Below are positions 1-61,444 of a stretch of 61,444 nucleotides of DNA, piece by piece; within the stretch, counting starts at the first letter, position 1; every line of letters starts with the position of its first letter. This stretch comes from Acidimicrobiia bacterium (GTDB taxonomy: Bacteria; Actinomycetota; Acidimicrobiia; Spongiisociales; JAHEDJ01). The translations under genes and the position numbers were made by a program. The notes below the pieces were generated by a model that made no database searches, was not told the DNA's origin, and was given only the letters and a program-made list of their open reading frames with translations. The stretch lies in NCBI GenBank assembly GCA_029210695.1, contig JARGFH010000002.1, forward strand, positions 62,001 to 123,444, in the 5' to 3' direction.

Positions 1-70
1 TCATCGCCAGGGCCAACCGGAAGGCGACGCCGACCAGACCTCCGACGAAGCGCAACGGCCAGGTGATCAT
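1..70 (-). CDS. N-terminus of a probable membrane protein, truncated by the window edge
   Basis: ATG at 70-68 overlaps the TGA of the upstream DUF4097 gene (ATGA coupling); reads MITWPLRFVGGLVGVAFRLALAM, hydrophobic. Confidence 0.5.
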   Translation of the reverse strand, partial: MITWPLRFVGGLVGVAFRLALAM

Positions 71-837
71 GCTCGGTCCAACCGCACGTCACCGGACACC
101 GATCGAAAGCGAATCGACACCGATTCCCCTCCCTCGCCATCCACCGACTCGCGCCGATCTTGCGGCAAGTGCACTGATCCGGTCATCGTCTGCAGATCCA
201 CCTCGACTTTGCGACCGGCAGGAACACCGAGAGTCAGGTCGCCCGACACCGTCTTGCAGTCGATCTCTCCACCGAGGAACCGGGCGATGTCGACGTCACC
301 GGACGCGGTCTTGAGCCTCACATCCCCCGAGACCTTCCCGATCTCGATATCACCTGAGGCTGTCGAGATCGTGCAGTGACGCCCGACGCTGTGAATTCCG
401 ATATCCCCTGAAGCGGTAGTTATCTGCACCCTGCCGCCCACGTGATCGACGTCGACATCACCAGAGGCAGTCTTCAAAGTGAAGTCGCGTTCGATGCTTC
501 TGGCCTTCACATCGCCGGATGCTGCCGAAACTCGCAAATCGCCGATGGGACACATCACGTCTACATCGGCAGACGCGACCGACGTATCGACTTCCGCGTC
601 CGCCGGCACCCGCAGCGAAACACGATGCGAACCGCCGAACAAACCTCGCTCGGACGACTGGCGAACGGATATTCCGTCACCGTATTGCTCAACCGTGAAG
701 CCGTCGGCGTTTTTACCGTCGACTCTCACCTCGACGCCACCTTCGTCGTGCCCTTCGATCATGATTCGGCCTGAGCTGATACGTACTTCGATGCGGGGAC
801 GCCCCCCGACCTGGAAAAACTCGCGCCGTTCGCTCAT
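67..837 (-). CDS. DUF4097 family beta-strand repeat protein
   Basis: Repeated TASGD(V/I)/SVSGD beta-repeat motifs. Confidence 0.85.
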   Translation of the reverse strand: MSERREFFQVGGRPRIEVRISSGRIMIEGHDEGGVEVRVDGKNADGFTVEQYGDGISVRQSSERGLFGGSHRVSLRVPADAEVDTSVASADVDVMCPIGDLRVSAASGDVKARSIERDFTLKTASGDVDVDHVGGRVQITTASGDIGIHSVGRHCTISTASGDIEIGKVSGDVRLKTASGDVDIARFLGGEIDCKTVSGDLTLGVPAGRKVEVDLQTMTGSVHLPQDRRESVDGEGGESVSIRFRSVSGDVRLDRA

Positions 838-1283
838 AACTCGAAGCTCCCTGTGACTTTCCCACCGCGCTCGGTCCGCTTTCGTGCCTTAGACGACAAG
901 GCCTTGACGACCCAGGTGTTGACCGAGTCGCCGGACTGGCCGGCGTTCTCTTCGACCAGATCTTTGAGAAGCTCCGGGAGCCGCAATGTCAGACGGGCTT
1001 CATAGTCCCCGGGGGTCATCTCTCCACCGTCACCGTCGACGGCTCGAACGCGCAGTGCGGGGTCACCATCGACGAGCACAACCTCGACCTCGTAGTCGGG
1101 CAGTTGCGCGCCAACTTCATGTGCTGCCTGCTCGGCTAGGTCGATGGCGAGTTGCTTCATCGATGGCTCGATGGCAACCAGCACGGCCATGGCGGCGGCC
1201 TCGACGGTTGGATCACCACCTCCAATCGCGACCTGCTGTGCGACCGCCTGCTCCAGCGCGGCAACGGCTGCCGTGATGTTCAC
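834..1283 (-). CDS. Ribbon-helix-helix (HicB-like C-terminal) DNA-binding protein
   Basis: ARLTLRLPELLK..VE..A...GDSVNTWVV RHH signature; typical actinobacterial partner of DUF4097 genes. Confidence 0.7.
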   Translation of the reverse strand: MNITAAVAALEQAVAQQVAIGGGDPTVEAAAMAVLVAIEPSMKQLAIDLAEQAAHEVGAQLPDYEVEVVLVDGDPALRVRAVDGDGGEMTPGDYEARLTLRLPELLKDLVEENAGQSGDSVNTWVVKALSSKARKRTERGGKVTGSFEL

Positions 1284-1396
1284 TTCTTCCCCTTCTCACG
1301 ATGCTCCCAGCGGCGCTGCGACGGGCGAAAACTGCGCATGAGCTCTCCACTGTGAATGCGGTGATATTCCATTCCCATGATTGGTGTGGTCAACAT
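1280..1396 (-). CDS. Putative 38-aa small protein (MLTTPIMGMEYHRIHSGELMRSFRPSQRRWEHREKGKK)
   Basis: GAGAGGA RBS upstream; its TGA overlaps the GTG start of the RHH gene (GTGA); below the ORF-track length cutoff. Confidence 0.55.
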   Translation of the reverse strand: MLTTPIMGMEYHRIHSGELMRSFRPSQRRWEHREKGKK

Positions 1397-1417
1397 CTCT
1401 CGGTCCTCTCTTCGGGG

Positions 1418-1456
1418 TGACAGCACTATGATGTCATAATAATGTCACGCTGTCAA
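1418..1456 (-). promoter_or_regulatory. Promoter/operator of the small ORF-RHH-DUF4097 operon
   Basis: TTGACA -35 on the minus strand; inverted TGACAGC...GCTGTCA plus two ATGTCA direct repeats. Confidence 0.55.
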
Positions 1457-1493
1457 GAGGTCGACGCGAAATGCTTTTCACCTTCCGAGGCGC

Positions 1494-2129
1494 CTAGATG
1501 AGCTTCCGGTCTTGCGCCCAACGACTCAGCTCGTGCCGATTGGTTAGCTGCAGTTTGCGAAGAACGGATGAGACGTGTGTTTCCACGGTCTTCACCGAGA
1601 TGAAGAGCTGCTCTCCGATTTCCCGATAGGTGTAGCCGCGTGCGATGTGCTGGAGCACCTCGCGTTCGCGGGGGGTCAACTGGTCGAGATCGGGATCGAT
1701 GTCAGCGATGGGGATCGAGCTGAAGGCGTCCAGCACAAACCCCGCCAGCATGGGCGAGAAGACGGCATCCCCTGCCGCCACCCGCCGGATCGCCTCCGAC
1801 AACTCGGATGGGGAGATGGTCTTGGTGACGTAGCCTCGTGCGCCTGCCCTGACCACCGCAACGACATCCTCCGCCGCGTCCGAGGCGGACAAGGCGAGGA
1901 AAGCAACTTCGGGGTGGTTCGGGGCGATCGCCTCGATCACGGCTCTCCCCCCGCCGGCCGGCATGTGTACGTCCAGGAGCACAACGTCCGGAAGGCGTTC
2001 GCCGATCAACTCTATCGCCGGCGCGACTTCGGAGGCCTCCCCGACTATCTCGATGCCTTCGCCGATCTCGGCGCGAACACCCGACCTGAAGAGATCATGA
2101 TCGTCCACGATGAACACCCGCACCGTCAT
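1494..2129 (-). CDS. NarL/LuxR family response regulator
   Basis: VDDH...LLDVHMP receiver domain; LTPREREVL...ISVKTVETH LuxR HTH. Confidence 0.95.
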   Translation of the reverse strand: MTVRVFIVDDHDLFRSGVRAEIGEGIEIVGEASEVAPAIELIGERLPDVVLLDVHMPAGGGRAVIEAIAPNHPEVAFLALSASDAAEDVVAVVRAGARGYVTKTISPSELSEAIRRVAAGDAVFSPMLAGFVLDAFSSIPIADIDPDLDQLTPREREVLQHIARGYTYREIGEQLFISVKTVETHVSSVLRKLQLTNRHELSRWAQDRKLI

Positions 2130-3256
2130 ACTGGAACCTCCTGTTCGAGAACCACTTCGGTGCCGGCACCCGGACTCGAGCGGATTTGGGCGGTGCCGCC
2201 GTGCCTTTCCATCCGACGCACGATCGACTCGACGATGCCCTTGCGGTCTTTCGGAACAGTCTCCGGATCGAATCCCGTTCCCCGGTCCCGAACGAAGATG
2301 CTGGCAAAACCGTCGCAGACCTCCGCATAGACAGAGAACTCTTCGACACCGGCATGTCGTGCCGCGTTGATGCTCGCCTCGCGGCCGGCTTTCACGAGCG
2401 CCTCGAGGCTGGGACTCAGAGCGGCGTCTCCGACCACGACCGTCTGAATGAGAACGCGGAACAACTCCTCAACTTCCGCCGTCATCGTGCGCACTGCGGC
2501 CGAGAAGCTGTCATCTGGCCTGGCACCGTCGCCGAACAGCCAGGCACGCAGCTCCCGCTCCTGCCGGCGGGCCAGCGCAGCAGTCTGTTCGGGCTTGTCT
2601 GTGCGCTGGATCATCGCCAATGTCTGAAGGACCGAGTCGTGCAGATGGGCGGCCATATCGGCTCGCTCCTCGGCGCGTGCTCGCGAGGCGCGCTCTTCGA
2701 CGAGGGCATCCTCGGCGTCCCTCCGCAGCCGATCGCTTCGTCGAATCACCCCGACCGCCCAGCCGGCCAGGACTCCACCAAACAGGTAGATGAGCACGGC
2801 GGCCGAATCATTTGTGGGATCCGACCCGGTTGACTGGATGAGCCTGAGAATGGTGGCCGCCGACAGGGCTGTCGCAGTTGCCAGTCCCCCGGCGACGGCG
2901 AAGGTATAGACGCCCATGAACACGGATGACATCGGGTAGCCGCCGTAGAAGGTCGCCGTCATGCCGGCCACGTCACTGCTGAAGAGCGACCAGACCGTAA
3001 CGCCCACGTCGGCGACCAGCCACCACCAACTTCGCAATACGCCGGGGCGGCTCCCGTGCAACCATCCGGTGAGGAGAGCCCATGCCCCAACTCCCAGCAT
3101 CGTGGCAACAACAACGCTCGGTCTGTCCGGTCGAGCCGAACCCGCCAGTGTGATGACTCCGAGAACGGCGAGCCATGCCGCTCCGACGATCCGATAGCCG
3201 ACCACCACGCGTCCGAGCACACGCTCGATCTCAGGAGTGCCGGCGGTGTCGCTCAT
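2126..3256 (-). CDS. Membrane sensor histidine kinase (HisKA_3-like)
   Basis: Multiple TM segments; AAHLHDSVLQTL H-box; NAARH, DRGTGF and GAGT ATPase motifs; coupled to the response regulator. Confidence 0.92.
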   Translation of the reverse strand: MSDTAGTPEIERVLGRVVVGYRIVGAAWLAVLGVITLAGSARPDRPSVVVATMLGVGAWALLTGWLHGSRPGVLRSWWWLVADVGVTVWSLFSSDVAGMTATFYGGYPMSSVFMGVYTFAVAGGLATATALSAATILRLIQSTGSDPTNDSAAVLIYLFGGVLAGWAVGVIRRSDRLRRDAEDALVEERASRARAEERADMAAHLHDSVLQTLAMIQRTDKPEQTAALARRQERELRAWLFGDGARPDDSFSAAVRTMTAEVEELFRVLIQTVVVGDAALSPSLEALVKAGREASINAARHAGVEEFSVYAEVCDGFASIFVRDRGTGFDPETVPKDRKGIVESIVRRMERHGGTAQIRSSPGAGTEVVLEQEVPV

Positions 3257-3328
3257 GCGGCGCAGGCTAACCGCCGCCCCGAGCGCGGACGCGCCTTGAC
3301 GGAGCGGGTATTGACTAGCGTTGTGCCG

Positions 3329-3601
3329 ATGACCGAGCGACTATCCCCCGCTGCCATCATCTTCGCCGTCGTCGGAGCGGGCATTCACCTCGTTATGGGT
3401 TTCTTCGTCGCGTTCAGCGGGCTGATCGCCCCGCCCTGGGGAGTTGCAGTACTGGCAGCCACCTGGTTGGGCTTGACCGTGTGGGGAATACGACGGTGGC
3501 GGCAGGGACCGAGGATCACGATGGGTCTACCGCTGTTGATGGTGGCGTTCTGGTTCGTGTTCCTCACCTTCGGCGATCTGGTGCTGGGCTGGACCGCCTG
3601 A
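3329..3601 (+). CDS. Small integral membrane protein
   Basis: ATG 3329 preceded by TAGCGT -10 (leaderless); three hydrophobic segments. Confidence 0.65.
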   Translation: MTERLSPAAIIFAVVGAGIHLVMGFFVAFSGLIAPPWGVAVLAATWLGLTVWGIRRWRQGPRITMGLPLLMVAFWFVFLTFGDLVLGWTA

Positions 3602-3610
3602 CCTACTGTG

Positions 3611-3720
3611 TTCTCCGCAATGCCGTGGTGCAAAAACAGTACACAGCATTGCCGAGAAAACCCGCGGAGCTTTCTCCGCAATGCTGTGGTGCGAAAACAG
3701 GTAACAGCATTGCCGAGAAA
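3611..3720. repeat. Two tandem ~50-bp palindromic REP-like units
   Basis: TTCTCCGCAATGC(C/T)GT-loop-ACAGCATTGCCGAGAA at 3611-3658 and 3671-3720, between convergent genes. Confidence 0.75.
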
Positions 3721-3727
3721 ACCCGGG

Positions 3728-5581
3728 TCAGGCTCGTTCTACGACCTCATACAGCGTCGTCCGCTGCTGTGGTGAACGACCGGCCGCTCGAATCATCGTC
3801 TCGAACTCACCGGTCGTCATCTCCTCACCATGCGAGGCCCCGGCCGATCGGGTGATGATCTCCCCCATCAGCGTTCCACCGGCGTCGTTGGCCCCGGCGT
3901 TCAGCAACCGGCCGACTCCGTCGGTCCCGAGCTTGACCCACGACGCCTGGATGTTGGGGATCAGCCCATCGAAGGCGATCCGCGCCACCGAATGAATCAG
4001 GACCACCTCGTCCCACGTTGGTCCCGGCCGAGCGCGGCCGCGCAACCAGATCGGCGACCCCATATGCACGAACGGCAGCGGCACGAACTCGGTGAACCCA
4101 CCCGTCCTACGCTGGATCTCCCGGATCACCTCGTAGTGGTTGGCCCAGGAGTCCGGACCGTCGATGTGCCCGAACATGACCGTCGCCGTCGAGCGCAGAC
4201 CGATCTCGTGGGCGGTCAGCATCACTTCTGCCCATTCGGCTGTCCGGATCTTGTCCGGGCAGAGATGCTCTCGCACGCGGTCGTCGAGGATCTCTGCCGC
4301 CGTGCCGGGCAGCGTCCCGAGCCCGGCTTCGCGCAGTCGCACCAGATAGTCCCTCAGGTCGACTCCGAGCGTCTCTGCTCCCTGCCAGACCTCGAGCGGC
4401 GTGAAACCGTGGATATGCATGGCCGGCATCCGCGCTTTGATGGCTTCCACCACCTCGACGTAGAAATCGCCGGTGTAGTCCGGGTGAATCCCGCCCTGTA
4501 GTGTCACCTCGGTAGCTCCGCGCTCCGTCGCCAACTCGGCGAGGTGAACAATCTGCTCCACCGACATCAGGTACGGATCGCCGCGCAGGCTCAAGCTGCG
4601 CGGACCTTTCGAGAAAGCACAAAAACCGCAACGGAAGTAGCAGAGATTCGTGTAGTTGATGTTGCGATTGACGACATAAGTCACGGTGTCGCCCACCGCC
4701 CGGCTACGAAGCGCGTCGGCCACGCCGGCGACGGCATCAACCTGACCGCTCCTGGCCCGAAACAGCAACTCGATTTCGTCGCGCGAGGGAGCGCTACCCT
4801 CGAGCGACCGTTCGAGGATCGGCCGCAAAGGACCGGCATCCTCCAATCCCTCCGCCGCAGCCGAACCGACCCAGGCGGCGTCCGGCCACTGCGCGGAGAA
4901 CCGGTTGTCGGGCGACGGTACACCTTCGCCCTTCCCGGGTGACCAGGAGTAACGCGGCCGGATGGCACCCCGCCCGTCGACCTGGTTCAGCCAGGCAGTC
5001 AATACCTCTTCCGGCAGTTGCGTGCGTGCCCCCTCGAGTTCGGTGTCGATCGGGAAGGCCCCGCGCTCGATGACTTCTCCCACAGCATCTCGTAGCTCAC
5101 CGATCCGCTCCGCACCCCAGTCCCGCAAGAGGAGATCGGTGGCGCCGTCGGCGATCGCTTTGACTGCTTCCTCGACGCTGTCGACAAACACAGAGACCGC
5201 AGCCTCGATTCCCGGCAACCCGGTCAGGGAGGCGGCGGCACGAACCGCCGAACGCGCGGTCCTCAGAAACGCCGCTCGGCTCCTGGCGAGACCGTCGAGC
5301 ACCTCGGATCGAGATCCTTCGTCGAGAACCGTGATGCGCCACCCGGCTACCCCGAGTTCCGCCAGGCGAATCGCCTGACCGGGTGTGGCGATCCAAGCGG
5401 CCGGGGCTCCGTCGGTCCCTCCGGCCTCGACGGGAAGGATTCCTCCTTCGAGGCAGGCCGCCCGATCATCATCGCGGATAGCCTTGATTTCCAGTGTTGT
5501 GGTGCCTTCGCGCCGCCGGGTGCCGGCAAACAAACCGGAGACCGACTCGGCAGGGCGAACCCGACAGAATGAGATGGTCAT
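3728..5581 (-). CDS. cofH: FO synthase subunit CofH with long N-terminal extension
   Basis: VTYVVNRNINYTNLCYFRCGFCAF radical-SAM motif; LQGGIHP, PGTAAEILDD, NIQASWVKLG, NDAGGTLMGE. Confidence 0.9.
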   Translation of the reverse strand: MTISFCRVRPAESVSGLFAGTRRREGTTTLEIKAIRDDDRAACLEGGILPVEAGGTDGAPAAWIATPGQAIRLAELGVAGWRITVLDEGSRSEVLDGLARSRAAFLRTARSAVRAAASLTGLPGIEAAVSVFVDSVEEAVKAIADGATDLLLRDWGAERIGELRDAVGEVIERGAFPIDTELEGARTQLPEEVLTAWLNQVDGRGAIRPRYSWSPGKGEGVPSPDNRFSAQWPDAAWVGSAAAEGLEDAGPLRPILERSLEGSAPSRDEIELLFRARSGQVDAVAGVADALRSRAVGDTVTYVVNRNINYTNLCYFRCGFCAFSKGPRSLSLRGDPYLMSVEQIVHLAELATERGATEVTLQGGIHPDYTGDFYVEVVEAIKARMPAMHIHGFTPLEVWQGAETLGVDLRDYLVRLREAGLGTLPGTAAEILDDRVREHLCPDKIRTAEWAEVMLTAHEIGLRSTATVMFGHIDGPDSWANHYEVIREIQRRTGGFTEFVPLPFVHMGSPIWLRGRARPGPTWDEVVLIHSVARIAFDGLIPNIQASWVKLGTDGVGRLLNAGANDAGGTLMGEIITRSAGASHGEEMTTGEFETMIRAAGRSPQQRTTLYEVVERA

Positions 5582-6714
5582 GACCCGACTCCCTCGTGAA
5601 TCGCCGCGTAGCCTGCCTCGTCGGACGCATTAGCAACCTTGGCCAGCATGGCAGGATCGAGCCACTCATCGTCGATGAACTCCGGATAGACCGGTAGCCG
5701 GGGACTGAGCTCGAACCCTGCTCTCTCCGTGCGACGCCTCAACTCTGCGAGGTGCGGCCACGGTTGTTCGGGATTGACCCAGTCGATCGTCAACGGCGAA
5801 ACACCACCCCAGTCGTTGATTCCGGCAGCCAGATACGTTTCGTAGTTCTCCGTCAGATTCGGGGGTACTTGCACATTCATTTCCGGACCAAACAACCAAC
5901 GGGTGACGGCGACCACCCTGGCGAAGTAGGCGGGAACAGGCTCCGGGCTGCCCTTCATGCGGGTGTCTGCCTTCGCCCGAAAGTTTTGGACGATGATCTC
6001 TTGAATGTGACCGAATCGCCGGTGCAGATGATCGAGAGCGACGAGCGAGTCGACGATTTCGCGATTCGTCTCACCGATTCCCACCAGAATTCCCGACGTG
6101 AAAGGAACCCTGGCCATACCGGCTGATTCGATCGTCGCCACTCGCCGGGCCGGATCCTTGTCCGGGCAGTCGAAGTGCGGCATGCCCGGCTCCAATAGCC
6201 GGGACGAGATGTTCTCGAGCATGAGACCCATCGAAGGGTTGGATGGACGAAGCTTGCGGATCGCAGCTTCATCCATGAGGCCCGGGTTGGCATGAGGGAA
6301 CAATGCCGTGTCGGACGCAACGAGTTCGGTCATCTCGCGCACGTAGTCAAGTGTCGAATCGAGCCCGCGCCCATCGAGAAACTGCCGGGCCTGATTCCAG
6401 CGGCCCTCCGGTCGGTCGCCGAGGGTGAACAACGCTTCTGTGCAACCGTGTCGTTCGCCGGCCATCGCCACTGCCAGCACTTCGTCCGGTTCGAGATACT
6501 CGCCGCCGGCTCCTGGTGGTTTGGCAAACGTGCAGTAGGTGCAGCGATCCCTGCACAGCGTCGTCAAGGGTATGAATACCTTGCGGCTGTAGGTGATGGT
6601 CTGGCCATGCCCTTCGTCTCGGAGCCGGGCGGCTTCGATGTACAAGGGCGCAGCGTCAACGGATCCGTCGAGATAGCCAGTGGCGAGCTCCGGATCGAAA
6701 GGAGGATGAGGCAT
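5578..6714 (-). CDS. cofG: FO synthase subunit CofG
   Basis: TYSRKVFIPLTTLCRDRCTYCTF; PFTSGILVGIGE; QVPPNL; GINDWGGVSPLT.DWVNPE.PWP. Confidence 0.93.
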   Translation of the reverse strand: MPHPPFDPELATGYLDGSVDAAPLYIEAARLRDEGHGQTITYSRKVFIPLTTLCRDRCTYCTFAKPPGAGGEYLEPDEVLAVAMAGERHGCTEALFTLGDRPEGRWNQARQFLDGRGLDSTLDYVREMTELVASDTALFPHANPGLMDEAAIRKLRPSNPSMGLMLENISSRLLEPGMPHFDCPDKDPARRVATIESAGMARVPFTSGILVGIGETNREIVDSLVALDHLHRRFGHIQEIIVQNFRAKADTRMKGSPEPVPAYFARVVAVTRWLFGPEMNVQVPPNLTENYETYLAAGINDWGGVSPLTIDWVNPEQPWPHLAELRRRTERAGFELSPRLPVYPEFIDDEWLDPAMLAKVANASDEAGYAAIHEGVGS

Positions 6715-6797
6715 GAAGCGCAACGCTAGCGGGCAGATTCAGCAATGGGCGCCTCGTCGCCTCCGACCGTGCTCGGGCGGCGGCTACCCTCACCTCA

Positions 6798-7658
6798 ATG
6801 CGTCTTCGACAACTCGCGCTTCTGATCTCGATCGTCACCACCGCTTGCGGAGGCGCGACAACGGCTGCACCTTCGACGGCACCGGTCACCACGGTCCAGG
6901 CCGGGCCAACGACCACAACGGCGAACAGCACTCCATGTCTGGAGGGAGCAGGCGGCTTCATCGGCGATGGCCCCTTGGGATCGCGAGCCCGGGATGCAGC
7001 GGATGCCGCAACCGTGACCGGGCTCACGCTCACCCCCTACCAAGGGTGCGAGCAGTTGATCGTGGAACTGGCTGCCGCCTCGGGAGCGCCGGCGACGTCC
7101 GTCGGTACCACGAGCGCCGAGTTCATCCGGCCGTTCGGTGTGGTGCGAGTACACCTGGATCCGACTGTCACCGACACCAGTCTTTCGGACATCGTGCTCG
7201 GCGGCACCCTCGCCGACCGGGTCTACGTCGTTCGCGATTTCGACGATTCCCTCTTTGTCGACATTCATCTCACCGATGCTGCAGTCGCACGGTTCTCGGA
7301 AATCTCCAATCCGGCTCGCCTCGTCGTCGACCTGGCACCTGGCGGTTCCGCCGTCCGAACTCCCGAACGGTCCGACTTCGTCGTCGTCATGCCGCTGCCC
7401 GATCCTCTCGCCGCACCAGTCACCATCGAAGGGTACGGACGAACCTTCGAAGCGAATGTGATTCTGCGTGCCCGGCAGGCAGGAGAAATCGTCGCTGAGG
7501 AGTTCACGACGTCCACCGACTACCTGGAGACATGGGGCCGGTTCGAGCTGGCGCTACCGCCTCAGCTCACCGGCGAACTCGAGCTTTTCATCGGAGAGGA
7601 CTCGGCGAGGGACGGGTCGGAACAAGGCGTGCGATTGGCAGTGGCGATAGACGAGTAG
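6798..7658 (+). CDS. Lipoprotein with C-terminal Gmad2 Ig-like domain
   Basis: Signal peptide with lipobox VTTAC; Thr-rich linker; G.GRTFEANV...WGRF motif. Confidence 0.7.
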   Translation: MRLRQLALLISIVTTACGGATTAAPSTAPVTTVQAGPTTTTANSTPCLEGAGGFIGDGPLGSRARDAADAATVTGLTLTPYQGCEQLIVELAAASGAPATSVGTTSAEFIRPFGVVRVHLDPTVTDTSLSDIVLGGTLADRVYVVRDFDDSLFVDIHLTDAAVARFSEISNPARLVVDLAPGGSAVRTPERSDFVVVMPLPDPLAAPVTIEGYGRTFEANVILRARQAGEIVAEEFTTSTDYLETWGRFELALPPQLTGELELFIGEDSARDGSEQGVRLAVAIDE

Positions 7659-7682
7659 CTCGGCGGGCCCGACGCCGGGCTC

Positions 7683-8177
7683 TCAGATGAGACCATCGAT
7701 GGGTCTGATGCGGATGAAGCCTTCGTCGGGCACCACCTCGGGAACCAGTTCGTCCACAAATGGAACTTCAAATGTCCCGCCGGTCGGTGTCCTGACGATG
7801 AGCCTGTCCTGGGCTTCCCCTCCAACAACACCGACGACCTCGCCCAACAGCCCATCATCGCCGTGAACGGCAAGGCCGATGAGATCATCCGGCCAGAACT
7901 CACCGTCCTCCAGCTCGGGACGCCCATCGAATGGAACCACCAGTTCGAGGCCGCGCAGGTCTTCGGCATCGTTGCGAGTGACCACGCCTTCGAAGCCGAT
8001 CAGCAACGTATTCTTGTGTGGCCGTGCGTGAGCAACGACCAGTTGTCGATTGCCGGCGTACATGCCGGAACCCGGTTCGAAATGGCGCGCGTCGCCGAGC
8101 ACATGCACCGAGACCTCTCCCCTGATGCCGTGAGCCCGGCCGATGCGGCCGATGACAGAATCAGTCGACGAATTCAA
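7683..8177 (-). CDS. rimM: 16S rRNA processing protein RimM (start uncertain)
   Basis: IGRIGRAHGIRGEV; EFWPDDLIGL; VPFVDELVPEV; downstream of rpsP-khpA. Confidence 0.9.
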   Translation of the reverse strand: MNSSTDSVIGRIGRAHGIRGEVSVHVLGDARHFEPGSGMYAGNRQLVVAHARPHKNTLLIGFEGVVTRNDAEDLRGLELVVPFDGRPELEDGEFWPDDLIGLAVHGDDGLLGEVVGVVGGEAQDRLIVRTPTGGTFEVPFVDELVPEVVPDEGFIRIRPIDGLI

Positions 8178-8412
8178 CGCCGGCGCGCAGGCCCTCTTCG
8201 TCTGCGGCCGCCTGCGCAAGTGTGCGGATGGCACGAGCTACCCGACCACGGCGGCCGATAACGCGACCCATGTCCGACTTGGCAGTGCGCACTTCGAGAG
8301 TGACCTCTTCCGGCCCATCTTCGATGACAGTGACCTCTACTTGTTCGGCATCGTCCACGATCTCGGACACGACATAGCGGACGACCCGCTCAACGATTTC
8401 TCCCTTGCTCAC
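8161..8412 (-). CDS. khpA: KH-domain RNA-binding protein KhpA
   Basis: DMGRVIGRRGRVARAIRT; conserved rpsP-khpA-rimM order. Confidence 0.9.
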   Translation of the reverse strand: MSKGEIVERVVRYVVSEIVDDAEQVEVTVIEDGPEEVTLEVRTAKSDMGRVIGRRGRVARAIRTLAQAAADEEGLRAGVEFVD

Positions 8413-8918
8413 TCGGAGTCCTTCCCGGTTTCAGCATCGGGTTCCGCCGGTGCTTGCTCTGCCTCAGCGGATTCGTCGACGGCAGGTTCGATGGTTTCAT
8501 CGGCAACGGCATCAGCCACTACTTCGGCGACGTCCGTTTCGGACGCATCCGTTTCGGACGCATCCGTTTCGGACGCATCTGCTTCGGTCACGTCGGCATC
8601 GGCATCGGCTTCTTCGACTGTCGGTGCGGCTTTGGCGCCGACCGTGTAGATCTCACCCTTCGCCACTTTGAAACGTGACCAGGCGCCCGACACTTCGAGC
8701 AGTTTCTGTGCTGTCTCAGTCGGCTGTGCGCCCTTCATCAGCCAGTCGAGCGCCCGATCGTTGTCGATCTCGATCAACGACGGATCTTGACGCGGTTCGT
8801 AGCGGCCGATGGCCTCGATGTAGCGCCCGTCACGCGGCTTGCGGCCGTCCATGACGACGACCCTGTAGACAGGCTGCTTCTTTTTCCCGAACCGCTGAAG
8901 GCGGATCTTCACCGCCAT
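8409..8918 (-). CDS. rpsP: 30S ribosomal protein S16 with acidic C-terminal tail
   Basis: MAVKIRLQRFGKKKQPVYRVVV...GAQPTET. Confidence 0.97.
   Translation of the reverse strand: MAVKIRLQRFGKKKQPVYRVVVMDGRKPRDGRYIEAIGRYEPRQDPSLIEIDNDRALDWLMKGAQPTETAQKLLEVSGAWSRFKVAKGEIYTVGAKAAPTVEEADADADVTEADASETDASETDASETDVAEVVADAVADETIEPAVDESAEAEQAPAEPDAETGKDSE
8533..8577. repeat. 3 x 15-bp in-frame tandem repeat (ASETD) in the S16 tail
   Basis: TCCGTTTCGGACGCA x3. Confidence 0.9.
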
Positions 8919-8922
8919 CTCG

Positions 8923-10269
8923 TCACCTCTTCCCTTTTCGTCCCGGCATCAGCCCTCCAAGACCCGGCATTCCCGGAATGCCTCGGCCGCCGGCCATCAT
9001 CTTCATCATCTTCTGTGTTTCGGCGAACTGCTTCAGCAAACCGTTCACTTCCTGAGGGGTGGTGCCCGATCCTGCCGCGATTCGTCGTTTGCGGCTCCCG
9101 TCGATGTTTTTCGGGTTCTGCCGCTCTTTGGGTGTCATCGAACGGATGATTGCTTCGACTCGACCCAGGTCCTTGTCGGAAACCTGGACATCCCTAAGCG
9201 CCGACGAGGCGCCCGGGATCATAGCAAGCAACCCGTCGAGAGGCCCCATCTTCTTCAGTTGTTGGAATTGGCTGAGGAAATCCTCGAGGGTGAACGAAGC
9301 AGTCCGCAGCTTGTCGGCCATGGCCTGAGCTTCCTGCTCATCCCAGGCGGTTTCTGCCTTTTCGATGAGCGTGAGCACATCACCCATCCCGAGAATCCGG
9401 GATGCCATCCGGTCCGGGTAGAACGGCTCGAACTCATGGAGGCTCTCACCGAGCCCGGCAAACTTGATGGGACGATCCGTGACCTCGCGTACCGAGATGG
9501 CTGCTCCGCCCCGTGCGTCGCCATCGAGCTTGGAGAGGACGATGCCGGTCACGTCGGTGTACTCGAGAAACCCCTTGGCAACGTTGACGGCGTCCTGGCC
9601 GGTCATGGCGTCAACGACCAGCAACACCTCGCTTGGGTTGGAAGCCTTGCGCACACCGGCAAGCTCGTTCATCAAATCCTTGTCGATCTGGAGACGACCG
9701 GCTGTATCGATGATCACCACGTCATTCCCGAGCCGTTTTGCCTCTTTCAAGGCTGCTTTGACCAGCCGTTCGGGCTTGGAGGCACGCTCGGCGTACACGG
9801 GAACGTCGATCTGGCGGCCGAGCGTTTCGAGTTGGTCGATGGCGGCGGGCCTTTGGAGGTCGGCAGCTACGAGCATCGGGCGTTTGCCCTGCTTGCGGAG
9901 GTGCAGAGCGAGCTTCCCGGCAGAGGTCGTCTTCCCGGATCCCTGCAGGCCCACCATGAGAATCGTCAGCGGCGGAGTCGATGATGAGTTGAGGCGGGCA
10001 ACGTCGGATCCGAGCGTTGTGATGAGCTCTTCATGGACGATCTTGATGACCTGTTGCCCCGGGGTCAGACTCTTTGAGATCTCAACGCCGAGGGCCCGCT
10101 CTTTGATCCTTGCTTGCAGACTCTTGGCCACGGAAACGTTGACGTCGGCCTCTAGGAGGGCCAGCCGCACCTCACGCAGCGCCGAGTCGACATCGGCCTC
10201 ATTGAGGCGACCCTTGCTGCGCAGTTTCGTGAAGATGCCGCTGAACCGGTCGGACAGAGATTCGAACAT
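8923..10269 (-). CDS. ffh: Signal recognition particle protein Ffh
   Basis: MFESLSDR start; GLQGSGKTT, DTAGRL, SKLDGDARGG; M domain. Confidence 0.97.
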   Translation of the reverse strand: MFESLSDRFSGIFTKLRSKGRLNEADVDSALREVRLALLEADVNVSVAKSLQARIKERALGVEISKSLTPGQQVIKIVHEELITTLGSDVARLNSSSTPPLTILMVGLQGSGKTTSAGKLALHLRKQGKRPMLVAADLQRPAAIDQLETLGRQIDVPVYAERASKPERLVKAALKEAKRLGNDVVIIDTAGRLQIDKDLMNELAGVRKASNPSEVLLVVDAMTGQDAVNVAKGFLEYTDVTGIVLSKLDGDARGGAAISVREVTDRPIKFAGLGESLHEFEPFYPDRMASRILGMGDVLTLIEKAETAWDEQEAQAMADKLRTASFTLEDFLSQFQQLKKMGPLDGLLAMIPGASSALRDVQVSDKDLGRVEAIIRSMTPKERQNPKNIDGSRKRRIAAGSGTTPQEVNGLLKQFAETQKMMKMMAGGRGIPGMPGLGGLMPGRKGKR

Positions 10270-10322
10270 GGAGAGAACATTGTAGGGAGTCGCGAGTGGA
10301 CGGCCGCGAGTACCCTGCCCGC

Positions 10323-13061
10323 ATGGACCAGGGATCAAGAGACGCGGCCCTTCGGGCCGACATACGCCGACTCGGAAACGAACTCGGCGACGCGCTGATC
10401 CGACAGCACGGTCCAGCGCTGCTCGAGCTCGTCGAGGAAGTTCGCTCCCTCACCAAAGAGGCGAGAAACCCGGGCTCCACGTCGGGCGGCGGACGGCTCG
10501 CGGCAATGCTGGACGAACTCGATACGACAACGACCATCCGTCTCGTTCGAGCGTTCACCGCCTATTTCCACCTGGCCAATGTCGCGGAACAAACGCATCG
10601 AGTCGACCAGCTCACCGACAGAACCGACCGTGAACGCGAGTGGTTCGAAGCCGCGGTCGACGCGCTCGAGGCATCGCCCGGCACCATCGCCGGCCTGGCC
10701 ACGCTGGTCGATCGCCTCGAACTCCGCCCCGTCTTCACCGCCCATCCCACGGAGGCTGCCCGTCGCTCCATCCTGACGAAGCTGGGAGATCTCGCCGGGC
10801 TTCTCGAAGAACGATTGGACCCGCGCTCGGGCGCCGGAGATCTGCGGCGGATCGACCGCCGAACCAGGGAACTCATCGACCTCCTCTGGCAGACCGACGA
10901 ACTTCGCCGTCAGCGACCGGAGCCCCTCGACGAAGCCCGCTCGGTGATCTTCTACTTCGATCAGCTTTTCGATCAAGTCGTGCCGGATCTACTCGACGAG
11001 ATCTCGGTTCAGCTCTTGCGGCTCGGAGTCGACCTCCCGACTACAGCCCACCCCCTTCGTTTCGGAACCTGGGTTGGCGGCGACCGGGACGGTAATCCCA
11101 ATGTCTCACCGGCCGTCACGACGGCAGTGCTGGAGATGCAGCACGAGCACGCCCTGCGCCATCTGATCGGCGCGGTCGAGGAAGTCGCTGAAGACATCAG
11201 CACGTCGACACGCATCCGCTCCATTTCGTCAGCGATGAACGTCTCACTTCAGAGGGATGCCGGCTTGCTGCCAGACGTTCACCGGCGGTTCGGAGCCATG
11301 AACGCCGAGGAGCCCTACCGCCTGAAGTGCGCCTTCATCCATCAGCGCCTGCACAATACGCGCCGTCGTGTTGAAGAGAACAGCCGCCACGTGGCCGGGC
11401 AGGACTATGCCGACGCCGACGAACTGCTCGGCGATCTCGAGATCATGCGACGGTCACTGCTGGAGAACCAGGGAGAACTGCTCGCCGGCGGAATCGTGAC
11501 CAGGCTCATGAGAAACGTGTCGGCATTTGGATTCCATCTGGCGACGATGGACGTTCGCGAGCATTCAGAGAGACACGAACAAGCGCTCAGTGCATTGTTC
11601 TCGGGGATCGGAGTCGACTACCTGAACCTCGATCGACTCGCTCGTCTTTCCCTTCTCGATGCCGAGCTGGCCGGCACTCGACCCCTGTCGGCACCGGCCA
11701 CCAGATTCGACCCGGAGGCGGCTGCGACGCTCGAAACCTTCGCCACCATCCGCCGGTCTCTGGATCGGTTCGGAGAAGGCGTCATCGAGAGCTACATCAT
11801 CTCGATGACGCGCGACGCGTCGGACGTGCTGGCTGCTGCCGTCCTCGGACGTGAAGCAGGACTCGTTGACGTACCAAGTCAGGTTGCTCGAGTCGGGTTT
11901 GTTCCTCTCCTGGAGACGACTGATGAGCTACGACAGGCGGGACAGATACTCGACGATCTTCTCATCAGCCCCTCCTATCGGGAGTTGGTACGACTGCGGG
12001 GCGATCTCCAGGAGGTCATGCTCGGGTATTCCGACTCGAACAAACACGGTGGGATCACGACGTCGCAGTGGGAGATCTACAAGGCGCAACGGAACCTGCG
12101 TGACGTAGCCCATCGACACGGTGTCGTGCTCCGGCTCTTCCATGGTCGGGGCGGCACGATCGGCCGGGGTGGAGGTCCCACGCACGAAGCGATCATGGCC
12201 CAGCCGTTCGGGACCCTCGACGGGGCGGTCAAGATCACCGAACAGGGAGAGGTCATCTCGGACAAGTACGGCCTACCCGTTCTCGCCCGGCGCAATCTCG
12301 AGCTCACCCTCGCTGCGGTACTCGAGGCCTCCGTCCTGCATAGGGAGCCCCGCCAATCCGAAGCGGTCCTCGCCGGTTGGGATCAGACGATGGACCAGGT
12401 CTCCGAGTATGCCTTCACCGCCTACCGGTCACTAGTCGATGATCCCGGCCTCGTCGAGTACTTCCTCAGCTCCACACCGGTCGAGGAACTCGGCGCCATG
12501 AACATCGGCAGCCGGCCGTCGCGGCGGCCCGGAGGCCTTGGAGGTCTCACCGATCTGCGGGCGATCCCGTGGGTGTTCGGATGGACTCAGACTCGCCAAA
12601 TCGTGCCCGGCTGGTTCGGGGTTGGTTCGGGGCTGGCGGCCGCCAGGGAGAACGGTCTCGGTGAGATCGTCGATGAGATGTACCGGGGCTGGTCGTTCTT
12701 CCGGACCTTCATCTCCAACGTGGAGATGACTCTGACAAAGACCGACCTGGGCATCGCTCAGCGGTATGTGGAACTACTGGTAGACACACGACTCCATCCG
12801 CTGTTCGACCGGATCCGTTCCGAGTATGAACGCACTGTGGCCGAGGTATTGAGGATCACCGGTGAGGAGCACATCCTCGACGGATCCCCATTGCTCCAGC
12901 GCACCCTGGAAGTCCGGGACCGCTATCTCGATCCGCTGCACTACCTCCAGATGTCCCTGCTGGCCCGGTCGCGTCGGACCGAAGAGCCCGATCCTGCATT
13001 GCAGCGGGCGCTGCTGCTCTCCGTCAACGGAATCGCGACGGGACTGCGCAACACGGGCTAG
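10323..13061 (+). CDS. ppc: Phosphoenolpyruvate carboxylase
   Basis: VFTAHPTE, WVGGDRDGNP, QEVMLGYSDSNKHGG, FHGRGGTIGRGGGP, LRAIPWVFGW, C-terminal LRNTG. Confidence 0.97.
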   Translation: MDQGSRDAALRADIRRLGNELGDALIRQHGPALLELVEEVRSLTKEARNPGSTSGGGRLAAMLDELDTTTTIRLVRAFTAYFHLANVAEQTHRVDQLTDRTDREREWFEAAVDALEASPGTIAGLATLVDRLELRPVFTAHPTEAARRSILTKLGDLAGLLEERLDPRSGAGDLRRIDRRTRELIDLLWQTDELRRQRPEPLDEARSVIFYFDQLFDQVVPDLLDEISVQLLRLGVDLPTTAHPLRFGTWVGGDRDGNPNVSPAVTTAVLEMQHEHALRHLIGAVEEVAEDISTSTRIRSISSAMNVSLQRDAGLLPDVHRRFGAMNAEEPYRLKCAFIHQRLHNTRRRVEENSRHVAGQDYADADELLGDLEIMRRSLLENQGELLAGGIVTRLMRNVSAFGFHLATMDVREHSERHEQALSALFSGIGVDYLNLDRLARLSLLDAELAGTRPLSAPATRFDPEAAATLETFATIRRSLDRFGEGVIESYIISMTRDASDVLAAAVLGREAGLVDVPSQVARVGFVPLLETTDELRQAGQILDDLLISPSYRELVRLRGDLQEVMLGYSDSNKHGGITTSQWEIYKAQRNLRDVAHRHGVVLRLFHGRGGTIGRGGGPTHEAIMAQPFGTLDGAVKITEQGEVISDKYGLPVLARRNLELTLAAVLEASVLHREPRQSEAVLAGWDQTMDQVSEYAFTAYRSLVDDPGLVEYFLSSTPVEELGAMNIGSRPSRRPGGLGGLTDLRAIPWVFGWTQTRQIVPGWFGVGSGLAAARENGLGEIVDEMYRGWSFFRTFISNVEMTLTKTDLGIAQRYVELLVDTRLHPLFDRIRSEYERTVAEVLRITGEEHILDGSPLLQRTLEVRDRYLDPLHYLQMSLLARSRRTEEPDPALQRALLLSVNGIATGLRNTG

Positions 13062-13099
13062 CAAACCGAGGAGGCGTCAACCACGCAGATGGGCTGGTC

Positions 13100-13393
13100 C
13101 TATTGCCCGGAATCGTGCGGGCTGCGCCCGGATGTGCCTCTACCCGACCCTCCTGGATTCAGGGGCGTGAAGCCGAGCACCCACCATGCAAGGGCACCGA
13201 CCGCAATGGCAATGCCCAACGACGCCAGGGGGTGGAGTTCTGGTATCGGATTGCCGAGAAACGATGTGCATCGTTCCCAGATTCCCACTCCGTCAACGGC
13301 ATTGCAGCCATACGTCATGGCGGCCAGGAGAGTGACGAGTCCGATGACTGCCGACACAGCGAATCGGATACCTCTGAAGTTGTCCAAGCTCAC
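13100..13393 (-). CDS. Small membrane protein
   Basis: Two hydrophobic helices flanking a C...C loop; GGAGG RBS. Confidence 0.55.
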   Translation of the reverse strand: MSLDNFRGIRFAVSAVIGLVTLLAAMTYGCNAVDGVGIWERCTSFLGNPIPELHPLASLGIAIAVGALAWWVLGFTPLNPGGSGRGTSGRSPHDSGQ

Positions 13394-13486
13394 TTCCTCC
13401 GCGTCAAGACACTGAGCCTATATCGTCGGCAAGTTGAACCGGCCCCCTGAGAACCGCCACTCTTGGCTTCCACGGTCTCTCGTTTC

Positions 13487-13508
13487 TGTCCTGGCAGTTT
13501 GGTAAGAT
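13487..13508 (+). promoter_or_regulatory. PafBC/RecA-NDp-type promoter
   Basis: TGTCCT-N10-TAAGAT, 7 nt before the ATG at 13516; resembles the mycobacterial TGTCGG-N10-TA-N3-T motif. Confidence 0.65.
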
Positions 13509-13523
13509 CGAACATATGTTCGA
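13508..13523. promoter_or_regulatory. LexA (SOS) box
   Basis: Perfect palindrome TCGAAC-ATAT-GTTCGA, the actinobacterial consensus, overlapping the start codon. Confidence 0.85.
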
Positions 13524-14787
13524 AAGATTGGAACAGAGAGCCGAAGTTGAAGTAGTTCCACATGGCCTAGACCAGATAGAACCAGGCCCGGTTCTGGCAG
13601 CCTTCCTGTCCTCGATCGACGTGTCTCAGCTGTCGGGCTTTGATCGGATAGTGGTGTTGCGAGCCCGTCAGAGGCTGGTGTCGCATTATCAGGCTCAGTT
13701 GTATGGAGATATGGCAGCCGTATCAGACGCTATCGAGGATCTCGACGGTCCTGATGATCCTGAAGCGATATGGGATGGTGCAGCAGCCGAGATTCGCGCC
13801 GCACTACGTTTGACCCGCCGAACAGCCGACACCGAACTGGGTGTGGCTTTGGATCTGCGGGAACGGCTCCCACACCTGTATGAAGCGTTTGAAGCAGGCA
13901 TTGTGGATGTGCGACGGGCACGCACCATCCTGCGTGGCACCGCCCACCTCGACACCCACACAGCCCGTCGGGTCGTAACACAGATCTTGGAGCGTGCCCC
14001 ACAGTTGACCACCGGCCAACTCAAAGCCGCCCTCGCCCGACTTTGTATCGAGGTTGATCCTGCCGATGCCAAGACCCGGTTCGAGCATGCAATAGACGAA
14101 CGACGAATCGTGGCCGAATTGTCGGAAGACGGCGCAGCCCACCTATCGGGCTTCGATCTGCCTCCGGATCGGGTGGCAGCCATCACCACTCACATCAACG
14201 AACTGGCTACGAGCCTCAGACGGAACGGCGAATCGCGCAGCATGGATCAACTGAGGGCCGACGTCTACCTCGACCTCCTCGAAGGTCACCACCGACGTCG
14301 CAACAACACCCGTGGAATAGAGCTACGTGTCGACCTTGAAACACTGGCCCGCCTGTCGGAAGCACCGGGTGAACTGGCCGGATACGGCCCTGTGATCGCG
14401 GATATCTCCCGCCAAATCACCGAACAACAAACCGCGGGCACTCAATGGCGATTCGTGGTGACCGACCCCCACACCGGGATGCCCGTCACACATGGCATCA
14501 CCCGACGGCGACCAACAGCCACCCAACAACGGCACGTCATTGCAAATCATCAAACTTGTGTGTTTCCAGGATGTCGCATGCCCGCCACAAACTGCGACCT
14601 GGACCACCGCATTCCATGGGCTCACAGCCACACCACCCGCACCACCGACCTTGCCCCTGGATGCCGGCAGGACCACATACGTATCCGTCACCGCCACGGC
14701 TGGACCTACCAGCCGCTCCCCGGCGGAGATTGGCTCTGGACCAGCAGGCTCGGACACCGATACACCACCAGCGGCAGATCACCGTGA
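13516..14787 (+). CDS. DUF222/HNH endonuclease protein (13E12-repeat-like)
   Basis: AEIRAALRLT, RSMDQLRAD, PGELAGYGPV; C-terminal CVFPGC....CDLDH.IPW...LAPGCRQDH HNH. Confidence 0.88.
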   Translation: MFERLEQRAEVEVVPHGLDQIEPGPVLAAFLSSIDVSQLSGFDRIVVLRARQRLVSHYQAQLYGDMAAVSDAIEDLDGPDDPEAIWDGAAAEIRAALRLTRRTADTELGVALDLRERLPHLYEAFEAGIVDVRRARTILRGTAHLDTHTARRVVTQILERAPQLTTGQLKAALARLCIEVDPADAKTRFEHAIDERRIVAELSEDGAAHLSGFDLPPDRVAAITTHINELATSLRRNGESRSMDQLRADVYLDLLEGHHRRRNNTRGIELRVDLETLARLSEAPGELAGYGPVIADISRQITEQQTAGTQWRFVVTDPHTGMPVTHGITRRRPTATQQRHVIANHQTCVFPGCRMPATNCDLDHRIPWAHSHTTRTTDLAPGCRQDHIRIRHRHGWTYQPLPGGDWLWTSRLGHRYTTSGRSP

Positions 14788-14844
14788 AGGCTGGCCGTTG
14801 GACGGGGTATCGACTGTTCCCACCAGCCAACCTGCTAGCCAGGG

Positions 14845-14869
14845 GCCAATTGCCAATTGCCAATTGCCA
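14845..14869. repeat. Heptamer microsatellite (GCCAATT)3
   Basis: gccaattgccaattgccaattgcca, intergenic. Confidence 0.8.
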
Positions 14870-14991
14870 GATACCGACCGCTGCCCATGCAACACTGCGT
14901 CCGGGACCTAGGCGACCACCGTCTCGCTGCCAATCAGAATCCCTTGGTCTTGCGCGGTAGATTGCAGGCACCACATCCACAGGAGCCGAGC

Positions 14992-15612
14992 ATGAGCCTC
15001 ACGGTCGTCGATCATCCACTCACCCGCCACTACCTCTCGACCCTTCGTGATGAGACCACGCCACCCGAGAAGTTCCGGGAGACCACCCGGCGGCTCGCCT
15101 ACACGCTGCTGATGGAGGCAACGTCGGATCTCGATTTGGCGGAAGTGCCGATCAGTACACCGCTCGAGCGCACGACGGGCTTCAAGATCGGAAGGAATCT
15201 GGTCGCCGTGGCAGTTCTGCGCGCCGGACTCGGCTTGCTCGATGCCGTCATCGATCTACTGCCGGATGTCACGGTCGGATATGCCGGCGTCCAGCGTGAC
15301 GAAGAGACCGCACTGCCCCAGGAGTACTACACCAAGTTCCCAAATCTGAACGACGCCCGCGTCATCATCCTCGAGCCGATGCTGGCAACCGGAGGTTCGC
15401 TGTCTTGGGCGGTCGAGAAGGTGAAGGCGAACGGGGCCCACGAGATTCTCGCACTTTGTGTCGTCGCCGCCCCACAGGGCGTCGCGCGGATGGAAAAGGA
15501 CCATCCCGATGTTCGGGTGGTCACCGCCGGTCTGGACCGGGACCTCAACGACAAGTACTACATCCAACCGGGTCTCGGCGATATGGGCGACCGCCTGTTC
15601 GGAACGCTCTAG
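14992..15612 (+). CDS. upp: Uracil phosphoribosyltransferase
   Basis: VVDHPL, VLRAGLG, RDEETA, PMLATGGS, YIQPGLGDMGDRLFGT; AGGAG RBS. Confidence 0.96.
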   Translation: MSLTVVDHPLTRHYLSTLRDETTPPEKFRETTRRLAYTLLMEATSDLDLAEVPISTPLERTTGFKIGRNLVAVAVLRAGLGLLDAVIDLLPDVTVGYAGVQRDEETALPQEYYTKFPNLNDARVIILEPMLATGGSLSWAVEKVKANGAHEILALCVVAAPQGVARMEKDHPDVRVVTAGLDRDLNDKYYIQPGLGDMGDRLFGTL

Positions 15613-15648
15613 CCGACTTGATCGAACGTCGGTGAGCTTGAAACACAC

Positions 15649-15759
15649 CTAGTGGTCCGTCGCGGATTTGGTGACTTGGTCTCCTGCCGGACGATCCCCG
15701 CTGTGGCAGGGTTCGTGGCACTGCCTACCCCGGTCATCAAATAGCAGACAGACCACTAG
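15649..15759 (+). mobile_element. MITE copy 1 (IS630-like ends), CTAG-flanked
   Basis: 103 bp between two CTAG; 23-bp imperfect TIR (17/23); identical to the copies at 27677 and 35475. Confidence 0.88.
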
Positions 15760-16262
15760 CGGCGATAAGCGGAGAAGTCGACCACCACAAGTTCTGGCTC
15801 GTCGATCAGATGCTCAGGGATCTTGGTCCAGGACTTCACGGGCTCAACCCACACCGAAATTTCTGTATCCTCCAGCCGAATGCTTCTACCGCACCAGTCG
15901 ACTGGATTATCCGACCTGCTCGTCGGTCGGATCTGGATCTCACGTTCCCCGTAAAACCCATCCAGCAGTGAACAGACTTCATCGACTGCGCCCACTGCGA
16001 CATATTTCCGAACGGCTTCTGGTTCCCGTTTTTCGAGTAGCCAGGAGCCATCAATGTTCCATTGGTCGACCAGAACCAGATCTTCTGTCGGGATCGGAGT
16101 CCGTTCGAGGACCTCGGCCAAAACCGTCGAGTCCATTCGCCGATCCATCTGGTACGTGTAGTTCCACGTCAGAAGCGCTAGCAATGCCGCCGTGCCGGTG
16201 ACCCAGAGAATGACCTTCTTGATCATGGTGCCATGATCGGCGAACCGCGGCTGCTCTGCCAT
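15756..16262 (-). CDS. Hypothetical protein with N-terminal TM anchor
   Basis: KKVILWVTGTAALLALLTW anchor; GGAGG RBS; its TAG stop lies in the MITE CTAG. Confidence 0.6.
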   Translation of the reverse strand: MAEQPRFADHGTMIKKVILWVTGTAALLALLTWNYTYQMDRRMDSTVLAEVLERTPIPTEDLVLVDQWNIDGSWLLEKREPEAVRKYVAVGAVDEVCSLLDGFYGEREIQIRPTSRSDNPVDWCGRSIRLEDTEISVWVEPVKSWTKIPEHLIDEPELVVVDFSAYRR

Positions 16263-16357
16263 CGGGGACCTCCCTGATTGAAGAGAGCCAAATCCCAGGG
16301 TTCACTCGGACATCGGCACGGACCGTACTCGACCGCGAACGGGCGGGTTAGTTTGAG

Positions 16358-16627
16358 GTGATGAACTTCGAAGATCAGGTCCGCAAGATCGTCATGTCCC
16401 TCAAACCCGGCGAAGTCGTGACCTACGGCGAAGTAGCCGCCCAGGCGGGACGGCCGGGCGCAGCACGTGCCGTCGGCAACTACCTCCGCAAGAGCACCGG
16501 GCTCCCCTGGTGGCGGGTGGTTGCTTCGTCGGGGCGCCTGGTTCCCGGTCTCGAGGATCGTCACGCGGACCTCCTCGAGAGCGAAGGCGTCGAACTCCGC
16601 AACGGAAAGGTCGCCAGAACCCGGTGA
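16358..16627 (+). CDS. Alkyltransferase-like protein (MGMT family, Atl/YbaZ type)
   Basis: GEVVTYGEVA..AGRPGAARAVG; PWWRVV, with Trp in place of the catalytic Cys. Confidence 0.88.
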   Translation: MMNFEDQVRKIVMSLKPGEVVTYGEVAAQAGRPGAARAVGNYLRKSTGLPWWRVVASSGRLVPGLEDRHADLLESEGVELRNGKVARTR

Positions 16628-16703
16628 GTTCATGGGTCGTTCGGCCATCGAACCACCGACATTCGCCCGTCGATTAGGTTGAGCAACCTCGGCCATACTG
16701 ATA

Positions 16704-17891
16704 GTGATTGGAAGGAGCGCCGTGTTGGATCGAGCGATTGTCATCGTGATGGACTCATGTGGTGCCGGCGAGGCACCCGATGCTGTCGAGTACGGCGACG
16801 AGGGTTCCGACACACTCGGCCACACTGCGATGGCGGTCGGGGGCCTCGACCTCCCCAATTTCCAGGCGGCCGGCCTCGGGAACTTGCACGGTTCATTGCA
16901 GGGCGTTCCGGCGGTCGAACACCCGACGATGGCTTTCGGGCGACTCGCCGAAGCGAGCGCCGGGAAGGACTCCACCACCGGCCATTGGGAAATCGCCGGC
17001 GTCATCACAGAAGAGGCAGACGCGACGTTCACGGAGACTGGATTCCCGGAAGACCTGGTAGCGGCCGTCGAGCAGGAGTCCGGGCACCGTTTCTTTGGTA
17101 ACTTTGCGGCATCCGGCACCGTCATCATCGAGGATCTCGGGCCGCGCCACCTCGAGACCGGCGAGTTGATCCTCTACACCTCGGCCGACTCCGTGTTTCA
17201 GATCGCCGCCCACAAAGACGTGGTTCCTCTCGAGGAGCTCTACCGGGTCTGCCGGATTGCCAGGAAACACTGCAACGAGTACCGCATCGGCCGCGTCATC
17301 GCCCGCCCGTTCGAAGGAGAGCCGGGGGCGTTCCAACGCACCTATGAACGCCAGGACTTCGCCCTCCCACCGCACGCACCGACGATGCTCGACATTGCCC
17401 AGCAGAACGGCGTTCCCACCTTCGGGATCGGAAAGATCGAAGATCTCTTCACCGGTCGAGGCGTCGATCGGGCCGTGCACACCGAGGGCGACCTCGACGG
17501 CCTGAACCACACCCTGCGCGCGCTCGAAGAGATGGACGGGGGTCTGATCATGGTCAATCTCGTCGACCTCGACATGGTCTACGGTCACCGTGAAAACCCG
17601 GTCGGCTACGCCCAGGGCCTCACCCTGATCGATAGTCATCTCCCCCGGCTCACCGCCGCCCTCGGGCCGAACGATCTCCTGTTCTTCACCGCCGACCACG
17701 GCAACGACCCGACAGATGGCAGCACCGACCACACCCGGGAGTACGTGCCGCTGCTCGTATCCGGCCGCCGGGCCGCCGGAGTCGACCTCGGTGCCAGGTC
17801 GACCTATGCCGACATCGCCGCCACCGTCTGCGAAGGTTTCGGACTGCCCTCCCCGCCCGCCGGCAGCTCATTCCTCGAGAACATCTCGTGA
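16704..17891 (+). CDS. deoB: Phosphopentomutase
   Basis: IVMDSCGAG, GKDSTTGHWE, YTSADSVFQIAAH, RVIARPF, TADHGNDP, DHTREYVP. Confidence 0.96.
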   Translation: MIGRSAVLDRAIVIVMDSCGAGEAPDAVEYGDEGSDTLGHTAMAVGGLDLPNFQAAGLGNLHGSLQGVPAVEHPTMAFGRLAEASAGKDSTTGHWEIAGVITEEADATFTETGFPEDLVAAVEQESGHRFFGNFAASGTVIIEDLGPRHLETGELILYTSADSVFQIAAHKDVVPLEELYRVCRIARKHCNEYRIGRVIARPFEGEPGAFQRTYERQDFALPPHAPTMLDIAQQNGVPTFGIGKIEDLFTGRGVDRAVHTEGDLDGLNHTLRALEEMDGGLIMVNLVDLDMVYGHRENPVGYAQGLTLIDSHLPRLTAALGPNDLLFFTADHGNDPTDGSTDHTREYVPLLVSGRRAAGVDLGARSTYADIAATVCEGFGLPSPPAGSSFLENIS

Positions 17892-19201
17892 CCGCCGTCG
17901 AGCTGATCGAACGGAAACGGGACGGGGGAACGCTCACCGGCAACGAAATCAGATGGCTCATCGAGGCCTACACGCAGGGCACCGTCACCGACTACCAGAT
18001 GTCGGCGATGCTGATGGCCGTGTTCATCAGGGGCCTCAACCCCGAGGAGCTCACGGTCTGGACCGAGGCAATGCTGACCTCCGGAGACGTCCTCGAACTC
18101 TCCGGCATACCGGGACGCAAGATCGACAAACACTCCACCGGTGGAGTGGGCGACAAGATCTCGATCCCGCTCGCCCCGATGGTCGGCGCCTGCGGTGTGA
18201 AGATCCCCATGATGAGCGGCCGGGGCCTCGGTCACACCGGCGGTACGCTCGACAAGCTGGAAACCATCCCGGGTTTCACGACCAGCTTCAGTGCCGACGA
18301 ATTCGAGAAGTTGCTGGCCGAGCACGGTGTGGTGCTCGGCGGCCAGTCGGAGCATCTCGTCCCGGCCGACCGCAAGCTGTATGCGCTCAGGGATGCGACC
18401 GGGACCGTTCCCGCCTTGCCCCTGATCGCCTCCTCGATCATGTCGAAGAAGCTGGCGGAAGATCTCGACGGCCTGGTACTCGACGTGAAATTCGGGAGCG
18501 GCGCCTTCATGACCGACATAGGCGACGCCCGCCGGCTGGCCGAAACGATGGTCGAGATCGGCAGCCTCCGTGGAACCAGTGTGGTGGCGCTGTTGACGGA
18601 CATGAGCCAGCCACTCGGTCGGGAAGTGGGCAACGCTTCCGAGATCCGGGAATCCGTTGAGACACTCCGGGGCGAGGGTCCGGCCGACATCACCGAACTC
18701 ACCTATGCCCTCGGCGCCGAAATGCTGATGATGGGTGAGGCGGCCTCCTCCGCCGAGGAAGCCCGGGCGATGCTCGTCGAATCCGTTTCCTCCGGCCGGG
18801 CACTCGACAAGTTCGCCGAGATCATCACCGCTCAGGGTGGAAACGCATCAGTACTCGATGACCTCGACATGCTGCCGATTGCCGACAACGAGGACCTGAT
18901 CACCGCCGGTGCCGCAGGCTGGGTTCAGCGGTGTGACGCACTCTCAATCGGCGTTGGAGCGATGCGGTTGGGCGCCGGGCGTGAGCGGAAAGAGGACGAC
19001 ATCGACCCCGGTGTCGGAGTCACCATCGAAGCGAGAATCGGCGATCGAGTCGAGCAGGGTGATCTGCTAGGACGGGTTCGCTGGAACGACCCCTACGCGC
19101 GCGGTATCGCCGTCCCGCTCATTACTTCCGCCTGGGAACTCTCAGACAATCCGGTCGATTCACCCCAACTCATCGTCGAGCGGATCAGCAGGAACACGTG
19201 A
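17888..19201 (+). CDS. pdp: Pyrimidine-nucleoside/thymidine phosphorylase
   Basis: DKHSTGGVGDK, SGRGLGHTGGTLDKLE, SSIMSKKLA. Confidence 0.94.
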   Translation: MTAVELIERKRDGGTLTGNEIRWLIEAYTQGTVTDYQMSAMLMAVFIRGLNPEELTVWTEAMLTSGDVLELSGIPGRKIDKHSTGGVGDKISIPLAPMVGACGVKIPMMSGRGLGHTGGTLDKLETIPGFTTSFSADEFEKLLAEHGVVLGGQSEHLVPADRKLYALRDATGTVPALPLIASSIMSKKLAEDLDGLVLDVKFGSGAFMTDIGDARRLAETMVEIGSLRGTSVVALLTDMSQPLGREVGNASEIRESVETLRGEGPADITELTYALGAEMLMMGEAASSAEEARAMLVESVSSGRALDKFAEIITAQGGNASVLDDLDMLPIADNEDLITAGAAGWVQRCDALSIGVGAMRLGAGRERKEDDIDPGVGVTIEARIGDRVEQGDLLGRVRWNDPYARGIAVPLITSAWELSDNPVDSPQLIVERISRNT

Positions 19202-20019
19202 ACTTCGATTCCATTCAAAGCGCGGCCGACGCCCTCAGAACGCGCAGCGGCGGTCGCCGGCATCGGGTCGCGGCGGTGCTGGGCTCCGGGTTGAGCAGCT
19301 ATGCCGAACACCTGCCCGGGGCGATCGCCATACCGTATGAAGACATCCCCGGTTTCCCGGTGCCGAGGGTGCAGGGCCACGCCGGCACGGCCTATTCCGT
19401 TGAGCTTGATGGAGTTCCCGTCTTGATCCTGGCGGGTCGGGCCCATTTCTACGAAGGACACAGCCTCGAGCAGGTCGTCTTTGCCGTGCGGGCATCTATT
19501 GCGGCAGGCGCAACGACCATCATGCTCACGAACGCCAGCGGCGGATGCGGCGACGGGTTCAAGCCCGGCGACCTCGTGCTGCTTCGGGACCACCTCAATC
19601 TGACCGGCCAGAACCCGTTGTTCGGGCCGAACGACGACCGCCTCGGTCCACGATTTCCGGATCTGACGGCTGCCTACGACCCGGACCTCCGGGCCACCGC
19701 CCATTCGGTGGCCCGCCAAGTCCAGGTCGACCTCCGTGAGGGGGTGTACGCCTGGTTCACGGGACCAAGCTACGAAACACCGGCCGAGGTTCAGATGGCC
19801 AGGCGAATGGGGGCCGACATGGTTGGAATGTCGACGGTGCCTGAAACGATTGCGGCTCGGCACATGGGTGCCAGGGTCATCGCCATCTCACTGGTCACCA
19901 ATCTGGCCGCCGGGATCTCCGGTGTCCCGCTCTCTCACGAAGAGGTACAGGAAACGGCGGAAGCTGCCCGCGATCGATTCACCCGCCTCGTCGATTCGCT
20001 CCTACCTCGCCTCGCCTGA
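19198..20019 (+). CDS. punA: Purine-nucleoside phosphorylase
   Basis: VLGSGL, GRAHFYEG, LTNASGG, GPSYETPAE, VGMSTVPE. Confidence 0.95.
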   Translation: MNFDSIQSAADALRTRSGGRRHRVAAVLGSGLSSYAEHLPGAIAIPYEDIPGFPVPRVQGHAGTAYSVELDGVPVLILAGRAHFYEGHSLEQVVFAVRASIAAGATTIMLTNASGGCGDGFKPGDLVLLRDHLNLTGQNPLFGPNDDRLGPRFPDLTAAYDPDLRATAHSVARQVQVDLREGVYAWFTGPSYETPAEVQMARRMGADMVGMSTVPETIAARHMGARVIAISLVTNLAAGISGVPLSHEEVQETAEAARDRFTRLVDSLLPRLA

Positions 20020-20035
20020 AACACACGTTCCGGCA

Positions 20036-20060
20036 AATTGCCGGTCTCGTCCCGGCAATT
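20036..20060. terminator. Inverted repeat after punA (terminator or operator)
   Basis: AATTGCCGG-N7-CCGGCAATT. Confidence 0.45.
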
Positions 20061-20102
20061 GTTAGCATCGGTTCACAAGTCACAAACGCGAAGGAGCGTC
20101 GA

Positions 20103-20861
20103 ATGAGAGTCGCCGTCTGCGTCAAGCAGATTCCCGACCCGGCCTCCCCCTACGATCTCGACCCCGATACGCATTTCGTGGTCCGTCCCACCGACCAGGT
20201 GCTGGACGACACCGACCGCTACGGCGTCGAGATGGGCCTGCAACTCGCAGAGCAGACGGAGGGGACGGTCACGCTATTTTCAATGGGGCCCAGCGGAAAC
20301 CTTCAAGGGATCCGCCAGGCACTCGCGATGGGAGCCGATAAGGCAGTGGTCGTCGACGACCCCGCCCTTCGAGGCTCCGACGCTTTGGCCACGGCCAGAG
20401 TGCTGGCGGCCGCCATCACCCGCGAAGGATTCGATCTGGTGATCTCCGGCACGGAGTCCACCGACGGGTACGCCGGTATCTTGCCCCAGCAACTCGCCGA
20501 GTTGCTCGACGTGCCCGCCCTGACGTTCGCCAAAAAGGTCTCAGTCGAAGGCGAGATGGTTCGGATCGAACGACAGACCCAGACCGGATACGACGAGGTC
20601 GAGGCAAGTGCTCCGGTACTCGTGAGTGTCACCGCCGGTGTCGTCGAGCCGCGCTACCCGACTTTCAAGGGGATCATGCAAGCCAAGTCCAAGCCGGTCG
20701 ATTCGCTGACGACGGCAGATCTCGGCGTCGAGACGGCTTCTCAGCAGAAGATCATGGCTATCCGTCCGGCACCCGAACGCCCCTCCGGCGAAGTCATCGA
20801 AGACGACGGCGAGGCTCACCTCAAGATCGTCGCGCTGCTCGAACAGGCAAAGGTGATCTGA
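20103..20861 (+). CDS. etfB: Electron transfer flavoprotein beta subunit
   Basis: VCVKQIPD, ALAMGAD, EPRYPTFKGIMQAK. Confidence 0.95.
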   Translation: MRVAVCVKQIPDPASPYDLDPDTHFVVRPTDQVLDDTDRYGVEMGLQLAEQTEGTVTLFSMGPSGNLQGIRQALAMGADKAVVVDDPALRGSDALATARVLAAAITREGFDLVISGTESTDGYAGILPQQLAELLDVPALTFAKKVSVEGEMVRIERQTQTGYDEVEASAPVLVSVTAGVVEPRYPTFKGIMQAKSKPVDSLTTADLGVETASQQKIMAIRPAPERPSGEVIEDDGEAHLKIVALLEQAKVI

Positions 20862-20862
20862 T

Positions 20863-21819
20863 ATGTCGAGAATCTGGGTCTTTGTAGAAGAAACCGACGA
20901 AGGACCTGCGACCGTCGGACTCGAACTCCTGACCAAAGCCAGGAGCCTCGGTGGTGAACTCGCCGCCGTGTACCTCGGCCGGAATTCGGACGAGAACTTC
21001 GCAGCCCTTGGGGACCACGGGGCCACCAAGATCTTTCATCTGACACCAGGGGATGCGCTCCCAACTGCGGCCGCCGCAGCAGCCGTCGCCGTTCTGGCGG
21101 GCCAGCACTCCCCCGATCTGATCCTGTTCGGCCTCACCTACACCGGCCGTGACGTTGCCGGCCGCCTGAGCGCCCGAATGGGCAAGACGGTGCTGTCGAA
21201 CGCCACCGACTTTTCGGTCGACGGCGATACGGTGACCGTTACGAACGAGATCTTCGGCGGCATGACGCTGATCGATACCGTTTTCGAGGACGATGCGCCG
21301 TATCTGGTGATCGCACGCCCGAAGTCGTTCCCGGCGGAGCCGGCCGGCGGAGGAACCCCCGAGATCGAAGAGGTCTCGTTGCCGGACGTCGGCCATGCGG
21401 GCAGCGCAATGGTGACGGCCAGCCACACCGAAACACTCGAAGGGCCGAAGCTCGAGGAGGCCGCCATCGTCGTGGCGGCGGGACGCGGTATCGGCACCGA
21501 GGACGGGTTCAAGGTCATCGAAGAGCTTGCCGGCAAGCTCGGCGCCGCCACCGGAGCCACCCGGGCGATCGTCGATGCCGGATGGGTTCCCTATTCCAAG
21601 CAGGTCGGCCAGACCGGCAAGACGGTGAAGCCGGACGTCTACATCGCAGCCGGCGTGTCTGGTGCAATGCAGCACCTGGTGGGGATGAAGGATTCGAAGG
21701 TCATCATTGCCATCAACAAGGACGAAGAGGCACCGATCTTCGGTATCTCCGACCTCGGGATCGTCGGCGACCTCCACAAAGTACTGCCGAAACTGATCGA
21801 AGCACTGGGCAACCGCTAG
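20863..21819 (+). CDS. etfA: Electron transfer flavoprotein alpha subunit
   Basis: [45 protein letters not shown]. Confidence 0.96.
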
Positions 21820-21828
21820 TCGATGTAG

Positions 21829-21861
21829 GAGCCGGGCCTTTCAAGCGAAGGTGCCCGGCTC
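21829..21861. terminator. Hairpin between convergent etfA and cdd
   Basis: GAGCCGGGC...GCCCGGCTC. Confidence 0.6.
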
Positions 21862-21887
21862 TTCATCCTTCGGCGCTTCTTCCGTCG

Positions 21888-22277
21888 TCACCCCAGGCGG
21901 AAGCCGTGCGGCAATAATTCTCCGAGAGCATGTTGACGGACCTCACCGGAACCCGCCGTCACGAGCACCGTCTCGACGCCGAATTCGGTCATCCGCTGCC
22001 TGCATTGCCCGCAGGGATAGGCGTCCTCCACCGATTCGGCGTCGATGCAGGCCACCGCCACCGTGGTCAACCGGCGCGCACCGGACGACACAGCGTGCGC
22101 GATCGCGGTCGATTCCGCACAAATCGTCGACCCGTAGGCCGCGTTTTCGACGTTCGCCCCGGCGTATATGGTCCCGTCGTCGGCCACAACAACAGACCCG
22201 ACCCGGAAGCCGCTGTAGGGGGCGTAGGCCCTCCCAGCAGCCTCACGGGCTCGCTGAGCGAGTTCTGTAGCGGTCAT
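21888..22277 (-). CDS. cdd: Cytidine deaminase
   Basis: AYAPYSGFRVG, GANVENAAYG.TICAE, PCGQCRQ. Confidence 0.95.
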   Translation of the reverse strand: MTATELAQRAREAAGRAYAPYSGFRVGSVVVADDGTIYAGANVENAAYGSTICAESTAIAHAVSSGARRLTTVAVACIDAESVEDAYPCGQCRQRMTEFGVETVLVTAGSGEVRQHALGELLPHGFRLG

Positions 22278-23284
22278 GCGTCCGCCAGCAGCGCGTCGAC
22301 GAAAGCGCTCGGCTCGAACGGGATCAAATCTTCCACGCCTTCTCCAACACCGATGAACTTGACCGGCACACCGTAGTCCTGTTCGATCGCCACCGTGATG
22401 CCGCCTTTTGCAGTGCCGTCGAGCTTCGTGAGCACGATTCCCGTAACACCAACGACATCGGTGAACTGCTTGATTTGTGCCATCCCGTTCTGACCCGTCG
22501 TGGCGTCGAGCACGAGCAACACCTCGTCCACCGAACCGGCCTCTCGCTCCAACACCCGGACTATCTTGCCGAGTTCCTGCATGAGGTTGTGCTTCGAGTG
22601 CAGTCGACCGGCAGTATCGACGATTACCACGTCCCGATCTCGAGCCCTGCCGGCCTGATATGCGTCGAACGCCACCGCAGCCGGATCAGCTCCCGACTGA
22701 CCGGAGACGATCTCTACCCCGACCCGCTCGGCCCAGGTTCGTAGCTGGGCGTCTGCGGCAGCACGGAACGTGTCGGCCGCTCCCAGCAGGGCGGAAGATC
22801 CGGACGACTGCAAGTGGGCGGCCAGCTTGGCAATGCTGGTCGTCTTTCCGACCCCGTTGACCCCGACCACAACCACAACCGCCGGCGATCCCTCGAGGTG
22901 GAGTTCACGATCTTTCCCGCTCAGGATGGCGAGTAGCTCGTCGTGGATCGCCAACCTCGCCTCATCGGCCCCGGACGGACTCGCCAGGCGCACACGGTCT
23001 ACCACCTGCGTCGTGGCTCGCACTCCGAGATCCGCACCGATGAGCGCTTCCTCTAGACCGGTCCAGAAATCCTCGTCGACCGCCCCCCGGCTGAGTAGAC
23101 CCTTGAGACGTCCCCCGAGGGCAGTTCTGGTTTTCTCGAGACGCTCGGCCAGCGCACCGGCGGACGGCGTCGCCGGTGCGGCGGTGGAAACTGGCTGCTT
23201 CCGCCCGCGCAGGACGCCTACGAGGACCGCAATCGCCACTACGAACACGGCGACAGCCAGGACAATGATCAACACGGGATCCAT
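22274..23284 (-). CDS. ftsY: SRP receptor FtsY
   Basis: GVNGVGKTT, DTFRAAA, DTAGRL, TKLDGTAKGG; N-terminal TM. Confidence 0.96.
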   Translation of the reverse strand: MDPVLIIVLAVAVFVVAIAVLVGVLRGRKQPVSTAAPATPSAGALAERLEKTRTALGGRLKGLLSRGAVDEDFWTGLEEALIGADLGVRATTQVVDRVRLASPSGADEARLAIHDELLAILSGKDRELHLEGSPAVVVVVGVNGVGKTTSIAKLAAHLQSSGSSALLGAADTFRAAADAQLRTWAERVGVEIVSGQSGADPAAVAFDAYQAGRARDRDVVIVDTAGRLHSKHNLMQELGKIVRVLEREAGSVDEVLLVLDATTGQNGMAQIKQFTDVVGVTGIVLTKLDGTAKGGITVAIEQDYGVPVKFIGVGEGVEDLIPFEPSAFVDALLADA

Positions 23285-23295
23285 AGCGGAGGATT

Positions 23296-26200
23296 CTACG
23301 ACGCAGGAACGGGTGCTTCCACCAACCGCTTGGCAACGACTTTGGTCGAACCGCCGGGCTCCATGGTCACTCCGTAGAGGATGTTGGCGGCTTCCATGGT
23401 TTGCTGCTGATGGGTGACGATCACCAACTGTGCAGTACGGCGGAACTCCTCGACCAACCGCAAGAAGCGCCGCAAGTTGGCGTCGTCGAGGGCGGCTTCC
23501 ACCTCATCCACTACATAGAACGGGCTGGGCCTCGCCTTGAACACGGCAAACAAGAACGCCAGTGCCGCCAGCGAACGCTCACCGCCGGACAACAACGAGA
23601 GCTGGCCAACTTTCTTGCCGAGCGGTTGCGCTTCAATGTCGACCCCGGTTATGAGCAGGTCGTCGGGATCAGTCAGCACGAGCCGGCCGCGGCCGCCGGG
23701 GAAGAGAACCGAGAAATGCTGCTCGTAGGCCGCCGCCACCTCGTCGAAGGCGGTCCTGAACAAGCCGACGATCTCCTCGTCGAGCGCAGACATGACCTTG
23801 CGGAGCTCATTCCGGCTGCTCTCGAGGTCCTCCAGCTGTTCCTGAAGATGAGCCCTCCGCGCATCGAGCTCCTGATACTCCTCGGCGGCGAGGGGATTGA
23901 TCGTCCCCATCCGGCGCATCTCGGCCTCGAGCGAGGCGAGCCGTCCGCGGAGGTCCGTGCCCTCGTCCATTTCCGGAGCAGGGGCGGCCAGCGCCTGCTC
24001 CTCCGACGCGTCGACGTCTCTTCGCAGACCCTCAGCCACCGACTCGAGGCGAACCTTCAGCTCCGCCGATTCGACGTCGAGTCTCGCTCGCTGATCCTTC
24101 TTCGTCGCGATTGAAATACGGACTTCATCGAGACGGCTGCGGGCGCTCGCCAATCGTTCTCCTGCTTGACCGGTGGCCTTCCGGAGTTCGACCTGACGTG
24201 TTCTGAGTGTGCTGATGTGCGCCCGCACGACCTCGAGGGACCGACGGGCACTCTCCTCCACCGTCTGCAGTTCCTGAAGTCGCTGCGGATCACCGGGACG
24301 GTCCGTGAGATCTTGGAGATCTCCTTGAATCGACCCCAATCGCACCTCGAGCAAGCGGCGCCGCTCCACGATGCCGCCCAGGCCTGCCGCGGCGACCTGA
24401 CGTACCTCGCGCGCCTCGTCACGGCGATCGGCCACCACTCGCCGTTTAGCGGCCAGTTCATCCCATGCATGCTGGCGCTCGGCCTCTTCTCCCTCGAGGG
24501 CACTCAGGCGCGCACGCAACTCGTCAATCCTCGTCTCACGGTCGGCGGCCGACTCCAGCAACATGGAGCGGCGCTCTTCCAGCCGATCGATCTCGTGTTC
24601 GGCAGCACTCCGGGTGCGTTCGAGTCGCGCCAGCGCTTCCGTCGCCCCCGCCAGGCTCGTTTCGATGAGCTCGAGGGCCTCGAGGGCGTCCCGTTCAACA
24701 CCTCGCGCGTGCTCAAAGTCCCGTCGAGCCGAAACATGGCGGCTCTTAGCCCGAGCGAGCAGGCGCTCAGCTTCCTCGAGCGCCACTCTGGCACGCTCGA
24801 GCACCGCAGGAGTTGCCCCATCGGGATGGGAAACGCGAATGCCATCGGCCGTGATCAGATCTCCCTCAGGGGTGACAACTCGAACTGCGGGATGCTTCGA
24901 GACAACCTGCCATCCCGCAGACCACCCCTCAGCCACGACGACATCCCCGAGGAGGGCGGCGGCCAGCCGGAGATCGGACCGGGCGCCCAACACGTCAACC
25001 AGCGTCTCCAACCCGAAGGCTTCCGCCACCGGCCGGGCCGGAAGCTCGCCGCTGGTGAAGCGGGCAGTGACCAGCGGAACTCCGCCGAGACCGTGTGCCT
25101 TGAGGTCACCGACCACCTGCTCGATTGCAGTCGGATTCTGCACTGCGAGTGCATCGCTCCACGGGCCGAGCGCGGCGTCGACCGCGGCGGCGAACCGGTC
25201 GGGAACGTCCAACACCGTCGCCAGATTGCCCCGCACGCCGGCGGCTGCAAGCGCCCGGTCGCGGGCTTGCGGGTCGGCCAGACCGGCCGCAGCAGCTTCC
25301 AGGGCCTCGACCCTGGCGCCGGCGGCCGACTCCCCTACCCGCGCCGATTGAAGGTCGGACTCTGCAGCCTCCCAGATCTCTTGCTGTGTCCGCCGATCCG
25401 ACCGGGCCGAATCGTGTGCCCGTTGGGCGGCCGTCGCTTGGATGTCGGAACGCTCGATATCAGCCCTAAGTCGATCTGTTTCGATCGACTCGGCCTCGGA
25501 TTGCCCGTGCAGCGATTCGAGGCGTCGCCCGATCTGATCGGCCTCTCGCTCGTCTCTACCGACCGCGGATTCGAGCGAGCGCAGGTCGCCACGGACTGCC
25601 GCCACCGCGCCTTCGGTCGGCATCTGTTCTTGTTCGGCCAGAGACCGCTCTTCGTCTTCGAGATCGCGCAGGGCACGTTCGGCACGCTCCGCCTCGATCC
25701 GCGCACGACGTTCCTCTTCGGAGCTCTGCGCCAGATCCGCTTGTATCTGTCGCGCCTCCTCGTGCATATCTCTGCGACGCTCGCCTGCTCCCTGGATGCG
25801 CTGAGAGAGGGCTCGATGCCGCTCATGCGCAACCTGGGCGATGCGCTTGAAACGCTCGGCCGCTGTTTCGAGCCGGGCGGCGGAGGCGGTATCTCGCTCC
25901 AGCAAGAGACCGGCTTCGCCGGCCGCCAGGGTCAACGGCTCTATCGAAGCAGCCAGCACCGTCTCCTCGTCCGCAGCCTCAGCCAGCAACTGATCGAGTT
26001 CGGCGTGTTGACGTGCGACAGCTCCGAGCCGCGCCCGATTGGTACGAAGATCCTCTCCACCCAGATACAGACGCAGTGCCCGAGCCTCATCGCGTACGAC
26101 CAGATACCGCTCGGCGGCGCGAGCCTGCCGACGAAGAGGGCGGATCTGACGTTCCAGCTCGCCCAGGATGTCTTTGAGGCGGAGCAGATCGGCGTCGGTA

Positions 26201-26748
26201 CTTTCGAGGCGGCGGATGGCCCGGTCCTTCCGCAAGCGATGCTTCAGCACTCCGGCCGCCTCTTCGATCACGGCGCGATGATCTTCGGGTTTGGCGTTGA
26301 GGATCTGATCGAGTTGTCCTTGACCAACGATGACATGCTGATGCCGGCCGACGCCGCTGTCCGACAGCAGTTCCTGCACATCGAGCAACCGGACGTCAAC
26401 GTCGTTGATCTCGTAGTCGGACGAGCCATCACGGTATAGACGACGGGTAATCGATACTTCATCCAGGTCGAGCGGTAGCGACCGGGAGAGGTTATCGAAG
26501 GTGAGGGTGACCTCAGCCCGGCCGAGGGCGGGTCGGGTGGCCGTTCCTGCGAAGATGACATCTTCCATCTTCTGCGTCCGCAGCGTTCGCGTCGACTGGG
26601 TACCCATCACCCAGGCGATCGCGTCGACGATATTCGACTTTCCGGACCCGTTGGGCCCGACGACTACCGTGACGCCCGGTTCGAGTTCCAGGCGCGTTCG
26701 ATCCGCGAAAGACTTGAATCCGACGAGTTTGAGCGTTTTGAGATACAA
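23296..26748 (-). CDS. smc: Chromosome segregation protein SMC
   Basis: GFKSFA, GPNGSGKSN, coiled coils with hinge, LSGGE, DEVEAALD. Confidence 0.97.
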   Translation of the reverse strand: MYLKTLKLVGFKSFADRTRLELEPGVTVVVGPNGSGKSNIVDAIAWVMGTQSTRTLRTQKMEDVIFAGTATRPALGRAEVTLTFDNLSRSLPLDLDEVSITRRLYRDGSSDYEINDVDVRLLDVQELLSDSGVGRHQHVIVGQGQLDQILNAKPEDHRAVIEEAAGVLKHRLRKDRAIRRLESTDADLLRLKDILGELERQIRPLRRQARAAERYLVVRDEARALRLYLGGEDLRTNRARLGAVARQHAELDQLLAEAADEETVLAASIEPLTLAAGEAGLLLERDTASAARLETAAERFKRIAQVAHERHRALSQRIQGAGERRRDMHEEARQIQADLAQSSEEERRARIEAERAERALRDLEDEERSLAEQEQMPTEGAVAAVRGDLRSLESAVGRDEREADQIGRRLESLHGQSEAESIETDRLRADIERSDIQATAAQRAHDSARSDRRTQQEIWEAAESDLQSARVGESAAGARVEALEAAAAGLADPQARDRALAAAGVRGNLATVLDVPDRFAAAVDAALGPWSDALAVQNPTAIEQVVGDLKAHGLGGVPLVTARFTSGELPARPVAEAFGLETLVDVLGARSDLRLAAALLGDVVVAEGWSAGWQVVSKHPAVRVVTPEGDLITADGIRVSHPDGATPAVLERARVALEEAERLLARAKSRHVSARRDFEHARGVERDALEALELIETSLAGATEALARLERTRSAAEHEIDRLEERRSMLLESAADRETRIDELRARLSALEGEEAERQHAWDELAAKRRVVADRRDEAREVRQVAAAGLGGIVERRRLLEVRLGSIQGDLQDLTDRPGDPQRLQELQTVEESARRSLEVVRAHISTLRTRQVELRKATGQAGERLASARSRLDEVRISIATKKDQRARLDVESAELKVRLESVAEGLRRDVDASEEQALAAPAPEMDEGTDLRGRLASLEAEMRRMGTINPLAAEEYQELDARRAHLQEQLEDLESSRNELRKVMSALDEEIVGLFRTAFDEVAAAYEQHFSVLFPGGRGRLVLTDPDDLLITGVDIEAQPLGKKVGQLSLLSGGERSLAALAFLFAVFKARPSPFYVVDEVEAALDDANLRRFLRLVEEFRRTAQLVIVTHQQQTMEAANILYGVTMEPGGSTKVVAKRLVEAPVPAS

Positions 26749-26835
26749 GAACTACACCTTTGTGATTCGGCAGGCTATCACAGTTCGGAATCCGTTCCGG
26801 GGTCTTCAAACGCCGGAAAAAGGCGAGTACCGGCC

Positions 26836-27666
26836 TCATCGCTGGCAGGTCGGACACCAGAAGCTGCTCCTTCCCCCGATCACCGTTCGTTCGATCGCCG
26901 TCCCGTCTCGTCGACAGGGTTCTCCGACCCTTCCATAGACCCGTAGACGCTGGAAGTACTCCCCCGCCCGACCATCCGGGAGGAGATAGGCGAGATCGTT
27001 GAGGCTCGTTCCACCCCAGCGCAATCCGGCCCGGAGTACCGGCCCGATCGCACCTCTCAAGATGCGTACCTCGTCGACGCTCAAGGTCCCGGCCGGCCGG
27101 TCGGGTCGGATGCAGGAACGGTGGAGTACCTCATCCGCATAGATATTCCCGAGTCCGGCCACGAAATATTGATCGAGTAGCAGGGACTTGATGGCGATCA
27201 CCCGGCCCTCCAACCGGGGAAGCAGACGCCGGAACCGGGGCAGGTCGTTCAACGCGTCGGGACCCAGGTGAGCAAACGATTGACCCTCGAATTCATCCGG
27301 AGTGAATACGGCCATGAACCCGAAGGTGCGGGGATCGACGAAGTGCATCTCCTGGTGGCGGTCGGTCTCGACTACCACATGGGTGTGGGGCGAACGTTCT
27401 CCGCCCGGGGTCTCGAGGCGGATCCGGCCGGACATTCCCAGGTGGACGACCCAGGTGAAATCGCCTTCGAGGTCGATCATCAAGAACTTACCGTGCCGCC
27501 CAACTGAAGCCACGCGGCGGCCGAGGAGCCGATCGTGGAAATCGCGAGGTCGTGGTTGACGGCGAACCACCCTGGGGTGGCCCACCTCAACCGCGACGAT
27601 TGTCGCTCCTTCGAGCGCCGGCGCAAGCGAACGACGTACGGTCTCAACTTCTGGGAGCTCAGGCAT
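26836..27666 (-). CDS. mutM: Formamidopyrimidine-DNA glycosylase
   Basis: MPELPEVE start, HLGMSG, GLGNIYADE, C-terminal zinc finger; the longer N-terminus in the ORF track is MITE sequence. Confidence 0.96.
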   Translation of the reverse strand: MPELPEVETVRRSLAPALEGATIVAVEVGHPRVVRRQPRPRDFHDRLLGRRVASVGRHGKFLMIDLEGDFTWVVHLGMSGRIRLETPGGERSPHTHVVVETDRHQEMHFVDPRTFGFMAVFTPDEFEGQSFAHLGPDALNDLPRFRRLLPRLEGRVIAIKSLLLDQYFVAGLGNIYADEVLHRSCIRPDRPAGTLSVDEVRILRGAIGPVLRAGLRWGGTSLNDLAYLLPDGRAGEYFQRLRVYGRVGEPCRRDGTAIERTVIGGRSSFWCPTCQR

Positions 27667-27676
27667 GAGGAGGCTT

Positions 27677-27787
27677 CTAGTGGTCTGTCTGCTATTTGAT
27701 GACCGGGGTAGGCAGTGCCACGAACCCTGCCACAGCGGGGATCGTCCGGCAGGAGACCAAGTCACCAAATCCGCGACGGACCACTAG
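27677..27787 (-). mobile_element. MITE copy 2, between rnc and mutM
   Basis: Exact reverse complement of copy 1; CTAG at 27677-80 and 27784-87, the latter containing the rnc stop. Confidence 0.88.
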
Positions 27788-28479
27788 GTTGTCGATTCGC
27801 GGTTGTAGCTCTCGCCTTGCAGGCTCGCCAGCGCTTCGTCGGCCGCCGCCTGCTGGGCTTCCTTCTTGGACCGCCCGACCCCCCGCCCGATGACATGTCC
27901 ATCAACCGCTACCGACGCCGCGAACACCCGGTCGTGGTCGGGGCCATCGCCGCTCATCTCGTAGGTCGGCACCCTGGCCTGAACGGCCAGCACCTCCTGA
28001 AGACGGGTCTTGTAATCAAGCAGGCCCGGCCTCGTAGCTTTCTCCCGAATCAACTTTTCCCAATGCCGCAGAACCACGGTCCGCGCCGCCTCGAGACCCC
28101 CATCCAGGTAGACGGCAGCCAGCACAGCTTCGAGCGCGTCGGCCAGGATCGACGATTTCTCGCCTCCCCCCGTCGCTGCCTCCCCCCTGCCGAGACGGAT
28201 ATCGGAGCCGAGTTCGATATTCCGGGCGATACGTGCGAGTTCAGACCTGTTCACACAGGCAGCGCGTACTTTGGCCATTTGACCCTCCGGCAGATCCGCA
28301 AACTCCCCGAAGAGAAAGTCGGTGACCGCTAGTTGGAGCACGGCATCACCCAGGAACTCGAGTCGTTCGTTGGAGGCCTCTTCAGGGCGTTCGGACTCGA
28401 ACGAGCGGTGCGTTAGTGCATGGACCAGTAGTCCGGGCGTCCGGAACGAGTGCCCCAGTCGCTGCTCGAGTCCGCTCAC
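27784..28479 (-). CDS. rnc: Ribonuclease III
   Basis: NERLEFLGDAVL; dsRBD DYKTRLQE...GRSKKEAQQ. Confidence 0.97.
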   Translation of the reverse strand: MSGLEQRLGHSFRTPGLLVHALTHRSFESERPEEASNERLEFLGDAVLQLAVTDFLFGEFADLPEGQMAKVRAACVNRSELARIARNIELGSDIRLGRGEAATGGGEKSSILADALEAVLAAVYLDGGLEAARTVVLRHWEKLIREKATRPGLLDYKTRLQEVLAVQARVPTYEMSGDGPDHDRVFAASVAVDGHVIGRGVGRSKKEAQQAAADEALASLQGESYNRESTT

Positions 28480-29447
28480 GGTTCAAGCCGCTTGGCAACG
28501 TGTCCTGCGAGATCCCGATCGGCGCCGGTCGAGGCCATGGCGACGGCATTGGCGATGGCAATGCGCGACGAAGAACCATGGGCAATCACCACCACTCCGT
28601 TGGTGCCGAGCAGATGTCCTCCGCCGTATTCTTCGTGATCGACCCGCCTGCGCACTTCCGCCAGGACCGGATCAATCACTGCAAGGTCCTGAGGAGGCAG
28701 GTTGATCACTGCGGCCTGGAAGAGTTCGGCGATGAACTGCACCGCACCTTCGGTGGTCTTCAGGAGGATGTTGCCCGTGAAGCCGTCTGTGACGAACACA
28801 TCGGCCCTATCGGAGGCGAGGTCACGACCCTCGACGTTCCCGATGAAGTTCAGGCTGGTGGCGCGCAATAATTCGAATGCGGCCTTCTCCAAATCCCGAC
28901 CCTTGCTCTCTTCCTCCCCGATGTTCAGCAGACCCACCCGAGGATTACGCACGCCGAGGTAAAGCTCGGCTACCAGAGAACCCATAACCGCAAACTGCAC
29001 GAGGTGCTCGGGTTTGCACTCCGGATTCGCTCCGGAGTCCAGGACGACGGTGTGGCTGCCGGGGGTCGGGAAGATCGAAGCCACGGCCGGGCGGAGCACG
29101 CCCGGCATTCGGCGGAGAATGACCGCAGCGGCGGCCAGCGTTGCACCGGTCGATCCGGCTGAGACGAGGGCGTCGGCCTCGCCGGCCTTGACCAACCGCG
29201 CCGCGACCGCAATCGAACTGTCCGGTTTCTCCCGAATTGCCCTGGCCGGATCTTCATCCATCCCGATTACCTGGGCGGCGGCAACCACCGGAAGCTTTGT
29301 CCCGAGCGCGGCCAACCGATCGGCAATGAGCGAGGGTTCGCCGACCAGAATCACGTCGTGGCCTGCGCCGGCAGCAAGAACACCGCCGGCAATGATCTCG
29401 TCGGGAGCGCGATCGCCCCCCATCGCATCGAGGGCTACACGGGCCAT
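28476..29447 (-). CDS. plsX: Phosphate acyltransferase PlsX
   Basis: ALDAMGGD, SAGSTGA, LDSGAN, LLNIGEE..KG, TDGFTGN, AHGSS. Confidence 0.95.
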   Translation of the reverse strand: MARVALDAMGGDRAPDEIIAGGVLAAGAGHDVILVGEPSLIADRLAALGTKLPVVAAAQVIGMDEDPARAIREKPDSSIAVAARLVKAGEADALVSAGSTGATLAAAAVILRRMPGVLRPAVASIFPTPGSHTVVLDSGANPECKPEHLVQFAVMGSLVAELYLGVRNPRVGLLNIGEEESKGRDLEKAAFELLRATSLNFIGNVEGRDLASDRADVFVTDGFTGNILLKTTEGAVQFIAELFQAAVINLPPQDLAVIDPVLAEVRRRVDHEEYGGGHLLGTNGVVVIAHGSSSRIAIANAVAMASTGADRDLAGHVAKRLEP

Positions 29448-29457
29448 GTGGGGATGA

Positions 29458-29634
29458 CTATTCGGTGACGGTGATCTCGCGACCGCGGTACGTACCGCAG
29501 TTCGGGCAGGCGCGATGAGGCAGCTTGGGGCTGTGGCACTGAGGGCAAGTCGACGTGCCCGTTCGGCTCAGCTTCCATTCGGCTTTCCGGCGCCGCGTCC
29601 GAGAGCGCGACATCTTCTTCTTGGGCACCGCCAT
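29458..29634 (-). CDS. rpmF: 50S ribosomal protein L32 (58 aa, absent from the ORF track)
   Basis: MAVPKKKMSRSRTRRRKAEW...CPQC...PHRACPNCGTYRGR; AGGAG RBS. Confidence 0.95.
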   Translation of the reverse strand: MAVPKKKMSRSRTRRRKAEWKLSRTGTSTCPQCHSPKLPHRACPNCGTYRGREITVTE

Positions 29635-29645
29635 GGGCGCACTCC

Positions 29646-30167
29646 TTAGGTGTCCTGAGGGTCCAGCAGCTGCTTCAAGGCAGCAAGTGGGTGATCCGAT
29701 TCATCAGTATGGCCGGAACACGGATCGCTATTCAAGTCGGTTCCGCACTCAGAGCAAAGTCCTTTGCATTCCGGGCGACATAACGGCGCCAGCGGAATGT
29801 CGAGCACGACCTCGTCGCGAACCACCGGTTCGAGGTCGATTGTTCCATCCTCCTCGATGCCACGACCATCCTCATCCGGCACGACCTGGTACACCTGCAA
29901 GATCTCAACCGATCGGTCTTCCTCCCATTCCTCGAGGCACCGGTGGCAAACGAGAGAGACACGGAAGGCTCCAGTTCCAGTCGCAACGACGCCGTCCGGC
30001 AATGCCGAAACCCGCACCGACACCTCGACGTCGCCGTCGATGCTTCCACTGTCGAGCGAGACCTCCATCGGCCCGGTCATCGAATAGTCGCGATGGTCTC
30101 CCGGGCTGAAAGAGCCGACGCCGATCAGAAAGGGAGATCGTTCCTGGCGCATAGACTCGCCGATCAC
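29646..30167 (-). CDS. yceD: YceD/DUF177 family protein
   Basis: CHRCL, IDLEPVVRD, LCRPECKGLCSECG.DLN; upstream of rpmF. Confidence 0.9.
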   Translation of the reverse strand: MIGESMRQERSPFLIGVGSFSPGDHRDYSMTGPMEVSLDSGSIDGDVEVSVRVSALPDGVVATGTGAFRVSLVCHRCLEEWEEDRSVEILQVYQVVPDEDGRGIEEDGTIDLEPVVRDEVVLDIPLAPLCRPECKGLCSECGTDLNSDPCSGHTDESDHPLAALKQLLDPQDT

Positions 30168-30682
30168 TGCGGCACTTCGGGCGGGGCGGGGCGAACGCGG
30201 TGGAACTCTGCCCTGGATTCACGGATCTGCTTGAGCAGGTTGGCAAAGAGAATCTCGAGGTTCTGGAGCCGCTCTTCGGCATCGTCCTCTGCTTCGAGCC
30301 GTATCCGTCGCGCATCACCTTCGGCATGTCGCACCAGAGTGTTGGCTTCCTCGACTGCTTCCGCCAGGATGTGCGAATCGCTGACCAGTTCGCGCGCCTG
30401 CTCGGAAGCCGCCCTCCGGATCTGTTGGGCCTTCTCCTGCGTACGAGCGATAAAGGCCTCTCGTTCGCGGATCATCCAGCGGGCCGTGCGCAACTCCTCG
30501 GGAAGCTCCAGCTTGATTTGCTCGAGCGCCTGAATCATCGCCTCGCGATCCAATCGGACCTGGTCCGAAAGCGGAACCGACTTCGCTGATTCGACACCGT
30601 GAATGAGTCCGTCGAGGAGCTCAATCACACCCGCCGAGTCGGGAAGGTCAACGTCTGCACGATCTTCGGGAACTTCGCTCAT
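30164..30682 (-). CDS. DivIVA-like coiled-coil protein (SepIVA-like)
   Basis: VESAKSVPLS, LPEELRTARW, coiled coil; conserved position between coaD and yceD; ATGA overlap with coaD. Confidence 0.75.
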   Translation of the reverse strand: MSEVPEDRADVDLPDSAGVIELLDGLIHGVESAKSVPLSDQVRLDREAMIQALEQIKLELPEELRTARWMIREREAFIARTQEKAQQIRRAASEQARELVSDSHILAEAVEEANTLVRHAEGDARRIRLEAEDDAEERLQNLEILFANLLKQIRESRAEFHRVRPAPPEVPQ

Positions 30683-31155
30683 CTGGACCCCTTCGCATCG
30701 AGGGCCTGCTGGACTTCGGCCGGAACTAGCCGGTCGGTCGAGCCCCCCAGTCTTGCCACTTCTTTGACGAGAGACGATGAGATGTAGCCGTGTGACGGAT
30801 TCGTAGCGACGAAGCACGTCTCGATGCCGGACAGATGGTGATTCATCTGCGCCATCTGAAGTTCGCTGTCGAAATCCGCAACACCGCGCAGTCCCTTGAC
30901 AATCACGTCGACGTGCCGCCGACCGGCGTACTCGACCAGAAGGCCATCAAAACTCTCGACACTGACCCGGTCGACATCACGAAAGACCTCCTGAAGCAGA
31001 TGCACCCGCTCCTCGGAACTGAACATCGAGTTCTTGGATGGATTGCCGATGACACCGACCACCACCTCGTCGAAGATGGCGAGCGCACGGCGGATGACAT
31101 CGACATGCCCGTTCGTCGGCGGATCGAAACTGCCTGGGCAGAGTGCAATGGTCAC
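30679..31155 (-). CDS. coaD: Phosphopantetheine adenylyltransferase
   Basis: PGSFDPPTNGH, VKGLR, ELQMAQMN, ISSSLVKE. Confidence 0.96.
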   Translation of the reverse strand: MTIALCPGSFDPPTNGHVDVIRRALAIFDEVVVGVIGNPSKNSMFSSEERVHLLQEVFRDVDRVSVESFDGLLVEYAGRRHVDVIVKGLRGVADFDSELQMAQMNHHLSGIETCFVATNPSHGYISSSLVKEVARLGGSTDRLVPAEVQQALDAKGSR

Positions 31156-31694
31156 GGCATATTCCTCTCATATCGCCAGAGACGGGTGCCTCCATAACGG
31201 CGCTCATCGACCTTCACTAGGCCTGGCGGTGCTTCCGGCGGTTGTTCGCCATCGGGTCGGTGGAGAACGACCGAGCCGCCGACCGCGACCTTGTCCACGA
31301 TGAGCTTCAGTATCTCATGTACTGAAGCTAGTTCCAGTGCATACGGAGGGTCAACGAACACGAGATCGAATGGCCCGTCTGTTGCTGCCAGGAACCTGCC
31401 GACGTCGGTGGCGACAACCGAGCCTCCGAGCGCGAGCATGTCCACGTTCTCACGGAGGCATTTCAAGGCAGCCTGCCCTTGTTCGACGAAGACCGCAGAA
31501 GCTGCCCCTCTGCTCAGTGCCTCCAGGCCAAGCGAGCCGGAACCTGCGTAGAGGTCGAGCACCCGGCTGGCTGGGATCCTGGTCCCCAGCGACGAGAACA
31601 GCGCTTCTCTGGCGCGATCCATCATCGGTCTGGTCGACATGCCGGCCGGACTACGAAGCCGCCTGCCTCTCGCGCGCCCGCCGATGATCCTCAT
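31152..31694 (-). CDS. rsmD: 16S rRNA m2G966 methyltransferase
   Basis: MRIIGG.ARGRRL, LDLYAGSGSLGLEALSRGA, FVDPPY. Confidence 0.95.
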   Translation of the reverse strand: MRIIGGRARGRRLRSPAGMSTRPMMDRAREALFSSLGTRIPASRVLDLYAGSGSLGLEALSRGAASAVFVEQGQAALKCLRENVDMLALGGSVVATDVGRFLAATDGPFDLVFVDPPYALELASVHEILKLIVDKVAVGGSVVLHRPDGEQPPEAPPGLVKVDERRYGGTRLWRYERNMP

Positions 31695-34327
31695 GAGACG
31701 AACAGCCAGTCAACGGCATCGCCGAGTAGCTCCCGAATCTCGTCCTTGATATCTGGATGGCCGGTGAGCTCCGGATCGCCGGCGACCAGATCGAAGGCCT
31801 CGCGCCTGGCCGAGATCAGCGTGTCGGTGTCTCGCAGGATGTCGGCGAGGCGGAGGTCCGCCAGACCGGATTGGCGGGTCCCGAACACGGTTCCCTGACC
31901 ACGAATACGAAGGTCCTCTTCGGCCAGTCTGAAACCGTCGTTCGTCGCCACCATCGCTGCAATGCGCGCCTCGCCTTCTTCGGTGGTCGGATCAGTGACC
32001 AGGATGCACGCAGAAGCGTGCGCTCCTCGACCGACCCGGCCGCGCAGCTGGTGGAGTTGGCTGAGGCCGAACCGATCGGCGTCTTGAATCACCATCAAAG
32101 TAGCGTTAGGGATGTCGATTCCGACCTCGATCACGGTTGTCGCCACCAGGATGTCGATCATCCCTTGACGGAACGATCGCATTACCGCCTCCTTGTCCCT
32201 GGGTGGCATCTGGCCGTGCAAAAGCCCCAGGCGCAGGTTAGGAAACACCCCGCCGAGACGTTCAAACTCCGCAGTCGCCGAGGCGGCCTCGATCTTCACA
32301 CTGTCCTCGACGAGTGGACACACATAGAACACCTGTCGACCGGCAGCCACTTGCTCGTGCACCTCTTCATACACCGTGGCCAGAGCCGCCGGGTTGACCG
32401 CCCGCGTCGCGACCGGAGTCCGACCGGGTGGCATCTCTTCGAGCACGGAGACGTCGAGATCCCCATACAGAGTCATCGACAAGGTGCGTGGAATCGGTGT
32501 AGCCGTCATGATCAACAAGTCCGGATCGACCTCGATTGCCTTCTCTTTCAAGAGAACGCGCTGGTGCACACCGAAGCGATGCTGCTCGTCGACGACCGCC
32601 AGGCCGAGCCGGTCGAAATGGACGCCTTCCTGGATCAGAGCGTGGGTTCCGACGACAACGTCGATGCGGCCGGCCGCGATCCAGCCAATGACGTCGTCAC
32701 GCTTGGTCGTTCCCCGCGGCCGGAAGTTGACCTCGGCGTGGTTGGCGGTGAGCAAAGCCACGGACACCTGGTGAGCGCCGGGTGCCTCGGTGAATAGAGA
32801 TTCCATTCCGAGGTCGGTCCGGCCCGAACTCGACGGCGTCATCCCGGCTGTCTCGATCAGGCCGGCGATCCCAAGGAAGTGCTGCTCCGCCAGGACCTCG
32901 GTCGGTGCCATGACCGCAGTCTGATATCCGCTTCCGACCGCGGTCAGCAGCGCGAACACGGCCACGAGTGTCTTCCCCGATCCGACCTCGCCCTGGAGAA
33001 GCCGGTGCATGGGATGCGGGGCAGCCAGGTCGCTGAGTATGTCGGATATCGCCTCGATCTGGGCATTAGTGGGCGGAAACGGAAGGGTTCGAGTGAACGC
33101 CGATGACATGGGGTTTGCTTCCGCACCGACCAGGCGAACTCCGGGAGAATCGGCGCCGGTTCCCACCAGCAGGTCGCGGATCTCCGGCGGGTAGATACCC
33201 TTCGTCTCGGCCGGTTCCGTCATCATTGCCATCGTCCGGACGAGCTCACGGCTCGCGTCGGCCAAACGCTCCGGCGACTCGAGCAGCGCGGCCAGGTCCT
33301 TCCCGATCTTGCGTACCGCTTCTGCATCCTTCCGCTCGTTGCCCGCGATCGCCAGCAGATCCTCCGCCAGGTCGGGCACCTGATCTGCGAGGGCCTCGAT
33401 CCTGGCCGCGTCCTCGATTTCACCGGACGCAGAGGTGAGCAGTGTGGCGACGTTGCCTCCGAGCGAAGCGATGATTTCCTCGCCGGTGCCGGCCGGGAGA
33501 TCGCCCCGTGCCAGCCATTCGAGCTTCATGCGGGTGGCAACGAGCGAGAGGTACCGCCGCACCAGGTGAGGATTGACCCTGTGGCTGAAGCCCTGGGCCT
33601 GGTCGATCATCCGCCGTTTGTTCAACGCCAGCGCAACCTCGAGCCTGAACAATTCGTCGAAGACGAGCCGGCGGCGGGCCGCCGGGATGTCGGTCATCGA
33701 GTCGGGAAAGTGCATGTCGGCTATTGCCCGGTCCCGCTCCAACAGACCCAGTCGCGTGACGAGCTCACCGGGGAGCGGATCGAGCACAGGGCGCGATCGC
33801 AGAAGCGCATTGTGAATAGCCCGCCGCATGTGACCCGGCCCCACCTCACCGACGGATGAGTGGATCGGGACAACGCGTCCGGTGACCAATGATTCGAGAT
33901 CGCCGGACAGGACGTCGACGGCCGGACTGTTCATCTGCCGCCTGCCTTTGCGGGTTTCCAGTTTCCCGCTGACCGCCACTTCGGTCCCCTCCGTGAGTTG
34001 CCTGGCTCGGAACGCCTGGTTGAACCAGACGCAGCGCAAGCTCCCCGACTCGTCGGCGATGTCTGCCTCAACGATCGTCAGGTTGCGACGCGGGCGCCGC
34101 AAAGACACCTTGGTTACGCGTCCCATCACAGTCACCTCTTCGCCGGACGGGAGGCTGGCAATCGGCGCAACGGTGCTCCGATCGAGATAGCGGCGAGGGG
34201 TGTGAAGGATGAGGTCGGTCACCGAGGTGATATCCGCCTTGCGCAGGGCTTGACCACGCTTCCCCGTCAGGCCTTTGACCTGCTCGATGGGGACTGTGTT
34301 CAGATAGGCAAGGCTCCGACCGCTCAC
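31691..34327 (-). CDS. recG: ATP-dependent DNA helicase RecG with ~150-aa insertion
   Basis: Wedge OB domain; LLQGEVGSGKT, DEQHRFG, MTATPIPRT, QLHQLRGRVGRG, DLRIRGQG. Confidence 0.95.
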   Translation of the reverse strand: MSGRSLAYLNTVPIEQVKGLTGKRGQALRKADITSVTDLILHTPRRYLDRSTVAPIASLPSGEEVTVMGRVTKVSLRRPRRNLTIVEADIADESGSLRCVWFNQAFRARQLTEGTEVAVSGKLETRKGRRQMNSPAVDVLSGDLESLVTGRVVPIHSSVGEVGPGHMRRAIHNALLRSRPVLDPLPGELVTRLGLLERDRAIADMHFPDSMTDIPAARRRLVFDELFRLEVALALNKRRMIDQAQGFSHRVNPHLVRRYLSLVATRMKLEWLARGDLPAGTGEEIIASLGGNVATLLTSASGEIEDAARIEALADQVPDLAEDLLAIAGNERKDAEAVRKIGKDLAALLESPERLADASRELVRTMAMMTEPAETKGIYPPEIRDLLVGTGADSPGVRLVGAEANPMSSAFTRTLPFPPTNAQIEAISDILSDLAAPHPMHRLLQGEVGSGKTLVAVFALLTAVGSGYQTAVMAPTEVLAEQHFLGIAGLIETAGMTPSSSGRTDLGMESLFTEAPGAHQVSVALLTANHAEVNFRPRGTTKRDDVIGWIAAGRIDVVVGTHALIQEGVHFDRLGLAVVDEQHRFGVHQRVLLKEKAIEVDPDLLIMTATPIPRTLSMTLYGDLDVSVLEEMPPGRTPVATRAVNPAALATVYEEVHEQVAAGRQVFYVCPLVEDSVKIEAASATAEFERLGGVFPNLRLGLLHGQMPPRDKEAVMRSFRQGMIDILVATTVIEVGIDIPNATLMVIQDADRFGLSQLHQLRGRVGRGAHASACILVTDPTTEEGEARIAAMVATNDGFRLAEEDLRIRGQGTVFGTRQSGLADLRLADILRDTDTLISARREAFDLVAGDPELTGHPDIKDEIRELLGDAVDWLFVS

Positions 34328-36032
34328 TCCACTGAGAGATAGTAGGGGTAGAGCGGTTGATCACCGGCGACTACCTCGAACTCGGTTTCGGGACGCTGGT
34401 CGGTGATCCAGCGAGCGGCAGCCTCGGTGACCTCTTCGGTCGCTCCTTCTCCGGTTATGAGCGTCACCAATTCGCGTTCGGGATCGACCAGGTGCTCGAG
34501 CAAGGCCAGCAGTGATGCTTCGAGCGACACGGATGCCGAGGTGATCTCGCCATCGGCCAACCCGAACCAATCCCCTCGCCGGATCGGCCCGAAATCGACC
34601 ACGGCATCGCGGACCGCCCGGGTGACCTCGCCGGTGATGATCGACTCGGCGGCCTCGCGCATCTCCTCGATCAGGAGTTCGACTTCGGCGGCGTGCGGCA
34701 TGAACGCCACCATCGCCGCCAATCCCTGCGGGACGGACCGGGTCGGGATTACGTACACGCGTTTTGTGCTGTGGGCATCGACCTGATCGGCCACAGGAAT
34801 GATGTTCTTGTTGTTCGGAAGCAGTATCACGGTGGCAGCATGCAGCGACTCGACGACCTCGAGCAGGTCGGATGTCGAAGGATTCATCGTCTGCCCACCT
34901 CGGACGATGCCGGACGCTCCGGCAGAGCGGAACAACTCAACGATGCCATCTCCCGCCGCCACCGGCACCACGCCGATGGGGGCGTTGAAGAACTCGGCGA
35001 TCGGTTCGAAGCCCGCCAAAAAGGCGTGTTCGCCGGCCTGCTCGACGAGGTCGGTCACCCGTATGTCACGAACGCGGCCGGCATCTATGCCGGCCTGGAT
35101 TGCAGGTCCGATGTGATCGGTATGAATGTGGCAGTTGTACATCCCATCGCCTCCCACCACCACGATCGAATCTCCGATCTCCCCCCACCGGTTGCGAAGA
35201 TCATCGGCGGAGTCGCACTCCAAGAAGAACATGACCTCGTAGCGGGGCCCTGACTCGATCTGATCGGCTTCACCGGTCGTGAGCGCTTCGACAAACAACC
35301 GATCCGGGAAGATGACCTCCTCGCCGGTGACTTCTTCGAGGAATGCGCCGATCAGAAGCAGAAACCCGGCTCCACCGGCGTCGACGACGCCGGCCTGCTT
35401 GAGGACCGGGAGGAGTTCGGGTGTCTCTTCGAGGGCATGTTCGGCGCGTTCATAGACTCGGCTGAGCAGAGTTCCTAGTGGTCTGTCTGCTATTTGATGA
35501 CCGGGGTAGGCAGTGCCACGAACCCTGCCACAGCGGGGATCGTCCGGCAGGAGACCAAGTCACCAAATCCGCGACGGACCACTAGATCCTCCCCGACCGT
35601 GGTTCCCGCCTCTGCTGCGGATTCGGCAGCGGCCCGCAACACGGTCAGGATCGTTCCCTCCACCGGACGCAGCACGGCTTGATAGGCGGCCGCTGAAGCG
35701 ATGTCGAGAGCTTCGATGAGATCGGCCGTCCCGACCTCTGACAGAGAACGAAACGTATCGGACAAGCCCCGCAGTATCTGCGACAGGATTACCCCGCTGT
35801 TGCCGCGGGCGCCCATCAACGACCCGTGGGCGATCGCCTCAGTTATCTCTGCCATGGTCTCGGCGTCGCCAAATGCCTCGATCACCGCGCCGACGGTCAG
35901 CGCCATATTCGTGCCGGTATCGCCATCGGGCACCGGGTACACGTTGAGCCGATTGAGGGCATCACGATGTTCACCGAGCCGTTGGTGATACCGTTCGATG
36001 ATCCGTTTGAGGCGCCCGGCACTGAGCCGCAT
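34324..36032 (-). pseudogene. fakA: DAK2-domain fatty acid kinase subunit FakA, frameshifted by a MITE
   Basis: LNVYPVPDGDTGTNM and GARGNSGVILSQ upstream; LKQAGVVDAGG and GGQTMNPST downstream; removing the 107-bp insertion restores ...GEDLGTLLSR... Confidence 0.88.
35475..35585 (-). mobile_element. MITE copy 3, inside fakA
   Basis: Identical to copy 2; CTAG at 35475-78 and 35582-85. Confidence 0.9.
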
Positions 36033-36127
36033 AGATGATCTTCCTCGGATCGGGTCGGCCGAGTATACGGATTTCAGCCCAACTGCTCCGGTGCTAAGCT
36101 TCGGCGCCGTTCCCCAAAGGTTTATCG

Positions 36128-36316
36128 ATGTCCTATCGCTGCGAAGTCTGTAACAAAGAACCGAGCTTTGGCAAGAAGGTTTCCTTCTCGCACAAGCGCT
36201 CGAACCGTCGCTGGACGCCCAATATCCAGCGTGTCCGGGTGAAGCATGGTTCCAATACCAGGCGAGTGCGCGTCTGCACCTCCTGTCTCAAAGCCGGCAA
36301 GGTCGAAAAGGCCTAG
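36128..36316 (+). CDS. rpmB: 50S ribosomal protein L28
   Basis: [26 protein letters not shown]...[11 protein letters not shown]. Confidence 0.96.
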
Positions 36317-36322
36317 ACGGCT

Positions 36323-36538
36323 GTGATTCAGGGCGTCGTCAAAACGTACGACACCGGCACTCAGACGGGCGTCGTCATTCTCGATCCGGGTCACGACGAG
36401 GTCTTCCTTCGCCCCGGTTCGCTGGAGGGCAGCATGTTTCGTTTCCTCCGTCAGGGCCAACGCATCACCTTCGAACTCCTCGAAGAAAACGACCAGAGCT
36501 TCGTGACGAACGTTCGCATCGGCCACGACGGATATTGA
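36323..36538 (+). CDS. Small cold-shock-like OB-fold protein
   Basis: QGVVKTYD...G.I.......EVF......FRFLRQGQRITF resembles a CSD. Confidence 0.65.
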   Translation: MIQGVVKTYDTGTQTGVVILDPGHDEVFLRPGSLEGSMFRFLRQGQRITFELLEENDQSFVTNVRIGHDGY

Positions 36539-36541
36539 GCG

Positions 36542-36569
36542 AGTCGCGAGTCGCGAGTCGCTAGTCGCG
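36542..36569. repeat. Heptamer microsatellite (AGTCGCG)4
   Basis: AGTCGCG AGTCGCG AGTCGCT AGTCGCG between convergent genes. Confidence 0.85.
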
Positions 36570-36575
36570 GGTTGC

Positions 36576-37379
36576 TCAGCGGCGCAGCTTGCGGGCTCGC
36601 TTGGCCATCATCTTGTAGACGCGGTCGTATGAAGGGGGTGGGCCCTTCTGAACCGTCTTCCCGTCGACCAATACGCAGTCTGACTGCCCGCACTCGATCA
36701 TTGCCGACTGCTCGCTCGTATCGATGCTCTCGAACACGACGTCATCACCAAGGGCGGCGGCAGCCCTCTTGGCCCGCTCGTAGACTATGTTGCTCGCCGG
36801 GCACCAACCGTTGACGAACGCCGTGACCGCCACCTTGCCTTTGACCCGTGTCGGCTTGGGGCCTTCTTCGATCCAATGCGGGGCTGTCGCCTCCTCCATG
36901 AATGGCTTCCACATCAGCGCGCGTATGCCGATCCGGTCGACCCGGCGATAGCCGTGCTTCTTGAACCACCCGGCTTTCATCCAAAACGGAAGCACGACAC
37001 CCCAGGCCACGATCCCCTTCGCCCCTAACTCCCGGGTGTCACGTTCGGCAGCCGCCAGTAGCGCCGAGCCCACCCCCCGGCCCTGTCGATTGCCCACCCC
37101 GCCCTTGTAGCCGTGCACCCAGACGCACATGATCATGTAGAGATCGATGCCAACGGCCGGTGAGTGCTCGATTGGCAGGTACTGAATCATTCCGACCGGC
37201 CGGCCGTCATCGCCCAGCGCCAGTTTGACCCGCAGTCCGCGGTCCCGCATGAGGCGATACCAGCGAGCTTTGTGATCCCCTGCCTCCGCCATCTCGTCGG
37301 ACCAGTCCTCCAGGCAGACCAGGTAGGACTTCTCGTACTGATCGGACAGATCCACGATGTCCATCTGAGCTTCCCGCAT
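36576..37379 (-). CDS. GNAT acetyltransferase with C-terminal thioredoxin-like domain
   Basis: RQGRGVGSALL acetyl-CoA motif; VNGWCP C-terminal domain. Confidence 0.75.
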   Translation of the reverse strand: MREAQMDIVDLSDQYEKSYLVCLEDWSDEMAEAGDHKARWYRLMRDRGLRVKLALGDDGRPVGMIQYLPIEHSPAVGIDLYMIMCVWVHGYKGGVGNRQGRGVGSALLAAAERDTRELGAKGIVAWGVVLPFWMKAGWFKKHGYRRVDRIGIRALMWKPFMEEATAPHWIEEGPKPTRVKGKVAVTAFVNGWCPASNIVYERAKRAAAALGDDVVFESIDTSEQSAMIECGQSDCVLVDGKTVQKGPPPSYDRVYKMMAKRARKLRR

Positions 37380-37454
37380 AGTCAGAACCTACACGTCGGG
37401 TGTGAATGCGGCCCGCTCAGATGGACGGCGAAGCCGATGTGACCGGGGCACTTC

Positions 37455-37937
37455 CTAGTTGACGTCGCCGAGGTACCTTGCGCCATCAATACGCCCGGCC
37501 GCCATGCCAATCAAACCCGGAACAAGCGCGGCCGGGAAGAGCCGAATATGCGGCAGATCCTCCAGCCGGATCCAATCAACCGACAACTGCCAAGCGTCTT
37601 CCTCGACCGGCGTGGCCGGTCGTTGTGATCGGTCGACCGAGCACCAGAACATCACCTCGACCTGGTGGACGTCCGGTTCGTATGCAGCGAACGAATGGCT
37701 GGCCCCGATGTAGTCCCGCACCCAAAGCACGTCCCCGACTTCGATCGAGTAGCCGGTTTCTTCGAACACTTCGCGTCTCAAGCATTCATCGAGTGGTTCG
37801 CCGTGGTGCTGACCGCCGCCCGGCAGTAGAAAGAACTCGCCGTCGGGATCATCGGGATGAAGGTTGCGAGTCAGGAGAATCTCACCGCGCTCGATGACGA
37901 CGGCCTTCGAGGCCACGCGAATGGGAATATCGACCAT
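37455..37937 (-). CDS. NUDIX hydrolase
   Basis: PGGGQHHGEPLDECLRREVFEETG Nudix box. Confidence 0.9.
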   Translation of the reverse strand: MVDIPIRVASKAVVIERGEILLTRNLHPDDPDGEFFLLPGGGQHHGEPLDECLRREVFEETGYSIEVGDVLWVRDYIGASHSFAAYEPDVHQVEVMFWCSVDRSQRPATPVEEDAWQLSVDWIRLEDLPHIRLFPAALVPGLIGMAAGRIDGARYLGDVN

Positions 37938-37961
37938 TGCTCGCCAGCGTAGCGGTACGCC

Positions 37962-39209
37962 TTACGAAGCCCTCAGCCACGCTCGCACCTGTTCCTGTAC
38001 GAGGGGATCGTGGAGCAGATCGAAGTGGCGCCGGCCCCCAAGCACTCGAACATCGGTGGCCTCGACCAGGCGTCGGCGACCTCGCCCGATTCCACTGCCG
38101 GAACGGACGATGAGGTCGCCGAAGAGAACGCCGACGGGGTGTCGGGGTTCGGTGGTCACCACGCCGGTGATGAAATGCTGCTCGATGGCTCCCGGGAGCG
38201 AGAAATCCTCGACGAGATCTCGCCAGAGTGCGTCCGGGTCGGATCCGCGCCAGTCAGCTTCCCTGATGGCGCCGAACCGAAGGTCCTTGATGCCGGCGCT
38301 CCGCTGATTGATGAACTCGCTCAGCGGGCGACTCTCCTGAACGAAGCTGAGCGCCCAGGCAATCAGGTTGGCTCCCTTCTCGAGCGGCGCACCGAGGTGC
38401 GGCGAACCGAGGGTTACAACGTGCCCGACCAGTCCCGTCCAGCGATGCTCGGCGGAGAACCCGGCGTGGACGGTACTGCGAGCCAATAGGCCACCCATCG
38501 AGTTCCCAACGAGCACAACCTCCTCAACCCCCACCGGCCAGGACCGAACGGTCTCCTCGAGCAGGGAGGCCAGCGCGACCCCGTTGTCGGACACGTGCTT
38601 TCCAGTGTTGTAACGCACGAGCAACGGGGTGAAGGAGTCGGCCGCCAGGATGTCGCCCATCCCGGGTGTAGCCCCTTCGTCTTCCGCTCGCCCCTGGAAG
38701 CATCGCTCGGTCTCCCCCAGCCCGTGGAGCAAGACGGCCAGCCGGGGGGTGGGATCTGCGTAAGCGAGCGATAGTGAAGCGGGATCGGTGCGGATCGGCT
38801 CGCCGGCGGAGTCGCGCAGGCTCAGCTCGATGGACAGGTTGCTGCTCCTACGTTCGAGCTCGTCACCCCAGACCGCGTTCACGGTCGACTGGATGCCGCG
38901 GCCCGGACCGGAATGCCACAGCGGACGCGTCCGCTTCCGACTTCCGGCGATCGCCGCCCCGATGCCCACGGCTGCCCCCAGAACAGACCCGGTGAAGCGC
39001 ACCGATTGGTAGATGCTCGCCGTGAGAGCGCGGTACGCCTTGCGACCGGAGGCCGCTCCAGGACCGGCAATACCGAACCAGCGGTCCGCGATCGCGTTGT
39101 GCATTCCCTCAACGGGTGCGGTCAGGCGCTCTGTCGCCAGGGCGACGAGATCCCCCACGCCCTGCCAGTCGCCGGGGGTCCGGTGGTCTCCGGACGGCTC
39201 ACCGGGCAC
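37962..39209 (-). CDS. Alpha/beta hydrolase (PGAP1-like esterase/lipase)
   Basis: LLHGL, RYNTG.HVSDNG, GNSMGG, LGSPHLGAPLE, GDLIV, HFDLL. Confidence 0.82.
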   Translation of the reverse strand: MPGEPSGDHRTPGDWQGVGDLVALATERLTAPVEGMHNAIADRWFGIAGPGAASGRKAYRALTASIYQSVRFTGSVLGAAVGIGAAIAGSRKRTRPLWHSGPGRGIQSTVNAVWGDELERRSSNLSIELSLRDSAGEPIRTDPASLSLAYADPTPRLAVLLHGLGETERCFQGRAEDEGATPGMGDILAADSFTPLLVRYNTGKHVSDNGVALASLLEETVRSWPVGVEEVVLVGNSMGGLLARSTVHAGFSAEHRWTGLVGHVVTLGSPHLGAPLEKGANLIAWALSFVQESRPLSEFINQRSAGIKDLRFGAIREADWRGSDPDALWRDLVEDFSLPGAIEQHFITGVVTTEPRHPVGVLFGDLIVRSGSGIGRGRRRLVEATDVRVLGGRRHFDLLHDPLVQEQVRAWLRAS

Positions 39210-39226
39210 GTTGGTATCTGGTTTCG

Positions 39227-39460
39227 CTAGAGGTTCACCACCGGACAGGTGAGCGTCCGGGTGATCCCTTCAATAGCCTGGATGCGCGCCACCACCAGCT
39301 TGCCGAGCTGGTCGACATCTCCGGCCGACGCCTTAACGACAACGTCGTACGGGCCGGTTACGTCGTCTGCTGCTTCGACGCCGGGAATCTTGCGCGCTTC
39401 TTCGACTACCGAGGCAGCTTTGCCGACCTCGGTTTGGATCAGCACGTACGCTTGGACCAC
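39227..39460 (-). CDS. Lrp/AsnC ligand-binding domain protein
   Basis: VQAYVLIQTEVGKA...VTGPYDVV...RTLTCPVV; GGAGG RBS. Confidence 0.88.
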   Translation of the reverse strand: MVQAYVLIQTEVGKAASVVEEARKIPGVEAADDVTGPYDVVVKASAGDVDQLGKLVVARIQAIEGITRTLTCPVVNL

Positions 39461-39505
39461 GGGCCCTCCTTCTGTCTGGGTTGTTTCGGACAATACCACT
39501 TCAGG

Positions 39506-40594
39506 TCAGCCGAGCTTCGCTGCAATGGAAGATGCGCTGCGCAGAGCCGCACCGTCGGCACCGGCCGTCGTGTAGGCATCGGGCTGGGACTGCTCGGCCT
39601 CCGCCACCATGTCGCGGAGTAGCTGGATCCTGCTGACCCCTGCTTCCGCCCACAGGTACGCAGATAGGCTGCCGGGGATCGTGTTGATCTCATTCACATA
39701 CAGGTCGTCTCCGTCTTGGAGGAAGTCGATTCTGGCCACAGACCGGGTCCGAACCAGGCCGGCGATAGTGGTCGACATCGAGCGAATCGACTCGGTCCAT
39801 GTAGCGGGGATGTCGGCCGGGATCTCCCTGGCCGAACCATCGAGACCGCCGCCTGCGAGGTACTTTTGCCGGTAGTCGTAGATGCGGGCGGCGGCGTCGG
39901 CCCGGATCGGCGCTTCGATCGGAGACAGCTGCAACTGCGGGAACGTTCGAACGGAGATGTTCAAGTCCCGGCTCTTCGGAAGGTACGGCTCGACCACGGC
40001 TCCACGTCGCATGTGCGGCGAACGTGACACGAGCGCCAGTGCAGTGTCCCAGTCCTCTACGACTTCGATGCCGATCGACGACCCTCCAAACCGCGGCTTG
40101 GCGATGAACGGCCCATCGAAGTCCGGCGCCCGGCCCGGCGTAACGAGCACTCTCGGGAGCGTCGGGAGTCCGGCAGCCGCTACAACGGCACCGAACGCGT
40201 ATTTGTCCATTCCAAGGAGAGATCCCGCCGCGTCCGGCCCCGTGTACCGTATCCCGGCCAAGCTGAGGGCCGCCTGGAGAGTCCCATCCTCACCGGGGCC
40301 GCCGTGACAACAGATCACGACGGCGGATGGAGACAGCGCCTTCTTCTTGAGGAAGAATCCGCCGCCGGGAGCAGCCTCGAACCGAAGCTGCCGTGCCTTG
40401 GCCGGCACCCCATCTGCGAAGTCCGCGGCCTCCATCGTGGCCTCGACGAGAAACCAATCCCCGGTCTTTGACCAATAGACGGCATCGACAGCCGTGCCTG
40501 CCTCAGTCAAGGTTCTGGCCGCCTGGAGGCCGGTCAGAATGCTGATGTCGTGTTCCGGGGATGGCCCGCCGAACAGAACCGCCGGTCGACTCAT
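39506..40594 (-). CDS. ddl: D-alanine--D-alanine ligase
   Basis: FGGPSPEHDIS, HGGPGEDG, KPRFGGSSIGI, ARIDF, NEINTIPGS. Confidence 0.9.
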   Translation of the reverse strand: MSRPAVLFGGPSPEHDISILTGLQAARTLTEAGTAVDAVYWSKTGDWFLVEATMEAADFADGVPAKARQLRFEAAPGGGFFLKKKALSPSAVVICCHGGPGEDGTLQAALSLAGIRYTGPDAAGSLLGMDKYAFGAVVAAAGLPTLPRVLVTPGRAPDFDGPFIAKPRFGGSSIGIEVVEDWDTALALVSRSPHMRRGAVVEPYLPKSRDLNISVRTFPQLQLSPIEAPIRADAAARIYDYRQKYLAGGGLDGSAREIPADIPATWTESIRSMSTTIAGLVRTRSVARIDFLQDGDDLYVNEINTIPGSLSAYLWAEAGVSRIQLLRDMVAEAEQSQPDAYTTAGADGAALRSASSIAAKLG

Positions 40595-40607
40595 GGCACG
40601 CTCCTCA

Positions 40608-42119
40608 TTACGGGTAGTGATCCGGTAGGTCATTCTCGTAGAGAACAACGTCTCCCCGACCGAGATTGGCGCGCACCCATTCGACGGCCTCCGGACGGGA
40701 GTCGACCACCATAACGGACGCTCTGCCTCCTTCCGTTCCCTTCAAAAGGGCGCGCCGGTTGGTGAGGCCGACGATAAGGATATCGGTGGCAACTTCAACG
40801 GCTTGTGCAGCCAGGCGAGCATTTTCGGTCACCTGGTCGGCTCCGAGTTCGACCATGCCGGGGGTAACGAGCACCCGCCTGGCGCCCGAACCAATTTCGC
40901 CGAGCAACTGCAAACCGGCTGAAGCTCCTGCCGGGTTGGAATTGTACGTGTCGTCGATGATCGTGAAGCCCAGATCGCTCTGCGTCAGCGTCTGCCGGTG
41001 CGCCGGCCGATCGGCACCGGCCAGCGCAGATCGGATCGAGCCGGGATCGACGCCAAAGGCGAGTGCAGCCCCGATCGCGCAGGCGACATTCGTCGCGAAG
41101 GCAACCGGCGGATCCAACCGGGCGAGGAGCGCTCCGCCGGCCCACACTTCCTGAACGCCGTTATGGCCGAGCACACAAACGTCCGCCGAAGTGTCGATCG
41201 CCGAGCACCTGATCACCCGGCGGACGCCGGCCTGACGATCGGCCAATCCGGCCAGACGCCGGTCATCGATGTTGAGCACGGCGACGCCTGCTCCCTCGAG
41301 GATCTCCGATTTCGCTTCGAGCGTCCGCTCCAGAGAACCGAATCGTTCGAGGTGCACAGGGCCGATGGCGGTGATAATTGCCACCTCCGGGGGGATCCAC
41401 GAACACAGCGCGGCGATTTCGCCCGGCCCGTAAGCCCCCATCTCGGCGATGAACAACTCGGAACCCGGCGTGAGGTGTTCGTTGATCGCACGAGCCAGTC
41501 CCATGGCGTTGTTGAAGCTGGCAGGGCTCGCCACCACCTGCATCTCGGCGGCCAGGAGCAACCGCGCATACTCCTTGGTGGTGGTCTTCCCATACGATCC
41601 GGTGATCGCGAGGATCCGGGGGTCGACGGCGTTGAGCTTGTCGCGGGCCTTGTCGATCCAGCGCCTTCCGAGCCTGGCTTCAAGGGGCGCCGCCAGTGCC
41701 AGTCCAAGGTCGATCAACAGCGGCATCCCGAGGGCAAGGATGGCAGCGACGACGGTGACAAACTCGAGAACGACGCTCGCCACGATCAACAGTGCGGCCG
41801 AGCCGGAGACAATGGCCGTCAACCGGCGAAGGCGACCCGTCCAGCGAAGAGGCGATGAAACCCCCCGCACTCCCAACCCGAGGGGGCCGAGAGCGGCAAC
41901 CCCGATCGGGACAAGCGCCATCCACCACCACCACGGGGTAGCCGCAAGACCGACGATTCCCGCGACGAAGAGCCAGACATTCCGCGATCCCGTCCACCAG
42001 CGAAGGGCGAACCGTATCGTCGATCCCCCCAGGTAATGCTCCCGTTGAGCAACGCGCAGAAATCGCAGAGCAGCAGGAGCGGCTGCCGCCACGCCGAGCG
42101 CCAGGACGATCCACGTCAT
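40608..42119 (-). CDS. murF: MurF-type ligase with N-terminal TM region
   Basis: ITGSYGKTTTKE, SFNNAMG, AEMGAY, IDDTYNSNP, TPGMVELG. Confidence 0.82.
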   Translation of the reverse strand: MTWIVLALGVAAAAPAALRFLRVAQREHYLGGSTIRFALRWWTGSRNVWLFVAGIVGLAATPWWWWMALVPIGVAALGPLGLGVRGVSSPLRWTGRLRRLTAIVSGSAALLIVASVVLEFVTVVAAILALGMPLLIDLGLALAAPLEARLGRRWIDKARDKLNAVDPRILAITGSYGKTTTKEYARLLLAAEMQVVASPASFNNAMGLARAINEHLTPGSELFIAEMGAYGPGEIAALCSWIPPEVAIITAIGPVHLERFGSLERTLEAKSEILEGAGVAVLNIDDRRLAGLADRQAGVRRVIRCSAIDTSADVCVLGHNGVQEVWAGGALLARLDPPVAFATNVACAIGAALAFGVDPGSIRSALAGADRPAHRQTLTQSDLGFTIIDDTYNSNPAGASAGLQLLGEIGSGARRVLVTPGMVELGADQVTENARLAAQAVEVATDILIVGLTNRRALLKGTEGGRASVMVVDSRPEAVEWVRANLGRGDVVLYENDLPDHYP

Positions 42120-42841
42120 ACCGACAACTCATCGATGGCAGCGCAGAGCCGCTCCGGATGGGAGAGGTGGACGTCATGGCCGGCACCCGCGACCACATCG
42201 AGAGTGCCATCAGCCAGGAAGCCGAGGGCGGCGGCGGCCACTGCCGTTGGCACCGCGCTGTCCTGCTCCCCCCACACGAGCCGAACGGGACACTTAACGG
42301 CGCCCAGTTCGATTTCGTAGCTCTCGTTCACCACCTTCACGAGGACATCGCGCATCACGCCGGCGGCAGCTCGATAGTCGGCCGAACCGAACCGACGCCG
42401 GGCCCGTTCGAGCCGGGCTGCGGACACGAGTCCCATCGACCCGGCCCGGCGAACCAACCGATAGCGCCACGGCGGTTTGCCGGCCGGACTCAGGCGGATG
42501 AGCGGCACACCGGCCAGAACCAGGCCGGACACAGCCTCGGGTCGCGAGGCCGCCAGGGCGACGGCTATTCGACCTCCAAACGAGTGGCCGACGATCACCG
42601 GTGGTGTTTCGAACTCGCCCAAGACCGACCCTATCAATTCTGCATACCCGGTGGCTCCCATGGATTCATCAGGGGGAGGCGAGGCGCCAAAGCCGGGTAG
42701 ATCGAGCGCAATCGCCTCGTATCCCGACAACCACCCCTCGAAATCGGTACGACTGCGACCCCAACCGTGCAGTGCCAGCACCCTTGGTTGAGCACTCCCA
42801 TAGCGCACCCCGAAGAGGTTTCCGTAGGAACGCAAAGTCAT
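42116..42841 (-). CDS. Alpha/beta fold hydrolase
   Basis: LHGWG, DLPGFG, GHSFGG, WGEQD, GAGH. Confidence 0.88.
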   Translation of the reverse strand: MTLRSYGNLFGVRYGSAQPRVLALHGWGRSRTDFEGWLSGYEAIALDLPGFGASPPPDESMGATGYAELIGSVLGEFETPPVIVGHSFGGRIAVALAASRPEAVSGLVLAGVPLIRLSPAGKPPWRYRLVRRAGSMGLVSAARLERARRRFGSADYRAAAGVMRDVLVKVVNESYEIELGAVKCPVRLVWGEQDSAVPTAVAAAALGFLADGTLDVVAGAGHDVHLSHPERLCAAIDELSV

Positions 42842-42894
42842 TGGAGGATCGACGATCCAAGATCCAACATGGCGGGGAGATTACCCTGACCATT

Positions 42895-44766
42895 GTGACC
42901 ATCCCTTCAATCAGCGCTCAGCGCTCCACCAGAGCGGCTATGGCGGCTTCCCGGGCGAGGGTCGTTGCGCTGGCCCTGCGGGCCGGGTGGCTCATGCTGG
43001 CATCCTTTGTGTTCGCTACATGGCGGATCGGCGAAGTCGACAACCTCCGTGTGTGGGCCCCACAAGTTGCCATCGCCGCGGTACTCGGCGCATTGTCCCT
43101 ACCCAACTGGGATTTGACGCTACGACGCGGCTCCGGCGATCTCTTGCTGCTGCTTGGAGTCATCACCATCGGTTCGGCGATGAGCATCATGGCGACGGTT
43201 CCAGCCTTCGCCTCGTTCGTGCTCATCGGCTACTTCGGGGTGGTGGCGCTCATGGCGGCGCTGGCCCACTGGATCGTTCCCCTCATCACTGCCCTGGTAC
43301 TCGTAGCAACGAACGTCATCGCTCAGACCGCCTTCGGGACCACTCCGAATCCGGAAGACATCGTCGTACCGGCCATCACCCTGGTAGTGGTCGGCATCGC
43401 AACCGCCGCCATCACCAACGAGTTGCGAAGGGAGATCCGCAGCGGCATCCGAAGACAGCGGGAACTCGAGGCACGAGAACGGGATCTGGAACGCCTCTAC
43501 GAAGTCTCCCGAACCCTGGCCGCCGGGGACTCGCTCACCCGCGTTCTCCCAGAACTCGTCGGCAAGATCGCCACCTACCTCAAAGCTGAGGTAGGCGTCG
43601 TCCTCCTCCACGACCCGGCCCGCGGCGCGCTCGAAGTCGTCAGTCCGATCTGGGCTGCCGGACATACGCTCGACGTCACCGGCTATCTGCTCCCCCTGCG
43701 CCGCCGCGGCAACATCGAGCAGACGTTCGTGTCCGGCCAGGCGCGCCGCTTCAGCCAGACAGACGGGAAGAACTCCAACCACCTGCTCACCGAACTCGGA
43801 GTGCAGCACGCAGTGGCGGTGCCGCTCAAGGTCGAACATCGCACCATGGGCGTCATGATGGTGGCGGATCGGACGGATGGAACCCCGTTCACCGACGACG
43901 ACCTCGACGTCCTGGCTTCGCTGTCGGCACCGGCGGCACTAGTGCTTGCCCATCTCGGGCGCTATGAGGAGGCCGCAGAAGCCGGCCGCCGGATGGAGGA
44001 ACTGGCGCAACTCAAATCGGATTTCGTCTCCGTCGTCTCGCACGAATTGCGGACTCCGCTGACCAGCATTATCGGCTCGCTCGACACGATCGCCAGGCCG
44101 GAGCTGGCACCGACTCACGCAAGTGCCCTGAGTCTGCTCGATTCGGCCAGAAACCAGGCCGGGCGACTCCGGCAGCTGATCGAGAACCTGCTGATGACGT
44201 CACGGATCGACAATCAAGCACTGCCGCAACACCCCACCGAAATCGATTTGGAATCTTTCCTCCGTTCGGTGATCGACGAGATCCCGGGAGCCGCGGCGCA
44301 GGTGAACATTCGGTCAACGGAAGAGGTAACGGTTCGCGTCGACCCCGATCACCTGGGTCGGGTACTCATCAACCTCATCCAGAATGCGTTGAAGTACGCG
44401 CCCGGCTCTCCTGCAGAGATCGTGGTGAAAGTGCAGGGCGAGCGGGTCGAGATCAGCGTCGTCGATCGCGGCCCCGGTATCAGTTCCGAGATGAGAGACA
44501 AAGTATTCGAACCCTTCACGCAGCTCGAACCGGCGGCCACCCGCTCCCGCAGCGGGACAGGATTGGGGCTGGCCATCGTCAAGGGCCTGGTCGAATCGAT
44601 GGGTGGAACCGTGCGACTCGACGACACGCCGGGGGGTGGAGCTACATTCGTGGTCGATCTCCCTGCGCGGCCACGGGACTTGCCGCGCTCGCCGGGAGCG
44701 GACGGCACCCCCTCCGGCTACTCGCGCGATCCGGCTGCGACTGCGTGGAACCCTCCATCGACATGA
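42895..44766 (+). CDS. Membrane GAF sensor histidine kinase (start uncertain)
   Basis: TM segments, GAF domain, VSHELRTPL, NLIQNALKY, DRGPG, GTGLGL. Confidence 0.9.
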   Translation: MTIPSISAQRSTRAAMAASRARVVALALRAGWLMLASFVFATWRIGEVDNLRVWAPQVAIAAVLGALSLPNWDLTLRRGSGDLLLLLGVITIGSAMSIMATVPAFASFVLIGYFGVVALMAALAHWIVPLITALVLVATNVIAQTAFGTTPNPEDIVVPAITLVVVGIATAAITNELRREIRSGIRRQRELEARERDLERLYEVSRTLAAGDSLTRVLPELVGKIATYLKAEVGVVLLHDPARGALEVVSPIWAAGHTLDVTGYLLPLRRRGNIEQTFVSGQARRFSQTDGKNSNHLLTELGVQHAVAVPLKVEHRTMGVMMVADRTDGTPFTDDDLDVLASLSAPAALVLAHLGRYEEAAEAGRRMEELAQLKSDFVSVVSHELRTPLTSIIGSLDTIARPELAPTHASALSLLDSARNQAGRLRQLIENLLMTSRIDNQALPQHPTEIDLESFLRSVIDEIPGAAAQVNIRSTEEVTVRVDPDHLGRVLINLIQNALKYAPGSPAEIVVKVQGERVEISVVDRGPGISSEMRDKVFEPFTQLEPAATRSRSGTGLGLAIVKGLVESMGGTVRLDDTPGGGATFVVDLPARPRDLPRSPGADGTPSGYSRDPAATAWNPPST

Positions 44767-45500
44767 ACAACCTCGCCGGTGGTCATGGGAGTCCAGTCGG
44801 AGAGGAGGAGCGCGACCATTTGCGCAACCGGGGTCGGATCGGATGAGTCCCACTCGATTGGTGACCTCTGCAACCACGCCCGCTCAAGAGACTGGAATCC
44901 CGGGATCGATTTGGCTGCGATCGTCGACAGCGGGCCGGCCGAGACGGCGTTGACCCGAATGTGTTCGGCACCGAGGTCCCGGGCGAGATAGCGCGTCACC
45001 GCCTGGAGCGCCGCCTTGGCAACACCCATCCAGTCATAAATCGGCCAGGCTTGCGTGTTGTCAAAATCGAGTGTGACCAATGATCCACCGCCTGCCGCCC
45101 GCATGAGCGGCAACAGGCCAACGGCCAGGGTCTTATAAGAGAAGGCGGACGTCTGGAATGCGGTATTGGCACTCTCCGCCGGGGTGTTCAGGAAGTTACC
45201 GCCCAGGGCGTCTTGCGGCGCATAAGCGATAGCGTGCAATGCGCCGTCGACCGCTCCCCAGCGCGACGACAAGTCGGCCACCACGGCGTCCATGTGGGCA
45301 GGTTCGTTGATATCGAGTTCAAGTACATCGACGGACTGGGGAAGACGCCTCGCCGCCCGCTCGGTCAAGCGCAGGCCACGCCCGAAACTCGTCAACACGA
45401 TCTCGGCGCCCTGTTCCTGCGCAATGCGAGCGACATGCCATGCGATTGAGTCGTCGGTGACGACGCCTGTGATCACCAGCTTCTTCCGTTCGAGCAACAT
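44718..45500 (-). CDS. fabI: Enoyl-ACP reductase FabI (InhA-like)
   Basis: ITGVVTDDSIAW, YDWMGVAKAAL, VSAGPL, TTGEVVHVDGG. Confidence 0.93.
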   Translation of the reverse strand: MLLERKKLVITGVVTDDSIAWHVARIAQEQGAEIVLTSFGRGLRLTERAARRLPQSVDVLELDINEPAHMDAVVADLSSRWGAVDGALHAIAYAPQDALGGNFLNTPAESANTAFQTSAFSYKTLAVGLLPLMRAAGGGSLVTLDFDNTQAWPIYDWMGVAKAALQAVTRYLARDLGAEHIRVNAVSAGPLSTIAAKSIPGFQSLERAWLQRSPIEWDSSDPTPVAQMVALLLSDWTPMTTGEVVHVDGGFHAVAAGSRE

Positions 45501-45508
45501 GAGGCTCC

Positions 45509-45877
45509 TCACCCGCCTAGATCGGTTCCGATGTTGGCAATGGCACGGAACCCCGACCCCATGAGGAAGAGGAGGAACAACCCCCATGCCAGTGCAGCCC
45601 GTTTTCCCAGTTGTGACCGATAGATGTAGCCGAAGGCGATGGAGGCGGCGATCACCATGCCGTAGAAGAGATGGCCCGACCCCGGCTCTCCGCCATCGGC
45701 ATACAGGATGAGCCCCATCGCGCCCTGCGCCAGCATGCTTCCAACCGCTACCAGTGCCGCAGAAGTGAAAGCTCGTGGCGGCTGGCGCTTGAGGACGGCC
45801 AGCCCGAGACCCCAGAGGCCGGTTACGCCGGTCAGGCCGATCGCAACCCAGGCACCGATACCGTGGACGTCGGTCAC
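45509..45877 (-). CDS. Four-TM membrane protein
   Basis: Four hydrophobic segments; HLFYG. Confidence 0.65.
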   Translation of the reverse strand: MTDVHGIGAWVAIGLTGVTGLWGLGLAVLKRQPPRAFTSAALVAVGSMLAQGAMGLILYADGGEPGSGHLFYGMVIAASIAFGYIYRSQLGKRAALAWGLFLLFLMGSGFRAIANIGTDLGG

Positions 45878-45959
45878 CCTCTTCCTCTCTGTGGTCGGGG
45901 AAGGACCTTACTGCCCTCAACAGATCGAGCGCAGTTCGCGCGACCGACGATGGTCCGAA

Positions 45960-46238
45960 TCAGTCGATCTCTACGAGTTGGCCGGTGCGCAAATCGAGCA
46001 TGAACTCCTGGTCGTTCGAGGAGTCAGCGATCCAGTTGGCCAGTTGCGCGCCCTGGCTGCGGACAACCCACCATGCGTATTCGGAGCGATCGGCGGCGTG
46101 GAAGGCTGCTTTGGCGGCCCGGCCGGCGGCGATGGCCTCCGATTCCTCTCCGTAGGTCCCGATCAAGCGCTCGAGTGGTGTCGGATTGGGACGGCCGGAA
46201 GTACCTTCGACTTCAATGAACTCAACCGCCTCGAACAT
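45960..46238 (-). CDS. Hypothetical protein
   Basis: GGAGG RBS before MFEAVEF; operonic position. Confidence 0.55.
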   Translation of the reverse strand: MFEAVEFIEVEGTSGRPNPTPLERLIGTYGEESEAIAAGRAAKAAFHAADRSEYAWWVVRSQGAQLANWIADSSNDQEFMLDLRTGQLVEID

Positions 46239-46270
46239 GTTCCCCTCCGGTGACCTGTTGGAAACCAATG

Positions 46271-46777
46271 CTACCGGCTGGTTGGGGGATTTGAAACAAC
46301 TTCTGCGGACTTGGTCACATCCGCCACCACCGCGCCGGTCGCCTCTATGAGATCGATGCTTCGGAGATGAATCGCAAGGCCTGAGACACCACCGCCGACC
46401 GAAACCTCGGCCTTCGACTCGAGCGAGCTGTCGGCAACAACCGGCCAGTTGCCGGCGGCGCCGAACGGGGTGATAGTGCCTCTCCGGTATCCGGTGGCAG
46501 TGAAGGCCTCATCAGCGTCGGGGAGAGACAGGCGCGACACACCCCGGCATTTCCGCAGTTTTGTCCAGTCGATGACCCGGTCACCGGGAACCAGGATCAA
46601 AAGATACCGGCCCTCCGACTCACGCACGACGATCGTCTTGATGAGCTGGTTCAGATCGATATTTCGGGCGGCGGCGGCTTCGCCTACAGAAGATACCTCC
46701 CCGAACGGGACCAACCGGTGCTCGACGCCGGAGGAGGCCACGGCAATGGTGGCGGGCGTTTCGGGGAGGGCCGTCAA
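46271..46777 (-). CDS. YbaK/EbsC aminoacyl-tRNA deacylase
   Basis: LIKTIVV, TGYRRGTITPFG, VSVGGG. Confidence 0.88.
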   Translation of the reverse strand: MTALPETPATIAVASSGVEHRLVPFGEVSSVGEAAAARNIDLNQLIKTIVVRESEGRYLLILVPGDRVIDWTKLRKCRGVSRLSLPDADEAFTATGYRRGTITPFGAAGNWPVVADSSLESKAEVSVGGGVSGLAIHLRSIDLIEATGAVVADVTKSAEVVSNPPTSR

Positions 46778-47380
46778 TCAGATCTCGTCGAGAAGCTTCT
46801 GCTTCTTGGCGGCGAACTCCTCATCCGTCAGGACACCGTCGCGATGGAGGCGAGCGAGTGACTCGAGTTGCCCCGCGGCTCCCCCCTGGTTGCCCCCTTC
46901 GAGCGCAACCGTTCGCTTCTCTCTCAGTTGGTAGATCTGCGATTGGACATCCTCAGGGCGGGGAATATCGGTGAAACGGCTCTGCCCCTGCTCACCGGCG
47001 GACTCGATCAAGAGATCGCCCGAATGCACCAGCCGCTCCAGCACCGACTGCGAGAACGCAACGTCGTTGATGACCTCGAGCGGAATCTCCTTGCCTCGAC
47101 GAGCCAGTACCCCCGACCGAACGATGAGGCGTTCGTTGGTGACGATGTATCGGGTGAACCACCAATCGAGGTAGCGCGGAACGGCGGTGATGAGCCAGAC
47201 GAGGGCAACGACGGCCAGCGAGATCCACATGGCGCCTTCGTCTAGGAGCGCGGTGACGGCAACCAGCGCGGCGATGGCGACGATCGTGATGGCGGTGGGA
47301 ACCATGATTCTCTGCCAATGCGGGCGGAACTCGAGTTGGACGGCTTCGCCGGGACTGAGGAGACGTTCTGGGTAGGGCAT
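46778..47380 (-). CDS. Membrane PH (bPH_2) domain protein with SHOCT tail
   Basis: RPHW, two TM, YIVTNERLI, GDLLIESAGE; LHRDGVLTDEEF..KK..LL; leaderless TACCAT-N6-ATG. Confidence 0.85.
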   Translation of the reverse strand: MPYPERLLSPGEAVQLEFRPHWQRIMVPTAITIVAIAALVAVTALLDEGAMWISLAVVALVWLITAVPRYLDWWFTRYIVTNERLIVRSGVLARRGKEIPLEVINDVAFSQSVLERLVHSGDLLIESAGEQGQSRFTDIPRPEDVQSQIYQLREKRTVALEGGNQGGAAGQLESLARLHRDGVLTDEEFAAKKQKLLDEI

Positions 47381-47432
47381 GAGCTTATGGTACGCGAGTC
47401 ACGGCTCGCGCGAGTCGCCGGTTGCATCTCAA

Positions 47433-47841
47433 GACGCGGAAAACCCCGAGAAAGCTCCGACCGAAGTCGTTACCCTCTCGGGGTTCCCGAACCCCGCTCC
47501 GGTTCGAGTCCCGAAGGACAAGATCCGAGGCGAGTCCCGAAGTAGCGTTTCCACTACCCCGGACCCACAGCCTTTCAGCCCCGGGCTCGTTCTCCACCAA
47601 TCCCGAAAGACTGGTATCGAACACGGCCCCTCGTTTCCAAGAGACCTGGTATCCCCCGAAGGAGAAACCAACACTCCGGCCGGACGCCCGATCGACCCGA
47701 AGGTCTCCCGGGACGGACAACCCTTACGAGCTGCCTCTCCCTTTCAGGAGCCACCGAAGTGGTTGTCCCATCCAAAGCCGCTCAGTTTCCCAAATGGCCC
47801 CGTCCGGGACAATGCCGTCTCAGAGTTTCCTCCGAACCGGC
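47433..47841 (-). ncRNA. Putative ~409-nt tetraloop-rich structured RNA, copy A
   Basis: 13 consecutive hairpins capped by GAAA (6), GUAA (1) and UUCG (6), with G-U pairs that work only on the minus strand; own promoter; long 3' hairpin. Confidence 0.8.
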
Positions 47842-47848
47842 AGGGAGG

Positions 47849-47923
47849 AACATATCGGCTACCCCCACCCAACGCAAGGCAGAAACCAACCCAGATTTCG
47901 CGACCCAAACATAAAAGTCGCGA
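47849..47923 (-). promoter_or_regulatory. Promoter of RNA A with upstream TCGCGA pair
   Basis: TTGCGT(47877-72)-N17-TATGTT(47854-49); TCGCGA at 47898-903 and 47918-923. Confidence 0.72.
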
Positions 47924-48008
47924 GTTACGAGTCGCGGGTCGCCAGTTACGGGTCGCGAGTTCGCGAGTCCACGAGTCGCGGGTCCCGAGTTACGAGTCGC
48001 TAGTCGCG
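47916..48008. repeat. Degenerate heptamer tract (AGTCGCG/AGTTACG), ~13 units
   Basis: Spacer between RNA genes; only 3 units at 48504-48524. Confidence 0.85.
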
Positions 48009-48020
48009 GGTACGCCCCAG

Positions 48021-48429
48021 GACGCGGAAAACCCCGAGAAAGCTCCGACCGAAGTCGTTACCCTCTCGGGGTTCCCGAACCCCGCTCCGGTTCGAGTCCC
48101 GAAGGACAAGATCCGAGGCGAGTCCCGAAGTAGCGTTTCCACTACCCCGGACCCACAGCCTTTCAGCCCCGGGCTCGTTCTCCACCAATCCCGAAAGACT
48201 GGTATCGAACACGGCCCCTCGTTTCCAAGAGACCTGGTATCCCCCGAAGGAGAAACCAACACTCCGGCCGGACGCCCGATCGACCCGAAGGTCTCCCGGG
48301 ACGGACAACCCTTACGAGCTGCCTCTCCCTTTCAGGAGCCACCGAAGTGGTTGTCCCATCCAAAGCCGCTCAGTTTCCCAAATGGCCCCGTCCGGGACAA
48401 TGCCGTCTCAGAGTTTCCTCCGAACCGGC
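48021..48429 (-). ncRNA. Putative tetraloop-rich structured RNA, copy B (identical to A)
   Basis: Identical sequence; promoter TTGCGT(48465-60)-N17-TATGTT(48442-37). Confidence 0.8.
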
Positions 48430-48536
48430 AGGGAGGAACATATCGGCTACCCCCACCCAACGCAAGGCAGAAACCAACCCAGATTTCGCGACCCAAACAT
48501 AAAAGTCGCGAGTTACGAGTCGCGGATACGCCCCAG

Positions 48537-48721
48537 GACGCGGAAAACCCCGAGAAAGCTCCGACCGAAGTCGTTACCCTCTCGGGGTTCCCGATCCCGG
48601 GAACTCCTTGCCCGAAAGCTCGGTCTTCCCGAAGACTCCCTCGACCGGCGTTTCCACCGATTCCGGTCCGAAGAGCCCTCTCGACCTCTTCAGTCCGCTT
48701 CGCAGTTTCCTGCGATGCGGT
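48537..48721 (-). ncRNA. Putative ~185-nt short family member, RNA C
   Basis: 5 hairpins (GAAA, GAGA, GAAA, UUCG, UUCG); last 58 nt identical to A/B; 5' hairpin analogous to that of A/B. Confidence 0.75.
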
Positions 48722-48728
48722 AAAGATG

Positions 48729-48803
48729 AAGGTAAGCGCTCCTGCGCCGTTCGTCAAGGCACAGAGCTCACAAATTTTCGCGACCTGTTCATAGTTTTCG
48801 CGA
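48729..48803 (-). promoter_or_regulatory. Promoter of RNA C with upstream TCGCGA pair
   Basis: TTGACG(48757-52)-N17-TACCTT(48734-29); TCGCGA at 48778-83 and 48798-803, same offsets as in A/B. Confidence 0.72.
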
Positions 48804-48819
48804 CTCGGAATCTCATAAG

Positions 48820-48841
48820 TGTCATTCGAGTGTCGTATAGT
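48820..48841 (+). promoter_or_regulatory. PafBC/RecA-NDp-type promoter
   Basis: TGTCAT-N10-TATAGT, 6 nt before the ATG at 48848. Confidence 0.7.
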
Positions 48842-48847
48842 CGGGGC

Positions 48848-49648
48848 ATGCCGTTGGAAACGCTGTCTCCAAGTCGGGCGAGCGACTACAAGCAATGCCC
48901 GCAACTCTTCAAGTTCCGGGCAATAGATCGCATACCCGAACCGGTCACGATCTACCAGGCCCGGGGAACCACCGCGCACCTCGCTCTGCAGGAGCTGTAC
49001 GACCTCTCACCGGAGGAGCGCACACCGGAAGCCCTCTACGACCTCTTCCGCAAGGCGTGGACGGAGCTGCGCACGACAGAAGAGTATGCCGACCTGTTTA
49101 GTTCTGATGACGAGGAGCGCATGTGGGGTGTTGAGAGCCTTGCACTCCTGGCCAACTACTTCACCGTCGAGGACCCCGTTGAGGTGAGTCCTCGCGATCG
49201 CGAGCTGGACATGCTCGAGGATTTGGGGGGCATCACCATTCGCGGCATCCTCGACCGAATCGACGAGCTTCCCGGCGGCGAACTGGTCATCACCGATTAC
49301 AAGACCGGCAAGGCACCGCCCGAACGATATGCACTCCCGGCGTTCTTCGCCCTCAAGATCTATGCGCTCTTGATCAGGCACAAGACGGGCCGGACTCCCG
49401 TTGAACTCCGCCTGTTGTACCTCAACGGACCGACCCTCTATCGCCTGCCCGTCGGCGACGCGCATCTGAATGGTATGGACCGCCAGCTCCGGGCACTGTG
49501 GGCGGCGATCGACAAGGCCATCGCCGGCGATAACTTCCCGCCGCGCCCGGGGCAACTGTGCAACTGGTGTTCCTACCAGGATCGGTGCCCCGCCTTCGCC
49601 GACAACGATGCGGAAGGCGATGACCAGACCTTGGCGAGCACCGCATGA
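48848..49648 (+). CDS. RecB-family PD-(D/E)XK nuclease with four-Cys (Fe-S) motif
   Basis: LSPSRASDYKQCP, GTTAH..L, RGILDRID, ITDYKTGK, LCNWCSYQDRCP. Confidence 0.88.
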   Translation: MPLETLSPSRASDYKQCPQLFKFRAIDRIPEPVTIYQARGTTAHLALQELYDLSPEERTPEALYDLFRKAWTELRTTEEYADLFSSDDEERMWGVESLALLANYFTVEDPVEVSPRDRELDMLEDLGGITIRGILDRIDELPGGELVITDYKTGKAPPERYALPAFFALKIYALLIRHKTGRTPVELRLLYLNGPTLYRLPVGDAHLNGMDRQLRALWAAIDKAIAGDNFPPRPGQLCNWCSYQDRCPAFADNDAEGDDQTLASTA

Positions 49649-49836
49649 CGTCTTCACGTGATGAGATGGCGGCGCTTCGGGAGCGGTTCGGCACCGGCAT
49701 CGAGGTCATTTTCGATGGACCACCCGAGTCGTGTCCGACGTGCGATCACGCAATCGAGCAGCTCACCCTCGCTCTGGATCTTTCGGGCCTCGATCCCCTG
49801 ACGTGTGCAGGCTGTGGCGCGGTACTGGCCGCCTGA
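49645..49836 (+). CDS. 63-aa zinc-ribbon-like protein
   Basis: ATGA-coupled to the nuclease; CPTC...CAGC; ends LAA. Confidence 0.65.
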   Translation: MTSSRDEMAALRERFGTGIEVIFDGPPESCPTCDHAIEQLTLALDLSGLDPLTCAGCGAVLAA

Positions 49837-49867
49837 CATTGGCGCGCCCATCTGTTGAGTGCTTTTC

Positions 49868-49889
49868 TGTCACACCCGCCCGATAGCTT
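49868..49889 (+). promoter_or_regulatory. PafBC/RecA-NDp-type promoter
   Basis: TGTCAC-N10-TAGCTT, 6 nt before the ATG at 49896. Confidence 0.7.
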
Positions 49890-49895
49890 GTTGGT

Positions 49896-50012
49896 ATGAA
49901 CACAACGCACCATCTTCAGCAACTTCTGTCGGAAGCCGGCATCGAGTTCGAGGAGGTCTTCGCCGATCGAGACTGTCCCATCTGCGGAAGGGCTCACCAA
50001 CTCGCTGCCTGA
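49896..50012 (+). CDS. Putative 38-aa leaderless protein (MNTTHHLQQLLSEAGIEFEEVFADRDCPICGRAHQLAA)
   Basis: ATG at the leaderless position after the promoter; CPIC; ends LAA; resembles the 63-aa neighbour; absent from the ORF track. Confidence 0.6.
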   Translation: MNTTHHLQQLLSEAGIEFEEVFADRDCPICGRAHQLAA

Positions 50013-50037
50013 GCATCGACCTACCCTCCTGGGAAAC

Positions 50038-53034
50038 ATGACTGAATGGCGGATTGATCCAGACGACTGGCCCGACGCGATCGCGAACGTTGACGGACCG
50101 CAAATCGTGGTGGCCGGCCCGGGAACCGGTAAGACCGAGTTCCTCGTGCGCCGAGTGGTCGAACTCACAGAACGCCACCATCTTCCAGCCGATCGGATGG
50201 CCATCCTCACGTTCTCTCGAAGGGCTGCCTCGGACCTGAAGACGCGTGTGCAGGCGCGCCTCGATCGCTCGATCAGCGAGATCCCGGCCTCCACCTTCCA
50301 TTCCCTCGCCTTCCGGCTCCTCGAGCACCATGGACGGGAGCGACTCGGCTGGGGCGACATGCCTTCGCTCCTCACAGGCCCCGAGCAAGTCGCACTCGTG
50401 TCAGAACTGCTGTCGTCGGAAAACCAGCGGAGATGGCCGGTGCTCTTTCGACCCCTCCTCGGGTCGATGACCTTCGCCGAAGAGGTCGCCGACTTCATCA
50501 TGCGCAGTCGTGAGCATCTCCTCGATGATGCCGGGCTTCGTGCATTGGCCGCCGATCGGGCCGACTGGCGGGCGTTGCCCGATTTCCTGGTCCGGTACAC
50601 GACAGAACTCTCGAAACGAGCGCGCCTCGATTACGGATCTCTTCAATCCCTGGCCGTCGATCTCCTCGAGGATCCAGCCGTGCAGGAGGAAGTCGCAGAG
50701 CAGTTCCACTACGTGATCGTCGATGAGTACCAGGACACAACGGCCGCCCAATCCGAGATGCTCCTTCGGCTGACCGCCCACCATCGCAATCTCACCGTTG
50801 CGGCCGACCCCTATCAATCCGTGTACTCGTTTCGCGGCGCCGAATTGCACAACGTCGTCGAATTCCCGGATCGGTTCAAGGACCAGGACGGGACACCGGC
50901 CAGGCGACTGGTTCTCACCACATCATTTCGCGTGCCAGCTGAGATCCTGTCCGCCGCCGTTCGCCTGACCTCCGGCGGCGACCTACCCGGTGGGGCCGGG
51001 CCTGTCGTTCCGGCCCCACACAGCGGCCGGGTTGAAATTCGGAAGTTCCGGCAACAGTCGGAAGAAGCCGACTGGATCGCCTCTGAAGTCGAGCGACTAC
51101 ACATCGAAGAGCAACTCCCCATCGAACGTATGGCCGTGTTGGTCCGGTCGAAGCGCCACTTCCTGCCCGAGTTGTCGCGGGCACTCGAACGCCGCTCAAT
51201 CTCGCACGATCTCCCGGATGCCCGCCTGGTCGACCACCCGGCCATCCGCATCGTCTTTGATGTCGTGCAGGCGGCACACCCAGACGGGATGGGCAGCAGA
51301 CTGGACACAGATCGAGTCGTCAGACGACTCCTGTTGGGCCCCCTTGTCGGAGTACCGCTGAGCGTCGAGCGGGACGCCTATCGCCTTCGATTGCGCACGG
51401 ATGATTCGTGGCCCGCCATCCTCCGTTCCTCGGTACCGGGAACCGATGCGTTGGCGGACCTGATCGAGACACCGGACTGGGCAGTCACCGGGTCTGCTGC
51501 TCAGGGTTTCTGGACGCTGTGGAACTCACTCCCCCAGTTCGCCGGGTTGGTTCACGATCCCGACCGCGCTGATTTCCGATCAGCGTGGGCGGCCTTCACC
51601 CAGGTCCTCGGCCGCCAGGAGGCCCGCGACCCGAACCTGACGCTGGCGGAGTACGTCGCGCTGGCCGACCGAGAGGACTTCGAGGCCACTCCCCTCCTCC
51701 GCTATGCCGGGGATGCCTCCGAACGTCTGACACTCACCACCCTCCACCAGTCAAAAGGCCTAAGTTTCGACGTGGTCTTCATCGCGGACGCCGTGGAAGG
51801 AGTCATGCCCGACCTACGCCGTCAGCGGTCGATTCTTCAAACCCGCCTGCTCTCTCCCAATCATGATCCGGATCCGCATGCAGCCCGTCGATTCCGGCTC
51901 CAGGAAGAAATGCGACTCGCCTACACCGCTATGACCAGAGCAACCCGGCGAGTCGTGTGGACTGCCACGGACGCCGGAAGTGATGACCCGCAGCGGCGAC
52001 CGAGCCGATTCCTATCGGCCATCGGAGTCGAATCGTTCGACGTGGTACCGGAAAGAGGCTCCCCGATGGATGCTGAGGATCGGCTGCCGGTCACACCCGC
52101 CGAAGCCGAGGCCCACCTCAGGCGCATGATCGCCGACCCGGAGATTCCGGCCTCGCGTCGCCTCGCCGCGGTTACCACCCTCCACAACCGCCCGAACCCG
52201 GCCATTCGTTCCGTCGAGCAGTTCGCCCGCATGCGGGCACGAGGCTCGGATTCCGGGATCGTCGGACCGGACCTCAGATTGTCGCCCAGTCAGGCGGAGA
52301 GCTACGACATGTGCCCGAGGAAGTACGTCCTCGAACGGCGACTCAACGCGGCAGGTCAAGCTGGTCCATACGCGTCGTTCGGTCGCCTCATCCACGATGT
52401 TCTGGAAGACACGGAGCGGGAAGCCGTGGCCGGAGAGTCGACGCATGGGTCGATCGAACGCGCCCTCGAGCACCTAGAGCGGCACTTCGCTTCTGCTGAT
52501 TTCGGCCCGAAGGCTCGCCGGGAGGCGTGGCACAAGAGAGCGGAGCGGCTCCTGCGGAACATGTATGCCTCCTGGATCCGCCCGAACGCAGTACCGGTAC
52601 TCCTCGAACACGCGCTCGAGTCGACGATCGACGACATCCCCTGGCGAGGCAGGGCAGATCGCATCGAACGCACCGGCGATGATCGTCTGCGGATCGTCGA
52701 TTACAAGACGACCGCCTCGCCGAAGTCCGCCGCTGAAGCAGCGACCTCCATTCAACTGGCTTTCTACTTGTTGGCCGCCAGATCGGACGAGGCTGTGACC
52801 GCGTTCGGGGAGCCGGCGGAAGCTGAGTTCTGGTATCCGCTGGCCAAGCGCAAGCAGCAGTGGTCTGCACTGGATCCCGCCGAACTCGAGGTGGTAGTCG
52901 AGACGATGGCATCGATCGGACGGAACATCGCAAAGGAAGAGTGGGCACCGACCGTCGGAGTCACCTGCTCTCGATGCTCCGTGCGGATCTCCTGTCCCGA
53001 ATGGCCCGAAGGCCGGGAGTCGTTCGCCCGATGA
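50038..53034 (+). CDS. adnA: AdnA-like UvrD helicase-nuclease subunit
   Basis: AGPGTGKT, TFHSLA, VDEYQD, TLHQSKGL, EEMRLAYTAMTRA; C-terminal GRADRI..IVDYKT nuclease. Confidence 0.82.
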   Translation: MTEWRIDPDDWPDAIANVDGPQIVVAGPGTGKTEFLVRRVVELTERHHLPADRMAILTFSRRAASDLKTRVQARLDRSISEIPASTFHSLAFRLLEHHGRERLGWGDMPSLLTGPEQVALVSELLSSENQRRWPVLFRPLLGSMTFAEEVADFIMRSREHLLDDAGLRALAADRADWRALPDFLVRYTTELSKRARLDYGSLQSLAVDLLEDPAVQEEVAEQFHYVIVDEYQDTTAAQSEMLLRLTAHHRNLTVAADPYQSVYSFRGAELHNVVEFPDRFKDQDGTPARRLVLTTSFRVPAEILSAAVRLTSGGDLPGGAGPVVPAPHSGRVEIRKFRQQSEEADWIASEVERLHIEEQLPIERMAVLVRSKRHFLPELSRALERRSISHDLPDARLVDHPAIRIVFDVVQAAHPDGMGSRLDTDRVVRRLLLGPLVGVPLSVERDAYRLRLRTDDSWPAILRSSVPGTDALADLIETPDWAVTGSAAQGFWTLWNSLPQFAGLVHDPDRADFRSAWAAFTQVLGRQEARDPNLTLAEYVALADREDFEATPLLRYAGDASERLTLTTLHQSKGLSFDVVFIADAVEGVMPDLRRQRSILQTRLLSPNHDPDPHAARRFRLQEEMRLAYTAMTRATRRVVWTATDAGSDDPQRRPSRFLSAIGVESFDVVPERGSPMDAEDRLPVTPAEAEAHLRRMIADPEIPASRRLAAVTTLHNRPNPAIRSVEQFARMRARGSDSGIVGPDLRLSPSQAESYDMCPRKYVLERRLNAAGQAGPYASFGRLIHDVLEDTEREAVAGESTHGSIERALEHLERHFASADFGPKARREAWHKRAERLLRNMYASWIRPNAVPVLLEHALESTIDDIPWRGRADRIERTGDDRLRIVDYKTTASPKSAAEAATSIQLAFYLLAARSDEAVTAFGEPAEAEFWYPLAKRKQQWSALDPAELEVVVETMASIGRNIAKEEWAPTVGVTCSRCSVRISCPEWPEGRESFAR

Positions 53035-56000
53035 TTATCACCCCTACACCCGAACAACTCAGAATCATCGAATACCCGGTCCGGCCGCTGCGCATTGCCG
53101 CGGGAGCAGGCACCGGCAAGACCACGACTCTCGCCATGCGAATCGCACACCTCGTCGAAGCCGGAGCGGCCGAACCGGAACAAGTGCTGGGCATCACCTT
53201 CACGAACAAAGCGGCTCAGGAGCTGGGCGAACGCATCGCCGAGATGCTGGCGGACACCGTCGAACCGGGCCGCGATGTCGAAATCCACACCTATCACGGG
53301 TTCGCCGCCCTCATCCTCAGCGAGTTCGGGGTTCTCGCCGGCGTTGAACACGAAGCCAGGATCATCACACCGACGTTCGCCCGCCAATTGCTCTTCGACT
53401 CGATCAACGCAGGCATATACGAACACCTGGACATCACCTGGCGGGGAATTGTCGATAGGCCGGCGCGCCTCGCAGCCGACCTCGGTGACAACCTCGCAAC
53501 CGCGTCGGATTTGGTCGGGCTAACCGCCGGGCAGTCGGGGAAACCGTGGGATGAACGCGCCGAACTCGCCGATATCGTCGCACGGTTCGAAGCCGAGAAG
53601 CGTCGACTCGGCACGCTCGACTACGCAGACCTCGTCCGCTTGGCCCACAAGGTCGTCACGGATCATCCAGACGTGGCAAACCGGATTCGCGCCCGATACC
53701 GGATCGTGCTGCTCGATGAGTACCAGGACACCAACCCGGCCCAACGTGAGCTCCTCTTGAAGATCTTCGGTGACGGCTTCCCGGTGACGGCCGTCGGCGA
53801 TCCGGATCAAACGATCTACGAGTGGCGCGGTGCGTCGCTCGAGAACTTCGCAGCCTTCCCCCGCCACTTCTCAGGCGCCAACTCGCGGCCGGCCGAAACG
53901 TACTCGCTGACGATCAACCGCCGATCCGCCCGGGCCATCATCGAGTTTGCCAACTCCGTTCGTTCCAGAACCGGCGGAGACGTGGGCGCCGATCTGGAGG
54001 CCGCCGATACTGCGGGTGCCGGCCTCGTCGCAACACGGTGGACTCGCACCGCTGTCGACGAAGCCGAATTCATCGCAGATACGATGCTCGAGCTGAGGGA
54101 GGATGGGTACGAATGGCGGCAGATGGCGGCACTGTTCCGCAAGAACAAGGACATCACGCTCGTACAGCAGGCTCTCGAAGAGCGCAACGTACCCACTGAG
54201 GTTGCCAGCATCGGCGGCCTCCTCGCCATCCCGGAAATCGTCGATCTGCATGCCTGGCTGCGCATCCTCAACGATCCCGCCGACTCGCCCGCGCTGCTAC
54301 GCATCCTGCTCGGGAGTCGCTACCGACTCGGCTTCGCCGACGTACTCCCCCTCAGCCGATGGACCCGCGCCGGCGACGACCACGAGGACGCTCTGACTCC
54401 ATCGCTCCTGGAAGCGATCGACGTCCTCGATAACATCGACGTCCTCGATGACATCGACGGGCTGGCGCAGCCGGCCCGCCGGGCGTTGACCGCCTTCCGA
54501 TCCGAGTACCGCAACCTGCTTCAGGACGCCCAGGGATCCAGCCTGGTGGAACTCGCCAGGCGGATACTCCAGGTCACGGGGTCGTGGCAAGAAGTTGAGG
54601 CAATGCCCGATCATTCCCGGCTGTCGGTCCGGCTCAATCTCCATCGCTTTCTCGACCTTGCCGAGGAGTGGAGTCCCCTCGAAGGGAGACCTTCGCTACC
54701 CGCATTCCTCGACTACCTCGATGAGATGGTCGAAGGCAACGGCGACGAACTCACTCCCGCTCGCCTCAGCGGTCAAGATGCGGTTGCCCTCCTCACCGTG
54801 CACCGGGCGAAGGGACTGGAGTGGCCGATCGTGTTCATACCGGCAACGTACAAGTCCAATTTCCCGTCGGGGGTCAGGTCATACGAAGATCCCTTCGAGA
54901 AAGCCCACGTACTCCCCCACGAATTGCGCCTGGACCGCGACACCCTCCCATCGTTGTCAGCGTCCATGGACATCACCGCCAGACGGGCGGTCCTCAAGGA
55001 GCAATCGGATCGACAGGAGTGGAGAACCGCCTACGTCGCTGCCACCAGGGCCAAGGAGCGACTCTATCTGTCTGGAGCGCATTGGTACGGGTCACCGGAG
55101 CCGCGCAAGCAGGCGGTCAAACCGGGAGAACTATTCGAGCTTGCGACTTCTTGCGCGGAAGACCTCGGAAACGACGAAGCCGGGGACCGGCCCGAACTGC
55201 TCAGATATGAACCTGTGGGCGACGGCGCACCCGATCCAGTCTTCCCCGATGGATGGGACGCCGCCCTGCGGGCCATGCGCGAGGATCGCGGGTGGGCAGA
55301 GCGACGAGCGACCCAACTGGGGGTCGCCGGCGCATACCATGAGCGGGTGGACCACTACCAGGACAAGCTGTTCCGGATTCCCGAGACGCCGCCACCGGTT
55401 GGACCGGAGCCCCTCCTCACATCGGTCACCGGATTGGTCACGTACGCAATCTGCCCGCAAAGGTTCTATTGGTCTGAAGTTGATCGCTTGCCGCGAAGGC
55501 CCTCGTCGGCCGCCAGACGGGGTGTCGAGATACATCGCCGTATCGAACTTCACAATCGAGGTGAGGTGCCGCTGGACGACTTCACAGAGGATGCTTACGA
55601 CATTGGTCCGTCGGATGCGGGATCCGCCGGCACCCGGCCTTTCGAGGCATTTCTCGAATCCAGGTTCGCCGCCACGGCCCCACTGCTCATCGAAGCCCCA
55701 TTCGATCTCCGAGTCGGCTCGTCGACGATCCGGGGAAGGATAGATGCCGTTTACGCCCCGGAAGCGGGCCACTGGGAGATCGTCGACTTCAAGTCGGGGG
55801 CACCATCCAAACTCGCCGCCACGGCGGTGCAGCTCGAAGCGTATGCCCTGGCCGCTACCGAAGTGCCGTTCACCCTGCAGCGACCGAGCACGATCGACGT
55901 GACGTTTGCCTATCTCGGTGGTGGGCTTCAGACGGTGAGCGAACGGGCGGACGAGGAGTGGATTCACAACGCCAGAGACCATGTGACGACGCTGCTCGAC

Positions 56001-56108
56001 AACATCACAGACGAGGTTTGGGATGCGTCGCCCTCGTCGGCTTGCCGGCATTGCGATTTCGCCCGCTTCTGTGACGCCGGCACCCTCTGGTTGAAAGATC
56101 ACCAGTAA
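53031..56108 (+). CDS. adnB: AdnB-like UvrD helicase-nuclease subunit
   Basis: AGAGTGKT, LDEYQDT, VGDPDQTIYEWRGA, TVHRAKGLEW; GRIDAV..IVDFKS nuclease; ATGA-coupled. Confidence 0.85.
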   Translation: MIITPTPEQLRIIEYPVRPLRIAAGAGTGKTTTLAMRIAHLVEAGAAEPEQVLGITFTNKAAQELGERIAEMLADTVEPGRDVEIHTYHGFAALILSEFGVLAGVEHEARIITPTFARQLLFDSINAGIYEHLDITWRGIVDRPARLAADLGDNLATASDLVGLTAGQSGKPWDERAELADIVARFEAEKRRLGTLDYADLVRLAHKVVTDHPDVANRIRARYRIVLLDEYQDTNPAQRELLLKIFGDGFPVTAVGDPDQTIYEWRGASLENFAAFPRHFSGANSRPAETYSLTINRRSARAIIEFANSVRSRTGGDVGADLEAADTAGAGLVATRWTRTAVDEAEFIADTMLELREDGYEWRQMAALFRKNKDITLVQQALEERNVPTEVASIGGLLAIPEIVDLHAWLRILNDPADSPALLRILLGSRYRLGFADVLPLSRWTRAGDDHEDALTPSLLEAIDVLDNIDVLDDIDGLAQPARRALTAFRSEYRNLLQDAQGSSLVELARRILQVTGSWQEVEAMPDHSRLSVRLNLHRFLDLAEEWSPLEGRPSLPAFLDYLDEMVEGNGDELTPARLSGQDAVALLTVHRAKGLEWPIVFIPATYKSNFPSGVRSYEDPFEKAHVLPHELRLDRDTLPSLSASMDITARRAVLKEQSDRQEWRTAYVAATRAKERLYLSGAHWYGSPEPRKQAVKPGELFELATSCAEDLGNDEAGDRPELLRYEPVGDGAPDPVFPDGWDAALRAMREDRGWAERRATQLGVAGAYHERVDHYQDKLFRIPETPPPVGPEPLLTSVTGLVTYAICPQRFYWSEVDRLPRRPSSAARRGVEIHRRIELHNRGEVPLDDFTEDAYDIGPSDAGSAGTRPFEAFLESRFAATAPLLIEAPFDLRVGSSTIRGRIDAVYAPEAGHWEIVDFKSGAPSKLAATAVQLEAYALAATEVPFTLQRPSTIDVTFAYLGGGLQTVSERADEEWIHNARDHVTTLLDNITDEVWDASPSSACRHCDFARFCDAGTLWLKDHQ

Positions 56109-56154
56109 CCAGGGTCGAGTGGATGGACTAGGTTCCAGGGCAAGGAGGTAGGAC

Positions 56155-56796
56155 ATGGCCGTCTTGAGAATCTGGAGCGATCTACGGTGTCCGTGGGCCT
56201 ACATCGCCACCGTCCGCCTACACCGCATGAGAGACCACCTGTCGGCGGACGAAGTGATGTTCGAGCACCGTGCCTATCCGCTCGAATTGACTGAAAGCGG
56301 TTTGCGTTCGGAACAGGAGGCCCGAGCTGAACTGGCGGTGGCAGCACAACTCGAGTCGAGCGCCTTCAGCTTGTACGACAATCCCACGTGGCCCACGTCG
56401 TACCTCACCGCATTCGAAGCGCAGAAGTGGGGCTACTCGCTCAGTCAGGAAGTCGGCGAGCAACTCGACTTCGCGCTCCGAAAGGCGTTCTTCATGCATG
56501 GCCACGACCTCAGCATGCGCAGCGAGATCCTGACGGTGGCCCGAACCGAGCAACTACCCGTGGACCAGCTCACCAAGGCGCTCGACGATGGCCACTTCCG
56601 CAAGGCTGTGATGACCGACTTCGAAGAAGCGACCAACATCGACATCGAAGGCTCCCCGCAAGTGGTCTTGCCAGACGGCGCAACGCACCACAATCCGGGA
56701 ACAACGATTCGGTGGCAAAGGGGACTTCCGATCATTGAATCCGACCATCCGTCGGTCTATGAGGAGCTAATTCAGTTAGGGGCTGTCGATTGGTGA
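56155..56796 (+). CDS. DsbA/FrnE-like thioredoxin-fold protein
   Basis: WSDLRCPWAY; IEGSPQ cis-Pro loop; AGGAGG RBS. Confidence 0.8.
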   Translation: MAVLRIWSDLRCPWAYIATVRLHRMRDHLSADEVMFEHRAYPLELTESGLRSEQEARAELAVAAQLESSAFSLYDNPTWPTSYLTAFEAQKWGYSLSQEVGEQLDFALRKAFFMHGHDLSMRSEILTVARTEQLPVDQLTKALDDGHFRKAVMTDFEEATNIDIEGSPQVVLPDGATHHNPGTTIRWQRGLPIIESDHPSVYEELIQLGAVDW

Positions 56797-56797
56797 G

Positions 56798-57250
56798 CTA
56801 GCTCACCCGACCGCCTGCAACCTCGACCACAATGGTCACCGGACCGTCGTTGACGAGTTCGACCTGCATCTTTGCCCCGAATCGACCGGATGCGACCGGA
56901 ACCGACTCTCCCAGCCGCCGGGTCAGAGACTCGATCAGTGGTTCGGCGAGTTCAGGCCCGGCGGCCGCCACAAAAGACGGGCGCTTCCCGCGACGCAAAT
57001 CGCTGTAGAGGGTGAATTGACTCACCACCAGGATCGACCCGCCGGTTTCGACCACCGACCTGTTCATCTTCCCGGCCTCGTCCCGGAAGATCCGCAGCCC
57101 GAGCAGTTTGTCGGCAAGGATCGTGGCGTCGGCCTCGGTATCCCCGTCCGTGGCACCCACCAGCACCAGCAAACCGGGTCCGATAGAACCGACGGTGGCG
57201 CCGCCGGTTCGCACCTCCGCCCGCGCCACGCGCTGGATTACAGCTCGCAT
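56798..57250 (-). CDS. dtd: D-aminoacyl-tRNA deacylase
   Basis: [30 protein letters not shown]. Confidence 0.96.
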
Positions 57251-57259
57251 GGGGGAACT

Positions 57260-57754
57260 CTACCGAGTTCCCCCGTTTCTCCGGTAGGCCTCCAGTAGCT
57301 GGAACCGGGTTGCCTGAAGCCGTGACCCGAGGGCGACGACGAACAGGCCCAGCAGGTCGTACCCGAGCGTGTGATCTTCATCGCAGGCAGCACGTACTGC
57401 GTCACCGTCAAACCGCAGCATGCGAGTTGGGGCAACGGTCCGGGTGGTGAACTGCCAGCGGTGGGGCGGATAGAGCCAGGAGATCCCGAGCAGGTTGCCG
57501 GGCTTGAGCATCTGGATCACGATCGGCGGCTTCGGGGGATCCTCGATCTCGAGTGCAACGCGACCCTCCGAGACAAGGAAGAAGTCGATCGCCGGCTCGT
57601 TTTGTCTGAAGAGAATGGCACCTTGTGGGAAGCTCAGCTCGTCAACGAAATTGGAGAGGAAACTCAGGTGCTCTTCGCTGAGACCTTCCAGGAACGGTTG
57701 CCGTTCCAGTTCGGATACAAGATCGATCATCGGCTGCAGCCTCCGCTGTTTCAC
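57260..57754 (-). CDS. Cyclic-nucleotide-binding domain protein (no HTH)
   Basis: LFRQNEPA..FFLVSEGRV...PGNLLG.SWL.PP.RWQF. Confidence 0.8.
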   Translation of the reverse strand: MKQRRLQPMIDLVSELERQPFLEGLSEEHLSFLSNFVDELSFPQGAILFRQNEPAIDFFLVSEGRVALEIEDPPKPPIVIQMLKPGNLLGISWLYPPHRWQFTTRTVAPTRMLRFDGDAVRAACDEDHTLGYDLLGLFVVALGSRLQATRFQLLEAYRRNGGTR

Positions 57755-57866
57755 CTCTTACCGTACGGGCATCGAAGAGGAAGATGTAGAGGCATGTAGC
57801 AGTATTCGGAACAGACTCTGGACCCTTGGCAGCGAAGGCGGACCGCCCGGGAATACAATCGGGGAA

Positions 57867-60233
57867 ATGGATCGCATCGCAGAGACCCTCGAGTTGGAAC
57901 CCGACTGGCCGGACGACGGCCGTCCGATGGTATTTCTCGGTGATGCATCGTCGGCGCTGGAACGCCGATTCGTCGAGTCCTGGATAGCACAGCGATCCGA
58001 TGGACGCGCCTACGATCTGCTGTGGCTCCCCCCGTCCCGCAGGCACCGGAGCGCCCGTCACACCGATCCGGCACTCGAGCGCCGTCTACGGGCGGTTGAC
58101 GACGCCCTCCTCGTCCCGCTGCGGGTTGCGTGGCTGCCACCCGAGCGCAAGGGAAAGCGCTCGGTCACTCTGGTCGATCTCCTCAAATTCGGCGATCCAC
58201 GCGACCCGGATCCGATCCGGCAATACCTCGTGCTTTCGAGAAGCCCCGATCGATGCCGGCTCGTGATGGGGCACCCGGCGTCGATCGACGAGCTATTGGC
58301 GATTCACCGTGAGTCCGTGGAAACGCGCACGCCGGGAGAATTCGTGGCCCATCGGGCTTGGCTGGCACTCGAAAGGGCAGAACGCAAGCTGCGCGGCAAC
58401 CGTTACAAGGTCCCCAAGTTCGTCGCCGAGGATCTAACCGGCTCGCAGGAGTTCCTTGACTCGATGGCGAAGGCGGCAGAACACGAGGGACGATCCATCG
58501 AGGCCGCTACCCGAAGGTCGCAGCGCTACTTGCATGAGATCGCCGCATCACATTCCCCGCTGGTCATCGACTTGATCGCCAATGCCATTCACTGGCTCTA
58601 CCGCCAGGGGTATGGGGGCATCCACTACGACGAACAAGAGATAAGGGCGTTGTACGAGCTGGGCCAGGAGCAACCGCTGATATTTCTCCCTTCGCACAAG
58701 TCGCAGCTGGATCGACTTGTTCTCCAGTATCTCCTCTGGGAAAACGACCTACCCCCGAACCACACGGCGGGCGGCGTCAACCTCAACTTCTTCCCGATCG
58801 GCCAACTGATCCGGCGTACAGGCGTCTTTTTCATCAGGCGCTCGTTCAAAGACAACGAGCTCTACAAAAACGTCCTCACGAGCTATATCGACTACCTGAT
58901 CGAGAAGCGATTCCCGCTCGAGTGGTACCTCGAAGGAGGAAGATCTCGGTCGGGCAAACTGCTTCCACCCCGTTTCGGGATGCTGTCCTACGTCGTCGAC
59001 GCGCACGCACGGGGGAAATCAGAAGATGTGTATCTGATACCAACCTCAATCGCCTACGACCAGATCTTCGACGTCGGTTCGTACGCGGCCGAGCAGCGAG
59101 GCAGCGGCAAGCAATCGGAGAGCGTGGGATGGCTCATCGGCGCCATCCGCACCCTCCGTCGCCGGTACGGGGACATCTATGTTCGTTTCGGCACACCCAT
59201 CTCTATGAAGGCCGAGTGCATCCAGGAGGCTTCCCCAACCGAGCGCTCATTGAATGTGCAGAAGCTGGCGTTCAAGGCACTCAGGGGCGTGAACAAGGTG
59301 ACACCGATCACCCCAACGTCGGTCGTGACGCTGGCGCTCCTCGCCAACGAGGAACGGGCGATGACGGTGGAGGAGATCCGTGAAGAGCTGCGAGGATTGG
59401 TCGGCTACATCCTCCGCCGCCGGTTACCCATCACCGAACGAGTTCGGTTCGGCGGCACAATTCAGGTGCAAGAAGTACTCGATCGGCTCAGCGAGCACGA
59501 CATCGTGACCCGGTTCGATCAGGGGCCGGTACCGGTCTACCGGATTCAGGAAACGCAGTATCTCGCCGCTGCGTACTACCGCAACACCATCGTTCACTAC
59601 TTCGTCACAGGAGCGATTGCCGAACTAGCCCTTCTCCGTGCCGCAGAATCGGATCAGGTCGACACATCCGACGCCTTCTGGGCAGAGGTGATGAGGCTGC
59701 GTGACCTGTTGAAGTTCGAATTCTTCTTCTCAGAAAAGGAAGCCTTCGTTGAGGAAGTCCGCAAGGAGATGAGCCGCTTCCGCGACGAGTGGGAAACGGC
59801 TTTGGGTGAGGGTCCGGGCGGAGCCCGTCGGCTTCTCGGCCGCCTCCGCCCGTTGCGGGCACACTGGGCACTCGGCCCGTTCCTCGAGGCGTACCTCGTC
59901 GTGGCGACCGCGCTCGAGCGACAGCCGTTCGACGAGCCGATAGATACCAAGCGATTCCTGAGTGAATGCCTGGGGCTCGGTGAGCAGTACCGGCTTCAGC
60001 GAAGAATCTCGAAGGCTGAATCTGTTTCCCAGGTGCTGTTCAAGTCGGCGCTGGGACTGGCCGGCAACCGTCGCCTCCTCGAGCCACGCGATGGAATCGA
60101 CTCCGACAGGAAGGTCTTCGCCGACGAGGTCCGTGACGTCGTCCGCCGGGTCGACGCGATCGGCACACTGGCCGCCGGTCGGCGCGCCGGACTCGTCTGG
60201 TCGGGAACGGATGGCCCGGTGCCGGTCGAGTAG
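57867..60233 (+). CDS. plsB: Glycerol-3-phosphate acyltransferase PlsB
   Basis: PSHKSQLD, FFIRRSF, YLEGGRSRSGKL, PTSIAYDQ; TACAAT leaderless promoter. Confidence 0.9.
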   Translation: MDRIAETLELEPDWPDDGRPMVFLGDASSALERRFVESWIAQRSDGRAYDLLWLPPSRRHRSARHTDPALERRLRAVDDALLVPLRVAWLPPERKGKRSVTLVDLLKFGDPRDPDPIRQYLVLSRSPDRCRLVMGHPASIDELLAIHRESVETRTPGEFVAHRAWLALERAERKLRGNRYKVPKFVAEDLTGSQEFLDSMAKAAEHEGRSIEAATRRSQRYLHEIAASHSPLVIDLIANAIHWLYRQGYGGIHYDEQEIRALYELGQEQPLIFLPSHKSQLDRLVLQYLLWENDLPPNHTAGGVNLNFFPIGQLIRRTGVFFIRRSFKDNELYKNVLTSYIDYLIEKRFPLEWYLEGGRSRSGKLLPPRFGMLSYVVDAHARGKSEDVYLIPTSIAYDQIFDVGSYAAEQRGSGKQSESVGWLIGAIRTLRRRYGDIYVRFGTPISMKAECIQEASPTERSLNVQKLAFKALRGVNKVTPITPTSVVTLALLANEERAMTVEEIREELRGLVGYILRRRLPITERVRFGGTIQVQEVLDRLSEHDIVTRFDQGPVPVYRIQETQYLAAAYYRNTIVHYFVTGAIAELALLRAAESDQVDTSDAFWAEVMRLRDLLKFEFFFSEKEAFVEEVRKEMSRFRDEWETALGEGPGGARRLLGRLRPLRAHWALGPFLEAYLVVATALERQPFDEPIDTKRFLSECLGLGEQYRLQRRISKAESVSQVLFKSALGLAGNRRLLEPRDGIDSDRKVFADEVRDVVRRVDAIGTLAAGRRAGLVWSGTDGPVPVE

Positions 60234-60247
60234 AGCCGCTCACCGGC

Positions 60248-60863
60248 TCAGTCTGTCAGAATCCGCTTGAACCGATACACCGCCAGGCCGAGCAGCCCCA
60301 CCGCAAAGGCGAGGAGAGCACTCAACTCGAGTGAGATCGAGGAGAAGCCCCCTTCGCGATAGATCAGGTCTTTGAATCCCCGCAACGCCCAGTAGTGGGG
60401 TGTTCCTCTGGCAATGGTCTGCATGCCCGCCGGGAAGATCTCATACGGGACCATGGCCCCACCGATCGCAGCCAGGATGAGACCGGCGAAGACACCGAAA
60501 GATCCGGCTTGCTCGGGAGTACGAAATACCGAGCCGGCCAGCATGGCGATGCCGGTCCCGACCAGGGCAAACACCGTCACGATCAGACCGGCCAGCCAGA
60601 TGTTTCCCCAGTCGATGTTGAACCCGACCGCGGTGCCGATCATGATCAGCAGACCCTGGGCAAACGCGATCGCAAACCGTCCAAGCGCTTCACCCACCAA
60701 AACGGTTCCGGCTCCCGTGGGGGTCGAAAGCATCCGCCGGGAGACACCGAGCGTTCGCGACAAGATCAACTTGTCTGCGGCGGTCAACGAAGTCAGAAAC
60801 ATGAACAGAACCAGCATGCCCTGAGCGGAGTGATCGATCGGATTGAACCCTTCGGGGAAAACC
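60248..60863 (-). pseudogene. C-terminal half of an ABC-2 permease interrupted by an ISL3 element
   Basis: RRMLSTPT, GEALGRF, IGGAMVP.EIFP, TPHYWAL; similarity stops at the IS end. Confidence 0.78.
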
Positions 60864-61369
60864 GGCTCATCGGATTTCAGCGGGGTGTGATGGTGGCGAG
60901 TAGATTCCAGTTGGGTTTTCCGGCGTAGAGGAGGGCTCTGATCCGGTAGTTGCGGAACCGGCGGAACCCGAACCCGATCCGTTTTATCCGTTTGATGAGA
61001 TTGTTGACCGCTTCGGTGGGCCCGTTCGACACCCGTGCCTGATGCCAGGCGACGATGTGGTCGAGCCACCGTCGGAGGGTGCGGCCGAGGGAGTTGACTT
61101 CGGGGGGACATGATTCGTCTTGGAGGTCTTCTGCGAGTTGGGTGACGAACTCGGTGGCCAGGTCGGGTTCGTCGATCTGATAGATGGAGCGGATGACTTC
61201 TTTGGCATGCCACGCCATCCGCACTTCACCACGGGGGTCGCCGGCTCGTAGCAGGCCCAGCAGCTTGGCTTCGCCTCGGTCGTCGAGACGTTCATGGGCT
61301 TTGGTCAACAGTCTCCGTGCCCGATAGAGCGGGTCGTCTTTTCTGCCTCGATGACCGACCGTCTCGTTC
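60864..61369 (-). mobile_element. ISL3-family element, right end with 3' transposase fragment (stop at 60877)
   Basis: GGCTCATCG terminus; NETVGHRGRKDDPLYR...SNGPTEAVNNLIKRIKRIGFGFRRFRNYRIRALL. Confidence 0.85.
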
Positions 61370-61444
61370 CCCTCTGTGTCAACGTTTCGTGAGACGGGTC
61401 GTGTAGGTGTATCACTGTGTTGAGAGGGCGGGATGGGAGAATCC
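61370..61444 (-). mobile_element. End of a probable second IS inserted in the ISL3 transposase
   Basis: Transposase similarity breaks at 61369/70; CCCTCTGTGTCAAC IR-like end; another ORF (GFSHPALSTQ*) stops at 61412. Confidence 0.45.

Follow-up and report, generated by a model that had tools for sequence, protein, structure and literature searches.

A tandem array of structured RNA genes in an Acidimicrobiia genome belongs to an undescribed family with fixed ends and a middle of variable length

Results

The window analysed here, a stretch of 61,444 nt from an Acidimicrobiia bacterium (GCA_029210695.1, contig JARGFH010000002.1), carries on its minus strand three stand-alone genes in tandem, each for a stable non-coding RNA and all from a single undescribed family. 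With its ends as predicted, unit U1 (47434-47841, ~408 nt) consists of a 5' GNRA hairpin, 11 body hairpins and a 3' terminal helix, and U2 (48022-48429) is an identical copy. A sequence-only reading of this DNA had described two identical copies, and both are real: 505 nt, promoter included, match letter for letter at an offset of 588 nt (47433-47937 = 48021-48525). That reading overlooked the third unit, U3 (48722-48538, ~185 nt; fold z = -5.9), a short paralog that has a promoter of its own, differs from U1 and U2 over a body of ~130 nt, ends in the same terminal helix and is retained in genomes G002 and G004. Every unit of the window is thus led by its own promoter and closed by one common long helix, and the spacer between U2 and U1 (47925-48017, no strand assigned) reads as short degenerate tandem repeats (family D3). 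Domain searches identify the downstream neighbour (46778-47380, minus strand) as a membrane protein with bPH_2 and SHOCT domains and the divergent upstream neighbour (48848-49648, plus strand) as a stand-alone PD-(D/E)XK (RecB-like) nuclease, which is followed from 50038 by an AdnAB-like helicase-nuclease pair. Both neighbours serve as syntenic markers: the bPH_2 gene adjoins the RNA in 60 of 140 loci and the RecB-like gene in 64, with one or the other beside a unit in 90.

A sigma-A-type promoter precedes U1 (47849-47877, minus strand), with TTGCGT at -35 (47877-47872), a 17-nt spacer and TATGTT at -10 (47854-47849). U2 has an exact copy (48437-48465), and the U3 promoter region (48729-48802) has TTGACG (48757-48752) and TACCTT (48734-48729). 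A consensus promoter scanner found nothing at U1 at its threshold, but the -35/N17/-10 element that had been read from the sequence is present and its position is conserved across the family. The earlier description lacked the upstream part of these promoters, namely a CGCGAAA box that at U1 lies 18 nt before the -35 element (47902-47896) and is accompanied by a second, degenerate box 20 nt upstream of it (both within 47896-47922; exact copy at U2, 48484-48510). U3 has two full boxes (48782-48776 and 48802-48796), the best-scoring pair of the genome. Across the family, CGCGAAA stands 18 nt before the -35 element in 160 of 167 promoters, and a second box follows 20-21 nt further up in 147 of them; the promoter pattern used in the search required one box at 14-24 nt and not this sharp spacing.

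Folding supports the proposal that selection acts on a structured minus-strand RNA. The minus strand from 47841 to 47434 folds with z = -7.7, a stability reached by 0 of 100 dinucleotide shuffles, compared with z = -2.0 and 3 of 100 shuffles for the plus strand of the same interval, and tetraloops are packed more closely in U1 and U2 than anywhere else in the 3.9-Mb genome (10-11 per 300 nt versus at most 5). The sequence-only reading counted 13 hairpins per copy, all capped by GNRA or UUCG loops, and a stem scan returns the same 13. The minimum-energy fold of U1 has 12, again with GNRA or UUCG loops throughout, and pairs the CCAC-UUCG-GUGG segment otherwise; because the relative G006 keeps the local CCAC-UUCG-GUGG hairpin and breaks the alternative pairs, we take 13 to be correct.

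The locus might instead be a DNA-level repeat or the coding region of the 471-aa plus-strand ORF (47379-48794), which is open throughout and had been raised as a possible real product. This ORF, however, has no Pfam or NCBIfam match, its GC content by codon position is flat (0.63/0.56/0.62 versus 0.64-0.70/0.41-0.51/0.73-0.77 in four neighbours), and 1- and 2-nt indels in same-genus relatives break its frame. For the repeat, the genome does carry REP-like palindromes ending in CGCGAAAA, but the folding at the locus is strand-asymmetric, unlike that of a DNA palindrome, and its three strong copies lie at one syntenic place and are not dispersed. An assignment as REP or MITE was likewise rejected, as we found three strong copies at one locus in place of many dispersed strand-symmetric ones. 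The coding or DNA-repeat reading is therefore largely refuted, and we consider it most improbable. As a separate observation, the REP-like element of G000, found in ~25 places (e.g. C100:22155-22188, C110:9069-9102 and C88:21714-21747), is an inverted repeat of ~50 nt whose CGCGAAAA ends face outward at a distance of 33 nt and match the word of the promoter box.

BLAST located the terminal helix in 43 of 61 genomes, and among 80 rows listed, of at least 138, the named records carrying the helix are mostly Acidimicrobiia metagenome-assembled genomes. A covariance model of the helix (R1) matched 38 of 39 genomes of the same order, mostly with two to four matches each, and revealed clear units in three of five BLAST-negative genomes (one of the three, G010, unpublished); among other genomes of the class it gave weak matches in 8 of 111. 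The promoter pattern lay within reach in 170 of 226 distinct helix contexts, which yielded 165 distinct units; the other 56 were set aside as cut loci or for an unmatched promoter pattern. The typical genome has one short and one long paralog in tandem. The family is thus near-universal in the order, usually with two or more unlike paralogs. Divergent promoters drive back-to-back paralogs at four loci (L013, L093, L135 and L151).

A wider model (R2; 31 rows, one from G010) extended the family to 12 of 40 genomes of a sister order and 6 of 12 genomes of another Actinomycetota class. In the loci it found, a TTGAC-type promoter precedes a folded body that is followed by the same helix and tail; three of these loci (L222, L327 and L329) keep the gene neighbours, with the bPH_2 gene adjoining the RNA also in the sister-order locus L329. 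A homolog (L330) is likewise present in the complete genome G071. A metagenome scan added 117 distinct sister-type units, with a promoter 131-457 nt upstream of the end in 58 of the 64 that had enough flank. Homologs of the RecB-like nuclease occur in 56 of 61 sister-order genomes, and a synteny walk through 30 of these 56 loci (two from the unpublished G356 and G374) met no clear unit. In the Ms1-holding, Actinomycetes-type class, 40 genomes gave two weak matches, both plain terminators, with 137 of thousands of candidates scored per genome. There were 0 matches among 50,697 phage records, and the 11 pattern matches in viral contigs had neither promoter nor body. The non-actinobacterial L126 proved to be a chance match within coding DNA. 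L288:1501-1590 and L350:1501-1589 encode promoter-led RNAs of ~90-110 nt with a similar helix around another apical domain; they are possibly distant members or other unannotated RNAs and were left out of the member count.

The 165 units range from 59 to 836 nt, so that the earlier description as a stable, structured non-coding RNA of ~409 nt holds in kind, whereas the notion of a single RNA does not, several paralogs of unlike length being present per genome. In 161 of 163 units the predicted fold beats all six of its own shuffles; GNRA or UNCG-like loops make up 78% of 1290 predicted loops versus 4% in shuffles, 71% of bases are paired, 2x2 internal loops are mostly purine tandems, and the body is almost without single-stranded stretches, the longest unpaired run having a median of 5 nt. 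Unit length tracks the number of hairpins (r = 0.97; 36 nt per hairpin, 3-22 hairpins), and an alignment of five same-genus sequences shows whole hairpins added by local duplication as well as 11 pairs changed on both sides. In the body, structure is kept rather than sequence, and hairpins are duplicated or lost whole. Whole units have also been duplicated recently in G000, G004, L104, L108 and L229.

The two ends are fixed. The 5' hairpin H1 (in U1 47814-47841, minus strand, with a GAAA loop and a 2x2 internal loop) is the first hairpin family-wide. The 3' terminal helix H4, located in U1 at 47434-47488 (minus strand) and in the other units at 48022-48076 and 48538-48592, has a 7-bp core, CCCCGAG (47483-47477) paired with CUCGGGG (47450-47444), a UUCG cap and a CGCGU tail that is predicted mostly to pair back into the helix. 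When the end hairpins of 46 short units were compared, changes on both sides were seen at 14 of the 26 pairs, including 4 of the 5 pairs of H1 (107 cells, a figure reached by 0 of 500 shuffles; this shuffle count overstates significance as kin are not independent). The search for compensatory changes among homologues, suggested in the sequence-only reading, thus found them in body and end hairpins alike. The core is near-invariant and showed no variation in these 46 units, an invariance partly built in by the choice of many units with a pattern containing the core; model-found homologs show single or compensated changes only. Their covariation, together with a 5' hairpin that stays fixed, shows that the bodies are under selection of their own.

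No catalogued RNA accounts for these units. Rfam 15 gave no match in the window or in 37 homologous loci (20 + 17; E up to 1-5) apart from a flanking tRNA, in line with the proposed novelty, and model and location tests also bear out that the RNA is not RNase P RNA, tmRNA, SRP RNA, 6S or Ms1. The genome's copies of RNase P RNA, SRP RNA and tmRNA lie elsewhere (contigs C22, C98 and C97, respectively). The 6S model (RF00013) found nothing in this genome or in any of 121 genomes of the class and detected 6S in 56 of 151 genomes of the phylum Actinomycetota, in many families of other classes; to our knowledge, 6S is often said to be missing from this phylum. A 6S RNA is a rod of ~180 nt with paired ends and a central bubble, whereas the units here are predicted to be abutting local hairpins. 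The Ms1 model (RF02566), a narrow one that matches 3 of 121 genomes of the phylum, had no match in this genome, and neither visual comparison nor an R1 scan of three Ms1 sequences revealed any likeness. Ms1 is a long hairpin with a central bubble, as described in passages of PMC4191392, and the units lack the bubble. Ms1 also lies behind a HAD-IB hydrolase gene, whereas here the HAD ortholog is on another contig and the RNA sits beside the bPH_2 and RecB-like genes; there was no room for Ms1 behind the marker HAD gene in 9 of 9 relatives examined, and in this genome the contig ends ~170 nt after that gene, which limits the check there. On model, structure and synteny together we rejected Ms1.

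CoRP, a 516-nt RNA unlike 6S or Ms1 according to passages of PMC11077062, was compared by locus: it sits between tRNA-Gln and tRNA-Glu genes, a pair that here lies on contig C30 without this RNA. The units resemble 6S, Ms1 and CoRP as stand-alone intergenic genes with a sigma-A-type promoter, 160-500 nt, high pairing and a locus conserved across a large taxon, and resemble Ms1 further in that one hairpin stands at the 5' end and a long one, interrupted by a small internal loop, at the 3' end. They differ from all three in that they have no bubble, ends not paired with each other, other gene neighbours, several unlike paralogs and a range of 59-836 nt, and from 6S and Ms1 also in giving no sequence or model match. 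Like GOLLD, ROOL, OLE and raiA, the RNAs are large, structured and GNRA-containing (OLE and raiA also adjoin conserved genes), but neither the length nor the order of the body is conserved, no pseudoknot or kissing-loop candidates were seen, the genes are chromosomal with no promoter-and-body copy in phages, and the Rfam models of these four families gave no match. Those families have a conserved multi-domain structure around a core of near-constant size, and GOLLD, ROOL and OLE form oligomers of RNA alone. The analogy to GOLLD and ROOL offered in the sequence-only reading is not supported in its strict form; a fixed nanocage is unlikely given a body that varies in both length and order.

A bacterial Y RNA was rejected, as its partner Ro60 (TROVE) was found in one of five genomes and not in this one, and sarcin-ricin mimics and 11-nt receptor motifs had 0 matches in 163 units. 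In the literature searched, mostly outside subscription journals and represented by parts of PMC9130861, PMC11077062, PMC10861870 and bioRxiv 2026.07.10.737749 among others, no such RNA is described; the main text of PMC9130861 names no Acidimicrobiia and that of PMC12008989 no ncRNA. By sequence and architecture, with CoRP compared by locus, we regard the RNA class as new.

Parts of the stretch are contained in 20 sequencing runs from nine studies, 19 of them recorded as RNA. Four runs, one from each of four studies and chosen for containing the stretch, were aligned to it and gave 20 contigs, the listed pieces of which fall on the three units; such contigs do not reveal strand or level, and DNA can be present in RNA libraries. 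The contigs span 47494-47830 of U1 and 48073-48415 of U2, which reads cannot separate from U1, and U3 is covered by one contig of 136 nt without differences (48577-48712). A near-exact contig of 305 nt has one difference, and longer variants with extra hairpins also occur. In runs X1 and X5, contigs stop at 47829-47830, 48415 and 48712, 10-14 nt inside the predicted starts, and two of these ends run into letters that we take to be adapter. Among 31 contig differences examined (40 of 50 listed), 20 keep a pair, 7 fall at unpaired sites and 4 break a pair singly, two of the last forming one compensating couple. In these four studies no contig covers the flanking genes or the terminal helix (stops at 47494-47507 and 48073-48080 equivalents or earlier); snap-back loss during library making can explain the gap at the helix. 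The central claim of the sequence-only reading, a structured non-coding RNA with selection on the minus-strand RNA, is supported by the covariation, the lack of an Rfam match, the contigs from RNA runs and the failure of the 471-aa ORF.

Outside the units, the promoter box pair is rare. The exact pair occurs 12 times in five whole genomes (control, 0): 8 times at RNA units, 3 times in the rpmH-dnaA region upstream of dnaA and once before another gene. It lies 142-151 nt before the dnaA -35 element in four genomes. A matrix scan of this genome gave 7 matches, of which the top four are the three units and the rpmH-dnaA region, compared with 4 matches in the reversed genome at the same low threshold; the rRNA promoter of this genome lacks the pair. 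The intergenic pair of G000 is at C107:27175-27204, and the same region of G020, G030, G034 and G163 has one as well. We rejected CGCGAAA as the DnaA box of the order, since the dnaA-dnaN region keeps ordinary TGTGGA/TCCACA sites and DnaA has an ordinary helix-turn-helix in 5 of 5 genomes, and also pairing of the 3' tail with the promoter box, since the tail is predicted to pair mostly into the helix and is kept where the boxes differ. Sister-type units have TG(G/T)GGA boxes at 21-nt steps (-74, -53 and -32 from the -35 element), with a density of 1.83 per 150 nt versus 0.12 elsewhere; by their letters these boxes resemble DnaA boxes, and the CGCGAAA pair was absent from the five sister dnaA regions examined.

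Discussion

Altogether, our results support a model whereby the units are almost certainly genes of a non-coding RNA family, and we think it probable that this family works through a protein ligand. Full local folding protects untranslated RNA from Rho and RNases, and the chain of tetraloop hairpins would shield these RNAs from Rho and single-strand RNases. The near lack of single strand would leave no seed for base-pairing with mRNAs, and it is because of this that we regard protein binding as the most likely mode. A candidate seed exists in 24 short units (e.g. L028, L031 and L091), where a third hairpin carries a conserved C/U-rich loop in place of a tetraloop, the sole such single-stranded element in the family, and 6C- or cuckoo-type RNAs carry a C/U-rich loop. 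Base-pairing small RNAs acting on mRNAs are nevertheless very unlikely: U1, U2 and U3 lack this loop, the median longest unpaired run is short, and the genome contains no complement longer than 17-20 nt elsewhere, with E-values at chance level.

The sequence-fixed 3' helix is best understood either as a handle for a protein or as a receptor for GNRA loops. As a handle, the near-invariant helix and tail would be bound by the protein and the body would add bulk or avidity. As a receptor, the minor groove of its C-G-rich pairs would dock the GNRA loops of the same or another molecule, and such self-association would either fold the RNA compactly or build a multivalent network or condensate with a valency set by hairpin number. 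The preferred receptors of GNRA loops are CC:GG and CU:AG, both of which lie within the 7-bp core, so that docking would account for a helix of unvarying sequence. Passages of PMC2275092 describe GNRA loops docking on two Watson-Crick pairs of a helix. The order of the loops is suggestive as well, the first being GNRA in 136 of 163 units and the last UNCG in 148, with the middle ones mixed, and sister-type units have the same end bias (39/58 and 49/58). We nonetheless consider self-association rather unlikely, as a third of the loops are of the non-docking UNCG type, the CCUAAG of an 11-nt receptor occurs 0 times in 163 units, and covariation between the H1 loop and H4 is unconvincing (best 3 of 500 shuffles among seven tests, with kin not independent). 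Moreover, GOLLD and ROOL cages depend on conserved bridges and kissing loops, according to passages of bioRxiv 2024.12.08.627333, and the body here is plastic.

The terminal helix could also be a processing or termination signal, for example the site of a double-strand RNase, or itself the active small RNA, with the body a separate stable product or a carrier. The helix has 18-20 bp and an apical stem without a free U tract, and it is more alike among paralogs with unrelated bodies within a genome than between genomes (0.81 versus 0.75; identical in this genome). The first unit of L158, at 59 nt, has a promoter that leads directly into the terminal helix without a body. Against this, the bodies bear the marks of their own selection described above, and likeness within a genome also follows from descent or gene conversion; we judge this possibility quite unlikely. 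Protein binding remains our preferred reading, and the question becomes which protein.

One answer is a small protein, distinct from polymerase, that binds RNA or the nucleoid and is titrated by a sponge with one site per hairpin, in which paralog number and length tune capacity by the logic of CsrB and RsmZ applied to another protein. Like CsrB, CsrC, RsmY and RsmZ, the family has several paralogs of unlike length, many hairpins (3-22 repeated ones per unit) and one common upstream box, and both tandem hairpin duplication and the recent duplication of whole units suit a tunable sponge. CsrA itself was detected in 5 of 61 genomes, this one not among them, and a CsrB-type sponge was rejected; in our loop census the loops are GNRA or UNCG, unlike the GGA-bearing single strands of CsrB and RsmZ. 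A sponge for another protein is unlikely in our view, as no sequence motif recurs apart from generic tetraloops and tandem purine mismatches, and the fixed 3' helix is left unexplained.

The likeliest single ligand is RNA polymerase, which we put forward tentatively. Passages of PMC11077062 propose that each species has one abundant polymerase-associated RNA. Polymerase is our first candidate because 6S is undetected in the class, which also leaves no room for Ms1 at its marker gene, and because of this one-RNA-per-species proposal; the silence of the Rfam Ms1 model is weak evidence, as that model is narrow. Acidimicrobiia are common in sediments and soils, and with 6S found in 0 of 121 genomes the proposed polymerase-holding RNA would be missing there, for which the family is a concrete candidate. 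A polymerase held by these RNAs would make them a fourth kind beside 6S, Ms1 and CoRP, and their working may be a variant of that of polymerase-holding RNAs. Of the established ones, 6S binds the sigma-A holoenzyme and templates pRNA, and Ms1 binds the polymerase core. Several observations speak against this ligand. A central bubble defines 6S, and the units have no promoter-like central bubble; Ms1, too, needs its central bubble for full binding (passages of PMC4191392). For a mimic of one binding site, a seven-fold spread in length and the presence of several unlike paralogs in each genome are odd. In addition, genomes G205, G247, G273, G299 and G311 of family f47, in another class, carry 6S above the cut-off together with a homolog of this RNA, which counts against a simple replacement of 6S.

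We speculate that these elements could be joined in a class-wide, replication-coupled "accordion" RNA. Switched by a factor also sited upstream of dnaA, it would use its GNRA loops and fixed helix to form a multivalent network of tunable size, a store of RNA polymerase for cells that are dormant or grow slowly; this joint reading is doubtful as a whole. If true, it would provide a natural counterpart of designed tetraloop/receptor RNA assemblies as well as a fourth kind of polymerase-holding RNA. Whatever the ligand, an RNA that almost all genomes of an order retain, and whose ends stay fixed while the part between them gains or loses entire hairpins, has an architecture unlike that of catalogued large RNAs, and if the family is abundant, its RNAs are among the unannotated reads of sediment metatranscriptomes.

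The spacing of the boxes suggests that a protein binds at intervals of two helical turns and activates the promoters; the type of site at the unit promoters seems, in either group, also to occur near dnaA. The units and the rpmH-dnaA region have the box pair in common, which points to an unnamed regulator whose regulon is very small and which would tie the RNA to replication control; through it, synthesis of the RNA might be linked to a switch between replication and rest. A single box also precedes a sigma-A-type promoter at C126:83202 (minus strand) of G000, where it stands before an unannotated ORF of ~260 aa and is accompanied by an overlapping site that we take to be LexA-like.

Follow-up and report, generated by a model that had tools for sequence, protein, structure and literature searches.

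The window analyzed here is a stretch of 61,444 nt from an Acidimicrobiia contig, and the locus of interest lies in a 1.45-kb gap between a gene for a bPH_2-SHOCT membrane protein and a PD-(D/E)XK nuclease gene. The gap holds three RNA genes, all on the minus strand: two copies of a long hairpin-array RNA and a short paralog, RNA A (Table 1). An earlier note on this DNA had described two identical copies of a structured RNA. The identity of the long copies is real and extends over 503 nt including the promoter region (47433-47935 versus 48021-48523, with a period of 588 nt), but the RNA genes number three. The terminal hairpin of the long RNA forms a repeat family with three occurrences in the window, the third of which points to RNA A. 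The heptad repeat (47916..48008) that separates the putative terminator of copy 2 from the putative promoter of copy 1 represents the junction of the tandem duplication. The two GTCGCGAAA boxes of RNA A sit between the divergent promoters of RNA A and the nuclease gene. The short paralog, the TCGCGA-type upstream boxes, the synteny and the species-variable number of hairpin modules had all been overlooked at the first reading.

Table 1. Features of the RNA locus and its neighbors (positions within the window)
Feature	Position	Strand	Description or basis
bPH_2 + SHOCT membrane-protein gene, downstream neighbor	46778..47380	-	Pfam
Long hairpin-array RNA, copy 1	47433..47841	-	409 nt; 12-13 tetraloop-capped hairpins; 3' end is the shared terminal hairpin + UUUU
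Terminal hairpin of copy 1	47437..47489	-	53 nt, UUCG-capped, putative intrinsic terminator; repeat family, consensus helix
Putative promoter of copy 1	47849..47877	-	-35 TTGCGT 47877-47872, 17-nt spacer, -10 TATGTT 47854-47849
GTCGCGAAA upstream box, copy 1	47896..47904	-	center ~-59 from first stem base
Heptad tandem repeat	47916..48008	.	~13 units, plus-strand consensus AGTCGCG; repeat analysis
Long hairpin-array RNA, copy 2	48021..48429	-	sequence identical to copy 1
Terminal hairpin of copy 2	48025-48077	-	repeat family
Putative promoter of copy 2	48437-48465	-	identical to that of copy 1; sequence
GTCGCGAAA upstream box, copy 2	48484-48492	-	sequence
RNA A, short paralog	48537..48722	-	~186 nt; fold, homologs, covariance model
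Terminal hairpin of RNA A	48541-48593	-	repeat family
Putative promoter of RNA A	48729..48757	-	-35 TTGACG 48757-48752, 17-nt spacer, -10 TACCTT 48734-48729
Paired GTCGCGAAA boxes of RNA A	48776..48804	-	20 nt apart; ~-59 and ~-79 from RNA A
PD-(D/E)XK nuclease gene, divergent neighbor	48848..49648	+	Pfam
Two UvrD-helicase/PD-(D/E)XK proteins (AdnA/AdnB-like), 3' of the nuclease gene	50038-56108		Pfam

One of the defining features of the long RNA is the asymmetry between the strands. The minus strand from 47841 to 47433 has a minimum free energy (MFE) of -229.5 kcal/mol (z = -7.55), a stability that none of 100 shuffled sequences attained; the plus strand of the same interval (47433-47841) reaches -142.5 kcal/mol (z = -2.33), with 2 of 100 shuffles as stable. 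Folding of both strands against shuffled controls thus bears out the assignment of the structure to the minus strand, on which all the hairpin strings quoted earlier do occur. GNRA or UUCG tetraloops cap 12 of the 12 hairpin loops in the MFE structure, whereas dinucleotide shuffles (n = 100) had a mean of 0.27 such loops out of 7.66 and a maximum of 2. At least one shuffle in 200 attained the raw UUCG count of the long RNA, 10; the unusual feature is that UUCG sits in loops, not how often it occurs. The tetraloop caps reported earlier are therefore real, but the reported total of 13 hairpins is the union of two alternative folds with 12 in each single fold: CCAC-UUCG-GUGG is missing from the MFE structure, and the alignment consensus does not include CUCCU-GAAA-GGGAG as a local hairpin. 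In the long RNA of the window, 36 of the 150 pairs are G-U (~24%), and only 75.3% of the pairs are possible on the opposite strand; across the long RNAs, G-U accounts for 34-39 of 149-150 pairs (23-26%), and the other strand supports only 74-76%. Because about 24% of the pairs are G-U, the structure works on the minus strand only, as had been claimed.

The predicted structures are chains of local hairpins, with a longest pairing span of ~90 nt in the single-sequence fold. Neither pseudoknots nor a multi-helix junction network were found in the predicted fold or the alignment consensus, and the only end-to-end contact in the consensus is a single, unsupported contact of 2 bp. If the hairpins were merely stabilizing, the RNAs could be base-pairing trans-acting small RNAs or RNase decoys. 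Tandem paralogous small RNA genes with terminators are common in bacteria, and the hairpins at the 5' and 3' ends suggest protection from exonucleases. This reading is improbable, however, given the scant conserved single-stranded sequence that could serve as a seed (300 of 409 nt in the long RNA lie in pairs, and closed tetraloops make up the loops) and a length of 410-490 nt, which is unusual for a seed-type small RNA.

Two further readings of the region, as a protein gene or as a selfish palindromic DNA repeat of the REP/MITE type, are extremely unlikely. The plus-strand frame 47379-48794 is open for 471 codons, and in other datasets the homologous regions carry proteins called by gene predictors. 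However, the 471-aa ORF has no Pfam match, and its GC content by codon position (0.63/0.56/0.62) is not gene-like when compared with the real genes of the window (~0.69/0.47/0.75). Substitutions by codon position (18/16/23 and 22/11/19) lack the third-position bias of the neighboring gene (22/14/91 and 30/16/86). In the relatives, the frame is broken by indels of 1-2 nt and by a 77-nt insertion, and the pseudo-proteins jump frames. The ORF was rejected as protein-coding on these counts. A small ORF on the RNA strand, with an AUG in the 5' domain, was discarded because its start codon is not conserved, being absent in one relative (L003). Against a dispersed repeat, blastn and covariance-model searches found no copies of the RNAs outside the locus in the 61-kb window or in 28 kb of the relatives, and the G-U pairs make the pairing strand-specific. 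The proposal that selection acts on an RNA rather than on a DNA palindrome is supported by the strand asymmetry, by covariation in four homologs and by the noncoding pattern of indels and substitutions.

The homologs were reached through the spurious proteins. Five clusters of pseudo-ORFs were recovered from 1.84 billion representative proteins, and one scan of genome contigs, run on two peptide patterns from a five-row alignment of the pseudo-proteins, gave 88 pattern matches from which at least three homologous loci (L001-L003) were confirmed in public MAG contigs. Three is a lower bound because the scan had two peptide patterns only. The carriers are a few uncultured Acidimicrobiia. The RNA locus is flanked in all three MAG contigs by the bPH_2-SHOCT gene and the PD-(D/E)XK nuclease/AdnAB operon, the bPH_2-SHOCT neighbor being recognized by Pfam in L002 and L003 and by nucleotide identity only in L001. 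RNA A and the long RNA are not adjacent in L002, where genes for an MFS and an AraC protein stand between them. Nucleotide identity between the window and L002/L003 is 89-90% for RNA A, 77-87% for the long RNA and 72-79% for the flanking coding genes. Plasmid and phage sequences gave no match to 47380-48850 with blastn in its distant mode.

Covariation was assessed in a set of four distinct long-RNA sequences with 150 pairs and in a set of three short-RNA sequences. Across the four long RNAs, 98.3% of the pair cells are paired, compared with 34-57% when the partners are slid by 1-3 columns. Eight pairs have changed on both sides in a compensatory manner, against a mean of 2.5 in shuffles, 0 of 500 of which reach 8, and 1-4 in the slid controls. 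The covariation that the earlier note had expected of homologs is therefore present in these four sequences; significance of the R-scape type is out of reach because there are only four distinct long and three distinct short sequences.

RNA A has a fold of -102.6 kcal/mol (z = -5.9) and has in common with the long RNA the 5' GNRA hairpin architecture, a GAAA hairpin, a UUCG domain and the terminal hairpin. A covariance model of RNA A scores 78.5 bits against the 3'-terminal 177 nt of the long RNA. Run over the 61-kb window and the loci of the relatives, the model brought up no additional paralog, every off-locus match having E > 3. A sarcin-ricin-like interpretation of the second hairpin of RNA A (GAGA loop) was dropped: the bulged-G motif is one nucleotide short. 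L003 likewise possesses two identical long copies. The long RNAs of L002 and L003 contain insertions of 55 and 77 nt that correspond to extra GNRA hairpins, 2-4 at one site, standing directly after the hairpin that they resemble. GNRA or UUCG loops cap 12 of 13 and 14 of 14 hairpins, respectively, in the best folds of the L002 and L003 long RNAs. Apart from the tetraloop classes, the hairpins share no strict sequence motif, and some GNRA loops differ between species (GAAA, GUAA, GCAA), two of them by a change of the second base; this pattern is compatible with selection for stable folding as much as with protein recognition.

The number and conservation of the GNRA loops bear on whether RNA alone could account for the array, through docking of GNRA loops into helices within one copy or between copies, after the manner of the OLE, ROOL and GOLLD homo-oligomers. 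Each long RNA has 6-9 GNRA loops, most of them invariant across the four homologs, and the 5' domain, which is the most conserved, contains conserved internal loops with tandem G/A. One report (PMC12286853) describes homo-oligomers formed by large bacterial RNAs. OLE, ROOL, GOLLD and raiA also resemble the long RNA in exceeding 400 nt, in having many GNRA loops and no known function, and in their narrow or patchy distribution. They differ in that the RNAs described here are a string of mostly local hairpins and not a pseudoknotted, multi-junction fold, have no tRNA or phage association and match none of these families in Rfam. A number of hairpins that varies by species is a poor fit to a defined cage, and the second-base changes in two GNRA loops also speak against docking. 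We consider RNA-only assembly unlikely, and the kinship with GOLLD and ROOL suggested in the earlier note is weak.

Each of the RNA genes appears to be complete from promoter to terminator. The promoter TTGCGT-N17-TATGTT, proposed earlier at 7 nt before the first stem, is present in the sequence and conserved, although a sigma-70 consensus scan found 0 sites. The pattern TTG(C/A)C(G/C)-N17/18-TAnnTT is kept at an equivalent position in all seven promoters (four long, three short) with differing spacer sequences; the promoter type of copy 1 is conserved in 4 of 4 long-RNA promoters, and the positions of the RNA A promoter are conserved in L002 and L003. The GTCGCGAAA box near -59 is invariant in the alignment of the seven promoters, and its occurrences lie at RNA promoters in 4 of 4 cases in the 61-kb window and in 7 of 7 in the loci of the relatives. 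A literature search with the box sequence returned unrelated papers only. The terminal hairpin, invariant in 7 of 7 RNAs, has 22 pairs followed by UUUU only, which is below the rule of 5 T in 8 applied by the terminator scan, and the scan made no call there. The proposed promoters and terminator were retained because they are conserved, although the consensus scans called neither.

The position of the long RNA, always directly upstream of the bPH_2-SHOCT gene and on the same strand, would suit a cis-acting leader or attenuator of that gene. Such a role is very unlikely, given that each RNA ends in a terminator-like hairpin and that two to three apparently complete promoter-to-terminator units stand in series. 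The bPH_2 gene has a promoter-like hexamer of its own, TACCAT, 6 nt before the ATG in what is apparently a leaderless layout, and a -10-like hexamer at this position is shared by the window and the loci L002 and L003. The gene downstream of RNA A in L002 is convergent with it, and RNA A there is consequently not a leader of any gene.

Comparison with known families gave no match for the RNAs. Rfam 15 (4227 models, including RNase P, tmRNA, SRP, 6S, OLE, ROOL, GOLLD and raiA) gave 0 matches at gathering score over the whole window, only two chance-level matches (E 4.6 and 6.7) at a permissive threshold over 46800-49200, and 0 matches at E<=1 in L001-L003. The earlier note could not assign the RNA to RNase P, tmRNA, SRP, 6S/Ms1 or rRNA, and the lack of any Rfam 15 match supports this for the window and for the three related loci. 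No tRNA or tmRNA was detected in the 61-kb window, and no published description of these RNAs was found in open-licence PMC papers and bioRxiv. In sum, the sequences show RNAs that fold on the minus strand, are conserved and noncoding, keep their synteny in relatives and are missing from Rfam. Judged from sequence comparison, the hairpin-array RNAs very probably constitute a genuine new family of free-standing noncoding RNA genes, to which we assign a probability of about 0.9.

What such RNAs might do can be approached through the known regulatory RNAs that they resemble. Ms1 RNA is ~300 nt long, a size that the long form approaches and the short form does not. Like 6S and Ms1, the RNAs are encoded by stand-alone structured RNA genes. 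Their own promoter looks strong, and Ms1 is actinobacterial, as is the lineage here. An Acidimicrobiia counterpart of 6S or Ms1 that binds RNA polymerase nevertheless seems a poor prospect. The RNAs do not form a rod with a central bubble: neither the MFE structure nor the alignment consensus has a central bubble or a supported 5'-3' closing helix (the 2-bp contact being all there is), and no Rfam match was obtained. A survey of Ms1 (PMC9130861) uses as conserved flanking genes a HAD-IB hydrolase or 'inhibition of morphological differentiation' gene paired with an oxidoreductase gene, which does not fit the bPH_2-SHOCT and PD-(D/E)XK nuclease neighbors found here. The term 'Acidimicrobi' occurs 0 times in the main text of that survey, so the class may have been left out of it, a point in favor of this reading. 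Identity with Ms1 itself was discarded on synteny and shape.

A parallel in gene organization is with CsrB/CsrC and RsmX/Y/Z of the Gammaproteobacteria, which are sponge RNAs with short and long paralogs, hairpin arrays, a terminator and an upstream box. The RNAs described here are alike in being free-standing genes with a putative terminator at the end and paralogs of unequal length, and in consisting of arrays of similar stem-loops in species-variable number with a conserved, palindrome-like upstream box in the promoter. In CsrB/RsmZ-type sponges, a GGA motif is exposed in many of the hairpin loops, whereas the loops here are GNRA or UUCG, the lineage is actinobacterial and there is no Rfam match. 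The canonical CsrA-type GGA-in-loop motif is absent: no loop exposes GGA, and G-G-A is found only across the closing pair of four G-GAAA-C hairpins. No CsrA-like gene was found among the 54 ORFs scanned with Pfam, which cover part of the 61-kb window. Elsewhere in the window, Pfam recognized just three RNA-related proteins: RNase III, ribosomal protein S16 and YceD. The immediate neighbors encode a bPH_2-SHOCT protein of the membrane and nucleases of DNA repair, with no candidate partner among them.

By analogy with these systems, we tentatively favor a multivalent protein-binding sponge or scaffold, at somewhat less than even odds. Each gene appears to have a housekeeping-type promoter (-35, 17-18-nt spacer, TAnnTT -10) and has one or two conserved TCGCGA-type boxes (~-59, ~-79); each RNA starts, at its predicted 5' end, with a stem-loop, continues as a chain of GNRA/UUCG hairpins and closes with the common 53-nt terminal hairpin and a short U tract. 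In the sponge or scaffold model, the transcripts would be expected to be stable because both ends sit in hairpins. They would act in trans as a multivalent platform for a hairpin-binding or double-stranded-RNA-binding protein. Valency and dose could be tuned in three ways: by local duplication of hairpins, as the relatives with 2-4 extra GNRA hairpins at one site suggest; by tandem duplication of whole genes through the repeated terminator; and by a putative regulator that binds the TCGCGA boxes and controls transcription. A broader and more doubtful possibility is that they make up the RNA half of a global system, regulatory or structural, that has yet to be described in Acidimicrobiia. The RNAs would then be switched on by a dedicated TCGCGA-box regulator and would either titrate a protein that recognizes tetraloop hairpins or assemble through GNRA loops into a higher-order RNA particle.

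Acidimicrobiia are widespread and mostly uncultured, and we know of no regulatory RNA described for the class; a search of open-licence PMC papers and bioRxiv for structured or small RNAs in Acidimicrobiia found no such RNA described. The family reported here lies outside Rfam. Its predicted gene boundaries are clear, it comes in a short and a long form, its hairpin count is species-variable and its promoter box is specific, all of which are direct handles for experiments. If a partner protein or an assembly were found, the RNAs would define a new class of multivalent RNAs that serve as regulators or scaffolds; otherwise, they are a well-defined orphan noncoding RNA of narrow distribution. If the RNAs were indeed half of a global Acidimicrobiia system, that system would be a counterpart of Csr/Rsm or of 6S/Ms1, built on a different recognition principle, in a lineage without a known one.

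The 409-nt minus-strand stretch 47841..47433 folds with a minimum free energy of -229.5 kcal/mol, against an average of -178.1 for its shuffles (z = -7.55, with 0 of 100 folding as well); the complement folds less stably, at -142.5 kcal/mol (z = -2.33). The minimum-energy fold has 12 hairpin loops, each of them a GNRA or UUCG tetraloop; across 100 dinucleotide shuffles such loops average 0.27 out of 7.66, with a maximum of 2. Because 36 of its 150 pairs are G-U, no more than 75% of the pairs are possible on the opposite strand, which together with the two z values bears out the minus-strand structured RNA proposed in the earlier note. Every hairpin quoted there is found on the minus strand of 47433-48429; the count of 13, however, results from combining two alternative local folds, each of which contains 12. 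Assembly of the RNA with no other component, through its GNRA loops, is in our judgment unlikely.

The two long copies, 47433-47935 and 48021-48523, show no difference over 503 nt and repeat at a 588-nt period; the identity extends over the region upstream of the RNA. The description of two identical copies is thus correct for the long RNA, but it overlooked a third, shorter RNA gene: the terminal hairpin (repeat family D2) is present three times in the window, not twice. This shorter paralog, RNA A, folds at -102.6 kcal/mol (z = -5.9), and its promoter-like site, TTGACG-N17-TACCTT, ends 7 nt before the first stem, a hairpin designed as in the long RNA but with another sequence in its stem. 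Three RNA A sequences were used to build a covariance model, which aligns to the 3'-terminal 177 nt of the long RNA with 78.5 bits; the terminal hairpin common to both RNAs and a GAAA-capped hairpin supply most of this score, and the model detects the 5' hairpin weakly. Judged by this alignment, the long RNA resembles a version of RNA A in which additional hairpins, some 230-300 nt in all, have taken the place of the second hairpin. A search of the 61-kb window with the model returned no further copy.

A coding explanation has an open reading frame to point to, a 471-aa plus-strand ORF, which we rejected as a gene because every coding test applied to it failed. The ORF has no Pfam match, its GC content by codon position is flat (0.63/0.56/0.62, compared with about 0.69/0.47/0.75 in real genes of the window), and its substitutions are spread evenly over codon positions (18/16/23 and 22/11/19 relative to L002 and L003, homologous loci on public MAG contigs). 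The corresponding values for the adjacent gene, encoding a bPH_2-SHOCT membrane protein, are 22/14/91 and 30/16/86. Indels of 1 nt and 2 nt and a 77-nt insertion separate the relatives across the ORF. The plus-strand translation of one repeat unit, used as a pseudo-protein to find relatives, matched two proteins in a word-indexed search and five among 1.84 billion representatives; these "proteins" align to the window in changing reading frames along their length, which is evidence against coding. The openness of the frame is probably a by-product, since the RNA strand is poor in A-containing triplets readable as opposite-strand stops. That the array is a coding sequence, or a selfish repeat, is scarcely credible.

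Scanning genome contigs with a 5-row alignment confirmed three loci from 88 pattern matches, a lower bound because the scan rested on just two peptide patterns. They lie on MAG contigs labelled Actinomycetes, Acidimicrobiia and "bacterium". By blastn, the long RNA occurs once in L001, once in L002 and twice in L003, where the copies are identical to each other, and RNA A is present in L002 and L003. The contig of L001, the closest relative, breaks off 110 nt upstream of the long RNA, and the RNA A comparison therefore covers the other two; a break in assembly at this point would be expected if tandem identical copies occur in that genome as well.

Gene order is the same in the four genomes: the bPH_2-SHOCT gene, the long RNA or RNAs and RNA A on one strand, then on the opposite strand a PD-(D/E)XK nuclease gene and two AdnA/AdnB-like helicase-nucleases (in L001 the bPH_2 side only is visible, assigned by nucleotide identity). 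The window has, after the nuclease gene and before the first helicase-nuclease gene, a 63-aa ORF that is zinc-ribbon-like in its two Cys pairs and lacks a Pfam match. In the window and L001, the bPH_2 gene is followed by a gene with a YbaK/aminoacyl-tRNA-editing domain; this second gene has no blastn match anywhere in the L002 or L003 loci. Elsewhere the window holds ordinary chromosomal genes (rpsP, ppc, upp, SMC, fpg, RNase III, plsX, recG, ddl, Mur ligase). A blastn search with the RNA region (47380-48850) showed no similarity to plasmids or phages. An ISL3-family transposase fragment lies at the window end, far from the RNA locus.

Lying on the same strand as the bPH_2 gene, the RNAs might be taken for its leader. 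In L002 alone, however, the long RNA and RNA A are set apart by an inserted MFS transporter gene and a divergent AraC/cupin regulator gene. RNA A of this locus also meets a convergent gene, and on both counts the two RNAs are separate units rather than a common leader. Moreover, the window, L002 and L003 share a -10-like hexamer that lies 6 nt ahead of the ATG of the bPH_2 gene; this suggests that the gene has its own leaderless start, and we consider the leader explanation very unlikely. The nuclease gene has a similarly placed hexamer, so both flanking genes seem leaderless; the region upstream of the latter hexamer may resemble the RecA-NDp/PafBC-type DNA-damage promoter of Actinobacteria.

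Features of the RNA locus, its surroundings and its relatives
Feature	Position	Strand	Detail
RNA A	about 48722..48537	-	upstream of third terminal hairpin
Terminal hairpins compared, window	47433-47494 vs 48537-48598
Terminal hairpins compared, L003	5308-5369 vs 6694-6750
-35 element			TTGCGT or TTGAC-; conserved in 7-region alignment
Spacer			17-18 nt; sequence differs among 7 regions
-10 element			TAnnTT; conserved in 7-region alignment
Upstream box	centre near -59		GTCGCGAAA; invariant
Second box	about 20 nt further upstream		weaker copy
Heptad tandem repeat	47916-48008		13 units; plus-strand consensus AGTCGCG
Short repeats, L002	2985-3010; about 2380-2420
Short repeats, L003	5990-6000; 6680-6695
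Region with bPH_2 gene -10-like hexamer	47381-47392	-	TACCAT; TACTAT in L002 and L003
Region with nuclease gene -10-like hexamer	48830-48850	+	TATAGT; 6 nt before ATG
YbaK-domain gene	46271-46777	-
63-aa ORF	49645-49836	+
ISL3 transposase fragment	60877-61443	-
MFS/AraC insertion	L002 3111-5054
Contig end	L001 6412-6521

The consensus of the long RNA, from 4 distinct sequences, contains 150 pairs in 17 helices, with standard pairs in 98.3% of 599 cells compared with 34-57% after a shift of the 3' partners by 1-3 columns. Both sides have changed with pairing kept in 8 pairs (shuffles average 2.5, with 0 of 500 reaching 8; shifted controls give 1-4). One-sided changes through G-U affect dozens of pairs, and one G-U pair became A-C in L003 and was counted as unpaired. 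The RNA A consensus, from 3 sequences, has 65 pairs, 2 with double changes. Covariation from four long and three short sequences is supportive, not statistically decisive. Nucleotide identity of the window to L002 and L003 is 72-79% for coding neighbours, 89-90% for RNA A and 77-87% for the long RNA, and to L001 it is 90-92% for coding genes and 96% for the long RNA; the RNAs therefore evolve more slowly than the surrounding genes.

Directly 3' of the hairpin GGUCUCUUG-GAAA-CGAGGGGCC, the long RNA carries 55 extra nucleotides in L002 and 77 in L003. The inserts form 2-4 hairpins with GNRA loops that are similar to this neighboring hairpin, and hairpin number therefore varies by local duplication; GNRA or UUCG loops make up 12 of 13 in the best fold of L002 and 14 of 14 in that of L003. 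The number of genes varies as well: the window and L003 have two identical long copies apiece, yet from one genome to the other these copies differ by about 13-16% over aligning stretches. The unit of duplication extends between successive terminal hairpins, and tandem duplication likely arose by unequal recombination between these near-identical hairpins. Within a genome, the short and long RNAs have almost the same terminal hairpin; between genomes, these hairpins carry lineage-specific changes, the same ones in both paralogs of L003, a pattern that suggests gene conversion between them.

Conservation of the -35 and -10 elements across 7 upstream regions (4 long and 3 short) agrees with the promoter proposed from the window alone. 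The 9-mer GTCGCGAAA occurs four times in the window (1.03 expected by chance) and seven times in the loci, always at RNA promoters. Palindromic TCGCGA is rarer than expected window-wide (35 found, 52 expected), and 8 of the 35 fall within the 0.9-kb stretch 47898-48803. The heptad repeat, whose core is the same as that of the TCGCGA-type box, fills the junction between the long copies, and similar but diverged 7-nt-periodic repeats follow terminal hairpins in L002 and L003. Such repeats may be sites for a regulator, a scar of recombination or a product of slippage. The boxes may be bound by a dedicated DNA-binding regulator.

Rfam 15 contains no family matching the window or the three loci; the window encodes no tRNA or tmRNA, and no published description of such an RNA was found in titles and abstracts. 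Ms1 and 6S are unlikely on shape and synteny. Binding of RNA polymerase is a doubtful role, and we give equally little weight to a seed-type sRNA or an RNase decoy.

The locus encodes a conserved, strand-specific, non-coding and modular hairpin array, with a short and a long paralog sharing a promoter architecture. Very probably it is a genuine RNA family; its sequence definition is clear and its known distribution narrow. Its layout mirrors that of Csr/Rsm sponges, although the loops differ. Our preferred, still tentative reading, to which we assign a probability of roughly 35-40%, is a sponge or scaffold: each RNA unit would be transcribed on its own, hairpins at both ends would make it long-lived, the repeated hairpins, evolving in number, would offer multiple protein-binding sites, and gene copy number together with a TCGCGA-box regulator would determine the dose.
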